The position numbers were made by a program, and so were the translations under genes. From Promethearchaeota archaeon (GTDB lineage Archaea > Asgardarchaeota > Lokiarchaeia > Sigyniarchaeales > SOKP01), in contig JAEOTS010000134.1 in the NCBI GenBank assembly GCA_016839745.1, positions 1-23,898 on the forward strand: a DNA stretch of 23,898 bases, written 5' to 3'. The notes under the pieces were generated by a model. The model ran no database searches and had not been told where the DNA came from. It was given only the letters and a program-made list of their open reading frames with translations. How positions within the stretch are numbered: the stretch's first letter is position 1; each line of letters starts with the position of its first letter. Positions 1 to 23,898 of the stretch are shown here, piece after piece.

Positions 1-38
1 ATAAAAAAAAATCTAGACTGCCAGATAATACAATATGA

Positions 39-1010
39 TTAGAAATACAAATTTGAAGGCTCAAGGATATTCGGAAAATAAGGACGAAGATAATTCCGCG
101 CGCTAAAACAAACATGGCATTTGTCTGCATATCCACTTAATGGTTCATATCCTTTTTCAATTGCCATTTCAAGGAGATTTTGCGGCCCTCCCTTAGCTAC
201 TACTTTGCCTATGATTGGATGTTTTCTATAATTGAATTCACTCATAATTTGAGATAGACTTTTTTCCTTGGCATTCCCGATGCAAATTCCATGACAAGAA
301 TGATGAAAAACCCATCCATTAGGATCTATCATAAACATCGGAATTTTAAAAACAAGACATCTTTCTGAATTTATTACTGTCGTAGAGAAATAATTTGTAA
401 GTTCGTTTGCCGCTCTACCCATTACATTTAACTCACTATTGATTTGGTGGAAAAATTCAAACTCTTTTGAAAGCTCACCAGTCATTGCTTTAGTTTTTTC
501 GTTAAAAACATTCTTTTCATCTTGACTTCCTAAGTATTGTGATAACACAGCTATCCATTCAATTCCTGCTTCATGTGCAGCTTTTATCGCTCGTTTTACG
601 ATATCTAGTGACACAAATTCTTGATGAAATGCATCAACACTAAAACTAATGCGAAAAAGTCCCGCTTTTTTTAATTTTTGGGCATATTCCTTGGCTGTAG
701 ACTCATTATTTCCCCAAAAACCATTCGTAGGTAAACCTATCTTTGAAATATCAAATCTATTCACTTCTTCAATAAGGCTAACTAGCAGATCGAAATTTAG
801 AAGGGGTTCTCCACCAAAAAAGCCAACTTCATCAATCTTATAATTGGAAGTTATGTCCTGCAGATATCTTTTAACATCCTCTAATTCTATTGTAATTTTG
901 TCTTGATTTGGAGATCCTCGAAGAGCACAATGCTTGCATTCATTAGTGCATTTATAAGATATTAGGAAACTTAAGAAAGGGATTTTTTTTAGAATTTCTT
1001 CAGTAGTCAT
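39..1010 (-). CDS. Radical SAM protein with Cys-containing C-terminal (SPASM/twitch-like) extension
   Basis: CxxxCxxC motif (CTNECKHC), GGEP, PTNGFW, SFSVDAFHQ; extra Cys in the C-terminus (RCLV, SCHGICIGN, DKCHVC). Confidence 0.9.
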   Translation of the reverse strand: MTTEEILKKIPFLSFLISYKCTNECKHCALRGSPNQDKITIELEDVKRYLQDITSNYKIDEVGFFGGEPLLNFDLLVSLIEEVNRFDISKIGLPTNGFWGNNESTAKEYAQKLKKAGLFRISFSVDAFHQEFVSLDIVKRAIKAAHEAGIEWIAVLSQYLGSQDEKNVFNEKTKAMTGELSKEFEFFHQINSELNVMGRAANELTNYFSTTVINSERCLVFKIPMFMIDPNGWVFHHSCHGICIGNAKEKSLSQIMSEFNYRKHPIIGKVVAKGGPQNLLEMAIEKGYEPLSGYADKCHVCFSARNYLRPYFPNILEPSNLYF

Positions 1011-1089
1011 ATTTTTATCAACCCACTTTTAAATTTAAAATTATGCTAGGTTGAATAGAAAAATGAAATAAAAATAGAAATATTAATTT

Positions 1090-1713
1090 TTAGATAAAAG
1101 GTTGTCTTATAACAGTTTTCATGGTTGCAGGATTAGCTTTCCTCGGATCACTTAGATAAATTTCATGGTGTTTATTTTGGTGGCCATCGAATTTACCACC
1201 TTCTTTCTGAATAAGATCATGAACCTTCTGGACCGTAGGACCCTCCTCTGAATAAGGACCAATATGCATAATCTGAGCTGCTTTTCCTTCTTTATATTTT
1301 TCTAATCGGAGTTCTGGAAGAAGGTTTGAAAGTTCAGGTTTCTTTTCCTTGGTAATAGCTATAGCTTCATTAATCATATCTTGGGTAATCCAATCAGGTT
1401 GCATAATCATCATTGTCCATTTCCACTTATCTCTATTACCTTCGATAAAGTCTTTCATATCATCTGCCCACCACAAACCTTCCAAAGGAGGCACTACATA
1501 ATCTTTCCCTTTTGCTTTGCTTAAGAATTTTGTTTTGAATGATATAGGATATAAAGCAGCGAGAGCATCTTGATATTCTTTTGAATCTCCAGGAGACCCC
1601 ATTCCATCAATCATTAGGAACTGCATTTCAGGTACGTTAACTAACACAACTTCATTTGGTTTGGGTTGATAATATTCCTTCATACTTTTCTTGAAGTCTA
1701 CTTTAGTTGACAT
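1090..1713 (-). CDS. GyrI-like small-molecule-binding domain protein
   Basis: Typical motifs FLMIDGxGxP, VVPPLEGLWW, WKWTMMIMQP, HIGPYSEE, HHEIYLSDPRK; GTGA RBS upstream. Confidence 0.9.
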   Translation of the reverse strand: MSTKVDFKKSMKEYYQPKPNEVVLVNVPEMQFLMIDGMGSPGDSKEYQDALAALYPISFKTKFLSKAKGKDYVVPPLEGLWWADDMKDFIEGNRDKWKWTMMIMQPDWITQDMINEAIAITKEKKPELSNLLPELRLEKYKEGKAAQIMHIGPYSEEGPTVQKVHDLIQKEGGKFDGHQNKHHEIYLSDPRKANPATMKTVIRQPFI

Positions 1714-1741
1714 TTTTTATCACTTTAATTATAATAAAAAA

Positions 1742-2296
1742 TTAAGGAATTACTAATATACCAATGAAATCAAGCACTATGAAGATTAAGCAGATTATCT
1801 CCATTAGTGTCCAAAGATTTCGCTTTAAACTCCTCAAACCTCTCCATACTTTTCCAGAATAGCTTATAAAATTGTAAATTATAATTATAATCCATGCGGT
1901 CAAAAGAAATGCTATTGGTAAGATCAAAACATAAACCTCTCGTCCCATAAAATCTAAGAGATATTTATAACCCAAGATAGAAAACGCGTTAATGACCAGA
2001 GTAAAACCGAATCCGAACGAATACTCTGCAAAGGTAACAAAATTTCTAATTTTATTTTCTGATATCTTCCCCACTTTGGCCTCAAAATTAGCTCTAGAAT
2101 TAGACGAGACGGAATTGACGAAAAACACAAACGAAAGCATTAGTAAGAACGTGATGCTGACAATACCTGTGGAAGGACGCGCTTGCCAAATTAAAGCGAG
2201 GATTGTTAAGACCGCAGCAATCATAGTCGTGCTAAGAACAATCCAGTCTCGAACATTTAAATTTTTAGCATTGTTATTTTGTTCCATAATATTCAC
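1742..2296 (-). CDS. Hypothetical integral membrane protein (about 5-6 TM segments)
   Basis: Several hydrophobic segments; co-oriented and closely spaced with the two genes downstream. Start may be GTG 2296 or ATG 2287. Confidence 0.75.
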   Translation of the reverse strand: MNIMEQNNNAKNLNVRDWIVLSTTMIAAVLTILALIWQARPSTGIVSITFLLMLSFVFFVNSVSSNSRANFEAKVGKISENKIRNFVTFAEYSFGFGFTLVINAFSILGYKYLLDFMGREVYVLILPIAFLLTAWIIIIIYNFISYSGKVWRGLRSLKRNLWTLMEIICLIFIVLDFIGILVIP

Positions 2297-2467
2297 TAAA
2301 AACTTCGATTAATATTTAATTTTCTCTTTTATATCAAAATATAGAAAATCTAAGCAAATTCTGATATTTGCACTATTTGTTCATCTAATTGTTCAATCAA
2401 TAATTCACTAAACATAACATAAATTTATAAATAATCATTTCAATTGATCATATGGAGGTAATTTATT

Positions 2468-3430
2468 ATGGAAATCATGAATGAAAAAGATAGAAAAAAA
2501 ATGATCGTAGATTCGCACAAATTTGGAGGTATAAGTCTAAGGCGTCAAATGTTAAGAGTACACAAGAATGGGGCTAAATTTCCTATAAGTAAAGCTTATA
2601 TTGATGACGAACTTCTTGATCCTGATGTGTCTTATACTCTCATTTTAATCCCTGAAGCTAAACTCGCTACAAAAACTACTGTTTCATTAACTTTCTTTAA
2701 AAGGAGAAGTGGACCTCATATATTCTACTCATTTCCAGAGGATGTTCTTAATAATTTAGAAAAAGAAAGTATCGGTGAAATAATGATTCAAGCTTCTAAA
2801 GAAAGATTCTTTATCAATCAATCAAGCATTATATCTTCCGCAAATTATTATTTTGAACTCTACTCTGATTGGGCTCGTGGAAATAAAGAAATGGTAATGA
2901 TTAGTGTAAGCTTAGATAGGAAAATTAATCAAGCGATTGAAGAAATAATTCAATCTTTCTGCACTGATTTTGAATCACAATTAAATGCTACTCAAGATAT
3001 TTTCAAAGCTTTATACATAAATGACCTAGATTCAATTTCTGAAGAAGAACACGCATATATAAAAAGATTTAACGAAGATTTGAAAGGCAATTTAAGAGAA
3101 TTCTATAAAAAAATAGAAATCTTGCTACATCAAAGAAATTCGAAACATGAAATAACCGTGTCATTGGAGATTGAAAAAAAGTTGGACTTGAGTCAAATCG
3201 CTCAAAAAATCGAAGGTGCTGAGTTTAATCCAGAGAAATTTCCCGGGTTGATTATAAAAAACCAGAACCCAAGCGCTACAATCATCTTATTTTCTAAAGG
3301 TAAAATGGTGATAACTGGTTTGAAAAGAACTTCTGAAGCAAAACAAATTGTCGATAAAGTCATTAATGAAATCAGGGAAATAGGTATAAGCCTAGCGAAC
3401 CCAAAAATTTCGATTGAAAGTATCAAATAA
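2468..3430 (+). CDS. Multidomain protein: small N-terminal domain, putative longin/uDENN-like domain, and a single C-terminal TATA-binding protein (TBP) repeat
   Basis: Residues ~227-320 (LDLSQIA..AEFNPEKFPGLII..ATIILFSKGKMVITG) match one TBP repeat. The middle region (FFKRRSGPHIFYSFP..YFELYSDWARGNKEMVMIS) resembles Asgard longin-like domains (recalled, not searched). GGAGGT RBS at ~2454-2459; TATA-like TTTATAAA at ~2424. Confidence 0.85.
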   Translation: MEIMNEKDRKKMIVDSHKFGGISLRRQMLRVHKNGAKFPISKAYIDDELLDPDVSYTLILIPEAKLATKTTVSLTFFKRRSGPHIFYSFPEDVLNNLEKESIGEIMIQASKERFFINQSSIISSANYYFELYSDWARGNKEMVMISVSLDRKINQAIEEIIQSFCTDFESQLNATQDIFKALYINDLDSISEEEHAYIKRFNEDLKGNLREFYKKIEILLHQRNSKHEITVSLEIEKKLDLSQIAQKIEGAEFNPEKFPGLIIKNQNPSATIILFSKGKMVITGLKRTSEAKQIVDKVINEIREIGISLANPKISIESIK

Positions 3431-3582
3431 TAAAATAGAATTTTATCAAGATTTTCTTTTAATTCACTTTTTTTTAAAAATTATATTATAATTACACGCT
3501 TTCTAATATCATTTTATGGGTGATTTTTTAGTAAATTAACAGTCTGTATCCCTTTATTTTTGTCTACTGTTAAATTTAAATT

Positions 3583-3741
3583 ATGTCATCAAAAGTAGTG
3601 TCTTATTTCGATTGGGAACTTGGATTTAAAAACCCGAGATCAGAGATTTCGAGTACGAAAAAAATTAGCTTGAATTCAATTGGAATGAATGATGATGATT
3701 TTAAGAATCATTTAAAGAAATGGAAGAACAGCAACCTTTAG
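3583..3741 (+). CDS. Small hypothetical protein, 52 aa (MSSKVVSYFDWELGFKNPRSEISSTKKISLNSIGMNDDDFKNHLKKWKNSNL)
   Basis: Manually translated ATG..TAG ORF below the track's length cut-off; lies in a 400-bp intergenic gap with a TATA-like element at ~3481-3491 and a T-run downstream (~3759-3767). Confidence 0.5.
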   Translation: MSSKVVSYFDWELGFKNPRSEISSTKKISLNSIGMNDDDFKNHLKKWKNSNL

Positions 3742-3831
3742 AAAATATTATAACTTGAACTTTTTTTGTAACTCTAATATAAAACTTAATGATATAATCC
3801 ATTTCGATCTTAAATTTTAAATTAACACAAA

Positions 3832-6800
3832 TTATACTGCAACTTCAGTAAGGTAAAGAACAACTAATAACAGAGCCCAAATAATCGTTAGGATTATTAA
3901 AATTATTGTTGTATAAAACCTCCACTTGATTGAAATCTTCTGTTTTTTCTCGATTCTATATATATAAATTGCCAATATTGCTCCTAATATAATTATGGAA
4001 GAAAGTATCAGAATTATACCAAAAAGAAAAGATTCAATGTAAGGTATTATTAATGCGAACACAAAAACTGTAAAACTTATCCAAAGAGTTATAAAACGTT
4101 GCATTCTATTCTTAAAAATCTTATCTATGTCGTCAGTTTTCTTGGGTGGGAGTAAAGAAATAAAAATTCCAGAATTTGCTAATGCTAATAGGGTTGCATG
4201 ATCCCCTCCTAGCAAAGGTATTAAACCAATTTCTTTAGAAAAAACTATTCCCACTGTTATACCCGCAAACACACAAAGAATAATTTCTATAACTCTAAGG
4301 TTATTTTTTAAGAAATTGATAAATGAATAATATACTCTTAGAAGAGAATTCTTTAGCTTGACATATATCAATCTTAAATTGTCTAGTATATTATTGAAGA
4401 AAGCCTTCAATTCTTCCAGCATAAAAACAAATAGGTATAACCAAATTCCTATAAAAATCCATGAGAAACTCCATCCAGATAATGATATATTAAAAGTAAT
4501 TATGCTTAACAACAAGAACAAAACGAGAGAATAGAGGAAAGAGCTAATTTTCTTACGTTTAAATGGTTTAAATAACGCTAAATTTATAATCATAAAGAAT
4601 AACAAAGAAAGGCTAAGATTAAGAATTAAATTGGGATTTACAAAGATTTCTAATGCTAAAAATATATCAAAAGATAATAAAACTTCAGTTAGAATGAAAC
4701 TAACAATCCTTAGATTCTTCCTAATCTTTTCAGTTACAGATTTAATGTTGTTGTCTAAGAATGTCAATCCAAGTAAAATAATAAATGACAAAAGAACTAA
4801 GTTTAGCGAAATAAAGAAATCAAGGCTAAGATAATATAATGGCCAAGTAATTAAATTAAGATAAACTAATCTCACAAGTGAATCTTTAATTTTAGATTGG
4901 TTTGACTTGATAAAATCCCAATCTTTCAATAATCTAAATAGGTAGGCGATTTGTATTATTAGGAGAAATATAATTATCGGTATTATCTGAACAAAGAATA
5001 TGGAAATCCAATCAAGATAGAATAAGAATGAAAATCCAATTAAAATTATCCACGAAAAGCTTATAAAGAAATTCGAGGCCTTTCCTAAAAACTTTAAAGC
5101 ATATTTATCAAATAACGCTAGTAAATGTGTGGTCAGGCTTAAAATCAAGACAATTAAATGAAATTCAAACCCAAAAAGTACTAAAGTATTGAGAATGCTA
5201 CCTAAAAGTAGAAAATAGACACCCCATCCTAATATATTCTGTCTTAAATTCTTCCATTTTTCAAATGAAGTCAATTTATCAGGATTAAACTTCCGCCTAA
5301 TATCGAAATATGAATAATTCGTGTAAAATTGCATTAAAATCGTTAAAAACGCTATTAAAACTAGAGAAAGCATAGAATCACTAAATATCCTATATAAAAT
5401 TATAAAAAGGATCCAAGAGATATTGATAAAACTAAAAGTATGAACTATTTCCATATATCCTTCCTTAAGACGCTTAATAGCATAAATTTCTAATATGCTT
5501 ATCAAGAATAACACAATCTGGGAAAACAATAAGCTTTCATAGAGGGCAAAGAATAACTGAAATAAGCCTAAAAACAAAAGAGAGGCTTCTAGATAAATGC
5601 TAAATATAATAAAAGAATAAATTTGCTTTATATTTTTCTTCCATTTCTCACTTCTAGTGAGTTTTCCTGAAAGATAAATTGTATAAGATGTGAAAATCGT
5701 TTCAGATAATAAAACTAAGATAATCCTGAATAAATCAAGAAGACTAAATATAGTGAAAAAAGATACCCAAAATACCGCAAAAAAGATTTGAAAGAAAATA
5801 AAGGCGCACAATAAAATACTTTTTTTAAGTTTGATTTCGATAGTACGATTTATTAATCCGTTTAGTACTAGCATCAATAAAGAAAAAATCATTCCAGAGA
5901 AACTTAATGAAGGATACCCATCTAATAATGGATTATATGTTATTAATAAACTACTTAACAATAATGAAATATATAAGCTAACCACGATGAAAATTGAATT
6001 TAATAGAATGTTCTGTATCTGGTTTCTAACTTTCCTTATTTTACTCGCTTCATATTGAGTTAATTTTTCAATGTAATAAGAGAGAGCATAGAGCGTATAA
6101 AATTGTAAAATCAAGAGTATAACTAGATTTAGTACTAATAAAGATGCATCTATCGCGATAAACTGGTTCAAAAACACGAATAGACTAATGGAAGTAATTA
6201 CATACGCTATTAAATTAAAAGCATATATGATTTTTTCGTTAACCTTCTTTATAAGGTGGATTTCGAATAAGGTTGAGATAAAAAATATTATTATGGAAAT
6301 TAAAACTGTTTCAAAGAAGCCAAAATCCACAGCTTCACTAATCAAACTAAAACTCAGAAGTCCAATCTCAAAATGTAATAACAATGAGAGAACCGATTCA
6401 GCTCTAAGCAAACCAAAACCTTTAAGATCCTCTTGAATTTTAACTTTTTTACTATACAACTTACATGGAATTTGGAATAAGGCAGTATAAAGTATCAAAG
6501 ATAATAAAATTATAATAACCGGAGATTGAAATAAAAGATTTAACACCATAAATTGTAAAACTATTAAGATTATTGGAATTGGAAAGGCATACCACAATAT
6601 AAATCGGTATTCGTAGAGTATTGATCTTAGTAAAATTGAATTTACTAAGATAAAAACAGCAATTGCTAAGTAAATAAAGCCAGGTAGGAAATAGTATGTT
6701 AAATAAGAAAGCGTTAAAGATACACCAAGTGATAGAATCGTTAAGGGAATTATTTTTTTTATCGGGATAATCATCCTAAACTTGTTAAATACGAAAAGAG

Positions 6801-9800
6801 AGCCCCCAAATACCGCTATCGCTAGAAATATTGAAAAAAGTTCGAGACCAGGAATCATAATAAGTGTGAAATAAGTGAACAAAGAGAAGTTTATAACCAG
6901 TATTGTGGAGATTAAGGTATTAAAAAAAGTCTTGTTGAGTTTGAGGAGTCTTGATGAAAATAAACTCAAAGCAAGTGTTATAAAAGCAATATTTATTGAT
7001 ATAGGTAAATTTTTGATTATCGCATTTATAATGCTAAAAATTGTAAGAAAAATTCCAACTAAAGAAATAAAATAAGATCCTACGAGAATTATGTTTTTGA
7101 TGTTCTTAAGATTAGGGAAAAATGACAAAATGAGAAAGAATATACCTAATATTATTAGATTGATTGATAAATTAATCTCTAGCGGTAGAAGGATTGCAGA
7201 GAATAAAGTGAAGAGGAAAGTAATGTTTACAACTATATAGAATAACCAAAGAATAGTTATAATCTTCCATAATCTTAATCGATAAATTATTGGTACTAGC
7301 AAAGAAATAGCGAAAACGACAAACACGATATTGGTTATCAGCACATTATTACTAAACACGTTTTGACTAAACCAATATAAGAAAAACAAACTGAAACTCC
7401 AAACTATTATGAGTACTTGAGAAAAATGCTTTTTAATCCACGAATACCAAAATGGTAATGAAAGTAGTATACAAATTACAAAGGATATTATGAAAGAGCC
7501 ATTAATGCTTAGTATGTCAAAGAAATTTAGAGCATTCGTATAAATATTGACATTTGTAAATATCTCATTAATGAGATAGAAATTAACAAAAGGGACTAAT
7601 ATCCAAAGTCTCCAACCAGTTTTCCAAATTGCCCAGGAAAACTTCCAGTAATAAATTCCGATTGATATGTAAAATAGAGCTATTCCAATATTAATCGTTA
7701 TTAAAAACAAGAAGGTATCCCATAATGGCAGAGAAAGTAGAGCATTTAAGAAGAAATACATAAACACAGGAAAAGAAATTGTGTAAATTGAAAATGCGAT
7801 ATAAAAGCTTATTTTTCTGAACTTTTCAGGTGTTTTATTGTATGTTCCTACATAGGCAATCCCTGTAATGGTTGAAGTTAATGTGAAAGTTAGTATTGGA
7901 TTAAAGTTCATAAAGATAGGGTTATTAAAGAGGATAAAATAGGATAGATAACTCATAAAACTAAAAGTTAGTAGTAGTACGCATGGTCTAATAAACCATT
8001 TATAGCGCTCATCTTTTTGTCTATAGAAAAAATTTCCAGTTAATATTAGGAATATAAATAAAGAAATTGATATGTTGTAAATCAAAGGTATACCTGTATT
8101 TATAATTAATAACAAAAGCGAGGTTATGGAGATTAAAGCGTATAGCGTAAATTTTTCGACCACATTTGTTTTCTTCATGTTGAATACGATTGATAAAAAT
8201 AATACTAAAATCATAGAAAAACCATAAATGAAAAAATAAACTGTGAAATAAGAAAAACTAAATGTGGGAATTAGCATATAGAGATTTAATGTGAAAATCG
8301 CTTTAACAAATATAAACCAACTAAGAGAGATATAAAATATTATACGAAATATAAAATTGCGATTCCTATTAGATATAAATAAGAAAAGCGGCATTAAGAA
8401 GAGTATATAAGAAAAGTATTCGAAAATAATTGGAAATATAGAAAAAAGAGAAAATAAAACCAGTAATGAACCGCTGAATATTTTTATCATTCTAAATTCT
8501 GATGCTCTTTCAATTATAGTATCAAATTTAAGTATATAGTAATTAAGAAACAGATATATAGCACATAGTACAAGTATGATTTGGAGTGCCTGATTCGAAC
8601 TAAAAAATGGAATATTGGAAGAAAATATCCAGAATAAATCAACAAAAATAATTATTAAAGCTAAAGAAAAAAGATAGAAAGTGAGTTTCTTAGATAATCT
8701 CAATGACTCATCAGAAATGGAAAATATCCTTCTTAAATAATAAATAGTAATCGGGCTCATAAAGATGATGATTAGAAGTGGTAATACTAACCTTAAAAGG
8801 ATAGAAATTTGAATAGGCAGAATAAAAATATAAAGAATAATAAGCAATTTAATAAAAATCCAAGCTGAAATTTCGAAAATACTTTTAATTTTTAAGAAAT
8901 CTACTTTAAATAAATATCCACAAACTGCTGAAATGATTAGATATATCGACATGAATATACCTAAATTAGTAATTGTAATTAAGAGTAAAGATTCTGGAAG
9001 ATACAATAGAGAGAGTAAGCTATGAGACGGTATTATTAGTGCTAAAATAGCAGCTATAGAAGTTATAATGGCAAAAAAAGAGATATTCTTGGTGTACTCG
9101 TATATTTTATAGATTTTATAATAATCAAATTTACTTACATCGTATTCGAAAATTCTTTGTTTTAGGTTTTCTAGCAGAATTAAAATGGCAAGGTTTATAA
9201 TGAAAAAAGTCAGACAAGAACAACTTATATTTAGCCAAAAATTGGTTGTTATAGAATCTATTAAACTATAAACCTTTAAGGCAATAAGCACAGATATCGT
9301 TATCCAGATAACAATCTGGGAGGTTTTAAGAGAAACAATACGATTTTCTTTGAGCTTATATTTATCAAAAAGAAATTCCAAGAATCTCAAAAATCCAAAA
9401 AATAAAAATATTGTAGTAAGGATTATGAAATAATAATCAATAACCATTCCAAATCTGATTAGCTCCAATCCTATTATAGTTGGAAGGGACATAATTAACG
9501 CAGATATTAACAGACTATCTACCAATAACATTTTTTCTACAAGTTTACTGAAAACCTTCTTGCTTGAGGAATAAAACAATGGAAGTAGCATTAGTAAGCT
9601 AAAAACTAACAGAGGAATAACAAATACAAGAACCGAGTTATTAGTTAATAAATATATGTAGTAAGAGCTTAGAACGCTTGTAAAACTTAAAGCTAAGATA
9701 TTAATCCCAATTGCACTCTTATCTGAAAAAATTATTCTATTTTTAGATAAAATATTGATGATAAAGCAAATTAGAATAGTCGAGAAGTACGCTGATAAAA

Positions 9801-11970
9801 CGGGCTCTATTAGAATTAGAAAAATTGAAAACAAAATGGCATAAACTTCTAAAATTATAAAGATATTGACCATAATAGAATACTTTTTAAAAGATTCACC
9901 TGATAGTAGGTTTAATTTTGCTCCAAACTTAAAAATATAATAAGAAACCACGGTAATAAAAAGAATATTAATCAAAATTAACACAATTAAAAAGAAATTA
10001 AAGAAATTAAAAATAACAAAAAAATTCAAGGCGAATATAGCCAGAGATATAAGAATAGAGCAATAAAAATGATATTTTAAGAAAGTAATAGGATTTAAAA
10101 CAGTTTTTTTTGACAAATAAAAAATAGGAATGTATGAAAGAATGCAAACAATAATAAGGGGTATGAAATAAATAAAGAAAGTTCCAACTGTGAAGATAAC
10201 GCTATAATATCCGGCAATAAATATACCAAAATAAAATGTGATTGTGTTTAGAATCATTGCCGGAAATTTAGGAAATAATTTTTCTTCCCTTGATGATATG
10301 TGAAAAATAATGCTAATTATAGATAGTGATAAGAAAGACGATATGAACTCATCTAAAGGAAGAAAAGTGGTAAAAACAGTAAAAAGCAGGACAAAAATTT
10401 CTATTATGATAGGATAACTTAATATGTTTAAGATAAACTTCGAGGACGATTCTTTTAACCGATTTATTTTCTTGCCAAACAAGATGAGAAGAACAAGACA
10501 AAATGTAAAGAATAGAATGTTTAATAGCGTTCCTAATATGAAATCGGCACTAAAATATATGTTAATGATAAAAAAGTTTAAAACAAAAATTAAAACCATT
10601 AGCACCCATGAGGAAGTGTAGCTATATAATGCTAGAACTTTAGGTTTTATGACATTCTCCTTATAGAGATAATACAATGGGGCATATAATAAAAAGCAGA
10701 AAATAACAGGAACAACAAGATAAAAATAGAAATAGTCAATATTAGCTTCTATAAAATAAAATCCAACAACATATATGTCAAATGCGAAAATGAAAGATGT
10801 TAATATTAATTTCATTTTTCTTGAAATTAATTTCTCGTACGGAGATAAGAGATTAAAAATCACTCCAATAATAGAAAGTGAAAGAAATATAGCAATAACC
10901 GGGTTAAATATAAAAACTATATTGAAAATTCCATAAAATAAGAAGAAAATTTCAAGCAAAAGAGCATAAAAATATATTTTAGCGATATTTAAGAAGGTAT
11001 TTTCTTCGATTTTTTTTATTACAGTTCCAAATTTTAGGTTTAATAGCGATAAAATCGTAAAAAAGATTAAATCAAATAATAAGATTACATAAGTATTCCA
11101 ATAAAGGGCTATTATTATAAGGAACATGGAGGAAATTAAAAACCAGAAAGTAACATAGGTGTAAGATAAACTTACTTCACGAGAGAATACTTTTATAATG
11201 TAATTTAATAATACAAATGATAGAAAAGCAGCTGAAATTAAAATCGTTGATAAAAATAAATCTCTTTGCAATAATTCAGGAACACCCAAAACGATATTTT
11301 TTAAGTTAACTAGTATAAACCAGTTCAATTCAATTAACAAAAATACGAATATTACGCAAAAATTAAAAAATCTCCAAGGTTTTGCATATAAATGAGCTCG
11401 TGCGTATAAGAAATAAAACGAAATTAATGTAATTATCAAAACAATAATTGAATGGATCAAAGTTTCAGAAATTAAAATCAAAATTGGATCTAATGTAAAA
11501 TTAATGTATACGAATTCAACAAGTGGAAAGAACGAATATAAAATTATGGTAAAACTAGTAACTGCAAGAATATTTTGTATGACAAGAACATTTTTCTCTA
11601 TAAAATAGCCTAGTTTCATAAAAATTTGAAAAATGAAATATAGAGATATACTAAAAATTATAAATTGTATATTAATGAGCGTTATTCCAAGGTAAGTTGG
11701 GGATATCCAAAATGCCACTAAAGCTAAGATTACTAAGCAATTAATCAGATATATATATCTACTATAAACTTTAAGAGTAAAATTCAATTTTTCTTCGATG
11801 TATGTAATAATGAACATTACTGGTAAGGAAAGGAAAAATACAACCAGAGTATTATTCAACAGAGAAATTAAGAGAGTTGCTAGAATTAAAAGAACCGAGA
11901 CAACGAAATTTAGCTTTTGATAGCTTCTATTATTCTCTAGATCAACTTCTTCAGAATTACTCGAATTCAT
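3832..11970 (-). CDS. Giant polytopic membrane protein (~2,710 aa) with internal TM repeats, function unknown
   Basis: 8.1-kb open frame, hydrophobic over almost its whole length with short Lys-rich loops. ATG 11970 (MNSSNSEE) follows a GAGG RBS and overlaps the end of the upstream gene; the track's longest start is 12000. Confidence 0.9.
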   Translation of the reverse strand: MNSSNSEEVDLENNRSYQKLNFVVSVLLILATLLISLLNNTLVVFFLSLPVMFIITYIEEKLNFTLKVYSRYIYLINCLVILALVAFWISPTYLGITLINIQFIIFSISLYFIFQIFMKLGYFIEKNVLVIQNILAVTSFTIILYSFFPLVEFVYINFTLDPILILISETLIHSIIVLIITLISFYFLYARAHLYAKPWRFFNFCVIFVFLLIELNWFILVNLKNIVLGVPELLQRDLFLSTILISAAFLSFVLLNYIIKVFSREVSLSYTYVTFWFLISSMFLIIIALYWNTYVILLFDLIFFTILSLLNLKFGTVIKKIEENTFLNIAKIYFYALLLEIFFLFYGIFNIVFIFNPVIAIFLSLSIIGVIFNLLSPYEKLISRKMKLILTSFIFAFDIYVVGFYFIEANIDYFYFYLVVPVIFCFLLYAPLYYLYKENVIKPKVLALYSYTSSWVLMVLIFVLNFFIINIYFSADFILGTLLNILFFTFCLVLLILFGKKINRLKESSSKFILNILSYPIIIEIFVLLFTVFTTFLPLDEFISSFLSLSIISIIFHISSREEKLFPKFPAMILNTITFYFGIFIAGYYSVIFTVGTFFIYFIPLIIVCILSYIPIFYLSKKTVLNPITFLKYHFYCSILISLAIFALNFFVIFNFFNFFLIVLILINILFITVVSYYIFKFGAKLNLLSGESFKKYSIMVNIFIILEVYAILFSIFLILIEPVLSAYFSTILICFIINILSKNRIIFSDKSAIGINILALSFTSVLSSYYIYLLTNNSVLVFVIPLLVFSLLMLLPLFYSSSKKVFSKLVEKMLLVDSLLISALIMSLPTIIGLELIRFGMVIDYYFIILTTIFLFFGFLRFLEFLFDKYKLKENRIVSLKTSQIVIWITISVLIALKVYSLIDSITTNFWLNISCSCLTFFIINLAILILLENLKQRIFEYDVSKFDYYKIYKIYEYTKNISFFAIITSIAAILALIIPSHSLLSLLYLPESLLLITITNLGIFMSIYLIISAVCGYLFKVDFLKIKSIFEISAWIFIKLLIILYIFILPIQISILLRLVLPLLIIIFMSPITIYYLRRIFSISDESLRLSKKLTFYLFSLALIIIFVDLFWIFSSNIPFFSSNQALQIILVLCAIYLFLNYYILKFDTIIERASEFRMIKIFSGSLLVLFSLFSIFPIIFEYFSYILFLMPLFLFISNRNRNFIFRIIFYISLSWFIFVKAIFTLNLYMLIPTFSFSYFTVYFFIYGFSMILVLFLSIVFNMKKTNVVEKFTLYALISITSLLLLIINTGIPLIYNISISLFIFLILTGNFFYRQKDERYKWFIRPCVLLLTFSFMSYLSYFILFNNPIFMNFNPILTFTLTSTITGIAYVGTYNKTPEKFRKISFYIAFSIYTISFPVFMYFFLNALLSLPLWDTFLFLITINIGIALFYISIGIYYWKFSWAIWKTGWRLWILVPFVNFYLINEIFTNVNIYTNALNFFDILSINGSFIISFVICILLSLPFWYSWIKKHFSQVLIIVWSFSLFFLYWFSQNVFSNNVLITNIVFVVFAISLLVPIIYRLRLWKIITILWLFYIVVNITFLFTLFSAILLPLEINLSINLIILGIFFLILSFFPNLKNIKNIILVGSYFISLVGIFLTIFSIINAIIKNLPISINIAFITLALSLFSSRLLKLNKTFFNTLISTILVINFSLFTYFTLIMIPGLELFSIFLAIAVFGGSLFVFNKFRMIIPIKKIIPLTILSLGVSLTLSYLTYYFLPGFIYLAIAVFILVNSILLRSILYEYRFILWYAFPIPIILIVLQFMVLNLLFQSPVIIILLSLILYTALFQIPCKLYSKKVKIQEDLKGFGLLRAESVLSLLLHFEIGLLSFSLISEAVDFGFFETVLISIIIFFISTLFEIHLIKKVNEKIIYAFNLIAYVITSISLFVFLNQFIAIDASLLVLNLVILLILQFYTLYALSYYIEKLTQYEASKIRKVRNQIQNILLNSIFIVVSLYISLLLSSLLITYNPLLDGYPSLSFSGMIFSLLMLVLNGLINRTIEIKLKKSILLCAFIFFQIFFAVFWVSFFTIFSLLDLFRIILVLLSETIFTSYTIYLSGKLTRSEKWKKNIKQIYSFIIFSIYLEASLLFLGLFQLFFALYESLLFSQIVLFLISILEIYAIKRLKEGYMEIVHTFSFINISWILFIILYRIFSDSMLSLVLIAFLTILMQFYTNYSYFDIRRKFNPDKLTSFEKWKNLRQNILGWGVYFLLLGSILNTLVLFGFEFHLIVLILSLTTHLLALFDKYALKFLGKASNFFISFSWIILIGFSFLFYLDWISIFFVQIIPIIIFLLIIQIAYLFRLLKDWDFIKSNQSKIKDSLVRLVYLNLITWPLYYLSLDFFISLNLVLLSFIILLGLTFLDNNIKSVTEKIRKNLRIVSFILTEVLLSFDIFLALEIFVNPNLILNLSLSLLFFMIINLALFKPFKRKKISSFLYSLVLFLLLSIITFNISLSGWSFSWIFIGIWLYLFVFMLEELKAFFNNILDNLRLIYVKLKNSLLRVYYSFINFLKNNLRVIEIILCVFAGITVGIVFSKEIGLIPLLGGDHATLLALANSGIFISLLPPKKTDDIDKIFKNRMQRFITLWISFTVFVFALIIPYIESFLFGIILILSSIIILGAILAIYIYRIEKKQKISIKWRFYTTIILIILTIIWALLLVVLYLTEVAV

Positions 11971-12919
11971 CAATTTCAAACCTCTTGAGTATTTTGTCAT
12001 AAAATGTACTTACATACAATCTGATTTTGAAGTAGAATAATAAGAAGATGAGAGATAATATCGAAATAGTAATGATTTCAATAATCTGATGTTGAATACC
12101 CGAGTAAATATAAATAAAGGTTATTACTAATGGCATTTGAATCAATAATGCGAACATTAAGCTTAATAATGAATTTACAAACTTTCTCTTATATTTAGTC
12201 AACTCCAATAGAAATTCTTTGCTATTTTTAGTTAACTTTGATAAATTCTTTATGTTTTTCATAGTTGTAAGTCGGGAAATAAGATAAAATACTAAATTCG
12301 AAATAAGTGGAAACAACCAAGAAACTTTAGTATAGAATGTATAAGAGAGAAATATGATATGAATGATATAATTGACAATAACTATGAGATTATATGGTTG
12401 TTTAATCCATTGAGAAAATGGTGTTTCATGTTTGTATTTCTCTTCATTATAGTCAAAATTGTCTATAGGTTGAAAGAAATAGTAATAATACACAATATTG
12501 TAAAGTATGCTAAATGATATTAAAGGTAAAAGCTCAAATTTTTTACTTGGAGTAAAAAAAACAAAAATAGGAGGAGGGAAAATAATGAAAATAGGAGTAA
12601 CTATCAAAGCTAAGATCGTAATTAAGAAAATAATATTAATTCTAGCAGATAGGTTGTTTTTTTTATTCAAGAAAAATGGATTATTTCTATATTTATCAAA
12701 AGGTTTGTAGAAAAACAATAATACGAACATGAATGTTATAACTGATAAACCAATTGAGACATAAAGGTCTTTTCCAATAAAGAAATAAATGAAAAAACCT
12801 ACTACAGCGACTAAAGAAGGTACTATGATTAAATAGAAACTAAACCACCAAATCTTCCAGAGCGATTCGGTGACTTTTTCAATTTTATCTTCAGAACTTC
12901 CGTTTTTATTAGATTTCAT
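11957..12919 (-). CDS. Hypothetical integral membrane protein (about 8 TM), first gene of a putative operon with the giant membrane protein
   Basis: Multiple hydrophobic segments; the 3' end overlaps the start of the giant ORF. Confidence 0.8.
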   Translation of the reverse strand: MKSNKNGSSEDKIEKVTESLWKIWWFSFYLIIVPSLVAVVGFFIYFFIGKDLYVSIGLSVITFMFVLLFFYKPFDKYRNNPFFLNKKNNLSARINIIFLITILALIVTPIFIIFPPPIFVFFTPSKKFELLPLISFSILYNIVYYYYFFQPIDNFDYNEEKYKHETPFSQWIKQPYNLIVIVNYIIHIIFLSYTFYTKVSWLFPLISNLVFYLISRLTTMKNIKNLSKLTKNSKEFLLELTKYKRKFVNSLLSLMFALLIQMPLVITFIYIYSGIQHQIIEIITISILSLIFLLFYFKIRLYVSTFYDKILKRFEIDEFE

Positions 12920-13069
12920 TTTCCCAATAAAGATATTTCCTCTACTCTGGGATAAATAGAAAATATCCTTAAAAAATGTTTAGATGAATAAAGGGGTAAA
13001 ATCAAATAAAATACGGTAAAAATATAACTTAATTTATAAATTATGGTAGGATATAATAAAAAACAGAAT

Positions 13070-14392
13070 TTAACAAAACTCTGGAAGATAATTTTTTTGC
13101 AATTCCTTCATTTCTTCAAATATTTTGTCAGCCATTTCGAAACTTCCTACATTGGGATCAATCGCTAAAGCTGCTATTGCTAAGTCCTTCGATTTTTGAA
13201 GGATAGCTTCAACACATAGATCTTGGATAGTTGCTTCAATTCGAAGTAAAGCGGCAATATTAGTTGGTAATTTACCCCATTTAACTCCATTTACTCCCTT
13301 CTTATTGACTATTACGGGACACTCAATTACAAGATCCTTAGGTAGATTTTCGATGATGTTGTCATTTGGAATATTAACTGCACTTTCATAAGAATTACTG
13401 TCAGCAATAATTGCTTCGATAATTGGAATTGCTCTTTCTACTGAGGTTCCTTTATAGAACATTCCTTTTTTGAAATACCTTCCTTCTTTTAGACGCTTAT
13501 AGTTTCTCATGATACGTTTATATGTCCTCTTACCACCTTTTTCAGCAAAGTCAATCCAATCTGTCATATCAATAGTTTCAGTAAATTCTTCACCAAACCG
13601 TAAGTATTCACCAAGATGATTATCCCCTACGTACGGAAAATAGCCAAATCTTTTGAAAACTTCAAATGTTAATGAAGAAAATTCGAACCTTTCTTGATGT
13701 TGTTTAAAATACTCTGGAGCTATCTTGTTAAATTTCGGCATTAAATCCATTCCGGAAGAGATTTCCTCAATCCCCATTAAAAATCCAAAATGATTTAATC
13801 CATAAGGTTTTAGTTTTAAATTCTCAAATTTTATTTTGAGCATTTGAGGTAAATGGAATGTCATAGCTCCAATTTGATGACAAAGGCCTATAAATTTAAG
13901 ATTCGGAACTGTCCTTTTAATAGCTAAACATACCCTCGCCATTGGATTAGAAAAATTTATAAAAAAAGCATCAGGACATATATCGTTCACATCTTTTACA
14001 ATTTCCAAAATAGGAGGAATTACTCTAAATGCGTGCATTGTTCCCCCTGGTCCTCCGCATTCACCTAATATTTGAATCGACCCATATTTTCTTGGGATTT
14101 CGTAATCTTCTCTCCATAATTTATAACGATCTCCAACCTCTATTGAGCTTATAATAAAGTCTGCTCCATTCAATGCCTTTTTACGGTCTGTAGTGCGAAT
14201 AATATTAAATTCATTATTATGTATCTTGTTTTCAGCTTCGACTAATTCAAACATGACTTCCAAATGTTCTTTGTTGATATCATGTAGCACTATTGTTGAA
14301 CCTTGTAAAAGATTGCTCTGGTAAAGATCTAACAAAGAAGATGGCCCAAAAGAGGTGCTTCCAGCCCCAATTAGAACGATTTTTTTGTCCAT
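13070..14392 (-). CDS. Glycoside hydrolase family 4 (NAD+/Mn2+-dependent alpha-glucosidase/alpha-galactosidase type)
   Basis: KIVLIGAGS Rossmann motif, GECGGPGG, INFSNPMA, GLCH (metal-binding Cys), GLNH, DNHLGEY, ALAIDP. Confidence 0.93.
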   Translation of the reverse strand: MDKKIVLIGAGSTSFGPSSLLDLYQSNLLQGSTIVLHDINKEHLEVMFELVEAENKIHNNEFNIIRTTDRKKALNGADFIISSIEVGDRYKLWREDYEIPRKYGSIQILGECGGPGGTMHAFRVIPPILEIVKDVNDICPDAFFINFSNPMARVCLAIKRTVPNLKFIGLCHQIGAMTFHLPQMLKIKFENLKLKPYGLNHFGFLMGIEEISSGMDLMPKFNKIAPEYFKQHQERFEFSSLTFEVFKRFGYFPYVGDNHLGEYLRFGEEFTETIDMTDWIDFAEKGGKRTYKRIMRNYKRLKEGRYFKKGMFYKGTSVERAIPIIEAIIADSNSYESAVNIPNDNIIENLPKDLVIECPVIVNKKGVNGVKWGKLPTNIAALLRIEATIQDLCVEAILQKSKDLAIAALAIDPNVGSFEMADKIFEEMKELQKNYLPEFC

Positions 14393-14503
14393 TATCCTAT
14401 AATTTGAAGTAATTTAGATGGTTGCGTTACATCTATATTATTTAATTAAAAGTATAATTCGTTTAATAGGTTATCAAACAGTTCTCTTTAGAATATTAAA
14501 GCC

Positions 14504-14553
14504 AATGGGAAAAAATACCCACAATATTTATTAGTGTACACTCTTTATATATT
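14504..14553 (+). promoter_or_regulatory. Putative archaeal promoter of cassette 1
   Basis: AATGGGA (14504), TATA-like ATTTATTAGT (14526-14535), TTTATATATT (14544); same elements and spacing as 15141-15190. Confidence 0.55.
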
Positions 14554-14565
14554 GTTAATAATGAA

Positions 14566-14752
14566 TTTTTCGCGACATAATACTGATTCATGGGTAGGCT
14601 GCAAGAGCGCCATTATTCCCACAGTATTATGAAGAGAATAAATCCTTATACCTTCTCTTTTTCTTTTTAATTGTTAGGATTTATTCTCTGCGCATAATGT
14701 CTATCAATTTTCAAGAAAAAGTGGGATAAGGGTTTAATTCTTGACGCAAAAA
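14566..14752 (+). ncRNA. Predicted structured RNA / 5' leader, cassette 1
   Basis: Perfect inverted repeats: CATAATACTG 14576-85 / CAGTATTATG 14622-31 (10 bp); AGAGAATAAATCCT 14633-46 / AGGATTTATTCTCT 14676-89 (14 bp); TCAAGAA 14711-17 / TTCTTGA 14738-44 (7 bp). Confidence 0.6.
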
Positions 14753-14774
14753 TCAAAAATCAAAAATCAAAAAT
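14747..14774 (+). repeat. Tandem heptamer (CAAAAAT)x4
   Basis: Four exact copies directly abutting the GGAGGTGA RBS at 14775. Confidence 0.95.
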
Positions 14775-14790
14775 GGAGGTGAAAAAAGAA

Positions 14791-14967
14791 TTGGCAGATA
14801 ATAGAGAATCTGATCCCATATTGGAGTATTATAAAGATTGGAGTTCTGATCTTGCGCCTATTATGATGTCATTTGACATCTCAGATGCCTATCCTGGTAG
14901 GATTGAAAGTGAAGACCAGAAAAAAATAGCTTATCTGAGACGTAAATATCAAAAACTATCAATATAA
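14791..14967 (+). CDS. Small protein A, 58 aa (MADNRESDPILEYYKDWSSDLAPIMMSFDISDAYPGRIESEDQKKIAYLRRKYQKLSI)
   Basis: GGAGGTGA RBS at 14775-82, 8 nt before TTG 14791. The track's ATG at 14773 overlaps the RBS and is in the same frame. T-rich terminator-like run follows. Confidence 0.7.
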   Translation: MADNRESDPILEYYKDWSSDLAPIMMSFDISDAYPGRIESEDQKKIAYLRRKYQKLSI

Positions 14968-14997
14968 TTTTTATTTTTTTCTATTTATTTTTTTCTA
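14968..14997 (+). terminator. Oligo-T archaeal terminator-like tract
   Basis: Several runs of T immediately after the stop codon of small protein A. Confidence 0.5.
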
Positions 14998-15140
14998 TAA
15001 TCTATTGACTGTACGAGCTAAAAGTTCGGAAAGCTTATATTTAAACAGCTTCTATGCCAATAAGCTTGATTTATATTCAATTTTAGATAATATTAAAATT
15101 GGGGGTTTTAAAGTTTTCATAATTATTTGAGTCTTTAACA

Positions 15141-15190
15141 AATGGGAGCTAATTGTGAAACATTTAAATAGTACCATCGTTTTATATATT
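15141..15190 (+). promoter_or_regulatory. Putative archaeal promoter of cassette 2
   Basis: AATGGGA (15141), TTTAAATAGT (15163-72), TTTATATATT (15181); the 40-nt offset between the first and last motifs is identical to cassette 1. Confidence 0.55.
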
Positions 15191-15195
15191 CTAAT

Positions 15196-15403
15196 GATCT
15201 TAAATATTACTACTAAATATTCAATTGTAAGAGTTATAGGTCTTTTATTAGTTGTGGTAGTAGTAGTATTATAGATGAGAGCCGATCCTTTTCGATCTTC
15301 TTTTTAATCTTTTCTTGGATATGCTCTCTCATCAAAGAATCTAAATTAAATTGAGATCTTAATGGATTCCGGCACCTCAGAAGAATAAAAAAAATGGAGG
15401 TGA
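15196..15403 (+). ncRNA. Predicted structured RNA / 5' leader, cassette 2
   Basis: AATATTACTACTA 15203-15 / TAGTAGTAGTATT 15258-70 (13 bp, one G-U); GATGAGAG 15274-81 / CTCTCATC 15326-33; GAATC 15337-41 / GATTC 15365-69; anti-SD CACCTC 15373-78 / GAGGTG 15397-402. Confidence 0.6.
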
Positions 15404-15407
15404 AAAA

Positions 15408-15587
15408 ATGGAAAAAGAAGTTCTTGATAAACTTGAAAGTCAGATTGCCTTAGAAAATAATTCGATTTCTATTAAGGAGGAAAACAAACATTCTGACGAA
15501 AGTACATTTTGGAAATACCTAGATTATTCAAACTGGATTCCAGGAGAAATTGAAATTGAGGAAGAAATTACTAAAGATTATGATTAG
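15408..15587 (+). CDS. Small acidic protein B, 59 aa (MEKEVLDKLESQIALENNSISIKEENKHSDESTFWKYLDYSNWIPGEIEIEEEITKDYD)
   Basis: Manually translated; GGAGGTGA RBS at 15396-403 just before ATG 15408; shares a motif with small protein A. Missing from the ORF track. Confidence 0.7.
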   Translation: MEKEVLDKLESQIALENNSISIKEENKHSDESTFWKYLDYSNWIPGEIEIEEEITKDYD

Positions 15588-15631
15588 TGGAATAGAGATT
15601 CTATTTAGAAATACTCTGCAGCTATTGTGTT

Positions 15632-16807
15632 CTAATTGATTATACTTTCTATTCTTTCTAAGGCTGCTTTTATTTTATCAACTGGTTGAGTTAAGGCAAA
15701 TCTCACAAATCCTTCTCCATATTTGCCAAAACCATTACCAGGTGTGAGGATTACTCCCAGATCTATTAATTTTTTCACAAAATCCATGCTATTCGTTTCT
15801 CCTTCTGGTATGTGAGTCCAGACGAAAAAAGTTGCTTTTGGTTTCTTTGTTTCCCATCCAATATTATTTAAACCCTTTACTAACACATTTCGCCTTATTT
15901 CATATGTTTTGACAGTTTCTTTTACTATTTTTGGTTTTTCTTCTGATACATATTCATCTAAACCTTTTGCCACTGCTTTTTGGATAAACCTTGGACAACC
16001 AGAGTCAATATGAGACTTAACATTTCTAATTCCTGTTATTATATCTTTATGCCCAACAGCCCAACCACATCTAAATCCCGTCATACAAAACATCTTCGAA
16101 GCGCTATTAATTTCAATGTGATTCTGATCTATTTCTAAAAGCGATGGCGCTGTGTAATCTTCATATGTAAACTCTGAATAAGGATTATCATAGACAATGA
16201 GGAACTTATAGTCCTCAGCGTAATCTGATGCTTTTTTTAGAAATTCTTTAGGTGCTATTGCTCCAGTAGGATTATTAGGGTAATTTAAATACATTATTTT
16301 AGCTTTTTTGAGTGTTCCTATATCAATGGCCTCAAAATCAGGTAAAAAATTATTTTTTTCTAATAGTGGGATTGGATGAGCGATTCCATCACAAAGTTTT
16401 GTAGCACCGTTCTCATAAACCGGATAACCTGGATTCGGGCATAACACAATATCTCCCGGGTTAATAAATGCTCTGGCGATATTAGCTACTCCTTCCTTTC
16501 CTCCGATTAAACTAGTAACTTCGTTGTTTGCATCGAAATCTAAGTTAAATCTTACTTTATACCACCTTTGGACGGCCTCTCTGAAATCTTGTTCACCCAT
16601 GCTTGTAGGATAATTCTGATTTTCGGGCTTTTTTACTTGTTTAATCATCTCGTTTATAATCAAATCGGGAGTTGTTAAATCGGGATCCCCGATACCTAAT
16701 GGAATGAAGTCAATTCCTTCCATTTTCTTTTTTTTTATTATTTGTTCAATTTCAGCAAAGATGTATACAGGCAGTTTGTTTATTCTATCAGCATATTTTA
16801 TATTAAT
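15632..16807 (-). CDS. dapL: PLP-dependent class I/II aminotransferase, LL-diaminopimelate aminotransferase-like; probable non-canonical ATT start
   Basis: LGIGDPD, GGKEG, NYPNNPTG, YDNPY, SASKMFCMTGFRCG (PLP Lys). The family-typical N-terminus (YADRINKLPVYIFAEIE) lies in frame upstream of the track's ATG 16723. Substrate specificity, and so the gene symbol, is tentative. Confidence 0.8.
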   Translation of the reverse strand: MNIKYADRINKLPVYIFAEIEQIIKKKKMEGIDFIPLGIGDPDLTTPDLIINEMIKQVKKPENQNYPTSMGEQDFREAVQRWYKVRFNLDFDANNEVTSLIGGKEGVANIARAFINPGDIVLCPNPGYPVYENGATKLCDGIAHPIPLLEKNNFLPDFEAIDIGTLKKAKIMYLNYPNNPTGAIAPKEFLKKASDYAEDYKFLIVYDNPYSEFTYEDYTAPSLLEIDQNHIEINSASKMFCMTGFRCGWAVGHKDIITGIRNVKSHIDSGCPRFIQKAVAKGLDEYVSEEKPKIVKETVKTYEIRRNVLVKGLNNIGWETKKPKATFFVWTHIPEGETNSMDFVKKLIDLGVILTPGNGFGKYGEGFVRFALTQPVDKIKAALERIESIIN

Positions 16808-17070
16808 TTAAAACACCTTGAGAATTTCAGTGAATCAAAATTAGTATTAATTCATTCAAATAAAGTTATAAATCTTATGAAAAGAAATTATGAAACATGA
16901 TAAGTTAACACGCAAAAAATCAAATTTTCATTATTTACGATTATTGCATTACAGTAGACAGCTAGGTTTTATATTATATAACCAAATACTTAAAAACGGA
17001 AATCATTTTTATTATTATTTATAATAATTGCGAATAATTATTTATAAATAAAAAAAAGTGTATTGAAGAA

Positions 17071-17496
17071 ATGGGTCGTCAAACGAGTAAGAGATATGTT
17101 AAAAGTCCTCCCCGCAATTTTTATTTTCCATCTGAATCAGACGAACCATTGATAGAAGATTTTATTGGCTTGACCGTCGCAGAATTTGAAGCTATGAGAC
17201 TTAAACATTACATTTCTCTGAATCAGAAAGATTCCGCAGAAAATATGAGCGTATCGCAGCCAACTTTTTCACGAATTTTGGATAAAGCTCATCAAAAAAT
17301 TACCAAAGCCTTTATAGAAGGAAAAGATATCCGTGTGTATGGGGGCAATATCGATCTTAAAAAAGGCTTCAAAGGTTATGGGTGTCTAAATTGTGATGAA
17401 GAGTGGGAAGACGAATTAGCCGCTAAAGAGCGAAAAGTAAATTGCCCAAACTGTAATTCTAAAAAAGTATATTATTTAGTAAGAGAACCACTCTAA
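17071..17496 (+). CDS. DUF134 (UPF0251) HTH protein with C-terminal zinc ribbon
   Basis: LTVAEFEAMRL..NQKDSAENMSVSQPTFSRIL..A..GK.I...GG signature; CLNC..CPNC. Confidence 0.9.
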   Translation: MGRQTSKRYVKSPPRNFYFPSESDEPLIEDFIGLTVAEFEAMRLKHYISLNQKDSAENMSVSQPTFSRILDKAHQKITKAFIEGKDIRVYGGNIDLKKGFKGYGCLNCDEEWEDELAAKERKVNCPNCNSKKVYYLVREPL

Positions 17497-17623
17497 TAGA
17501 TACCACATTTGGAATCAAATATTATAATCCACTTACCCTTAAACATAGAATTTTAATTAAATTAATAATTAAACAACCTAATTATATTAGGATAGATTTT
17601 TAATATAGGGGGATAATTAAGAT

Positions 17624-18733
17624 ATGGTTATAGATAGTGAAAAAATCTGGTATAAGGCAGCACGGACAATTGTTAAAGCGGGACAACTTCCAATGGTTGT
17701 TAACGAGACTCTTCTTGAGTTATTAAAATTAATAATGACCGAAGACCAAGCAGAATTTATTTCTATATTTCGAAAGCCCTCGCTAAGTATTGATCAGATA
17801 AGAGAAAAAACTGCTTTAAATGATGAAACACTAGATGTGATTTTAAATGAACTTATGGATAATGGGGTTTTAATAGGTGTTCCGAGTAAGAGAACAGGGA
17901 TAATGGTATATCGCCTCCTTGGACCATTTCCTGGGCTGTTTGAAATGCAGTTTATGAGAGGAGAAATCGGGGAAAAACAAAAAAAGCTTGCTTTCCTTTT
18001 TGATTCATTATTTAAAGATTTAAGCGAAGGAACTCAGAAAAATTACGAACATATTGTAGCTCAATACAAAAGCTTTCCACCTATTACAAGAGTGGTGCCA
18101 GTTGAGGAAAAAATTGAAGATGTTCCTGTCGATAAAATATTACCTCACGAAGAAGCGTCTAAAATAGTAAATAAGTACGACGATATTGCGATTGTGCATT
18201 GCTACTGCCGACACGAGAAAGATTTACTCGAAAAATCTTGTAAGGTAACTGATGAACGATTAAATTGCTTTCTTTTAGGAAAAAGTGCCCAATTTGCGAT
18301 TGAACATAAATTCGGGGACAAAATATCAAAAGAAGAAGCGATAAAAATAATAAACAAAGCATCAGACGAGGGACTCGTTCATAAGGCGTTTCATATTCAC
18401 CTTAAACCAGATTTAGACGAAGAAGCGATATGCAATTGCTGTAAATGTTGTTGTGGGATTTTCTCGATGTTTTGGAATGGTATAACGCCATATCATTGCT
18501 ACACTAGTTATTTAGCAGAAGTGAACAATGAGAATTGCATTGGTTGTGGAACCTGTGTTGAGAAGTGTCCTATGGAAGCTATCGAGTTAGAGGAAAATAT
18601 TGCTAATGTTGATGAGAATAGATGCATCGGTTGTGGGGTATGCGTCCACCATTGTCCCGAAGATGCAATGAACTTAGAAAGAACTGGAAATAGAGAAGTA
18701 TTTGTTCCACCTCCAAGGATAAAAACAATGTGA
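17624..18733 (+). CDS. 4Fe-4S dicluster-binding protein (N-terminal HTH-like region, Cys-rich core)
   Basis: CYCRH, ICNCCKCCC and two CxxCxxCxxxCP ferredoxin motifs; GGGGGA RBS. Confidence 0.9.
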   Translation: MVIDSEKIWYKAARTIVKAGQLPMVVNETLLELLKLIMTEDQAEFISIFRKPSLSIDQIREKTALNDETLDVILNELMDNGVLIGVPSKRTGIMVYRLLGPFPGLFEMQFMRGEIGEKQKKLAFLFDSLFKDLSEGTQKNYEHIVAQYKSFPPITRVVPVEEKIEDVPVDKILPHEEASKIVNKYDDIAIVHCYCRHEKDLLEKSCKVTDERLNCFLLGKSAQFAIEHKFGDKISKEEAIKIINKASDEGLVHKAFHIHLKPDLDEEAICNCCKCCCGIFSMFWNGITPYHCYTSYLAEVNNENCIGCGTCVEKCPMEAIELEENIANVDENRCIGCGVCVHHCPEDAMNLERTGNREVFVPPPRIKTM

Positions 18734-18787
18734 AAAAGAAGATATATTAAGTTAATACTATTCTAATTTTTTTCTCAATTCTCAATT

Positions 18788-20380
18788 TTAAATTAAACTT
18801 TGACCGACAACGCTCGTATGTGGTTTTTTCCCTAACATTTTTAACAGGGTTGGGACAATATCTGTAATCTTGCAATGAGATATTTCTTTCACCGGTATAT
18901 CCTCTGATCCTCCGACAATTAGAGGAACTATTGCACTTCTTCTCAGCCCTATATCGTGTAAATACAAATTTTTGTTCTCTTTTTTTCCGTGTTTAATATT
19001 ATACGCAACCTCACCACAGGTGCTAACTATTATATCTGCCCTCCGGGGATTTTTAAAGTTCCGCGAAAGTAAATCTGGGTATAATGGAAAGTCAATGTGA
19101 AAAGTAGCATCTAGCCATTCGCTTAAAGTGTGAAATTTATTATCTAGTAACTTGCTCGCAACCTCGTCGTTAATATAATTAAACACATCACCATCACCAG
19201 CTTCTGTGTAGTATTTTGTTTTAAATTCCTTACCATTTCCAGAATATTCGATAGAACTTTTTATTATTTTACCCGTTTTTTGATTTTTTCTTTTTAAATG
19301 GATTTTTCCCTTTTTAGACGTGTTCGCATCGTCACAGTAATACATTAATTGGATACCGTTTAGAGTAAATAGCTTTTCTAATACATTAACCTGTCTGGGG
19401 CCATAATTCTCCATTTCTGCGATTGTAGGGTGATTCCAATTTTGCCCTTTAATGTTACCGTTAGATTTAAAATTGAAAAATCCTACGCTGTTAAAACCTC
19501 CTAAATTCATATTTCCCTTAATAGCCTTTCGTGGATGGTAATGGGTTAGACCATTTTCGTTAAAAAAATCCCCAAAATCCCCTAAAACTTTTGCTTTATA
19601 ATTCCCATGATCAGAGGATATAGCAAAAGCAGTTTCATTCAAATAACCTAACTTTTCTAATCCTTCAAGCAACATTCCAAGTGCTTTATCGATGTGGAAC
19701 AAATTTAGTTTATATAACTCTGAATCAAAGCCGTAAAGATGCAACATTACATCTGAAGAAATGAACAATAGGTTAGAAGCAATCGGAGCATCGTTAGTCT
19801 CGAAAAATTTCTTTGGGTTTTCAAAAGTTTTGAGCAGTTTCTTCACAGCAACTAAGTTTGCTTTCATAATATACTTGTTAATGTTATGAGAGTGTTTTAT
19901 TAAGAGGTAATACAAGATTAATTTGGTTTTTCTCTCGGGGAATAGATAATTAACACCTCTACTAATAAATTGACTAATACTTACTGTGTTACCTTCTCCG
20001 ACCATTTCGAATAAAGTTTTGCAGTTATTACCTAAATCATCATTTAGCTTGTATATTTGAATTCTCTCATCCGATCCTATTGAATTATATGATCTCAAAA
20101 AAGGGGGAACTTCGTTTCGGTCCATCCAATTAAAAGAGGGGACTCCGTGGCATAATTCCTCCAAATAATTTCCAGTATATGTGCCAGTCATCATTGATAC
20201 TTGAGTCGGATAGGTCTTTGATGGGAAATCTGTTATACAGTTTTTGGATTGAATCCCTGATTCAATTAGTTTTTTTAAATTTGGAAGTGAACCTTTATCA
20301 ATGAGTTTAAAAAATTGATCAGAACGTACATCATCAATTATGCAAAAAATTACATGTTTTATCTGATTCATCCAATTCAC
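18788..20380 (-). CDS. Alkaline phosphatase superfamily protein (nucleotide pyrophosphatase/phosphodiesterase type)
   Basis: IIDD metal site, FPSKTYP nucleophile motif, DVMLH, ISSDHG, C-terminal HD and DIVPT. Confidence 0.88.
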   Translation of the reverse strand: MNWMNQIKHVIFCIIDDVRSDQFFKLIDKGSLPNLKKLIESGIQSKNCITDFPSKTYPTQVSMMTGTYTGNYLEELCHGVPSFNWMDRNEVPPFLRSYNSIGSDERIQIYKLNDDLGNNCKTLFEMVGEGNTVSISQFISRGVNYLFPERKTKLILYYLLIKHSHNINKYIMKANLVAVKKLLKTFENPKKFFETNDAPIASNLLFISSDVMLHLYGFDSELYKLNLFHIDKALGMLLEGLEKLGYLNETAFAISSDHGNYKAKVLGDFGDFFNENGLTHYHPRKAIKGNMNLGGFNSVGFFNFKSNGNIKGQNWNHPTIAEMENYGPRQVNVLEKLFTLNGIQLMYYCDDANTSKKGKIHLKRKNQKTGKIIKSSIEYSGNGKEFKTKYYTEAGDGDVFNYINDEVASKLLDNKFHTLSEWLDATFHIDFPLYPDLLSRNFKNPRRADIIVSTCGEVAYNIKHGKKENKNLYLHDIGLRRSAIVPLIVGGSEDIPVKEISHCKITDIVPTLLKMLGKKPHTSVVGQSLI

Positions 20381-20547
20381 TTATCTAAAACTTAATACTG
20401 AAATTAAGCTTTATCAATTATAGGTTGATTTATCAAATAAATGCTATATATAAGGATTTTTGTAAAAAATATAATATTATTGTGATAGTGACGTAAAATA
20501 AAAGAAATCTCTGGAAGATTATATTCTGGAAATAGGAAAAGAAAATA

Positions 20548-20648
20548 AGCCTCCGACGGGAATTGAACCCGCGACCTGCAGATTACAAGTTTCAGCAATT
20601 AATCGAAGTTAATTAAATTCTGCTGCTATACCGCTAAGCCACGGAGGC
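20548..20648 (-). tRNA. tRNA-Thr(UGU) with a 29-nt intron (20591-20619); CCA not encoded
   Basis: Acceptor stem GCCTCCG/CGGAGGC plus U discriminator; anticodon stem GCAGA/TCTGC with loop CTTGTAA after intron removal; T arm GCGGG-TTCAATT-CCCGT. Confidence 0.93.
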
Positions 20649-20804
20649 TTTAAAGTAACATTTAAAAATAATTCAGCAAGAATTTTTAATTTTTTGGTTT
20701 TAGGAGCATTAAAAATTTAACACAAATAATTAAAAGTTAACTTTACTTTATTTTTATTTAAATACTAATTATTCTATATTATGGAAAGGGAGTTCTAGTT
20801 TACT

Positions 20805-21152
20805 GTGTTTACTAAGGAAGATGTAGAGATATTAGCCTATCAAAGATATACCTCGGGAGAAGATTACGATAAATCCGTCTGGTACTTAGCTGAACTTGTA
20901 GTTAAGATCTTAAAAAATGTAAAGAATGGATATGATATAAAACCCCTTGAAACAGATAATTTGGTCTTATTATTGAATGAAAATGTCAATGGGGATCTTA
21001 TAGAACCAACTGAAGACGATATTAAAGATTTTGCTAAAATTATTTACTACGAACATCCAGAAAAGAGTAAACTACATTTTTTCATTGCTGAAAAACAACT
21101 CCTTCTGGAAGAAATAAAAAGAGTTATAAAAGAAAATAGTAATAACCAGTAA
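20805..21152 (+). CDS. Hypothetical protein with two DUF2934-like helical repeats
   Basis: TKEDVEILAYQRY..SVWYLAEL and TEDDIKDFAKIIY..LHFFIAEKQLL resemble each other and the DUF2934 pattern (I...AY..W....W..AE..L); GTG start. Confidence 0.7.
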   Translation: MFTKEDVEILAYQRYTSGEDYDKSVWYLAELVVKILKNVKNGYDIKPLETDNLVLLLNENVNGDLIEPTEDDIKDFAKIIYYEHPEKSKLHFFIAEKQLLLEEIKRVIKENSNNQ

Positions 21153-21308
21153 ATTTTACTTACTACATCGAAATAAACCCGATCTGTCTCTTTTTTTAAA
21201 TACTCTTAATAGTTTAATATATTAAACTCAGAATAGTTGAGATTAAAATCTAAATAATAATAATACTAAATAGTAAAATAATTTTAATTACTAAATTCGG
21301 TAAGTAAA

Positions 21309-23897
21309 TTGCCTAGTCCAAAAAAAACTAAGAGAAGACCTCCTGCTGATGAGAAGCAAAAATCTCTCTTTTCTTTTGTAGAAAAAACAGAAGCTAAGAA
21401 AGAAGTAAAAAGCAAACATATTGCAAAAAAAGAAGATAAAGCGTTAGAGGACCAATTAATACCTCAAGAGCCGCCTGAGACAAAAGATATAAAAGAAGAG
21501 ATTAAAGATAAAGCCGAACCAGCGTTAAAAGGAACTCCAAAAAAGCAATATTTTAAAAGTTCAGGCATACCCTTTGGTTTAAAAGAAAATGGTATACAAC
21601 TCCAAAATATCAAAAGAGAAAGTGTAAGCTCTAAATACATTCGGTATCTAATTGAAAAGGGAGAAATCGTAGAGGATTTGGAAAGAGGTCTACTTTTAGA
21701 TGTAGATTATGATGGGGGGTTGAATAAAGCATATTGCAAATTTTACGACTTGGATACTGATGATATTAAAATATGGGTTGATACTACTGATCACGAACCT
21801 TATTGTTTGAGTAAAGAACCAATTTCAATGCTTGAACAGCTGACTTATAAAGATCAAGCGGGGAGAAGAAAGAAATTGGTTGATTACGAGGGGTTTAAAA
21901 GGTTTGAAGAAATTAAGAAGTTTGACTTGCTCACTGATAAAGAAATACCTATGACGAGGATATACGGTAAAACACCCATAGATATAGGAGGATCTGGATT
22001 GAATGTTAAAAATATTCTAGCTGAAAACGAAAAAAAGGCGTGGGAAGCGGACATTCGATACCATCTGAATTACATTTTAGATCGACAGTTAATCCCGGGA
22101 CTTATATATCGTATCAATAGCGGTAAACTTGAAAAAATCGATTTTAAAGAAAGTTCTGATGAAACTAAAATATTAACAAACGAACTGAGAACTCTGTTTA
22201 AAGGTGAAAAACCAGAAATGCAGGAATTTTCTGAAAAATTTATCGATATTTTCCTAACACCAATTCCTGATGTAAAACGATTAGCTATGGATATCGAAGT
22301 AAAAGTAGGAGAACACGATTATAGGATTCCAGATGCTCGCCTTGCAAAGCAAGAAATAATTTCCATATCATTTGTAGCTTCAGAAGGTTTAAAATTAGTG
22401 TATATTTTAGAGCGCGAGGGTTTCACTTTTGATAAACTCCATGCAGAATTCCCAGATGACGCTAAACTTTACTTCTTTAAATCTGAAAAGGAATTATTAA
22501 CTGAAGCTTTTAGAATTATATGGGAATATCCTGTGATTATTACCTTTAATGGAGACAATTTTGATTTAAATTATATGTTTCACAGAGCAGAAAAATTGAA
22601 AATAGACAAAGATTTAAACCCTATCCATGTAAAAAGGGGTTTTGGAATAATGGCAAAGTCAGAATGCGATTTAAGGAAAGGAATCCATATAGATGTCTTT
22701 AACTTTTTCTTTAATCGAAGTATTTCAGGATACGCCTTTGGTGGGTCTTATCAGAGTGCCTCCTTAAACGCCATCAGCGAAGCGTTATTAGGTGAAAAGA
22801 AATACGAACACGAAGAAGAAATTCACGATATGGAATACGATGTTCTTTCTTGGTATAATCTTAAAGATTCGATTTTAACCTTAGATCTTACTAAATTCAA
22901 TAATTCGCTTGTATGGAATTTGATCATTTTGTTATGTAGGATAACAAAATTACCAATGCACGATATGATTAGAAGGCAAATTTCAACATGGATACAAAAT
23001 ATTTTTTATTTCGAGCATCGTAGAAAAAAAATTCTCATTCCTAGAAGGTCTGAAATATCTGATGCGAAAAAAGGTGGAGCATTGATGTCAAAATTTAACG
23101 GTGAAAAATTTCAAGGTGCTTACGTTATCGATCCTGTTCCGGGTATTCATTATGATGTTGTTGTTATGGATTTTGCTTCCCTGTATCCCTCAATCATAAA
23201 AGAGTTTAATTTATCTTATGAAACTGTACTCTGTCCCCACAAAGACGATGAAGACAACCTTATAAAAGGTACTCCATATCATATCTGTACTCATAAGATG
23301 GGAATCTTTGCGTATGTAGTCGGTTTTTTCCGTGATACGAGAGTAAAATACTTCAAACCGAAATCAAGCGATAAACGTTTGACTCCAAAACAGCGAAGTT
23401 ATTATCACACTATCCAACAAGCGCTTAAAGTGTTCATTAACGCAAGTTATGGCGTATTTGGATCTCAAAATTTCCCGCTTTTTTGTTTACCTGTCGCTGA
23501 AAGCACTACAGGAATCGGTCAATACTCTATAAAACAAACTATACAAAAAGCAGAAGAACTTGGGGTGAAAGTTCTGTATGGTGACACAGATAGTGTTTTT
23601 CTTCTCAATCCATCCAGTTCCCAAATGAAAGAAATATCAGATTGGAGCAAAAAAGAGCTTGATTTAGATTTAGAAGAAGAAAAAACTTACCAATTCTTAG
23701 CACTTTCCCAGAGAAAGAAAAATTACATAGGGATATATAAAGATACCAAATATGTTGACATAAAAGGACTTGTAGCAAAAAAGAAAAACACCCCAGATTT
23801 TATTAAAAAAGTGTTCAGTCAGCTAATAGAGATTCTAAAAGAAATAACTAATGATGAAGAGTTCAATCTCGCAAAGAAAAGAATTATTGAAATTGTT
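21309..23897 (+). CDS. polB1: Family B DNA polymerase, PolB1 type (3'-truncated by the window end)
   Basis: Open frame from TTG 21309 to the window end. ExoI MDIEV, ExoII TFNGDNFD, ExoIII WYNLKD, motif A DFASLYPSII, motif B KVFINASYGVFG, motif C YGDTDS, KKNY; PolB1-like HEPYCLS, WEADIRY and KGLVAKKKNTP; N-terminal PIP-like QKSLFSF. Confidence 0.95.
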   Translation, partial: MPSPKKTKRRPPADEKQKSLFSFVEKTEAKKEVKSKHIAKKEDKALEDQLIPQEPPETKDIKEEIKDKAEPALKGTPKKQYFKSSGIPFGLKENGIQLQNIKRESVSSKYIRYLIEKGEIVEDLERGLLLDVDYDGGLNKAYCKFYDLDTDDIKIWVDTTDHEPYCLSKEPISMLEQLTYKDQAGRRKKLVDYEGFKRFEEIKKFDLLTDKEIPMTRIYGKTPIDIGGSGLNVKNILAENEKKAWEADIRYHLNYILDRQLIPGLIYRINSGKLEKIDFKESSDETKILTNELRTLFKGEKPEMQEFSEKFIDIFLTPIPDVKRLAMDIEVKVGEHDYRIPDARLAKQEIISISFVASEGLKLVYILEREGFTFDKLHAEFPDDAKLYFFKSEKELLTEAFRIIWEYPVIITFNGDNFDLNYMFHRAEKLKIDKDLNPIHVKRGFGIMAKSECDLRKGIHIDVFNFFFNRSISGYAFGGSYQSASLNAISEALLGEKKYEHEEEIHDMEYDVLSWYNLKDSILTLDLTKFNNSLVWNLIILLCRITKLPMHDMIRRQISTWIQNIFYFEHRRKKILIPRRSEISDAKKGGALMSKFNGEKFQGAYVIDPVPGIHYDVVVMDFASLYPSIIKEFNLSYETVLCPHKDDEDNLIKGTPYHICTHKMGIFAYVVGFFRDTRVKYFKPKSSDKRLTPKQRSYYHTIQQALKVFINASYGVFGSQNFPLFCLPVAESTTGIGQYSIKQTIQKAEELGVKVLYGDTDSVFLLNPSSSQMKEISDWSKKELDLDLEEEKTYQFLALSQRKKNYIGIYKDTKYVDIKGLVAKKKNTPDFIKKVFSQLIEILKEITNDEEFNLAKKRIIEIV

Positions 23898-23898
23898 A

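What the first reader, a model, noticed from the sequence alone, without database searches (positions are those of the whole stretch)
2468..3430. Half-TBP fused to a putative longin/uDENN-like domain
Established: TBP has two direct repeats forming a saddle, each contributing two Phe that kink DNA. Seen: this protein has one repeat only (~3146-3427), retains both Phe (FPG, LFS) and stops at PKISIESIK, where the second repeat would begin. Upstream is a ~115-aa region (~2678-3018) resembling Asgard longin-like domains and a ~45-aa N-terminal module (..FPISKAYIDDELLDPDVSYTLILIP) reminiscent of AbrB-type swapped hairpins. Inference: a regulator that homodimerises into a symmetric TBP saddle, or a TBP/TFB decoy, coupling small-GTPase-type signalling to basal transcription. 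It may instead be a recent lineage-specific chimera.
Basis: partly seen in the sequence, partly recalled or inferred. Interest (0 to 1): 0.75.

Follow-up and report, generated by a model that had tools for sequence, protein, structure and literature searches.

The report
Asgard longin regulator carrying half a TBP
One genus of Lokiarchaeia (Asgard archaea) has a real, conserved gene, undescribed in the papers I could search, that joins a basic N-terminal module, a folliculin-type "longin" domain of the kind that switches off small GTPases, and one half of the cell's own TATA-binding protein; it looks like a self-regulating transcription factor, but its function is untested.

Summary
ORF 2468-3430 (+, 320 aa) has three parts.

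- **aa 1-67:** a basic, extremely conserved module with no recognisable fold. The AbrB idea failed every test I could run.
- **aa 68-222:** a longin domain closest in fold to folliculin and GATOR1 (Z 13.1 and 12.0). It has an invariant Gly-Pro motif and an invariant Arg in the conserved W-A-R-G loop.
- **aa 226-320:** a single TBP lobe (Pfam E 6e-20; Z 15.6 to yeast TBP).

The lobe is the N-terminal repeat, the linker and the first strand of repeat 2, taken from the lineage's own TBP. Both Phe and most DNA-face residues are kept. The two central Asn are replaced.

The fusion arose once and was found only in the window's genus (9 of 42 genomes sampled). All three parts are under purifying selection (dN/dS 0-0.26). 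A ~220-aa form without TBP is the older, wider one.

Two invariant TGTTCA repeats 12 bp apart lie upstream of the TATA box in 27-28 of 29 related promoters. They are absent from all 44 promoters of paralogues that lack the N-module.

Best reading: an autoregulated, GTPase-linked transcription factor whose half-TBP is an added grip on TATA DNA. A rebuilt symmetric saddle is not excluded.

Half-TBPs also sit in Lrp-type and GTPase-wHTH regulators. This scan noted the same family on four other genomes.

The parts
2378..2383 (+). TGTTCA direct repeat 1 (candidate operator half-site)
   Evidence: Invariant in the 18-locus promoter alignment A5. It pairs with repeat 2 at 11-12 bp in 27-28 of 29 loci.
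2390..2395 (+). TGTTCA direct repeat 2
   Evidence: Five of its six positions are invariant in A5. An exact GTTCA-N6-7-GTTCA pair occurs at only 2 intergenic places in the genome, and this is one of them.
2402..2407 (+). AATTCA, a degenerate third repeat in 12-bp phase
   Evidence: Read from the sequence. It is kept in the close fused loci L009-L011 and is weaker elsewhere.
2424..2433 (+). TATA box TTTATAAATA, about 44 nt before the start codon
   Evidence: A TATA-like motif sits near -44 in 22 of 29 related loci by the motif scan and is conserved in A5.
2437..2442 (+). ATTTCA half-site just downstream of the TATA box, roughly in phase with the repeats
   Evidence: Present at -30/-31 in all 8 fused loci scanned (window, L009-L015) and in L037. 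Most unfused loci instead have GTTCA at -8.
2454..2459 (+). Shine-Dalgarno-like GGAGGT, 8 nt before the ATG
   Evidence: Read from the sequence. The matching position reads GGTG/AGGT in the related loci.
2468..3430 (+). Coding sequence, 320 aa (stop TAA 3428-3430). ATG 2477 is a possible alternative start.
   Evidence: Full-length relatives are 56-92% identical. In L012 and L013 only the second ATG is available.
2468..2668 (+). N-terminal module, aa 1-67: basic (net +7 over aa 1-45), the most conserved part, fold unassigned, candidate sequence-specific DNA-binding and dimerisation module
   Evidence: It is 60-100% identical across fused and unfused relatives. dN/dS is 0-0.12. pLDDT is 53-75 in the full model and 66 when folded alone. 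It co-occurs with the TGTTCA pair.
2669..3133 (+). Longin domain (aa 68 to about 190) plus a long C-terminal helix (aa 192-220)
   Evidence: Secondary structure is b-b-a-b-b-b-a-a at pLDDT above 90. VIA matches: 6nzd_H Z 13.1, 8fw5_B Z 12.0, 8adl_S Z 11.2, 4zy8 Z 10.6, 8yqg_B Z 10.2. Foldseek finds GATOR1 9o5d_D at E 8e-4.
2711..2716 (+). Gly82-Pro83, the 'GP motif' at the start of longin strand 2
   Evidence: Invariant in A1. Its position fits the description of the GAP-longin GP motif in PMC12290439.
2876..2878 (+). Arg137 in the W-A-R-G loop between longin strands 4 and 5 (candidate arginine finger)
   Evidence: Invariant in the fused family and at least 90% conserved over the wider longin family A4. 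Structural equivalence to FLCN R164 was not measured.
3143..3427 (+). Half-TBP, aa 226-320: TBP repeat 1, the inter-repeat linker and strand S1' (aa 310-318, bases 3395-3421)
   Evidence: Pfam E 6e-20. VIA match to yeast TBP 7o4i_O: Z 15.6, rmsd 1.3 A, model 226-319 onto chain 69-160. The half-TBP HMM scores same-genus TBP N-repeats at 114-129 bits and C-repeats at 46-52 bits. dN/dS is 0.07-0.24.
3239..3241 (+). Phe258 (FPG), the first DNA-kinking Phe
   Evidence: 100% conserved in 34 fused proteins.
3290..3292 (+). Phe275 (LFS), the second DNA-kinking Phe
   Evidence: 97% Phe, otherwise Tyr.
1742..2296 (-). Divergently transcribed 184-aa membrane protein that shares the 171-bp intergenic region
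   Evidence: Syntenic in 10 loci of the fused clade. No Pfam hit. It may share the operator; this was not tested.

Best explanation
This is a real gene for a modular, probably dimeric, self-regulating transcription factor. Shown: the three-part architecture; its conservation; a single origin of the fusion; capture of the TBP lobe from the N-terminal repeat of the lineage's own TBP; purifying selection on every part; and an invariant pair of TGTTCA direct repeats, 12 bp apart, upstream of the TATA box, found only where the gene carries the N-terminal module. Inferred: (1) the basic N-terminal module binds the TGTTCA array, so the protein controls its own promoter and perhaps the divergent membrane-protein gene. 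(2) The folliculin/NPRL2-type longin domain dimerises and binds a small GTPase, or acts as its GAP, through the GP motif and Arg137; the GTPase state would be the signal input. (3) The half-TBP is a later, optional add-on. It keeps the Phe pair and the basic and Thr contacts of the DNA face. It would lie on the minor groove of the AT-rich TATA segment that sits in phase with the repeats, which would tighten binding and most likely keep the cell's TBP off the promoter (repression).
For: Architecture and folds. Conservation: about 57 full-length protein clusters, 8 other species genomes, 9 of 42 sampled genomes of the genus. Origin of the lobe: HMM scores of 114-129 bits (N-repeats) against 46-52 bits (C-repeats) in same-genus TBPs; in the tree, all halves fall in a set with 39 N-repeats and no C-repeat, SH-aLRT 96. 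One gain and later losses. No split-off TBP gene lies within 5 kb of the unfused genes. Selection: dN/dS is 0-0.12, 0.13-0.26 and 0.07-0.24 for the three parts. DNA face kept: F258 and F275; K264 for the Arg; K279; V281; T283. Cis-element: the TGTTCA pair is invariant in 18 aligned promoters whose proteins are only 43-93% identical. It occurs in 27-28 of 29 N-module loci against 0 of 44 promoters of longin paralogues without the N-module, and at only 2 intergenic sites in the 3.5-Mb genome. Same module in other regulators: Lrp/AsnC - half-TBP - Lrp/AsnC and half-TBP + Ras GTPase + wHTH in 11 clusters, with TBP-less relatives. The GP motif is reported as specific to GAP-type longins (PMC12290439).
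Against: No experiment or dimer model supports DNA binding by any part. The N-module has no recognisable fold: pLDDT is 53-75, there is no fold match and no Pfam hit. A different protein could therefore bind the TGTTCA sites. The two central Asn that read the TATA minor groove in TBP are replaced by K226 and S318, and strand S1 is variable. The longin link to FLCN rests on fold and two short motifs only; profile searches against solved structures found nothing. No GTPase gene is consistently next to the gene. No wider regulon was seen, since the repeat pair occurs at chance level elsewhere in the genome. The co-occurrence counts come from related genomes and are not independent.
Confidence: 0.45

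Rival explanations
1. Rebuilt TBP saddle. Dimerisation through the longin and N-terminal modules brings two half-TBPs together into a symmetric TBP-like saddle. This saddle binds and bends a TATA box and either replaces TBP or competes with it at selected promoters, under GTPase control.
For: Both Phe and most DNA-face residues are conserved. Longin domains of this type work as dimers; the closest matches are chains of heterodimeric GAP complexes and a solved dimeric Lokiarchaeal longin, 8yqg. A long helix (aa 192-220) leads straight into the lobe. The TATA box lies inside the repeat array.
Against: The lobe keeps an extra S1' strand, so two copies cannot reproduce the ten-stranded TBP sheet. 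The central Asn pair is lost. Both lobes would be N-type, so the TFB-facing stirrup E-P-E-V is missing and RNA polymerase recruitment is unlikely. The lobe has been lost again in some lineages. No dimer model could be made here.
Confidence: 0.2
2. The protein is mainly a GTPase regulator. The longin domain is a GAP or scaffold for a small GTPase, and the half-TBP and N-module only tether it to chromatin or to another protein. It does not regulate transcription.
For: The fold is FLCN/NPRL2-type with the GP and Arg motifs. Longin paralogues are common in these genomes.
Against: The promoter repeats track the N-module specifically. Sibling half-TBP proteins carry bona fide DNA-binding domains, HTH_24/AsnC and MarR. 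The N-module is the most strongly constrained part and is basic.
Confidence: 0.15
3. Protein-protein decoy or adaptor. The half-TBP binds a partner of TBP (TFB, TFE, or the cell's own TBP through its concave face) and so titrates or recruits the basal machinery.
For: The concave face of TBP is known to take part in TBP dimers and in DNA-mimicking inhibitor contacts (my own knowledge; 1VOK is titled a TBP dimer). Conserved exposed Phe could equally serve a protein interface.
Against: The stirrup is N-repeat type, N-P-E-K, not the C-repeat E-P-E-V that contacts TFB (the contact is from my knowledge of 1AIS). Basic DNA-face residues are kept or added (K226, K264, K279).
Confidence: 0.1
4. Assembly chimera or a decaying recent fusion with no function.
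For: The fusion is restricted to one genus and has been lost in some members.
Against: The same junction appears in many independent assemblies. There are no frameshifts or stops. dN/dS of the lobe is 0.07-0.24.
Confidence: 0.02

Closest known systems
Archaeal TATA-binding protein (solved: 1MP9, 1AIS/1PCZ, 2Z8U; this genome's own TBP on contig C72, locus L001:2-433, minus strand)
   Same: aa 226-320 has the same fold and clear sequence homology: Pfam E 6e-20; Z 13.9-15.6 at rmsd 1.3-1.4 A. The Phe pair, the basic residues and Thr283 of the DNA face are kept. The lobe descends from the N-terminal repeat of Lokiarchaeal TBPs.
   Different: It has one lobe instead of two, ends after strand S1' of repeat 2, has both central Asn replaced, lacks the TFB-facing C-terminal stirrup, and is fused behind two unrelated modules.
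GAP-type longin domains of folliculin, NPRL2 and SMCR8/C9orf72, and the 'FLCN/SMCR8-type' Asgard longins with GP motif and arginine finger (Traffic 2025, PMC12290439)
   Same: These are the best fold matches: 6nzd_H Z 13.1, 8fw5_B Z 12.0, 8adl_S Z 11.2, about 3-4 Z units above generic longins. G82-P83 is invariant at the start of strand 2, and Arg137 is conserved in the 4-5 loop.
   Different: There is no DENN or other C-terminal domain. No sequence-profile hit reaches these proteins. No partner subunit or GTPase has been identified. It is fused to promoter-related modules, which the paper does not mention for Asgard longins ('TBP' occurs 0 times in its text).
Monopartite TBP-domain proteins (halobacterial TbpA and the euryarchaeal single-TBP-domain groups; Brindefalk et al. 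2013, PMC3597702)
   Same: They contain a single TBP-fold domain outside a two-lobed TBP, and TbpA is reported as functional but not essential.
   Different: Those are stand-alone proteins of Euryarchaeota. This one is a recent capture of a Lokiarchaeal TBP N-repeat, welded to a longin regulator. A direct relationship was not tested.
Autoregulated archaeal sensor-type transcription factors (Lrp/AsnC type and similar)
   Same: It works like them in outline: a sensor or oligomerisation domain plus a DNA-binding module, with phased operator sites around its own TATA box. In the same genus an Lrp/AsnC-type protein carries the same half-TBP.
   Different: No HTH is detectable in this protein. The sensor is a GTPase-regulator-type longin rather than a small-molecule-binding RAM domain.
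AbrB/SpoVT/MazE swapped-hairpin domain
   Same: By eye there is a strand-turn-strand-short-helix pattern around 'RVHKNGAKFPISKAYIDDELL'. The only local hhalign match falls in that register.
   Different: There is no Pfam match at E up to 10. The PF04014 genome scan finds other genes but not this one. hhalign probability is 0.1%. The model of the module alone is poor and matches nothing.

Membership tests
TBP domain (Pfam PF00352) | Significant match to the TBP repeat profile | tested here: met
   E 6e-20, 71.3 bits against a cut-off of 22.9, aa 229-304.
Canonical TATA-binding protein | Two tandem repeats forming one saddle | tested here: not met
   There is a single stretch only. All NCBIfam TBP models score far below their cut-offs (73 bits against 181-347).
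Canonical TATA-binding protein | Phe pair per lobe and DNA-face residues (yeast F99, F116, R105, K120, V122, T124; residue roles from my own knowledge) | tested here: met
   F258 100%, F275 97%, K264 97%, K279 97%, V/M281, T283 94% in 34 fused proteins.
Canonical TATA-binding protein | Central Asn of S1 and S1' (yeast N69, N159) that read the minor groove | tested here: not met
   K226 (97% K) and S318 (78% S) occupy these positions. The mapping comes from the HMM alignment and from the VIA ranges 226-319 onto 69-160.
Canonical TATA-binding protein | C-terminal stirrup that binds TFB (E-P-E-V/L-F-P-G) | tested here: not met
   The lobe has the N-repeat version N-P-E-K-F-P-G.
Longin domain | b-b-a-b-b-b-a-a sandwich fold | tested here: met
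   DSSP on a model with pLDDT above 90. There are more than 30 longin chains at Z 7-13 covering aa 68-222.
FLCN/NPRL2/SMCR8-type GAP longin | GP motif at the loop or start of strand 2 | tested here: met
   G82-P83 are invariant and strand 2 begins at aa 82. The motif is defined in PMC12290439.
FLCN/NPRL2/SMCR8-type GAP longin | Catalytic arginine finger next to the GP motif | tested here: inconclusive
   R137 is invariant in the fused family and at least 90% conserved in A4. I had no model coordinates to measure its position relative to GP or to FLCN R164.
FLCN/NPRL2/SMCR8-type GAP longin | Sequence homology detectable by profile | tested here: not met
   hmmsearch of profiles A2 and A4 against all PDB sequences gave no longin hit at E up to 10.
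FLCN/NPRL2/SMCR8-type GAP longin | GAP activity toward a Rag/Arf-type GTPase, with a longin partner subunit | not testable with these tools
   This needs biochemistry. No conserved GTPase neighbour was found.
AbrB/SpoVT/MazE swapped hairpin | Match to PF04014 or a profile-profile match | tested here: not met
   No Pfam hit. The genome scan with PF04014 does not hit this gene. hhalign against 25 Lokiarchaeal AbrB domains gives probability 0.1%.
AbrB/SpoVT/MazE swapped hairpin | Swapped-hairpin barrel fold | tested here: inconclusive
   The monomer model has pLDDT 66 and no fold match at Z 2 or more. A dimer could not be modelled.
Monopartite TBP-domain proteins (TbpA and others) | Stand-alone single TBP domain of euryarchaeal lineage | tested here: not met
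   This protein has three modules, and its lobe nests among Lokiarchaeal TBP N-repeats.

The most novel reading that the evidence does not exclude
The protein is a direct GTPase-to-promoter switch. A longin-mediated dimer assembles two captured TBP lobes into a symmetric, TBP-like saddle on the TATA box of its target promoter, and the nucleotide state of a small GTPase bound at the GP/Arg pocket decides whether the saddle forms. That would be a natural homodimeric 'TBP', the long-postulated ancestral state rebuilt secondarily. It would also be an archaeal counterpart of the eukaryotic folliculin-Rag control of transcription. The Lrp-type and GTPase-wHTH half-TBP proteins would then be part of a wider Lokiarchaeal toolkit of TATA-targeted regulators.
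Probability: 0.12. Interest if true: 0.9.

Novelty: new variant of a known kind. Interest (0 to 1): 0.62.

Why it matters
TBP is thought to have arisen by duplication of a single lobe that worked as a homodimer, and no natural TBP-derived single lobe has been studied. Here such a lobe is under selection inside a regulator, so the question can be tested with one recombinant protein.

It also joins two themes of Asgard biology that have been treated separately: eukaryote-like small-GTPase regulators (folliculin/GATOR1-type longins) and the basal transcription machinery. In eukaryotes folliculin controls transcription factors indirectly, through Rag GTPases. A protein that places the same type of longin on promoter DNA would be a much shorter route from GTPase state to transcription.

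The same half-TBP turns up in Lrp-type and GTPase-wHTH proteins. This suggests that Lokiarchaeia use a TATA-directed accessory domain as a general building block of regulators.

Tried and rejected
1. **AbrB-like N-terminus.** Pfam at E up to 10 gave nothing. A PF04014 scan of 13 genomes finds other genes but not this one. hhalign of the N-module alignment against 25 Lokiarchaeal AbrB domains gives probability 0.1%; the query alignment is shallow, Neff 1.8. The module folded alone has pLDDT 66 and no structural match. The ESM Atlas gave no usable hit. The idea is not supported; the fold remains unassigned.
2. **Sequence-level link of the longin part to FLCN/NPRL2/SMCR8.** Two profile searches of PDB sequences found nothing. 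The link is by fold and motifs only.
3. **A half-TBP gene split off next to the unfused 220-aa genes.** None lies within 5 kb.
4. **A regulon marked by the TGTTCA pair.** The exact TGTTCA-N5-7-TGTTCA pattern occurs 3 times against 2 in the control, and the other two hits are inside coding regions. The looser GTTCA-N6-7-GTTCA pattern gives 14 hits, 2 of them intergenic, which is about chance level. The second intergenic hit lies before a flavin-reductase-like gene on C192.
5. **A conserved GTPase neighbour.** None in the fused clade. A small GTPase gene lies 3-5 kb away in 8 unfused loci, but these genomes are close kin.
6. **TFB decoy.** Rejected on the N-type stirrup.
7. **Assembly artefact or decay.** Rejected.
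8. **Atlas search of the 386-aa longin paralogue.** It returned only unnamed Promethearchaeota clusters.
9. **Literature.** No held paper combines TATA-binding protein, longin and Lokiarchaeota, and two wider searches also found none that describes this architecture.
Full report
**The gene.** Window 2468-3430 (+) is an uninterrupted 320-codon ORF. A GGAGGT lies 8 nt upstream of the ATG, and a TTTATAAATA box lies about 44 nt upstream. Pfam finds one TBP repeat, aa 229-304, at E 6e-20. NCBIfam TBP models match aa 228-319, mostly to profile positions 10-104, and all score far below their full-length cut-offs. The observation of a single repeat is correct.

**Is it real, and how widespread?** A search of 5.8 billion proteins found about 57 clusters of 316-324 aa with the same architecture, 56-92% identical. 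All come from Lokiarchaeota/Promethearchaeota-labelled metagenome bins. It also found more than 60 clusters of about 220 aa that cover only the first two thirds and have no TBP domain. Among species-representative genomes, 8 others carry the fused form and about 20 the short form. In a sample of 151 genomes of the order, the fused form occurs in 9 of 42 genomes of the window's genus and nowhere else. The short form occurs in 13 more genomes of that genus, 8 of 53 of a sister genus and one genome of another family. Each genome has one form or the other.

**One gain, later losses.** A tree of the shared part puts all 34 fused proteins in one 43-row clade, and the other 43 rows are all unfused. 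Inside the fused clade, six full-length short proteins mark secondary loss; three other short rows there (229-241 aa, two with a partial TBP hit) look like fragments. No TBP remnant or split gene lies within 5 kb of the short genes.

**Selection.** Pairwise dN/dS (Nei-Gojobori) is 0-0.12 for aa 1-67, 0.13-0.26 for aa 68-222 and 0.07-0.24 for the half-TBP. The junction is therefore genuine and every part is under purifying selection.

**The three modules.** An AlphaFold2 model built on 86 sequences has pLDDT 82 and pTM 0.69.

- **aa 68-222** form a b-b-a-b-b-b-a-a longin fold at pLDDT above 90, ending in a 29-residue helix.
- **aa 226-319** form a TBP lobe.
- **aa 1-67** are poorly defined (pLDDT 53-75).

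An all-against-all structural search gave these matches for the lobe: yeast TBP at Z 15.6, rmsd 1.3 A, 92 residues, with model 226-319 on chain residues 69-160, and S. acidocaldarius TBP at Z 13.9. For the longin part, the best matches are:

| Chain | Entry title | Z |
|---|---|---|
| 6nzd_H | lysosomal folliculin complex | 13.1 (rmsd 2.5 A, 136 residues) |
| 8fw5_B | GATOR1 chimera | 12.0 |
| 8adl_S | SEA complex | 11.2 |
| 4zy8 | Lst4 longin | 10.6 |
| 7o2w_A | C9orf72-SMCR8 | 10.2 |
| 8yqg_B | dimeric Lokiarchaeal longin | 10.2 |
| generic adaptor, SNARE and TRAPP longins | | 7-9.4 |

My reading that 6nzd_H is FLCN and 8fw5_B is NPRL2 rests on chain ranges and my own knowledge. Foldseek agrees: TBPs at E 1e-7 and GATOR1 at E 8e-4.

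**Longin motifs.** G82-P83 and R137 (W-A-R-G) are invariant in the fused family. They are invariant or nearly so over a wider alignment that includes longin-only paralogues. A 2025 survey describes exactly such a GP motif, at the start of strand 2 and next to the arginine finger, as specific to GAP-type longins and shared with some Asgard longins (PMC12290439). In the model, strand 2 begins at aa 82. I could not measure the Arg-GP geometry. Profile searches against PDB sequences do not reach FLCN or NPRL2. The assignment is therefore by fold and motif only.

**The N-terminal module.** It is the most conserved part, 60-100% identical where the longin part is 36-88%. It is basic, with net charge +7 over aa 1-45. 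Its fold is unassigned. It may need a partner chain or DNA to fold.

**Where the half-TBP comes from.** An HMM of the half scores the N-terminal repeats of same-genus TBPs at 114-129 bits and their C-terminal repeats at 46-52 bits. In a tree of 176 repeats, every half lies in a set of 56 rows that holds 39 N-repeats and no C-repeat, with SH-aLRT 96. The tail NPKISIESIK aligns with the linker and strand S1' of repeat 2 (canonical NPEITIQNI), and the model superposes it on yeast residues up to 160. The module is thus a TBP gene cut just inside repeat 2. It is a recent capture, not an ancient single-lobe protein.

**What the half-TBP keeps.** Position by position (residue roles from my knowledge of the yeast and archaeal TBP-DNA structures):

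- Both Phe are kept (F258 100%, F275 97%).
- The phosphate-binding Arg is Lys (K264).
- K279, V/M281 and T283 are kept.
- The central Asn of S1 is Lys (K226, 97%) and that of S1' is Ser (S318, 78%).
- The rest of S1 varies.
- The stirrup reads N-P-E-K, as in N-repeats, not the E-P-E-V that faces TFB.

This fits a lobe that still lies on DNA and can kink it, but does not read the TATA centre as TBP does. It argues against a TFB decoy. Because of the extra S1' strand, two lobes could not copy the ten-stranded TBP sheet, although a wider symmetric sheet is conceivable. No dimer could be modelled with the tools here.

**The promoter.**

- **The array in the window.** Upstream of the gene lie TGTTCA (2378-2383), TGTTCA (2390-2395), AATTCA (2402-2407), the TATA box (2424-2433) and ATTTCA (2437-2442). 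They form a direct-repeat array with a period of about 12 bp in which the TATA box takes one slot.
- **Conservation.** The two TGTTCA hexamers are invariant in an alignment of 18 promoters from fused and unfused lineages, apart from one base in the second. Mean column identity there is only 58%.
- **Link to the N-module.** A GTTCA pair 11-12 bp apart occurs in 27-28 of 29 promoters of N-module genes. It occurs in none of 44 promoters of longin paralogues that lack the N-module.
- **Rest of the genome.** In the 3.5-Mb genome the pair occurs at only two intergenic places. One is this promoter; the other lies before a flavin-reductase-like gene, and that count is what chance predicts.
- **Reading.** The simplest reading is an autoregulatory operator read by the N-module. 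This is inference, and the loci are kin, so the counts overstate independence.
- **Downstream site.** All 8 fused loci scanned have the downstream half-site right after the TATA box (-30). Most unfused ones have it at -8.

**Context.**

- In the fused clade the gene keeps the same neighbours: a divergent 181-184-aa membrane protein, a GyrI-like protein, and a convergent giant membrane protein. None is informative for function.
- The genome has one canonical TBP, cut by a contig end.
- It also has two longin paralogues with the same GP and W-A-R-G motifs but other C-terminal extensions.

**The same half-TBP in other regulators.** Scoring the lobe against 1.84 billion representatives gave mostly two-lobed TBPs but also several single-lobe proteins.

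- One family of 505-510 aa is half-TBP + Ras-family GTPase (E 4e-37) + MarR/HTH_24 winged helix. It is conserved in 11 clusters, and it has 397-403-aa relatives that lack the TBP lobe.
- Two genomes of the genus encode an Lrp/AsnC-like protein with a half-TBP between its two halves.
- A 104-aa stand-alone half also exists.

The two complete ones I read (the GTPase fusion and the stand-alone half) also end shortly after the linker, inside repeat 2. The half-TBP is thus a reusable accessory of transcription-factor-like proteins in this lineage, twice joined to GTPase-related modules.

**Verdict.** The most likely mechanism (0.45) is an autoregulated, longin-dimerised factor. Its N-module would read the TGTTCA array, its longin domain would take input from a small GTPase, and its optional half-TBP would add a grip on the TATA segment, probably excluding TBP. 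A rebuilt symmetric saddle (0.2), a pure GTPase regulator (0.15) and a protein decoy (0.1) remain possible.

**Literature and earlier notes.** Single TBP-domain proteins are known (PMC3597702), and Asgard GAP-type longins are known (PMC12290439). I found no paper describing their fusion. Earlier notes of this scan describe the same family on four other genomes. I re-tested their main claims here. The origin of the lobe and the promoter repeats held up on this window; the GP/Arg claim could only be partly checked.

Noticed in passing
L118:1718-2968 (+) and L119:1142-2428 (+), two genomes of the same genus: Proteins of 416 and 428 aa with an Lrp/AsnC-like N-terminal half, then a single TBP repeat (Pfam E 5e-21 and 1e-18), then HTH_24 plus the AsnC ligand-binding domain. 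This is a second regulator architecture that carries the same half-TBP.
   Followed up: partly
P0255 and relatives P0270-P0279 (metagenome proteins, Promethearchaeota): Proteins of 505-510 aa: half-TBP (aa 7-84, ending ...NPEITLERVK) + Ras-family small GTPase (E 4e-37) + MarR/HTH_24 winged helix. They are conserved in 11 clusters at 51-100% identity. Relatives P0280 and P0281 (397-403 aa) lack the TBP lobe, the same optional add-on pattern as in the longin family.
   Followed up: partly
P0261 (104 aa); P0122 (272 aa); P0123 (376 aa): A stand-alone 104-aa half-TBP, and TBP-like proteins with three and four repeats, appeared in the representative search. I did not check whether they are complete genes or assembly products.
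   Followed up: no
L001 (own genome, contig C72): 2-433 (-) and 612-1142 (-): The genome's only canonical TBP is cut by the contig end. A 176-aa Rab/Ras-like small GTPase gene lies directly upstream on the same strand.
   Followed up: no
L005:778-1938 (-) and L006:45-905 (+), own genome contigs C47 and C43: Two paralogous longin proteins (386 and 286 aa) begin directly with the longin domain. They carry the same motifs (F-H/N-R/K-K-I-G-P and S-D-W-A-R-G) and have helical C-terminal extensions without a Pfam hit. Relatives of this paralogue group occur in most Lokiarchaeal genomes searched, including Promethearchaeum syntrophicum MK-D1 (L083).
   Followed up: partly
window 3832-12000 (-), 1742-2296 (-), 1090-1713 (-): A 2722-aa polytopic membrane protein (convergent), a 184-aa membrane protein (divergent, sharing the promoter region) and a GyrI-like protein are syntenic with the gene in 8-10 loci of the fused clade.
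   Followed up: partly
own genome contig C192:994-1009 (-): This is the only other intergenic GTTCA-N6-GTTCA pair in the genome. It is followed directly by ATTATAAAAA and lies upstream of a flavin-reductase-like gene. It could be a second target or chance; the genome-wide count is at chance level.
   Followed up: partly
promoters of L017-L023, L026-L028, L031-L033, L035 compared with window 2437-2442: Most unfused relatives carry an extra GTTCA at -8, overlapping the ribosome-binding region. All fused genes instead have ATTTCA at -30, right after the TATA box. L037, which lost the lobe, has both.
   Followed up: partly
L018 and L029-L035, 3.3-5.5 kb downstream of the unfused gene, minus strand: A small Ras-like GTPase gene recurs near the unfused orthologues in 8 loci. 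These genomes are close relatives, so this may be plain synteny.
   Followed up: no
relatives G002:C136, G004:C60, G008:C9: Several genomes of the genus carry two full TBP genes in tandem, up to three TBP genes per genome. Most genomes with the fused gene (G000, G012, G014, G015) show one TBP plus the half.
   Followed up: no

Follow-up and report, generated by a model that had tools for sequence, protein, structure and literature searches.

A tandemly triplicated six-helix membrane module in an orphan giant protein of Lokiarchaeia, possibly part of an extensible scaffold

Introduction

The largest well-studied case of a polypeptide with very many membrane-spanning helices is Piezo. Piezo1 and Piezo2 have 38 transmembrane (TM) helices per chain, and their blade is built from nine repeat units of four TM helices each. 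Buried charge is a feature of NuoK, which carries mid-membrane Glu residues. A further system of interest is Arc3A (DUF2339, PF10101; PA5114 of P. aeruginosa). It is described as a large protein in which 35 TM domains are predicted and residues pointing to an enzymatic activity are lacking, and its relatives have a large but variable number of TM segments (PMC8926400). Arc3A has a partner, Arc3B, is tied to the defence against phospholipase toxins, and prevents the accumulation of lysophospholipids (PMC8926400).

Here, we analyze a giant membrane protein of a Promethearchaeota archaeon belonging to the Lokiarchaeia. The window, i.e. the whole stretch of DNA considered, is contig JAEOTS010000134.1 of 23,898 nucleotides. 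All features discussed lie on its minus strand, and residues are numbered from the first ATG of the giant open reading frame. The best overall explanation, which we put forward tentatively and at somewhat less than even confidence, is that a triplicated module is embedded in an orphan giant protein that would act as an extensible scaffold arm. The architecture itself, consisting of triplicated modules, a core and a split-off subunit, is held with high confidence.

Results and Discussion

The giant open reading frame (3832..12000) encodes 2722 residues from its first ATG, with ~87 predicted TM segments. Translation probably starts at the conserved ATG (11970), because most orthologues have an in-frame stop immediately 5′ of it; counted from this codon, the protein is probably 2712 residues long.

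In the N-terminal part of the protein, a six-helix TM module of 184 residues is tandemly triplicated. Four motifs had been proposed to mark the repeat, namely KFGTVIKKIEE, LFGKKINRLKE, KFGAKLNLLSGE and EFLFDKYKLKE. All of them are present at the expected places, beginning at residues 323, 507, 691 and 875, and their Phe residues (324, 508, 692 and 876) are spaced by exactly 184. The intramembrane Glu motifs and the two-Pro helices were also found where they had been predicted. Three of the anchors correspond to true units: unit 1 (aa 323-506, 10483..11034), unit 2 (aa 507-690, 9931..10482) and unit 3 (aa 691-877, 9370..9930), each with six TM helices and with a mid-helix Glu at position 350, 534 and 718, respectively. 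The fourth anchor has to be abandoned, as no detectable unit begins at residue 875 (Smith-Waterman z ~0, hhalign probability 0.2%).

The internal similarity is significant, in line with the original prediction. The Smith-Waterman z-scores against shuffled sequences are 29 for units 1 and 2, 14 for units 2 and 3, and 7 for units 1 and 3, and a unit HMM gives E values of 1e-47 to 1e-54 on each of the three. To call the repeat exact is nevertheless an overstatement, since the identity between units 1 and 2 is 34% and the alignment of unit 3 requires indels. A possible partial unit (aa 258-322, 11035..11229), resembling helices 5 and 6 of a unit, precedes unit 1. In a windowed search with orthologue profiles, residues 241-360 match 429-544 with an E value of 1.4e-7 and residues 421-540 match 258-355 with 2e-5; the family-wide unit profile does not find this segment.

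The HMM, windowed-profile and hhalign searches give no unit matches outside residues ~258-877. For hhalign, probabilities of at least 96% are obtained solely for windows overlapping the units at residues 323-877, and the rest of the chain stays at 21% or below. Because nothing outside the region matches the unit, the detectable repeat amounts to ~20% of the giant chain and cannot be extrapolated beyond it.

The proposed number of six TM segments per unit is borne out both by dynamic-programming segmentation on the Kyte-Doolittle scale and by DSSP analysis of an AlphaFold2 model of the three units, which agree with each other. Glu350, Glu534 and Glu718 are situated in mid-helix, within the helices that span positions 33-62, 217-246 and 401-430 of the model. 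Among the 113 copies of the unit in the family, ~90% keep the Glu of helix 1, a Gly in a loop and, from the helix-4 motif, the second Pro and the Tyr. A 3+3 internal symmetry is absent from the unit (z of −1.0 to 0.5 for half against half). The three-unit model has a pTM of just 0.46, and the placement of the units, linear or compact, is therefore not fixed by it.

The N-terminus of the giant protein is found in a separate gene (11957..12919), which overlaps the giant gene by 14 nt and encodes a subunit of 320 residues with eight predicted TM segments, equivalent to the first ~310 residues of fused homologues. Over its full length, the subunit is 45-52% identical to the N-termini of 27 homologues, with four more matches that are weaker or partial, and the junction between fused and split forms aligns inside a variable cytoplasmic loop. 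The coupling junction (11957..11986) contains a Shine-Dalgarno-like AAGAGG (11986-11981), the ATG of the giant gene (11970-11968) and the TAA stop of the upstream gene (11959-11957). The order AGGAGG...ATG...TAA is kept in loci L002-L012, in two of the loci with TTG as the start codon. The subunit gene is out of frame with the giant frame in 10/10 orthologous loci; in L013 and L014, the two share one frame. Judging from this layout, the first ~310 residues constitute, in the host clade, a separate and translationally coupled 320-residue gene.

Directly upstream on the same strand is a family 4 glycoside hydrolase gene (13070..14392; Pfam PF02056 and PF11975). It adjoins in 6/10 loci from two genera, and may or may not be functionally linked to the giant gene; we do not use its conserved position as an argument on function.

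We now consider the membrane topology. The TM counts come from simple hydropathy segmentation rather than from a trained topology predictor. On the Kyte-Doolittle scale, the segmentation is stable and yields 80-92 hydrophobic segments at an even density along the whole chain, and both AlphaFold2 models have 21-22 helices per ~600 residues. With a free-energy scale, the number of segments varied between 62 and 4 according to the penalty, and this unstable segmentation was dropped. Lys/Arg-rich and Lys/Arg-poor loops alternate in 93% of adjacent loop pairs, compared to a fraction of 0.51 ± 0.05 in shuffles (maximum 0.72, n=2000). There are 37 Lys/Arg-free loops with a median length of 4 residues and 44 Lys/Arg-rich ones with a median of 16; the latter are 10-45 residues long, and those on the poor side have at most 14. 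Both termini of a unit are on the Lys/Arg-rich side, which is the cytoplasm by the positive-inside rule. The giant protein is thus predicted to span the membrane about 85-90 times, and together with the split-off subunit the predicted membrane helices number ~95. The earlier figure of ~80 TM helices agrees with the segment count and the loop alternation, but extrapolation of the 184-residue repeat is not a valid basis for it. With a longest loop of 45 residues, no soluble domain is predicted, and the view of the protein as almost entirely embedded in the membrane is supported.

The gene is present in 107/134 genomes of the Lokiarchaeial family to which the host belongs, and was not detected in any of the families sampled beyond the order of the host. 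A total of 66 homologues were collected, 1.5-3.7 kaa in length and every one annotated as hypothetical. The orthologues come from MAGs labelled Lokiarchaeia/'Promethearchaeota' and Sigynarchaeota and are 33-82% identical over the aligned part of the query; HWN80_01540, KGD68_01055, ACTSPU_00615 and MDO8086144.1 are named "hypothetical protein" or "membrane protein of unknown function". Like the query, they have the conserved core, and the full-length members have one to four six-helix modules. They differ from it in that many are fused with the N-terminal 310 residues, and in unit number and total length (2.4-3.75 kaa). The present protein has the features that define the family, i.e. the ~490-residue core, at least one upstream six-helix module, and an almost purely TM composition.

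The number of unit matches per genome is 1 in 44 genomes, 2 in 21, 3 in 24 and 4 in 3, and every match counted falls in the long open frame of the giant gene. The repeat number thus varies within a lineage-restricted gene. In the tree, unit 3 clusters with the single copies from other clades, and two of the three detectable units represent a lineage-specific duplication. By this evidence, unit 3 is the ancestral, family-wide copy, and units 1 and 2 arose by duplication in one sub-lineage. The module has expanded independently in other lineages, to 1-4 copies together with half-units of ~110-130 residues, and repeated gains and losses at a single site have involved whole even-numbered blocks of helices.

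Along the chain, the modules are followed by a conserved non-repeat core (aa 1280-1770, 6691..8163) of ~20 helices and then by a long C-terminal helical region. The core is the best-conserved part of the family, with column identities of 0.44-0.61 vs 0.11-0.41 in the repeat region, and its AlphaFold2 model (aa 1240-1810) has a pLDDT of 81.9 and a pTM of 0.71. In 1.84e9 representative proteins, a core profile finds just 49 matches, with E values down to 4e-220 within the family and no sign of another family.

Two further self-comparisons should be mentioned. A periodicity of ~130 residues at aa 1840-2550 was treated as noise, because its score (57.6) equals the maximum of the reversed-profile null (57.7). 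The N- and C-terminal arms align to each other with scores of 62-72, marginally above the same null, and since the excess is so small, we do not claim an arm-to-arm similarity.

The search for relatives gave the following picture. There is no Pfam family for the whole protein at E ≤ 1 or for six fragments at E ≤ 10, NCBIfam has no match to it, and the PDB contains no chain matched by the family and unit profiles, with E cutoffs of 1 and 10. Relatives outside the family were not found among 1.84 billion representative proteins. Some Pfam matches to single members (DUF2070 and others, E ≥ 0.0014) occur each in 1/22 units and were dismissed. Foldseek searches with the two models gave best E values of 0.12 and 1.1, for TPR-type solenoids with TM-scores of 0.1-0.2, such that the fragment-wise modelling suggested earlier reveals no convincing known fold. 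GT-C glycosyltransferase and transporter folds are not among the matches listed in the fold searches of both models, and full-text literature searches did not turn up a description of such a protein. A match to an already characterized family, which the original prediction had named as its refutation, was thus not found in Pfam, NCBIfam or the PDB sequences, and by these comparisons the giant protein is in no known family.

Turning to the function, we suggest that the modules would line up in series to form an extensible arm within the membrane, attached to the conserved core. Serial stacking is the most likely arrangement because even-numbered blocks come and go at one site while the topology and the gene are kept; this pattern suits a serial array better than it would a compact transporter. 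The giant protein could then be an in-plane structural platform that organizes or shapes the membrane and presents its conserved cytoplasmic loops to partners, and the buried Glu of each module might be a site for helix packing or for a cation or lipid headgroup. No enzyme or transporter family or fold was detected in Pfam, NCBIfam, the PDB or the matches listed in the fold searches. That the protein has a scaffold function, and is not a compact enzyme or carrier, seems to us plausible but somewhat doubtful. The curvature-generating or mechanosensory roles suggested originally are possible.

The conserved charged residues inside predicted helices (E534, K1051, R1219, E2138, H2292 and D2445) are as compatible with the handling of ions or substrates as with a scaffold. 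An ion-conducting or proton-relay chain was considered, in which a long hydrophilic axis of buried charge, made up by modules and core together, would carry protons or cations along or across the membrane, comparable to that of the complex I membrane arm or of Mrp antiporters. One conserved mid-membrane Glu per module, together with the family-wide conservation of K1051, R1219, E2138, H2292 and D2445 inside predicted helices, is what such a mechanism would call for. The best structural superpositions are also of this type, namely MrpF (7qru_F, Z 9.6, rmsd 3.4 Å over 89 residues) and NuoK (3rko_K, Z 9.5, 3.1 Å over 88 residues), in which helices 4-6 of units 2 and 3 are superposed. For the core, the best match has a Z of 8.8, again with three-helix subunits of the MrpF/NuoK type. 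However, the search tool flags Z ~13 as the generic level for helical proteins, all of these values lie below it, and three helices are covered. Neither Pfam nor NCBIfam gives a match to antiporter-like (PF00361) or NuoK/MrpF-type families, and the conserved neighbors include no redox or energy-coupling gene. We thus consider an ion relay unlikely.

Another option is a role in lipid handling or membrane protection by analogy with Arc3A, where the helices would sequester or buffer lipids (e.g. lysolipids) or shield the membrane from lipases. The very high helix density, the variable number of helices and the lack of a catalytic motif are reminiscent of Arc3A. There is, on the other hand, no sequence relation: PF10101 has no match in the protein, in the six-frame translation of the own genome (E ≤ 1) or in 151 Asgard genomes, while control genomes were matched, which rules out DUF2339 membership. 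Furthermore, archaeal ether lipids are not known to be attacked by the ester phospholipases against which Arc3A acts. A function of this kind appears improbable.

It was also conceivable that some fourteen six-helix units of 184 residues, diverged beyond recognition, make up the entire chain as a solenoid. The uniform helix density would agree with this, as would some off-diagonal self-alignments with scores of 62-90, slightly over the null maximum of 57.7. However, the unit profile, although built from 113 copies, matches nothing beyond residues 323-877, a single unit is the ancestral state, and the conservation of the core is that of a unique, well-packed domain. A whole-chain solenoid is for these reasons very unlikely, and what survives of the solenoid proposed originally is its three tandem modules.

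Finally, an artefact, i.e. an AT-rich open frame, a pseudogene or a mis-assembly in place of a working gene, might be suspected from the G+C content of 25-29%, which is below that of the neighboring genes, and from the break into two frames, but it is already refuted by the conservation data: the frame of more than 2,700 codons is open in many species at 58-82% identity, the split is conserved with its own ribosome-binding site and start codon, the dN/dS against the orthologue in locus L007 is 0.16 (0.12 for the repeats, 0.09 for the core, and 0.09-0.25 in all regions), and the nucleotide identity among the three units is just ~36-52%, which makes it impossible that an assembler mixed them up. 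The giant gene, which has one copy per genome, is by its dN/dS under purifying selection. Among the sequencing runs listed with its sequence there are no RNA runs, and the DNA runs are marine-sediment metagenomes.

Significance and Comparison with Known Systems

The Lokiarchaeia count among the archaea most closely related to eukaryotes, and cultured representatives show elaborate protrusions of their membranes. One of their families has, as described above, a near-universal, single-copy gene under purifying selection whose product is almost wholly intramembrane. In the most far-reaching interpretation, this would be the most membrane-spanning polypeptide described and a new Lokiarchaeia-specific machine, with a hub and with arms lengthened by six- or four-helix blocks, which would shape, stiffen or sense tension in protrusion-forming membranes via its cytoplasmic loops; we assign a low likelihood to this proposal as a whole. 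Lineages that have gained or lost six-helix modules, and the naturally occurring division into two subunits, offer ready variants for studying how the protein is constructed.

On subunits of Mrp antiporters and complex I, the giant protein can be superposed over three helices, at a score in the generic range, and it has neither a sequence match to them nor antiporter-like partner subunits. Arc3A is likewise very large and densely polytopic, with a variable TM number and without evident catalytic residues. It is, however, a bacterial protein with 35 TM domains, an Arc3B partner and a phospholipase-toxin context, none of which context is seen here.

Like the giant protein, Piezo is giant, polytopic and partly made of tandem TM helical bundles, which in Piezo form an arm. 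The original prediction did not claim homology between the two. There is no Pfam or PDB sequence match to Piezo, and Piezo is not among the matches listed in the Foldseek and VIA searches of both models (each of more than 400 residues). The Piezo unit has four helices and occurs nine times, whereas here there are six helices and three detectable units. Piezo has a C-terminal pore module with a large extracellular cap, and an intracellular beam, whereas neither cap nor beam is predicted for the present chain, in which the longest loop has 45 residues. The giant protein has more than twice as many helices per chain, and its host is an archaeon, while Piezo is eukaryotic.

Results

The repeat lies within a single open reading frame of 2722 residues on the minus strand, ORF 3832..12000, whose product is hereafter called the giant protein. 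This is a real gene, present as a single copy in its genome. Among 5.8 billion clustered proteins, 66 homologues were identified; they are 1.5-3.75 kaa long, have local identities of 28-82%, and none carries a Pfam domain. Those with named sources all bear the label of Lokiarchaeota, Promethearchaeota, Sigynarchaeota or another Asgard group, and DNA of the giant gene is found in marine-sediment metagenomes. Relative to the orthologue at locus L007 in another genome, dN/dS is 0.16 overall, with lower values for the repeats (0.12) and for the core (aa ~1280-1770; 0.09). Nearly half of the residues (46%) are Leu, Ile or Phe, which explains why the G+C content is lower here (25-29%) than in the adjoining genes (30-35%).

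We now turn to the repeat itself. All ten motifs quoted in the original prediction were found in the giant protein, and the four that serve as anchors begin at aa 323, 507, 691 and 875, i.e. at a spacing of exactly 184. The chain was divided into 184-aa units in this register, and the Smith-Waterman scores against shuffled sequences give z values of 29 for unit 1 vs 2, 14 for 2 vs 3 and 7 for 1 vs 3, while the remaining pairs, including those with the unit starting at the fourth anchor, are at the noise level. A hidden Markov model built from the three units, and then iterated to 113 copies from the protein family, finds exactly three full copies in the giant protein (323-506, 507-690 and 691-877; E 1e-47 to 1e-54) and no further one. 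The profile-profile comparison, run as an HHrepID-type check, gives probabilities of at least 96% only in windows overlapping aa 323-877, and at most 21% in the rest of the chain. The anchor spacing is thus exact and there are three true repeats, but the repetition extends neither to the unit at the fourth anchor nor to the whole chain. In the self-comparison of the family profile, the true repeats score 463-485 and a few other off-diagonals 62-90, where a reversed-profile control reaches 57.7; repetition beyond the three units would be marginal at best. A windowed search with orthologue profiles points to a possible partial unit at the head of the array (aa ~258-322). Units 1 and 2 have 34% of their residues and 52% of their bases in common, and the copies are evidently old. 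When all six frames of the genome, which is 89% complete, were searched, the module turned up nowhere besides the three sites.

Each unit was predicted to have six transmembrane segments, and six are indeed obtained both by Kyte-Doolittle dynamic-programming segmentation and in an AlphaFold2 model of aa 301-900 (51-sequence alignment; pLDDT 75.5, pTM 0.46). This model is all-helical, with helices of 18-32 residues, and Glu350, Glu534 and Glu718 each sit midway along helix 1 of their unit. For the whole chain, the segmentation yields 80-92 hydrophobic segments depending on the threshold. The topology was tested independently on the loops: in 93% of adjacent loop pairs, one loop has at least two Lys/Arg and the other fewer, to be compared with an alternation of 0.51 +/- 0.05 (maximum 0.72) when the loop order is shuffled. 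The Lys/Arg-rich loops (n=44) reach 45 aa, with a median of 16, and the Lys/Arg-free ones (n=37) reach 14 aa, with a median of 4. Under the positive-inside rule, this corresponds to a predicted succession of helical hairpins, tightly turned on the outer side and joined by longer loops on the cytoplasmic side, in which there is no soluble domain. The earlier figure of some 80 helices cannot be derived from the repeat, but hydropathy and loop alternation make it reasonable, and we arrive at about 87 predicted membrane helices in a single chain.

It is important to point out that the repeats are the variable part of the family. In the family alignment, copies 1 and 2 (aa ~351-500) are present in only ~19% of the members, and aa 1300-1750 form the best-conserved stretch (column identity 0.44-0.61). 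In a tree of 113 unit copies, copy 3 of the clade studied here falls among the units of other clades that have just one, copies 1 and 2 cluster with the additional copies found in one sister clade, and the module has expanded independently in other lineages. Unit matches occur in 92 of 135 genomes of the taxonomic family; counting half-units, 44 genomes have one match, 21 two, 24 three and 3 four. Every unit match listed lies within a long open frame, of 2,000-3,341 aa for complete genes and of at least 558 aa on shorter contig pieces. From the rarity of copies 1 and 2, the unit tree and the variable number of matches, we conclude that the repeat is a lineage-specific expansion of a single ancestral six-helix module, upstream of a unique core. 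In a sample of 400 genomes from the phylum, the giant gene is matched in 107 of 134 genomes of the same family. Three further families of the order contribute 19 genomes, 5 of them with a match, and the remaining families have none.

Directly upstream, ORF 11957..12919 (minus strand) encodes 320 aa with 8 predicted helices. This N-terminal subunit aligns with the initial ~310 residues of 31 longer homologues; for 27 of these the alignment spans the entire subunit, at 45-52% identity. The split point corresponds to a variable cytoplasmic loop of the fused proteins. The split at 11957-12000 is a one-base frame change, kept across species of one genus at the matching place in loci L002-L012 of other genomes. 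The two parts are in different frames at all ten orthologous loci of the genus, and fused in frame at two other loci of it. The junction has a conserved Shine-Dalgarno-like AGGAGG, followed ~8-10 nt downstream by an ATG (TTG in two loci), and the upstream ORF stops a few codons past this ATG, which overlaps the end of the upstream gene; in most orthologues, a stop codon in frame with this ATG also lies just ahead of it. Given this conserved frame change, AGGAGG, ATG and stop, a sequencing error or frameshift was set aside, and we read the arrangement as a putative stable split of the gene, with the two parts coupled in translation. For the giant subunit, the second ATG (11970, MNSSNSEE...) is the probable start, giving 2712 aa, and the two subunits together would have about 95 predicted helices. 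A subgroup of 2541 aa (locus L024) also has a separate upstream ORF, of 312 aa. At locus L027 (G189:C1, 9061-15295, in a single-contig, closed-looking genome of 3.3 Mb), the homologue shows up as two neighbouring open frames, one of 1343 aa, which matches the query, and one of 716 aa, for which no match was found; possible readings are a second site of splitting, a gene that is broken, or a divergent form.

The genes nearby encode a TBP-domain protein, a family-B DNA polymerase, a GH4 glycosidase and an aminotransferase. The family 4 glycoside hydrolase gene (13070-14392, minus strand) lies 150 nt upstream of the membrane genes on the same strand, and this position is kept in 6 of 10 loci, in two genera. 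On the 3' side, separated from the giant gene by the TBP-domain gene on the opposite strand, is a multi-helix membrane ORF of 184 aa (1742-2296, minus strand), kept at the same place within the genus at 63-73% identity and with no match in Pfam or NCBIfam. It is not a stray repeat unit, since the unit profile does not match it, and the equal length is a coincidence. The polymerase ORF (21309-23897, plus strand) runs off the end of the window and has a Lys/Glu-rich extension of ~80 residues preceding the exonuclease domain.

Searches for relatives gave no credible Pfam match for the whole giant protein or six fragments of it (one chance-level row, Syndecan, E 0.96), no NCBIfam match, and no match between PDB chains and the family or unit profiles. 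The core (aa 1240-1810) is modeled confidently by AlphaFold2, with 22 helices (pLDDT 81.9, pTM 0.71), and the best Foldseek E values are 0.12 for the repeat model and 1.1 for the core model. The best matches in an exhaustive VIA alignment are the three-helix subunits MrpF and NuoK, over 82-89 residues, with Z values (9.6 for the repeat model and 8.8 for the core model) inside the range that the tool itself calls generic for helical proteins. An exhaustive HMMER search with the core profile against 1.84 billion representative proteins gave 49 at E <= 0.001, either proteins of 0.9-3.2 kaa or short fragments each covering part of the core, and none with any sign of another family. Full-text searches of the literature yielded no description of such a protein, and the giant gene has no detectable relative beyond its own family.

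Discussion

The original interpretation stands in its repeated six-helix modules and in the size of the chain, but not as a repeat of the whole chain, which has only three units. Seen in the sequences are a modular, almost purely transmembrane architecture of fixed topology, a buried Glu that is conserved in each module, a conserved unique core next to a variable number of modules, and two coupled subunits. Whole even-numbered blocks of helices have been inserted or deleted at one site and tolerated many times, which argues that the modules are probably arranged in series, as an arm joined to the core. Such an arm would be more in keeping with a scaffold or platform in the plane of the membrane than with a compact carrier, because the insertion of 6 or 12 helices would disrupt the latter. 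With this architecture in mind, we tentatively favor a scaffold as one possible function. An ion relay, to which the conserved charged residues within the helices could point, we consider unlikely, and what probability remains beside these two and the lipid buffering discussed below goes to a function not yet imagined.

Lipid buffering, which is suggested by analogy with Arc3A/DUF2339, appears about as unlikely as the ion relay. That protein lacks catalytic residues and prevents the accumulation of lysophospholipids (PMC8926400). As a relative it is ruled out, since the PF10101 profile has no match in the giant protein, in its genome or in 151 Asgard genomes, while the control genomes were matched; the likeness is thus one of analogy only. 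Arc3A is bacterial and has 35 predicted transmembrane domains, whereas the giant protein is archaeal, with ~87 predicted helices.

Follow-up and report, generated by a model that had tools for sequence, protein, structure and literature searches.

A classic mechanism of bacteria, leader-peptide attenuation needs a ribosome closely following RNA polymerase. In the E. coli pheST (pheM), ilvGMEDA, ilvBN, leu and thr leaders, a short 5' ORF ends in a codon run related to the controlled gene, and its stop codon adjoins the first of several mutually exclusive helices; the leaders analyzed here resemble them in both respects. The resemblance extends to the gene controlled in pheST, an aminoacyl-tRNA synthetase as in the leuS and ileS relatives of our leaders, and to the mixed Ile/Val/Leu runs of the ilv leaders, which likewise occur here. 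The differences from the E. coli leaders are that the host is an Asgard archaeon with an apparently leaderless leader ORF, that the controlled genes in the window (the whole 23,898-nucleotide stretch of DNA analyzed) encode small proteins, not biosynthetic enzymes, and that no hairpin-plus-U-run terminator follows the switch, the U runs lying inside its first hairpin loop. The Rfam leader families bear no sequence or structural relation to the RNA fold found here.

In the translational attenuation of ermC and cat, as would be the case here, the place that the ribosome has reached in the leader ORF selects between helices, one of which masks the downstream Shine–Dalgarno (SD) sequence; the likeness consists in an explicit anti-SD in unit 2 and in SD masking by segment 3 (seg 3) predicted for many unit 1 leaders. 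However, the trigger in ermC and cat is a drug-dependent stall of the nascent peptide and not codon supply, and their pairing alternates between 1:2/3:4 and 2:3, whereas in our leaders seg 1 has two rival partners, seg 2 and seg 3. TnaC, SpeFL and the eukaryotic CPuORFs are alike in having an upstream ORF (uORF) with a conserved peptide, here an N-terminal motif and, in the unit 1 type, fixed Trp and Gly, but the variable part of our uORFs is a gene-matching codon run with no sign of nascent-chain arrest. Because this run matches the gene, it points to tRNA supply rather than to metabolite sensing in the exit tunnel. At the level of the regulon, our leaders are comparable to the T-boxes of Gram-positive aminoacyl-tRNA synthetase genes, where charging of the cognate tRNA acts on synthetase and amino-acid genes via alternative helices; T-boxes differ in involving no uORF, and neither a specifier loop nor a T-box sequence was seen here, nor did an Rfam scan of the window's leaders give a T-box match.

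Our analysis points to the two units in the gap between the GH4 gene and dapL as copies of a conserved Lokiarchaeia control element composed of a uORF, a switchable RNA fold and a small protein gene. The units are probably ribosome-mediated leader-peptide attenuators sensing the supply of branched-chain aminoacyl-tRNA, a class to which we assigned them because a conserved uORF spans hairpin 1 and, in relatives, the identity of the codon run goes with that of the downstream gene. We know of no leader-peptide attenuation in Archaea, and the literature searched contained no described case. If the assignment is correct, this would be the first such system in Archaea, as far as we found, and direct genomic evidence of regulatory transcription–translation coupling in the closest prokaryotic relatives of eukaryotes.

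Two units with conserved upstream ORFs

The initial annotation had reported two paralogous cassettes with a common layout. AATGGGA (14504 and 15141), TAGT at +28 and TTTATATATT at +40 were indeed found at these offsets in both units, as were the common 11-mer TTCTTTTTAAT (14661–71 and 15298–308), the 19-nt ribosome-binding block and the two small ORFs (Table 1). A covariance model built from unit 1 homologues alone matched unit 2 at 15265–15379 (25.7 bits, E 7e-4 in the window), and the two RNA domains are therefore paralogous; matches of the model on the minus strand simply reflect hairpin symmetry. The small proteins are only remotely related: BLASTP found no match between ORF1 and ORF2, Pfam gave nothing significant, and comparison of their profiles (hhalign, A3 against A4) revealed a weak link (probability 50.6%, E 1.6e-4).

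Table 1 Features of the two units in the window
Feature	Positions	Strand	Description
Unit 1 promoter	14504–14534	+	ATGGGAA..CCCA element, BRE-like purine stretch, then TATA box (14526–14534)
uORF 1	14561–14632	+	23 codons, Ile/Val/Leu-rich tail, stop TGA 14630–32
Hairpin 1 (unit 1)	14576–14631	+	5' arm 14576–85 (His-Asn-Thr codons), 3' arm 14622–31 (last uORF codons and stop)
Unit 1 post-stop hairpin	14633–14689	+	seg 1 14633–45, U-rich loop, seg 2 14677–89
Unit 1 purine tract and seg 3	14713–14742	+	purine tract 14713–25, pairs with U-rich tract; seg 3 14726–42, alternative partner of seg 1
Unit 1 SD block	14769–14787	+	GGAGGTG 14775–81; (CAAAAAT)x4 spacer 14747–74 upstream
ORF1	14791–14967	+	58-aa small protein, TTG start, Lokiarchaeia-specific family
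T-rich stretch after ORF1	14968–15000	+	likely archaeal terminator as read from the sequence (putative function)
Unit 2 promoter	15141–15170	+	ATGGGA element and TATA box TTTAAATA (15163–70); kept in 6 homologues
uORF 2	15194–15274	+	26 codons, terminal Leu3-Val6-Leu run, stop TAG 15272–74
Unit 2 post-stop hairpin	15274–15333	+	U-rich loop holding the common 11-mer; from fold and covariance-model match
Unit 2 downstream seg 1 partner and anti-SD	15353–15378	+	partner 15364–73; anti-SD CACCTC 15373–78
Unit 2 SD block	15390–15408	+	exact 19-mer common with unit 1
ORF2	15408–15587	+	59-aa small protein, remote ORF1 relative, common core LD..S..PG.IE.E

At permissive thresholds, the Rfam scan of the window's leaders gave chance-level matches only, and none reached the gathering threshold: the best scored 22.6 bits where 150 were required, and Phe_leader scored 19.6 (threshold 55, E 2.6). 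The initial annotation had likewise recognized no known RNA family. The proposal of an undescribed cis-regulatory RNA ahead of small proteins was borne out insofar as the element is conserved and structured, is without an Rfam match and has compensatory changes and mutually exclusive helices, but it is not purely RNA-based, since the conserved uORF spanning hairpin 1 had been overlooked. With the uORF and its gene-tracking codon run, the reading moved from an unknown cis-regulatory or dual-function RNA to a probable leader-peptide attenuator. The analysis supports a previously uncatalogued, conserved, structured cis-acting leader preceding small protein genes, a new structured RNA family for an almost unexplored clade.

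The unit 1 promoter was nearly invariant among 22 same-genus homologues. TTTATATATT (14544–53), which had been taken for a promoter element, showed no conservation in homologues of other species; the conserved TATA box is instead the stretch that holds TAGT, and it begins 34 and 31 nt upstream of the ATG of uORF 1 and uORF 2, respectively; the corresponding distance in paralogous leaders is ~24–32 nt. This position suggests that transcription starts at the uORF ATG or a few bases before it, so that the uORFs are probably leaderless, and, there being no other promoter, that the uORF and the downstream gene would share one transcript.

In all 22 genus homologues uORF 1 was uninterrupted and its ATG invariant, and every indel was a multiple of three. 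A motif search of 47 Promethearchaeota loci found a uORF ahead of ORF1 in 44, and in 70 distinct uORFs the other two frames held 225 and 153 stops. uORF 2 was kept in six homologues, among which its V/L run varied in length by whole codons. The short 5' ORF that characterizes leader-peptide attenuators was thus conserved as an ORF in all homologues examined. Its N-terminal motif reads M-x-F/I-S-x-H/N-N-T-T, followed by W-x-G in the unit 1 type, and uORF 1 has a short codon run of mixed composition (Ile-Ile-Pro-Thr-Val-Leu). The Asn/Thr codons in the 5' arm of hairpin 1 have the run codons as their reverse complement, and RNA constraint may therefore account for some of the conservation of the peptide.

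Distribution of the leader and codon runs ahead of other genes

Unit 1 with its uORF was present in 23 of the 24 searched genomes of the genus. Of the 131 genomes from one Lokiarchaeial family, 99 had the unit 1 RNA domain, as against none of 19 from other families of the same order. Most of 47 loci retained the neighbors of unit 1 (aminotransferase in 46, GH4 in 38). The 3.5-Mb assembly to which the window belongs contained only the tandem pair and, on contig C43, a single diverged copy. A MITE, which had been raised as a possible refutation, or another mobile repeat was rejected on this low copy number, where many dispersed copies with terminal inverted repeats would be expected, and on the conserved neighbors. 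The diverged copy was missed by the covariance-model search of this genome and recovered by a uORF scan.

The same leader preceded leuS (NF008957, 1084 bits) at 29 of 29 loci, with 6.3 Leu in the last 10 uORF codons and six different Leu codons in use. At least 13 of these leuS leaders were recognized by the unit 1 covariance model; the consensus fold of their 3' part contained only the helix between the U-rich and purine tracts (Y:R helix), and they were without a strong SD. Ahead of a second IleRS gene, the uORF carried an Ile run at each of three loci (7 of its last 10 codons), and ahead of an acyl-CoA dehydrogenase gene a Val run (6 Val), and no comparable uORF was found at 25 valS loci. 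The runs were accordingly gene-matched in the leuS and ileS relatives, and the window's own runs, I/V/L in unit 1 and V/L in unit 2, precede the two remotely related small proteins, for which a cognate run would be putative.

With moderate confidence, we read these leaders as a regulon of the Lokiarchaeia family in which leader peptides from leaderless uORFs, their runs made up of Leu, Ile, Val or a mixture, would sense branched-chain aminoacyl-tRNA and act through one bistable RNA module by ribosome-mediated attenuation; the targets would be LeuRS, the second IleRS, acyl-CoA dehydrogenase, an FrhB-like iron-sulfur protein and three related small-protein families. This would make a whole family of such elements in Asgard archaea, with the RNA domain in ~100 species, would give the three uncharacterized small-protein families and the FrhB-like gene a regulatory context (branched-chain amino-acid supply), and would provide a system in which to ask which amino acids these amino-acid-fermenting Lokiarchaeia monitor.

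The conservation of the uORF N-terminal motif beyond the needs of pairing and the hydrophobic tails of many uORFs would also suit a plain two-gene micro-protein operon, composed of a leaderless functional peptide and an SD-led second cistron, with a spacer that sets the translation ratio or stability and no amino-acid sensing; archaeal operons usually begin with a leaderless gene and continue with an SD-led one. We regard this explanation as unlikely, since the tail switches from a Val run to a Leu or Ile run exactly where the downstream gene encodes LeuRS or IleRS, the C-terminal uORF frame is shifted in one clade with the RNA sequence retained, and the unit 1 tails, which carry Lys, Arg and Pro, do not resemble membrane segments. 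Nor would such an operon account for the constant distance from stop codon to helix or for the pair of competing helices. A type I toxin–antitoxin system is unlikely as well: some tails are hydrophobic, but those of unit 1 are charged.

Competing helices downstream of the uORF stop codon

Comparison with shuffled sequences, one of the checks suggested at the outset, revealed a far better fold for leader 1 (−55.1 kcal/mol, z −5.2, 0 of 200 shuffles as good) but only a weakly better one for leader 2 (z −2.0, 6 of 200), and the homologues showed compensatory changes. In hairpin 1, ten stem pairs were retained in 19–22 of 22 sequences (RNAalifold and pair counts), and one pair alternated between AU and GC (11 vs 8). 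The stems of the two units, described earlier as entirely different, have a common core in the arms of hairpin 1 (AAUA.UACU / AGUAUUAU). Among the three hairpins assigned to each unit, the second is conserved and the first proved to be the conserved uORF, whereas the third is not a separate hairpin but one arm of a long-range helix competing with hairpin 2.

The distance from the uORF stop codon to the post-stop hairpin was 0–5 nt in most of 102 cassettes. In unit 1, the loop of this hairpin contains two U5 runs (14658–62 and 14664–68). Pairing of seg 1 with seg 2 was found in 99.3% of cells across 46 distinct sequences, with two pairs changed on both sides, and a structure-anchored count over 47 non-redundant leaders gave 3–4 pair types at several positions of the hairpin. 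The alternative pairing of seg 1 with seg 3 was found in 86.8% of cells, with double changes at four pairs, and the accompanying Y:R helix had 17 pairs changed on both sides; slid controls were about 43–56% paired for these alternative helices and about 43–59% when those for seg1:seg2 were included. The extended form (seg1:seg3 with Y:R) was the minimum free energy (MFE) structure in most species, and the two states lay ~2 kcal/mol apart on average. As seg 1 pairs with either seg 2 or seg 3, both covarying, and the stop codon is 0–5 nt away, the helices appear mutually exclusive and placed so that the position of a ribosome could choose between them. A pseudoknot combining seg1:seg2 with Y:R is sterically unlikely in the modeled geometry, because a loop of ~5 nt would need to cross a helix of 12–24 bp. 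In unit 2, the MFE structure pairs CACCUC with the SD.

The loop sequence CUUUUUCU was nearly invariant over 47 diverse leaders, although pairing alone would permit covariation, and the U5 runs in the loop were invariant. Such invariance, a bistable fold and the lack of a match to any known RNA family would be expected if a ligand in the manner of a riboswitch, or an Sm-like or other protein bound to the U-rich loop, toggled the folds and the uORF were secondary. This explanation is quite improbable: no conserved multi-helix junction or pocket-like core was found, conservation centers on the uORF ends, the stop-adjacent stem and the U tract, and binding would not account for a run identity that tracks the gene.

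Shine–Dalgarno exposure, proposed mechanism and the small proteins

The 19-mer SD block had two matches within three mismatches against 0.07 expected (0 of 100 shuffles had two), and the two copies in the window were the sole exact copies in the 3.5-Mb assembly. Two near-matches elsewhere in the genome were ordinary SD contexts without a leader. GGAGGTG was invariant in 43 of 46 homologues, the other three having AGAGGTG. In 46 unit 1 leaders, forcing seg1:seg2 gave a modeled SD exposure of 0.32 and forcing seg1:seg3 one of 0.56; in five leaders of the unit 1 type the values were 0.01 vs 0.85, higher in the extended state. SD masking is thus predicted for many unit 1 leaders but not for the window's own, in which exposure did not differ between the states (0.48 vs 0.51); in unit 2, which has the anti-SD, the SD is predicted to be mostly paired in every state (P unpaired 0.10–0.31). 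The modeling therefore fixes neither output nor polarity, since the trend is family-wide and absent from window units 1 and 2.

From the conserved uORF, the covarying competing helices, the fixed stop-to-helix geometry and the run–gene match in relatives, we infer the following course of uORF translation, ribosome stalling, output and polarity. Transcription would start at, or just a few bases ahead of, the ATG of a uORF of 23–26 codons, the last of which form the Ile/Val/Leu run and double as the 3' arm of hairpin 1, with the stop codon abutting seg 1 of the next domain. Seg 1 could pair with seg 2, giving a local hairpin with the U5 runs in its loop, or with seg 3, giving an extended helix that would also zip the U-rich tract to the purine tract. 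When branched-chain aminoacyl-tRNAs are scarce, the ribosome would stall in the run; when they are plentiful, it would be parked on the stop codon and cover seg 1. Its position would decide which fold forms and hence whether the downstream small-protein gene is expressed. Oligo-U is an archaeal termination signal, and the output may be a transcript that ends early in the oligo-U tract, an SD made inaccessible by seg 3 or by the anti-SD, or a combination of the two. If so, these leaders would offer a sequence-defined system in which to study how leaderless initiation interacts with coupling and with termination at oligo-U in the prokaryotic lineage closest to eukaryotes.

Several observations count against the attenuator reading: the short mixed run of unit 1, the possible RNA constraint on the peptide together with the C-terminal frame shift in one clade that retains the RNA, the 25 valS loci without a comparable uORF, the absence of a canonical terminator after the switch, the equal SD exposure of both states in the window's unit 1, and the occlusion of the unit 2 SD throughout. 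In kinetic-trap translational coupling without amino-acid sensing, early formation of the local hairpin would leave the SD masked by seg 3 or the anti-SD; a ribosome finishing the uORF would melt the hairpin, the RNA would refold into the extended form with its SD exposed, and expression of the ORF would be a mere readout of uORF translation. This reading would draw on the greater SD exposure of the extended state in many species, the stop codon abutting seg 1 and, in unit 1, a complementarity between the 5' portion of the uORF and the 3' portion of the SD, but is very improbable, as it gives no reason for Leu and Ile runs ahead of LeuRS and IleRS and the leuS leaders have no strong SD to unmask.

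The ORF1 family comprised 293 clusters, all 'hypothetical', and ORF1 had no significant match in Pfam. An AlphaFold2 model of ORF1 from 23 sequences (pLDDT 65, pTM 0.27) was too poor for a fold search. The start of ORF1 was placed at the TTG/ATG position, because the frame opens only after the SD in L012-15 and L019. Pairwise differences by codon position were 26/23/51% in ORF1 and 31/30/39% in ORF2.

Conservation of the two cassettes

The two plus-strand units occupy the 1.24-kb gap between the GH4 and aminotransferase genes, and every element that the initial annotation listed for them was found in place. The 19-nt Shine-Dalgarno (SD) block occurs exactly twice (window expectation 0.07 at ≤3 mismatches), with no further exact copies in the assembly. 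DNA similarity searches revealed unit 1 in 23 of the 24 sampled genomes of the genus, six of which carry both units. The protein family of ORF1, the unit-1 small protein, comprises 293 clusters, every one unnamed and without Pfam domains, and is encoded at 47 further loci with a conserved neighborhood: a divergent GH4 gene upstream (38/47) and a convergent aminotransferase gene downstream (46/47). A covariance model of the region 3' of the upstream ORF (uORF) matched 99 of 131 same-family genomes (eight genera) and none of 19 from the order's other families; its best non-self plus-strand match in the window was unit 2.

The feature is real and conserved, and the best reading of units 1 and 2 is as a tandem pair within a family of leader-peptide attenuators in Lokiarchaeia. 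Literature searches found no description of such a leader family, and an Rfam scan of the leaders gave no score near any gathering threshold, in agreement with the earlier failure to recognize a known RNA family. On this reading, the family would differ from known leader-peptide attenuators in its host domain, in a leader ORF that is probably leaderless, and in its RNA fold, which is unrelated to theirs and lacks an Rfam entry.

Features of the two units and flanking genes
Feature	Position	Strand	Description
GH4 gene	13070-14392	minus	Pfam Glyco_hydro_4
ATGGGAA element	14504-14522		5' of TATA box
uORF 1	14561-14632	plus	23 codons
Segment 1	14633-14645		post-stop strand, unit 1
Segment 2	14677-14689		partner in local hairpin
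Segment 3	14726-14742		partner in extended form
CAAAAAT repeat	14747-14774		four tandem copies, unit 1
ORF1 start region	14788-14793	plus	TTG start, 7-9 nt past GGAGGTG
uORF 2	15194-15274	plus	26 codons
Class I/II aminotransferase gene	15632-16723	minus	LL-DAP-aminotransferase-like, NCBIfam score under cut-off

The upstream ORF and alternative RNA folds

The first of the three hairpins proposed in the initial annotation exists, but a conserved uORF spanning it had been overlooked. In the homologue alignment, an invariant ATG lies 15 nt 5' of hairpin 1, and the ORF crosses both arms and stops at the 3' base, such that its Asn/Thr codons form the 5' arm and its final Val/Leu/Ile codons the 3' arm. 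uORF 1 was intact in 22/22 genus homologues, and its indels were all multiples of three, whereas those just downstream were not; unit 2 carries a homologous uORF whose Val/Leu run differs among species by whole codons. A motif search detected the uORF in 44 of 47 family loci, the sequences of two more also contain it, and it was present in all 20 weaker model matches from other genera. Seventy distinct uORFs (20-32 codons) had 225 and 153 stops in the remaining two frames. A conserved TATA box lies 31-34 nt 5' of both uORF ATGs in the window (~24-32 nt in paralogous leaders), and because of this spacing the uORF is probably leaderless or nearly so.

Both leaders had been taken to be structured; leader 1 folded far better than shuffled sequences (z -5.2), and leader 2 marginally better (z -2.0). 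The post-stop hairpin (11-16 bp) begins 0-5 nt past the uORF stop in most of 102 cassettes and has a U-rich loop of ~30 nt containing the nearly invariant CUUUUUCU. Its stem, segments 1 and 2, was 99.3% paired over 46 distinct unit-1 leaders, with two pairs altered on both sides, and several stem positions showed 3-4 pair types among 47 non-redundant leaders of all classes. Segment 3 is a second conserved partner of segment 1 (86.8% paired, four compensated pairs), and a helix between a U-rich and a purine tract had 17 compensated pairs, compared with about 43-56% pairing in slid controls for these two pairings. The extended form is the MFE structure in most species, the two forced states are only ~2 kcal/mol apart, and the extended form and local hairpin cannot coexist, barring a sterically awkward pseudoknot. 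The bistability separately noted in the initial annotation was thus borne out and extended. In unit 1, the CAAAAAT repeat forms the spacer from switch to SD; close relatives have 1-3 copies, so spacer length appears to be evolving through repeat slippage.

The leader before other genes

Weak covariance-model matches in other genomes precede different genes, four of them a 966-aa archaeal leucyl-tRNA synthetase (LeuRS; NF008957, 1084 bits; TIGR00395, 938 bits). Starting independently from LeuRS, we found a 26-30-codon uORF 215-240 nt upstream in 29/29 loci with enough upstream DNA, sharing the N-terminal motif, TATA spacing, post-stop hairpin and U tract of the other leaders. Among the last 10 codons of these uORFs, Leu averages 6.3, Ile 0.0 and Val 1.0. 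All six Leu codons are used (132 TTA, 49 others), which argues for selection on the decoded amino acid and not on RNA alone. The uORF before a second IleRS paralogue (954-967 aa) has seven Ile in its last 10 codons at 3/3 loci, and Val-rich uORFs (six of the last 10 codons) precede an acyl-CoA dehydrogenase. Mixed Ile/Val/Leu uORFs precede an FrhB-like iron-sulfur protein in five genomes, including that of the window. Tails in the small-protein cassettes are mixed Ile/Val/Leu in the unit-1 type and Val/Leu runs in the unit-2 type and a third, 'PAE..IAW' type. No run-bearing uORF preceded valS in 25 loci (L169-L193), although Val-run leaders precede other genes.

The second IleRS is the shorter paralogue (L206, L208, L210; G060:C233, G067:C3, G073:C49), and its leader folds downstream unlike that of the window, and includes a hairpin of 13 bp; the loop of this hairpin, CCACATCC, can be matched by complementarity to GGATGTGG, located immediately 5' of the uORF ATG. 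The FrhB-associated leader in the window's genome (contig C43, ~6690-8400, plus strand) is its third family member and was not picked up by the covariance-model search of that genome; its uORF (28 codons, Ile/Leu/Val tail) is preceded by a TATA box, and after it come a post-stop hairpin containing U7 runs, an SD, and the gene for the FrhB-like 4Fe-4S protein of 485 aa.

Proposed attenuation and the small proteins

A codon run matching the gene, a stop abutting a helix with two alternative partners, and a conserved oligo-U tract ~20-35 nt past the stop together define ribosome-mediated attenuation. A ribosome at the uORF stop would have the first 9-12 nt of segment 1 within its footprint; one stalled earlier in the codon run would leave the segment free. 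One candidate output is transcription termination at the U runs, which are the signal for termination in archaea. Within the clade of the window, positions 14633-38 (the 5' half of segment 1) can also pair with 14653-58 directly before the U runs to give a hairpin resembling a terminator, a pairing that is not found throughout the family. The other candidate is SD masking. Mean modelled SD exposure over 46 leaders was 0.32 with segments 1 and 2 forced to pair versus 0.56 with segments 1 and 3, rising from ~0.01 to ~0.85 in five leaders; modelled exposure in the window's unit 1 did not differ between forced states, and the unit 2 SD was masked by CACCUC in every modelled state. If free segment 1 promotes termination, an ample supply of branched-chain amino acids would switch the genes on. 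Such a response would make sense for a catabolic dehydrogenase, given that Lokiarchaeia ferment amino acids, but its polarity is opposite to that of bacterial aminoacyl-tRNA synthetase control.

Judging from its differences by codon position (26/23/51%), ORF1 is under purifying selection; structure prediction for ORF1 was uninformative. Its start codon lies 7-9 nt past the invariant GGAGGTG (homologous positions in L016-L024 and L059-L083) and is TTG in the window and ATG in four close relatives and L018; ~11 species have ACG, and more distant species have CTG or TTG. The variants are one-base neighbors of ATG, and in L019 a stop just 5' makes ACG the first candidate start; this pattern suggests near-cognate initiation. 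The proposed relationship of ORF1 and ORF2 (the unit-2 protein) held for a common core, but this core is short and they share nothing else. Through it, ORF2 is tied to a third protein type of 45-65 aa ending ..PAE..I..E.IAW, found after the same leader in other genera of the family (L116-L134). Since the proteins of L119 and L121 bridge ORF1 and this type, all three seem to form one superfamily.

The ATGGGAA element takes the form of an inverted repeat (TGGG..CCCA) in the clade of the window and of a direct repeat, ATGGGAA-N4-ATGGGTA, in others (loci compared: L016-L021, L059, L076, L124, L125). It separates the cassette from the divergent GH4 gene and may be a transcription-factor site common to both. 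At loci without unit 2 (L037-L083), the ORF1 stop lies only ~20-45 nt from that of the convergent aminotransferase gene (window counterparts 14965-15000 and 15585-15640), so the two transcripts must overlap at their 3' ends or have a common terminator region, and any transcript reading through from the cassette would run antisense to the aminotransferase gene.

Follow-up and report, generated by a model that had tools for sequence, protein, structure and literature searches.

The 5' leader of ORF1, about 230 nt long and referred to here as Leader 1, probably belongs to a paralogous family of translation-sensing, attenuator-like leaders that encode a leader peptide and occur in one Asgard family. 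From its sequence, the element is best filed as a predicted new archaeal variant of ribosome-mediated attenuation, within which Leader 1 is atypical in having no codon run. Among the three regulatory logics put forward in a preliminary description of this DNA (riboswitch, attenuator or thermometer), that of an attenuator provides the best fit, given a conserved upstream ORF (uORF) of leaderless type, the location of its stop codon at a strand contested by two helices and the codon runs found in the paralogues. The uORF, which overlaps hairpin 1, was absent from that description.

Genomic setting of Leader 1

The window analyzed in this work (23,898 nt, with a G+C content of about 30%) comes from a Promethearchaeota (Asgard) MAG of Lokiarchaeial type, whose 192 contigs add up to 3.5 Mb at a completeness of 89%. 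Leader 1 is located in a 380-nt gap that separates its left neighbor, a GH4 glycosidase gene on the minus strand (13070-14392), from the small ORF1 on the plus strand, and all the leader features given below lie likewise on the plus strand. Elsewhere in the window, an ORF of 2722 residues (3832-12000, minus strand) occupies a stretch of lower G+C content (about 26%), and a 101-nt tRNA (20548-20648, minus strand), detected by Rfam with 55 bits, was missed by ARAGORN, presumably because of an archaeal intron inside it.

ORF1 (14791-14967) encodes a 58-residue microprotein that is conserved in 47 loci. These microprotein-encoding loci, obtained through a pattern search, constitute our set of homologues, and the leader is found directly upstream of ORF1 in all of them. 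BLAST identifies the leader region as single-copy in its own genome, and its DNA identity ranges from 64 to 88% in 23 of the 24 sampled genomes of the genus, a degree of conservation equal to that of the small ORF. ORF1 begins here with TTG; at the same position, and behind a perfect Shine-Dalgarno (SD) sequence, the start codon is TTG in 18 loci, ACG in 15, ATG in 9 and CTG in 5, and three of the loci starting with ACG present no canonical in-frame start nearby. The ATG at 14773 proves to be out of frame when a close relative is examined. The microprotein has no Pfam match, its AF2 model is poor (pLDDT 61), too poor for a structure search, and the gene is followed by an oligo-T terminator of its own (14970-14996).

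Two partners for a contested strand

The domain is closed by helix P0, which joins 14565-14574 to 14745-14753 and is supported by the minimum free energy (MFE) fold and by pair counts. Within it lie hairpin 1 (P1, 14576-14631), with an outer stem at 14576-85/14622-31 and inner pairs at 14591-94/14618-21 and 14597-99/14609-11, and the contested strand X (14633-14646), which can pair with either of two downstream segments. The proximal partner, Y (14676-14689), makes up a perfect 14-bp inverted repeat with X in the window, while the distal one, D (14713-14742), pairs in the MFE fold with X and with the U-rich stretch L (CTTTTTCTTTTT, 14657-14668, containing two T5 runs) to generate the long hairpin P2. 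L therefore serves as the loop in one state (X-Y) and as the 5' strand of a helix (L-D) in the other. A CATAAT element (M, 14693-14698) constitutes an alternative partner for the 3' strand of P1, and its pairing extends X-Y to a helix of about 22 bp. An A-rich linker with AAAAATC repeats (14754-14781), unpaired in the MFE fold, ends in the SD sequence GGAGGTG (14775-14781), which is invariant. Four tandem AAAAATC units are present at 14747-14774 in this genome only, its relatives having one or two, and a 19-nt block containing the SD of Leader 1 is repeated at 15390-15408.

All the segments named in the preliminary description were verified at their coordinates in the window sequence, as were the pairings proposed for them. 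The segment TAAATCCTTAT (14639-49) lies partly inside the hairpin formed by 14633-46 and 14676-89, and pairs alternatively with 14726-36 over 11 bp; CTTTTTCTT (14657-65) is complementary to AAGAAAAAG (14713-21); ATTATG (14626-31) may partner with CATAAT at 14576-81 or at 14693-98, and TCCCAC (14617-22) with TGGG (14591-94) or GTGGGA (14721-26). The proposal that these helices are mutually exclusive holds for X-Y versus the long hairpin, but not for 14639-49/14726-36 and 14657-65/14713-21, which are compatible, nested parts of one long imperfect hairpin belonging to the MFE fold. The true conflict is that between the local 14-bp hairpin (X-Y) and the long hairpin, in which X and L both pair with D. 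When 14560-14760 was subjected to 2000 dinucleotide shuffles, 46 of these yielded an uninterrupted stem of 14 bp or more, and only 8 a pair of 14-bp and 11-bp helices competing for the same strand.

Folding energetics and strand asymmetry

The plus strand folds at -58.5 kcal/mol (z = -3.9 with respect to shuffles) into the long hairpin and the hairpin at 14576-14631, whereas the fold of the minus strand is weaker (-53.2 kcal/mol). When sequences are folded singly, the long hairpin is the MFE structure in 22 of 22 species and X-Y is essentially unpopulated. In the full-length RNA, adopting X-Y costs about 10 kcal/mol relative to the MFE and its probability at equilibrium is about 4e-7, so that the RNA is not bistable in thermodynamic terms: instead of the bistable switch initially envisaged, a single fold (the long hairpin, with X-D) dominates at equilibrium. 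The preliminary description had taken a single dominant conformation, together with alternative helices that are not conserved, as arguments against a switch. The first of these is what we observe at equilibrium, but the second does not apply, for both pairing alternatives are kept at the 47 loci.

According to these models, switching, if any, must be kinetic or ribosome-driven. In the folding of growing prefixes, the combination of P1 and X-Y is the best structure up to about 14712; L-D and X-D take over once D appears, from about 14725, and P0 is the last helix to close. X-Y would thus be a co-transcriptional state, either kinetic or held by a ribosome, as predicted from this folding series. 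The direct-path estimate for the barrier to X-Y refolding, 27 kcal/mol, is an upper bound.

The comparison of strands also bears on the notion that the inverted repeats are a DNA-level feature, serving as operator sites for a transcription factor. The region is indeed palindromic and yields minus-strand self-matches, and conserved motifs of the TGGG/CCCA kind lie on either side of the TATA box and again within P1. Nonetheless, the many G-U pairs (with 16 instances of UG at one X-Y pair) would read as A-C mismatches in the opposite strand or in double-stranded DNA, the fold of the plus strand is the more stable of the two, and the spacing of the arms is variable. The frequency of G-U pairs and the asymmetry between strands point to a feature of RNA rather than DNA, and we deem operator sites an exceedingly unlikely explanation.

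Conservation and covariation of both folds

Pair counts were obtained on a covariance-model alignment of the 47 leaders. The closed fold (Fold I, consisting of P0, P1 and P2) has 81% of its cells paired, as opposed to 50-55% in slid controls, and a covariation score of 0.20, as opposed to 0.07-0.11; none of 500 shuffles attained these pairing and covariation values. The outer stem of P1 is 94% paired, with a CG to AU exchange in 11 sequences, and P0 has 76% of its cells paired, with changes on both sides in 5 of its 9 pairs in the 47-leader alignment. Helices 7 and 8 of P2 are 82% paired, a figure to be read against the slid controls for the whole of Fold I, and helix 8 by itself (14657-65/14713-21) is likewise 82% paired. 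For X-Y, the proportion of paired cells in the 47 sequences reaches 98.4%, with a series of exchanges typical of RNA (UA, UG, CG) at one pair and a CG to AU exchange at another, and the RNAalifold consensus of 22 sequences consists of hairpin 1 plus X-Y. The extension that M forms with the 3' strand of P1 is 85% paired, against 43-55% in slid controls of the whole X-Y+E structure, and in M the alignment column 121 varies in step with both its partners. Inspection by eye of the leuS leaders described below did not reveal the M pairing.

Realignment of the distal arm with a covariance model was little better than MAFFT, and the pair counts for P2 thus probably understate its pairing. For this reason, we added an alignment-free test comparing cognate and non-cognate duplexes in 87 distinct leaders. 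The duplex energies favor cognate partners for both X:Y (-18.8 versus -12.7 kcal/mol) and X+L:D (-23.7 versus -16.4 kcal/mol), whereas the L:Y control duplex yields -3.2 kcal/mol in both cases. Matrices by paralogue type are largely diagonal-dominant for X:Y and X+L:D, and the own partner is always the best, although X strands of the leuS type show little preference for the partners of other leuS leaders over those of the frhB type. The strands of P1 pair better within their own leader than across types in the case of ORF1-type leaders, but this is inconsistent across types, and for the P1 5' strands of the leuS and frhB types some cross-type partners are about equal or better. In an alignment of mixed types, both sides change in 8 of 13 X-Y pairs. 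As judged from these sequence comparisons, X is co-evolving with both Y and D and both pairings appear to be under selection. The mutually exclusive helices first noticed in Leader 1 are thus conserved and co-varying across 87 related leaders.

A pseudoknot intermediate combining X-Y with L-D is sterically plausible, and the same two helices could be envisaged as a static H-type pseudoknot, in which the U-rich loop of X-Y pairs permanently with the A-rich part of D (14657-65/14713-21). Both helices are conserved and mutually compatible, and the required geometry appears compatible with the length of the linkers (10, 10 and 23 nt). The static version, however, leaves aside the X-D pairing (14634-49/14726-42), which is also conserved and co-varying and excludes X-Y, and we consider it distinctly improbable.

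A run of at least five T residues is present in the L region of 79 of the 87 leaders, making L a candidate archaeal oligo-U terminator or pause site. Since the U-rich loop resembles the oligo-T terminator of ORF1 itself, the suggestion in the preliminary description that the loop may act as a terminator that is exposed or masked stays plausible.

A leaderless-type ORF within the leader

Alignment of the upstream regions of the 47 loci delineates a promoter region (14505-14534) in which an ATGGGAA...CCCAC motif pair precedes the TATA box ATTTATTAG (14526-14534). The motif pair may be a transcription-factor site. At 14505-14523 it has the form ATGGGAA..(A)CCCAC in this clade and that of a direct repeat (ATGGGAA..ATGGGTA) in others, and TGGG/CCCA-like elements are found also inside hairpin 1. 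The TATA box ends 26 nt 5' of the ATG of the uORF (MNFSRHNTDSWVGCKSAIIPTVL, 14561-14632), which contains hairpin 1 and comprises 23 codons and a TGA (14630-32). There is no SD before this ATG, and the spacing between TATA box and ATG is the same in all four leader types. In view of the usual architecture of archaeal promoters, a spacing of 26 nt predicts a leaderless or near-leaderless message.

The uORF is open in all 47 homologues, in which it spans 23-32 codons and falls into at least six length classes, with every indel a multiple of three. The other frames are shut within 0-5 codons in most homologues, with 12 of the 47 keeping one open for 20-22 codons. P1 is formed by the two ends of the uORF, and in nearly all the 87 leaders the uORF stop codon is followed immediately by the first base of X. 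The exclusive helices are thus placed relative to the leader ORF, with X beginning after its stop, in the manner demanded of an attenuator. On these grounds, the uORF of Leader 1 is a conserved leader ORF of leaderless type, with a predicted start and predicted translation. It ends in ..AIIPTVL, without a homopolymeric codon run, and candidate regulatory codons in the strict sense are hence carried by the paralogues and not by Leader 1.

A family of paralogous leaders

A second copy, Leader 2 (15194-15402), was found in the window through nhmmer (E = 2e-5) and a covariance model derived from Leader 1, and it scores 44.6 bits with model R1 and 95.9 bits with R2. It lies upstream of ORF2 (15408-15587), and its uORF (15194-15274), ending in LLLVVVVVVL, is followed by the elements X' (15275-88), Y' (15317-32), D' (15364-73) and anti-SD (15373-78). 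The latter, a CACCTC directly after D' that is complementary to the GAGGTG of the SD, was observed in 9 of the 10 Leader 2 copies inspected (GCCTC in the remaining one), and Leader 1 has no counterpart of it. A third member in this genome (G000:C43:6731-6949; locus L090, 1500-1718), with a uORF ending in ..SLSIIILAVLII, precedes a 474-residue fusion of FrhB_N/FrhB_C, the beta subunit of an F420-type oxidoreductase, with a TrmB helix-turn-helix. In relatives, copies are located before the gene for an archaeal-type leucyl-tRNA synthetase (leuS), and a DNA search over 42 genomes of the genus returned 30 loci, of which 28 are leuS leaders. All copies share the same layout: an ATG-initiated uORF whose ends form P1, its stop, X, an oligo-U tract, Y and D.

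The peptides encoded by these uORFs are poorly conserved apart from type-specific runs of Leu, Ile or Val. Those of the leuS leaders end in Leu runs (..DLLAVLLLLL, ..LLGYLLLALLLL, ..VLLQALLQLLL) that are spelled with varying synonymous codons (TTA/TTG/CTT/CTA/CTG), those of the frhB-trmB leaders have Ile-rich ends (e.g. ..SLSIIIVAVLIR), and those of the ORF2 leaders carry Val/Leu runs that vary in length by whole GTA/TTA triplets, beyond what P1 pairing needs. The hydrophobic runs could be, in part, a by-product of U-rich hairpin strands.

The family-wide model, R2, detects one to four copies per genome, with a gap in scores between 70 and 38 bits. It identifies family leaders in 87 of 101 sampled genomes of one taxonomic family, where the same gene classes recur in other genera, and in none of 19 sampled genomes of three sister families. 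A mobile repeat was considered and rejected, the leader being single-copy by BLAST and its relatives occupying one to four fixed loci per genome. The ValRS, MetRS and bacterial-type LeuRS genes of this genome have no such leader, the last of them (..YPYPSSDLHMGH..) being located at G000:C68:17914-20718, and the assembly, at 89% completeness, yielded no archaeal-type leuS of the kind that carries the leader in relatives.

The paralogues are also relevant to the other two logics mentioned in the preliminary description, those of a metabolite riboswitch and a thermometer, in which a ligand or heat would select between the helices. The presence of alternative helices in a long archaeal 5' leader, and the z-score of its fold, are consistent with both. 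A riboswitch is not supported, given the lack of any Rfam family at the gathering score or at E-values up to 10, the search returning only chance miRNA-like matches, and given the interior of P1, which is wholly different between paralogues and behaves as coding sequence, leaving no conserved aptamer. A thermometer finds little room in an MFE fold that places the SD in an unpaired, A-rich linker, even if the unpaired probability of the ribosome-binding site (RBS) window averages about 0.5, so that the evidence on its pairing is mixed. Moreover, the codon runs track the downstream gene, which speaks against both. Taken together, we regard a riboswitch or thermometer as very unlikely.

Proposed mechanism

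In the mechanism that we propose, the partner of X would depend on where the ribosome stands in the first round of translation, while transcription is still under way. A ribosome stalled on the last codons of the uORF would hold P1 open and leave X free to pair with Y, a ribosome at the uORF stop would cover X and, with no ribosome present, P1 would form and X-Y would later yield to X-D. The choice made by X would then set the expression of ORF1 through the number of polymerases that pass the conserved oligo-U tract or the number of surviving transcripts. The distance between the uORF stop and the U-tract is about 26-32 nt, and a ribosome at the stop would hence trail closely behind a polymerase at the U-tract. 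In the paralogues, the signal sensed would be the supply of charged Leu, Ile or Val tRNA, whereas Leader 1, whose last codons are only mixed (Ile-Ile-Pro-Thr-Val-Leu), may for this reason report on the general status of translation or coupling. Coupling- or factor-dependent termination (FttA/aCPSF1) and transcript stability are the candidate outputs.

With regard to these outputs, no bacterial-type terminator (i.e. a hairpin directly followed by a U-run) was detected after either fold, and a search of Leader 1 for an output element in the form of an intrinsic terminator or an RBS-masking helix returned none. The oligo-U tract is located upstream of Y and D, and these segments cannot therefore affect a termination decision made at that tract. 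A switch based on SD sequestration was also considered and rejected, because simulated ribosome footprints barely alter RBS accessibility in any leader type. For the RBS of ORF1, the mean unpaired probability goes from 0.51 in the absence of a ribosome to 0.46 when one is stalled in the run and to 0.42 when one has reached the stop. The simulated ribosome leaves RBS accessibility unmoved, and so no output step was identified.

Much of this would fit a static structured leader without any switch, in which P0, P1 and P2 stabilize or protect the 5' end of the mRNA, or amount to an independent small RNA, while X-Y is a harmless folding intermediate and the uORF peptide has a function of its own. 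The long hairpin is the MFE structure in every species folded, X-Y is unpopulated at equilibrium, no terminator hairpin or masked RBS was detected, and the 5' end is held in P0. Yet few segments are as conserved as Y, whose covariation with X extends over four paralogue types, a pattern that one would not expect of a by-product. In every type, moreover, the uORF stop borders directly on X, and the peptides are poorly conserved except for precisely the type-specific Leu, Ile and Val runs. We thus view a static leader as unlikely, and retain translation-sensing attenuation as the preferred reading.

A more ambitious version of attenuation can be put forward, although we find it slightly harder to accept than to doubt. 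It posits ribosome-mediated attenuation in archaea as a branched-chain amino-acid 'ribulon', with up to four leaders per genome (leuS, frhB-trmB and two microproteins), leaderless uORFs and an output through oligo-U or factor-dependent termination or through coupling in place of a bacterial terminator hairpin, and in it Leader 1 would report on general translation. If true, ribosome-sensed control by amino acids would exist in Asgard archaea, the closest prokaryotic relatives of eukaryotes, and these leaders would provide a natural system for the study of archaeal coupling, of oligo-U or FttA termination and of leaderless initiation. It would also place two microproteins and an frhB-trmB fusion in the response to branched-chain amino acids.

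Comparison with known systems

Leader-peptide attenuation is a textbook bacterial mechanism that requires coupled transcription and translation, and its classical ribosome-mediated instances include the trpL, leuL, ilvL/ivbL and pheM-pheST systems of E. coli. A search of the published literature returned no archaeal leader-peptide attenuator. The leaders analyzed here share with the bacterial attenuators a short leader ORF, codon runs matching the downstream gene (e.g. Leu before leuS), mutually exclusive helices that ribosome position could select and a U-rich tract in the leader. On the other hand, they occur in an Asgard archaeon, their uORF is of leaderless type where the bacterial ones are SD-led, and the system is known here from sequence alone. 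The regulatory codons occupy the last positions of the uORF, on the 3' side of the hairpin that the uORF itself forms, and X has two downstream partners, as opposed to the 1:2, 2:3 and 3:4 chain of the bacterial leaders. Furthermore, no terminator hairpin adjoins the U-run, and Leader 1 is devoid of a homopolymeric run. Attenuators of leuS and trpS have also been predicted in Streptomyces (PMC1262725). The classical attenuators, including that predicted for Streptomyces leuS, are the closest systems in logic.

A different likeness is apparent with the polycysteine attenuators of mycobacteria, which are leaderless short ORFs (Canestrari et al., 10.1101/834739) and in which ribosome stalling disrupts a duplex that otherwise occludes the RBS of the following gene (10.1101/834739). 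In both cases a leaderless sORF with a codon tract for a single amino acid is the first cistron, the design is found at several loci (a 'ribulon') and the ribosome would act as the sensor. The Asgard leaders differ in that simulated ribosomes leave RBS accessibility unchanged, in their use of branched-chain amino acids instead of Cys and in their archaeal host. The mycobacterial sORFs are nonetheless the closest analogues in deploying a leaderless sensor ORF at several loci.

In the tna operon leader (TnaC) and others, translation of a uORF controls factor-dependent termination. In the archaeal setting we can purely infer that the factor involved would be FttA/aCPSF1, and not Rho. As in TnaC, the stop of the leader ORF adjoins an RNA segment whose accessibility would matter, and a ribosome located there would cover it.

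Follow-up and report, generated by a model that had tools for sequence, protein, structure and literature searches.

Two small-gene cassettes beside a glycosidase and an aminotransferase gene

The window, meaning the whole stretch of DNA that was analysed (23,898 nucleotides, contig JAEOTS010000134.1 of a Promethearchaeota archaeon), carries two microprotein genes, designated A and B, on the plus strand, with a glycosidase gene and an aminotransferase gene on the minus strand on either side. The features of the locus are as follows.

13070-14392, minus strand: GH4 glycosidase gene, divergent from A (Pfam Glyco_hydro_4 and 4C; NCBIfam alpha-galactosidase subfamily below cut-off)
14544-14551, plus strand: TTTATATA, TATA-box-like element of cassette A (sequence and regex; the same octamer stands before cassette B)
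14634-14688, plus strand: leader hairpin of cassette A, GAGAATAAATCC...GGATTTATTCTC, with pyrimidine-rich loop (arm complementarity 14/16)
14775-14782, plus strand: Shine-Dalgarno sequence GGAGGTGA of A, overlapping the ATG at 14773
14791-14967, plus strand: microprotein A, class I member, 58 aa (start most likely TTG 14791, stop TAA 14965-14967)
14872-14913, plus strand: motif of A, FDISDAYPGRIESE, residues 28-41 (F-D-I-S-D-A-Y-P-G-R-I-E-S-E)
14968-14994, plus strand: three oligo-T runs (T5, T7, T7) directly 3' of the A stop codon (regex/sequence)
15181-15188, plus strand: TTTATATA, TATA-box-like element of cassette B (regex)
15273-15333, plus strand: leader hairpin of cassette B, GATGAGAGCCGATCC...GGATATGCTCTCTCATC, which aligns with the A-type hairpin
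15396-15403, plus strand: Shine-Dalgarno sequence GGAGGTGA of B, 4 nt before the ATG
15408-15587, plus strand: microprotein B, 59 aa (stop TAG 15585-15587; truncated relative to 68-aa orthologues)
15519-15560, plus strand: motif of B, LDYSNWIPGEIEIE, residues 38-51 (L-D-Y-S-N-W-I-P-G-E-I-E-I-E)
15632-16723, minus strand: DapL-type class I/II aminotransferase gene, convergent with B (Pfam Aminotran_1_2)

Each copy would form a self-contained cassette, composed of a TATA-like box, a leader of ~190-210 nt with a hairpin, the GGAGGTGA Shine-Dalgarno sequence and a small ORF, and the A cassette would close in the oligo-T stretch. From what is known of archaeal promoters and of archaeal oligo-T termination, TTTATATA is the putative promoter element of both cassettes and the oligo-T runs after A are a putative terminator.

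The start of A, which the earlier note had placed at ATG 14773, was corrected from orthologues and is most likely TTG 14791, since ATG 14773 lies inside the Shine-Dalgarno sequence and the frames of orthologues do not fit it: the frame of this ATG is broken in orthologue G004, and in the G021 clade there is an in-frame TGA inside the Shine-Dalgarno sequence while an ATG at the TTG-equivalent codon serves as start. Orthologues of A were found in 23 of the 24 sampled genomes of the genus, with a median dN/dS of 0.25, indicating purifying selection, and the protein is conserved from end to end (58 residues, ILDYYKDW at the N-terminus included), most strongly so in its C-terminal half. With at most one base changed, the Shine-Dalgarno sequence precedes each of the A orthologues (23) and B orthologues (7) that were examined.

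The leader hairpin is common to A, B and family members in other genera, with 10 pairs, 3 of which show compensatory changes; at alignment columns 17/64, all six B leaders have G-C instead of A-U. The hairpin, ~75-100 nt upstream of the start, and the GGAGGTGA Shine-Dalgarno sequence stand ahead of most family copies, so that the common leader RNA which the earlier note had suggested looking for was found before A, before B and before most examined members of other genera. Four loci, class II or divergent (G092, G093, G085 and G155), showed no evident hairpin. In a genome-wide regex scan for further leader hairpins only the A copy was convincing, the regex being too strict to catch even B, and an Rfam search of the whole window with E-value thresholds returned nothing in 14400-15640.

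In two metatranscriptome libraries, read-length contigs were found on 14637-15756 and none on the flanking genes, one of them covering 15357-15507, within the B cassette, with no mismatch. The runs were chosen for holding this stretch, DNA carry-over is possible and uncovered parts do not count as silence, so that these contigs are a weak hint of transcription of the A/B locus.

Homology of A and B

As the earlier note had reported, the two peptides share an ungapped segment in which D, S, P, G, I, E and E are identical (7/14). As a bare pair the match is only modestly in excess of chance: composition-preserving shuffles reached 7/14 identities in 33 of 2000 cases and the BLOSUM62 segment score of 38 in 19 of 2000, BLASTP of A against B returned no alignment, and a DNA alignment of the two cassettes told little by itself. 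It is conservation that makes the motif convincing. The motif falls in the most conserved columns of the orthologue alignments of both A and B, and among 175 family members its residues occur at frequencies of 92% (D), 90% (S), 87% (P), 89% (G), 97% (I/L), 97% (E) and 96% (E). The motif regex is matched by 128 of these 175 members and, in the window's own genome, by A and B only among 28,996 six-frame segments.

The signature of the family is [FLM]-D-x-S-[DNE]-x2-P-G-x-[IL]-E-x-E-[DE], followed by x3-Y-L-[RW]-x-K-Y. Both parts are present in A, while B has the first part and the second is degenerate (DYDWWKRK in orthologues) and is removed by the TAG in the window's genome. In many members of one large genus the Pro-Gly is substituted (FSESLEAED, FNENIENVD), indicating that the turn is not strictly required; what the family keeps almost without exception is no more than the acidic [IL]-E-x-E-[DE] and the D ahead of it.

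Synonymous codons vary at the conserved motif residues (Gly GGT/GGA/GGG/GGC, Ser AGC/AGT vs TCA, Glu GAA/GAG), and the common P, G and E are written with different codons in A and in B, indicating selection on the protein and not on the RNA. A conserved RNA structure does lie upstream at the locus, but with synonymous sites this free to vary, it is scarcely credible that conservation acts at the RNA level, through pairing of the mRNA with the leader or another RNA, and that the peptide motif is a by-product.

The relationship of A to B was found through intermediate sequences. A profile of A, searched against 1.8 billion proteins, retrieved a set of small proteins (class II; the classes I, II and B are defined here) at library-wide E-values of 7e-7 to 4e-4, and these bridging proteins (...DISDIKPGEIEIEDEIKMGYLWKKY...) link A and B over their full length. 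In hhalign comparisons, class I, the class of A, matched class II (P=6e-22, 68 columns), B matched class II (P=1.5e-10, 59 columns, 97%) and B matched class I (P=7e-6); the direct profile similarity of A to B is moderate (P=1.4e-4, probability 52%). The C-terminal flank of B still matched class II (P=6.5e-4) once the 14 motif residues had been taken out. The view that the two proteins are otherwise unrelated is contradicted by this full-length homology and by the common cassette design, and the rest of the two proteins, described before as divergent, shows a likeness that spans the full length through the intermediates.

Together, full-length homology and common cassette design suggest that the motif was inherited and not independently acquired. 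The opposing explanation, i.e., that two unrelated, disordered microproteins each gained a short linear motif that binds the ribosome, RNA polymerase or a protease, draws on the facts that no stretch of either protein is better conserved than the motif and that their pairwise likeness is invisible to BLASTP, but the carriers are homologous through class II, the flank beyond the motif is also alike, the leader and Shine-Dalgarno design is common to both cassettes, and the motif is found in no other ORF of the genome, so that there is no sign of its spread over unrelated proteins. By these sequence comparisons the "unrelated" part of that explanation appears largely refuted, and the explanation as a whole is very improbable. 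A and B are thus probably diverged paralogues of one previously undescribed family of small proteins of ~58-68 residues, with the motif as its inherited signature.

The origin of B within the family is less clear-cut. In a tree of 61 members, B fell outside the well-supported class I clade, on a long branch (1.97) among unresolved class II rows, and the A subclade matched B in hhalign no more strongly than all class I did, so that a recent duplication is not indicated by this comparison. B may be a paralogue of long standing, a recent copy that evolves fast or a transferred gene, all three being compatible with the tree.

Orthologues of B were found in 10 of 42 genus genomes, in one subclade, always ~0.45-0.6 kb downstream of A. 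They run on ...DYDWWKRKSIKK, and the TAG of the window occupies the place of their first Trp codon. This restricted distribution, the long branch, a median dN/dS higher than that of A (0.38 vs 0.25), a C-terminal tail removed by stop codons in 3 of 7 aligned orthologues (the window's genome included) and the loss of the A-type N-terminal ILDYYKDW would all agree with B being a decaying duplicate of a functional A, in which the motif survives merely as the slowest-evolving part and is devoid of functional meaning. However, a dN/dS of 0.38 is well under 1 and indicates purifying selection, the ORF is open with ATG and perfect Shine-Dalgarno sequence in 7/7 aligned orthologues, 23 columns of the B alignment, among them FWKYLD and PGEIE as entire blocks, do not vary, the hairpin pairing is maintained through compensatory changes, and the RNA-library contig on 15357-15507 matches without mismatch. 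Decay of B is therefore fairly unlikely. Both ORFs are real genes under purifying selection; neither dN/dS value is near 1, and selection acts at the protein level on the two motif-bearing proteins.

Scans of A, B and the 61 members against Pfam and NCBIfam gave scattered single sub-threshold matches only, and an hmmsearch of the PDB with the family profile gave CapE only (E=3.5). Every database name of family members is "hypothetical protein", the literature search found no paper on the family, and the ESM Atlas, queried with one homologue, gave matches of ≤0.76 only, to unnamed clusters, and was uninformative. In a scan of viral contigs with the B alignment, one match was obtained and rejected, a chance FWKYLDYT in a 131-aa ORF otherwise unlike the family.

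Distribution and genomic address

The family HMM had matches in 100 of 134 genomes of the same Lokiarchaeial family; elsewhere in the class Lokiarchaeia 26 genomes were searched, all without a match. In the window's genome it matched A and B only. As far as searched, the family is confined to one GTDB family of Lokiarchaeia (Promethearchaeia). Its gene is single copy in most genomes, with tandem duplication in some lineages.

The order giant gene, GH4 gene, small protein gene, aminotransferase gene was observed in 19-20 of 20 loci from 8 genera, and in the window as well. The GH4 gene adjoins in 19 of the 20 loci from other genomes, and likewise the aminotransferase gene; neighbours beyond these two were clustered but not named. 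The adjacency of small protein and aminotransferase genes survives where the GH4 gene is lost, and the aminotransferase gene converges on the single copy, or on B, from a distance of ~45-55 nt. The best NCBIfam match of the aminotransferase was LL-diaminopimelate aminotransferase, at 452 bits, below the 593-bit cut-off.

This address bears on two further readings put forward in the earlier note, nascent-chain arrest and a modified peptide, neither of which fared well. Ribosome arrest and leader peptides such as SecM, TnaC and MifM, and leader peptides of the trp/his type, resemble A and B in being small ORFs near a regulatory RNA structure and in a conserved internal Pro-Gly. On that reading the two ORFs would be cis-acting peptides that stall the ribosome to control a downstream gene. 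However, there is no same-strand downstream gene to regulate: three oligo-T runs follow A, and most single copies, like the last copy here, face the convergent aminotransferase gene ~50 nt away. Furthermore, the structured RNA precedes the ORF instead of following it, the whole 58 residues are conserved, including ILDYYKDW, and are predicted to fold, unlike arrest peptides, and many members of one large genus do without Pro-Gly. Control by stalling is thus highly improbable.

The second reading takes the motif as a RiPP core or recognition sequence. RiPP precursors share with the family a small size and a conserved acidic segment, and B has a weak sub-threshold match to the RiPP enzyme family PF05114 (E=0.05, 13 bits against a 25-bit cut-off), but this is a model of an enzyme, not of a precursor, and the match is most likely noise. 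The family contains no Cys, shows no signature of export or leader cleavage, and is single copy in most genomes and conserved over its full length, with no hypervariable core. The conserved neighbours in the 20 loci, the GH4 glycosidase and the aminotransferase, are not known RiPP modifying enzymes, and the earlier observation that no modifying enzyme adjoins the genes holds. The third conserved neighbour is the giant protein. A RiPP role is exceedingly improbable.

Predicted structure and proposed role

AlphaFold2 with the family alignment predicted three helices (pLDDT 78 for A and 68 for B), at odds with the probable disorder suggested before. The pTM values are low (0.35 for A and 0.22 for B), so that the packing of the helices is uncertain, and the protein may fold only on a partner. 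These models touch the independently gained linear motif from both sides: low pTM would permit folding on a partner, but the models are helical at pLDDT 68-78.

In the model of A, the motif comprises the end of helix 2 (23-33), a Y-P-G turn and the start of helix 3 (37-57). In the model of B, for which a 68-aa orthologue was used, it comprises the end of a helix (33-38), a loop (39-46) and the start of a helix (47-67). Charge is unevenly spread along the predicted helix 3: where it begins it is acidic (about -2), and where it closes, in YLRKKYxK, it is strongly basic (about +6). Foldseek against the PDB gave no matches, and VIA-align gave at best Z 3.8 in a wide search, to generic long helices or coiled coils. 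With these two results and the E=3.5 of the PDB profile search, no fold was assigned.

The predicted helix-loop-helix topology recalls a divergent EF-hand or pseudo-EF-hand that binds Ca2+/Mg2+, in which case the protein would be an ion sensor of minimal size. Among the motif residues the acidic ones vary least, and the motif shares with EF-hands the Gly, the hydrophobic residue at +2 and the acidic residue at +4 after that; the G-x-[IL]-x3-[DE] spacing and the 14-residue span D29-D42 are reminiscent of EF-hand and S100-type loops. The PROSITE EF-hand loop (PS00018) is a 12-residue pattern, D-x-[DNS]-x-[DENSTG]-[DNQGHRK]-x-[LIVMC]-x3-[DE]. This pattern matched 0 of 175 members, and a loose DxDxDGxIxxxE also 0 of 175; 0 of 61 members matched any EF-hand Pfam family at E≤10, and no EF-hand was matched in the PDB by sequence or fold, in searches in which weak matches may have been filtered out. 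In addition, the would-be ligand 5 is Pro, the motif is single and unpaired, and AlphaFold2 sets D29-A33 within helix 2 and not in a loop. A metal-binding role of the EF-hand type for the motif is accordingly very improbable.

Closer in kind to the A/B family are the lineage-specific DUF-type or small stand-alone regulatory proteins of bacteria and archaea, which are alike in a size of ~60 residues, a promoter-like box of their own, a strong Shine-Dalgarno sequence, conservation within a single family, predicted helices and, in some lineages, tandem duplication. The A/B family differs from them in having no Pfam, NCBIfam or PDB counterpart and in being tied to a conserved structured leader RNA.

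For the mechanism, the predicted fold would let D-x-S-D end helix 2, Pro-Gly make the turn and I-E-x-E-D open the long C-terminal helix. This junction would fix a helical hairpin and display an invariant acidic patch (E39, E41 and D42, with D29), and the patch would dock on a basic surface, either of a partner protein or of the basic tail of a second copy; the acidic motif may have a partner-binding role. The protein would be a small trans-acting regulator or adaptor, its level being set by the leader RNA. B retains the junction, with its N-terminal half replaced and its basic tail lost in the window's genome, and is perhaps a variant whose output has changed, or else a copy in decay.

A more specific proposal is that the family is the trans-acting output of an archaeal leader-RNA switch, in which the acidic junction would dock on a conserved partner and couple the signal sensed by the leader to the activity of an enzyme, with B as a tail-less or altered paralogue competing for the same site. 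The most plausible partners would be products of fixed neighbouring genes, either the GH4 enzyme or the DapL-type aminotransferase. This proposal is speculative and quite unlikely.

For the motif itself the ordinary explanation, common descent, would suffice. What it led to is a previously unnamed small-protein family, present in ~100 species-level genomes of one Lokiarchaeial family, with an unchanging genomic position and a leader whose structure is conserved. Hardly any work exists on the small proteins of Asgard archaea, and this family, whose members are compact, clearly recognisable by their signature and preceded by a strong ribosome-binding site, should lend itself to expression, to structure determination and to screens for partners, while the small protein could also serve as read-out gene for testing the leader RNA as a regulatory switch.

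Homology of the two motif-bearing proteins

On the plus strand, the microprotein ORFs A and B are flanked by a GH4 glycosidase gene on one side and a class I/II aminotransferase gene on the other, in the following arrangement.

13070-14392, minus strand: GH4 glycosidase gene
14773/14791-14967, plus strand: ORF A, containing motif FDISDAYPGRIESE at 14872-14913
15408-15587, plus strand: ORF B, containing motif LDYSNWIPGEIEIE at 15519-15560
15632-16723, minus strand: class I/II aminotransferase gene

The two motif copies align ungapped with 7/14 identities, as the earlier note had stated. Taken as an isolated pair, this match is modestly unusual and beyond chance to a small degree, with 33 of 2000 composition-preserving shuffles reaching 7/14 identities and 19 of 2000 equalling the BLOSUM62 segment score. 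No BLASTP alignment was obtained between A and B, and among the 28,996 six-frame segments of this genome, the family HMM or the motif regular expression matched A and B only.

The direct comparison of profile A2 (23 A orthologues) with profile A3 (7 B orthologues) gave P=1.4e-4 over 32 columns, which is suggestive of homology and not decisive. A search of 1.84 billion representative proteins with the A profile found A-like proteins (class I) and a bridging class II of small proteins (58-114 residues) with the C-terminal end ...[FM]D[IL]S[DE]xxPGEIEIEDEI[KR]MGYL[WR]xKY, which unites the B-like PGEIEIE-E-EI with the A-like MxYLRxKY tail. In profile-profile comparisons, B matched class II with P=1.5e-10 (59 columns, probability 97%), class I matched class II with P=6e-22 (68 columns, probability 99%), and B matched all class I with P=7e-6 (35 columns, probability 84%). 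With the 14 motif residues removed, the C-terminal flank of B (eEInkDy-W) still matched that of class II (DEikmgYLw) with P=6.5e-4, and N-terminal flank similarity was weak (P=0.07). A and B, described earlier as otherwise unrelated, are connected as homologues by class II; they are very probably paralogues, and the motif their family signature.

In the AlphaFold2 models, A (58 aa, 61 sequences) had helices at 9-13, 23-33 and 37-57 with mean pLDDT 78 and pTM 0.35, and a 68-aa B orthologue (48 sequences) had helices at 2-18, 33-38 and 47-67 with mean pLDDT 68 and pTM 0.22, so that the disorder thought probable from the sequence was replaced by a helical prediction. In both models, the motif runs from the end of helix 2 through a short Pro-Gly turn into the long C-terminal helix, of which it forms the first turn. 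Paralogy and family signature together with this structural reading are somewhat favoured overall. Independent acquisition of a short linear motif by unrelated disordered proteins is contradicted by both the class II homology and the helical models. The G-x-I-x3-[DE] spacing within a helix-loop-helix is a real resemblance to an EF-hand-like metal loop, but the PROSITE pattern matched 0/175 members, Pfam EF-hand models matched 0/61 and no structural match was found, and by these tests the family is not a member of that group. No solved structure resembled the model above background, and no PDB sequence was matched by the family profile.

Selection, start codons and the origin of B

A orthologues were open in 23/24 sampled genomes of the same genus, and B orthologues were present in 10/42, always on the same strand and downstream of A. 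In the seven loci retrieved, the starts of A and B are about 0.63 kb apart. The motif is kept among the orthologues of both, and median pairwise dN/dS was 0.25 over 195 A pairs and 0.38 over 21 B pairs, well under 1, which the earlier note had set against a neutral value near 1. Judged from these sequences, both ORFs are real genes. At conserved motif residues, synonymous variation was observed among the four Gly codons, between Ser AGC/AGT and TCA, and between GAA and GAG, indicating selection on the peptide and not on RNA structure; conservation at the RNA level is therefore contradicted.

GGAGGTGA is directly upstream in every A and B orthologue examined, and ATG 14773 is part of ATGGAGGTGA. 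In genome G004, a 1-base deletion breaks the ATG 14773 frame and the ORF from the TTG remains open, and in the G021/G017/G009/G005 clade a TGA within the Shine-Dalgarno (SD) sequence is in frame and an ATG occupies the TTG-equivalent codon; the start of A is therefore most likely TTG 14791, giving 58 residues. In a survey of the start region (window 14773-14793, loci L020-L031), about half of the A orthologues had no ATG/GTG/TTG between GGAGGTGA and the conserved N-terminal region except a GTG within the SD, 11 had ACG about 8 nt after GGAGG where G018 has ATG, and in G022 an extra A in the poly-A run puts a TGA in frame. These orthologues could use an ACG start or the GTG in the SD, or could reflect poly-A-run errors.

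B orthologues of 68 residues have the C-terminal end DYDWWKRKSIKK and run 9 residues further (WWKRKSIKK) than B here, which has TAG at the first Trp codon TGG (window 15585-15611) and therefore lacks the basic tail; a second in-frame TAG follows the first. The tail was also shortened, by independent truncations, in G008 and G012, indicating repeated tail loss. In an ML tree built from 61 members, all A sequences fell into class I, which formed a single clade with 99/99 support. B was placed outside this clade, among class II rows of poor resolution, and its branch had a length of 1.97. The genomes with B all belong to a single subclade of A. B may be an old paralogue that was kept, a recent copy that diverged fast, or have come by transfer from a class II lineage. 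That B is a decaying copy would fit its dN/dS above that of A, its long branch and the three tail truncations, but B has kept its ORF, its SD, the pairing of its leader and 23 invariant columns, and this reading is improbable.

Family distribution and genomic neighbourhood

The word-index search found 242 clusters of the family. Every name given to them is "hypothetical protein", the source MAGs mostly bear the label Lokiarchaeota or Promethearchaeota, and no cluster has a Pfam domain. Among 47 genome loci, most carried Promethearchaeota/Promethearchaeia labels and a few had other submitter labels. The family HMM matched 100/134 genomes (10/13 genera) of the window's GTDB family and 0/26 genomes from six other families of the class. 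One copy was observed in most genomes, and two or three only in the B-bearing subclade and a few others. In G087 (L070, G087:C263, 5025-6005), three family-like ORFs, copies or fragments, lie in tandem, namely one complete class II copy, one fragment of 49 aa that contains ILEFYKNWDSNKAPLL, and a third copy with a weak match (E=5.6e-4), indicating that the cassette was duplicated in tandem more than once.

The motif columns are the best conserved of the family across 175 members, a sample dominated by A-like sequences, with (A numbering) D at position 29 (92%), S at 31 (90%), P at 35 (87%), G at 36 (89%), I/L at 38 (97%), E at 39 (97%), E at 41 (96%) and D/E at 42 (98%), and the pattern is alike in each of the three classes. 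In many members from genus g22, Pro-Gly is replaced by Ser-Glu or Asn-Glu, yet [IL]-E-x-E-D is kept.

The order giant protein (minus), GH4 (minus), small protein (plus), aminotransferase (minus) was observed in 19-20/20 loci of other genomes from 8 genera. The giant gene here is a 2722-aa ORF (window 3832-12000, minus strand), followed by a 320-aa ORF (11957-12919) with no Pfam or NCBIfam match; relatives of the giant gene lie alongside the GH4 and small-protein locus in 15/20 loci of other genomes. In g22 genomes G107 (L128) and G122 (L130), no GH4 gene separates the giant gene from the small gene, which still adjoins the aminotransferase gene convergently, their stop codons about 50 nt apart. 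In genus g12, the GH4 gene has a different context and the small protein is absent; in genus g23, the slot is occupied by a very diverged copy. In six A-less genomes of the window's genus (G015, G046, G054, G055, G041, G003), the close GH4 orthologue is absent too, with best GH4 matches at the 60%-identity paralogue level or lower; the region therefore seems to come and go as a unit, and in these six genomes the whole block may have been lost or not assembled. Elsewhere in the window, a tRNA match on the minus strand (20548-20648, 55 bits in Rfam) is 101 nt long, compared with the 71 positions of the model, and the tRNA therefore probably has an intron. The core of a modified peptide (RiPP), as the earlier note had proposed, is disfavoured, with no modifying enzyme nearby and no Cys.

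Cassettes with a leader hairpin and a possible role

Both cassettes of the window carry a TTTATATA box (at 14544 for A and at 15181 for B), and T5, T7 and T7 runs follow A. The start codons of A and B are preceded, at a distance of 75-100 nt, by a leader hairpin whose loop is pyrimidine-rich; a shared leader RNA, raised earlier as a possibility, was likewise found upstream of most family members examined from other genera. Of its 10 pairs, 3 show compensatory changes, such as one A-U pair that is G-C in all six B leaders. The duplicated unit, as read from these elements, appears to be the whole cassette and not the ORF alone. That the ORFs are arrest or leader peptides, also suggested earlier, is argued against by the absence of a downstream target, the terminator-like T-rich stretch after A and conservation over the whole length. 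A tiny upstream frame ATG-AAG-AGA-GAA-TAA is present in the 5' arm of the hairpin (window 14620-14640); in most g22 leaders (loci L061-L078) ATT replaces its ATG and the hairpin is kept, so a leader-peptide reading of this frame either needs a non-ATG start there or is not family-wide.

In two metatranscriptome libraries, read-length contigs were found on 14637-14789, 15100-15284, 15357-15507 and 15550-15756, with nothing on flanking gene bodies within 13000-16800 except a 34-nt partial match (13650-13683); these runs were selected for containing this stretch and may include DNA carry-over, and the contigs are a weak hint of transcription of the A/B region. At 15100-15284, the contigs of two RNA libraries start ahead of the cassette B TATA-like box; they could stem from read-through past the oligo-T runs that follow A, from antisense transcription or from DNA carry-over.

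The first seven residues of the A C-terminal helix are acidic (about -2.2) and the remainder is basic (about +5.8). D-x-S-D and Pro-Gly would end helix 2 and set the turn, and the invariant E-x-E-D with which helix 3 begins would form an acidic patch docking onto a basic surface, either of a partner protein or of the basic tail of another copy; this docking mechanism specifically is rather doubtful. An ordinary explanation accounts for the motif. The family has no entry in Pfam, NCBIfam or PDB, and full-text searching of the literature found no paper on it. The motif was inherited and is the signature of a family of small, probably helical proteins encoded by autonomous, probably leader-controlled cassettes, and the small protein may act in trans as a small regulator or adaptor, for which the fixed neighbours are the obvious candidates as putative partner.
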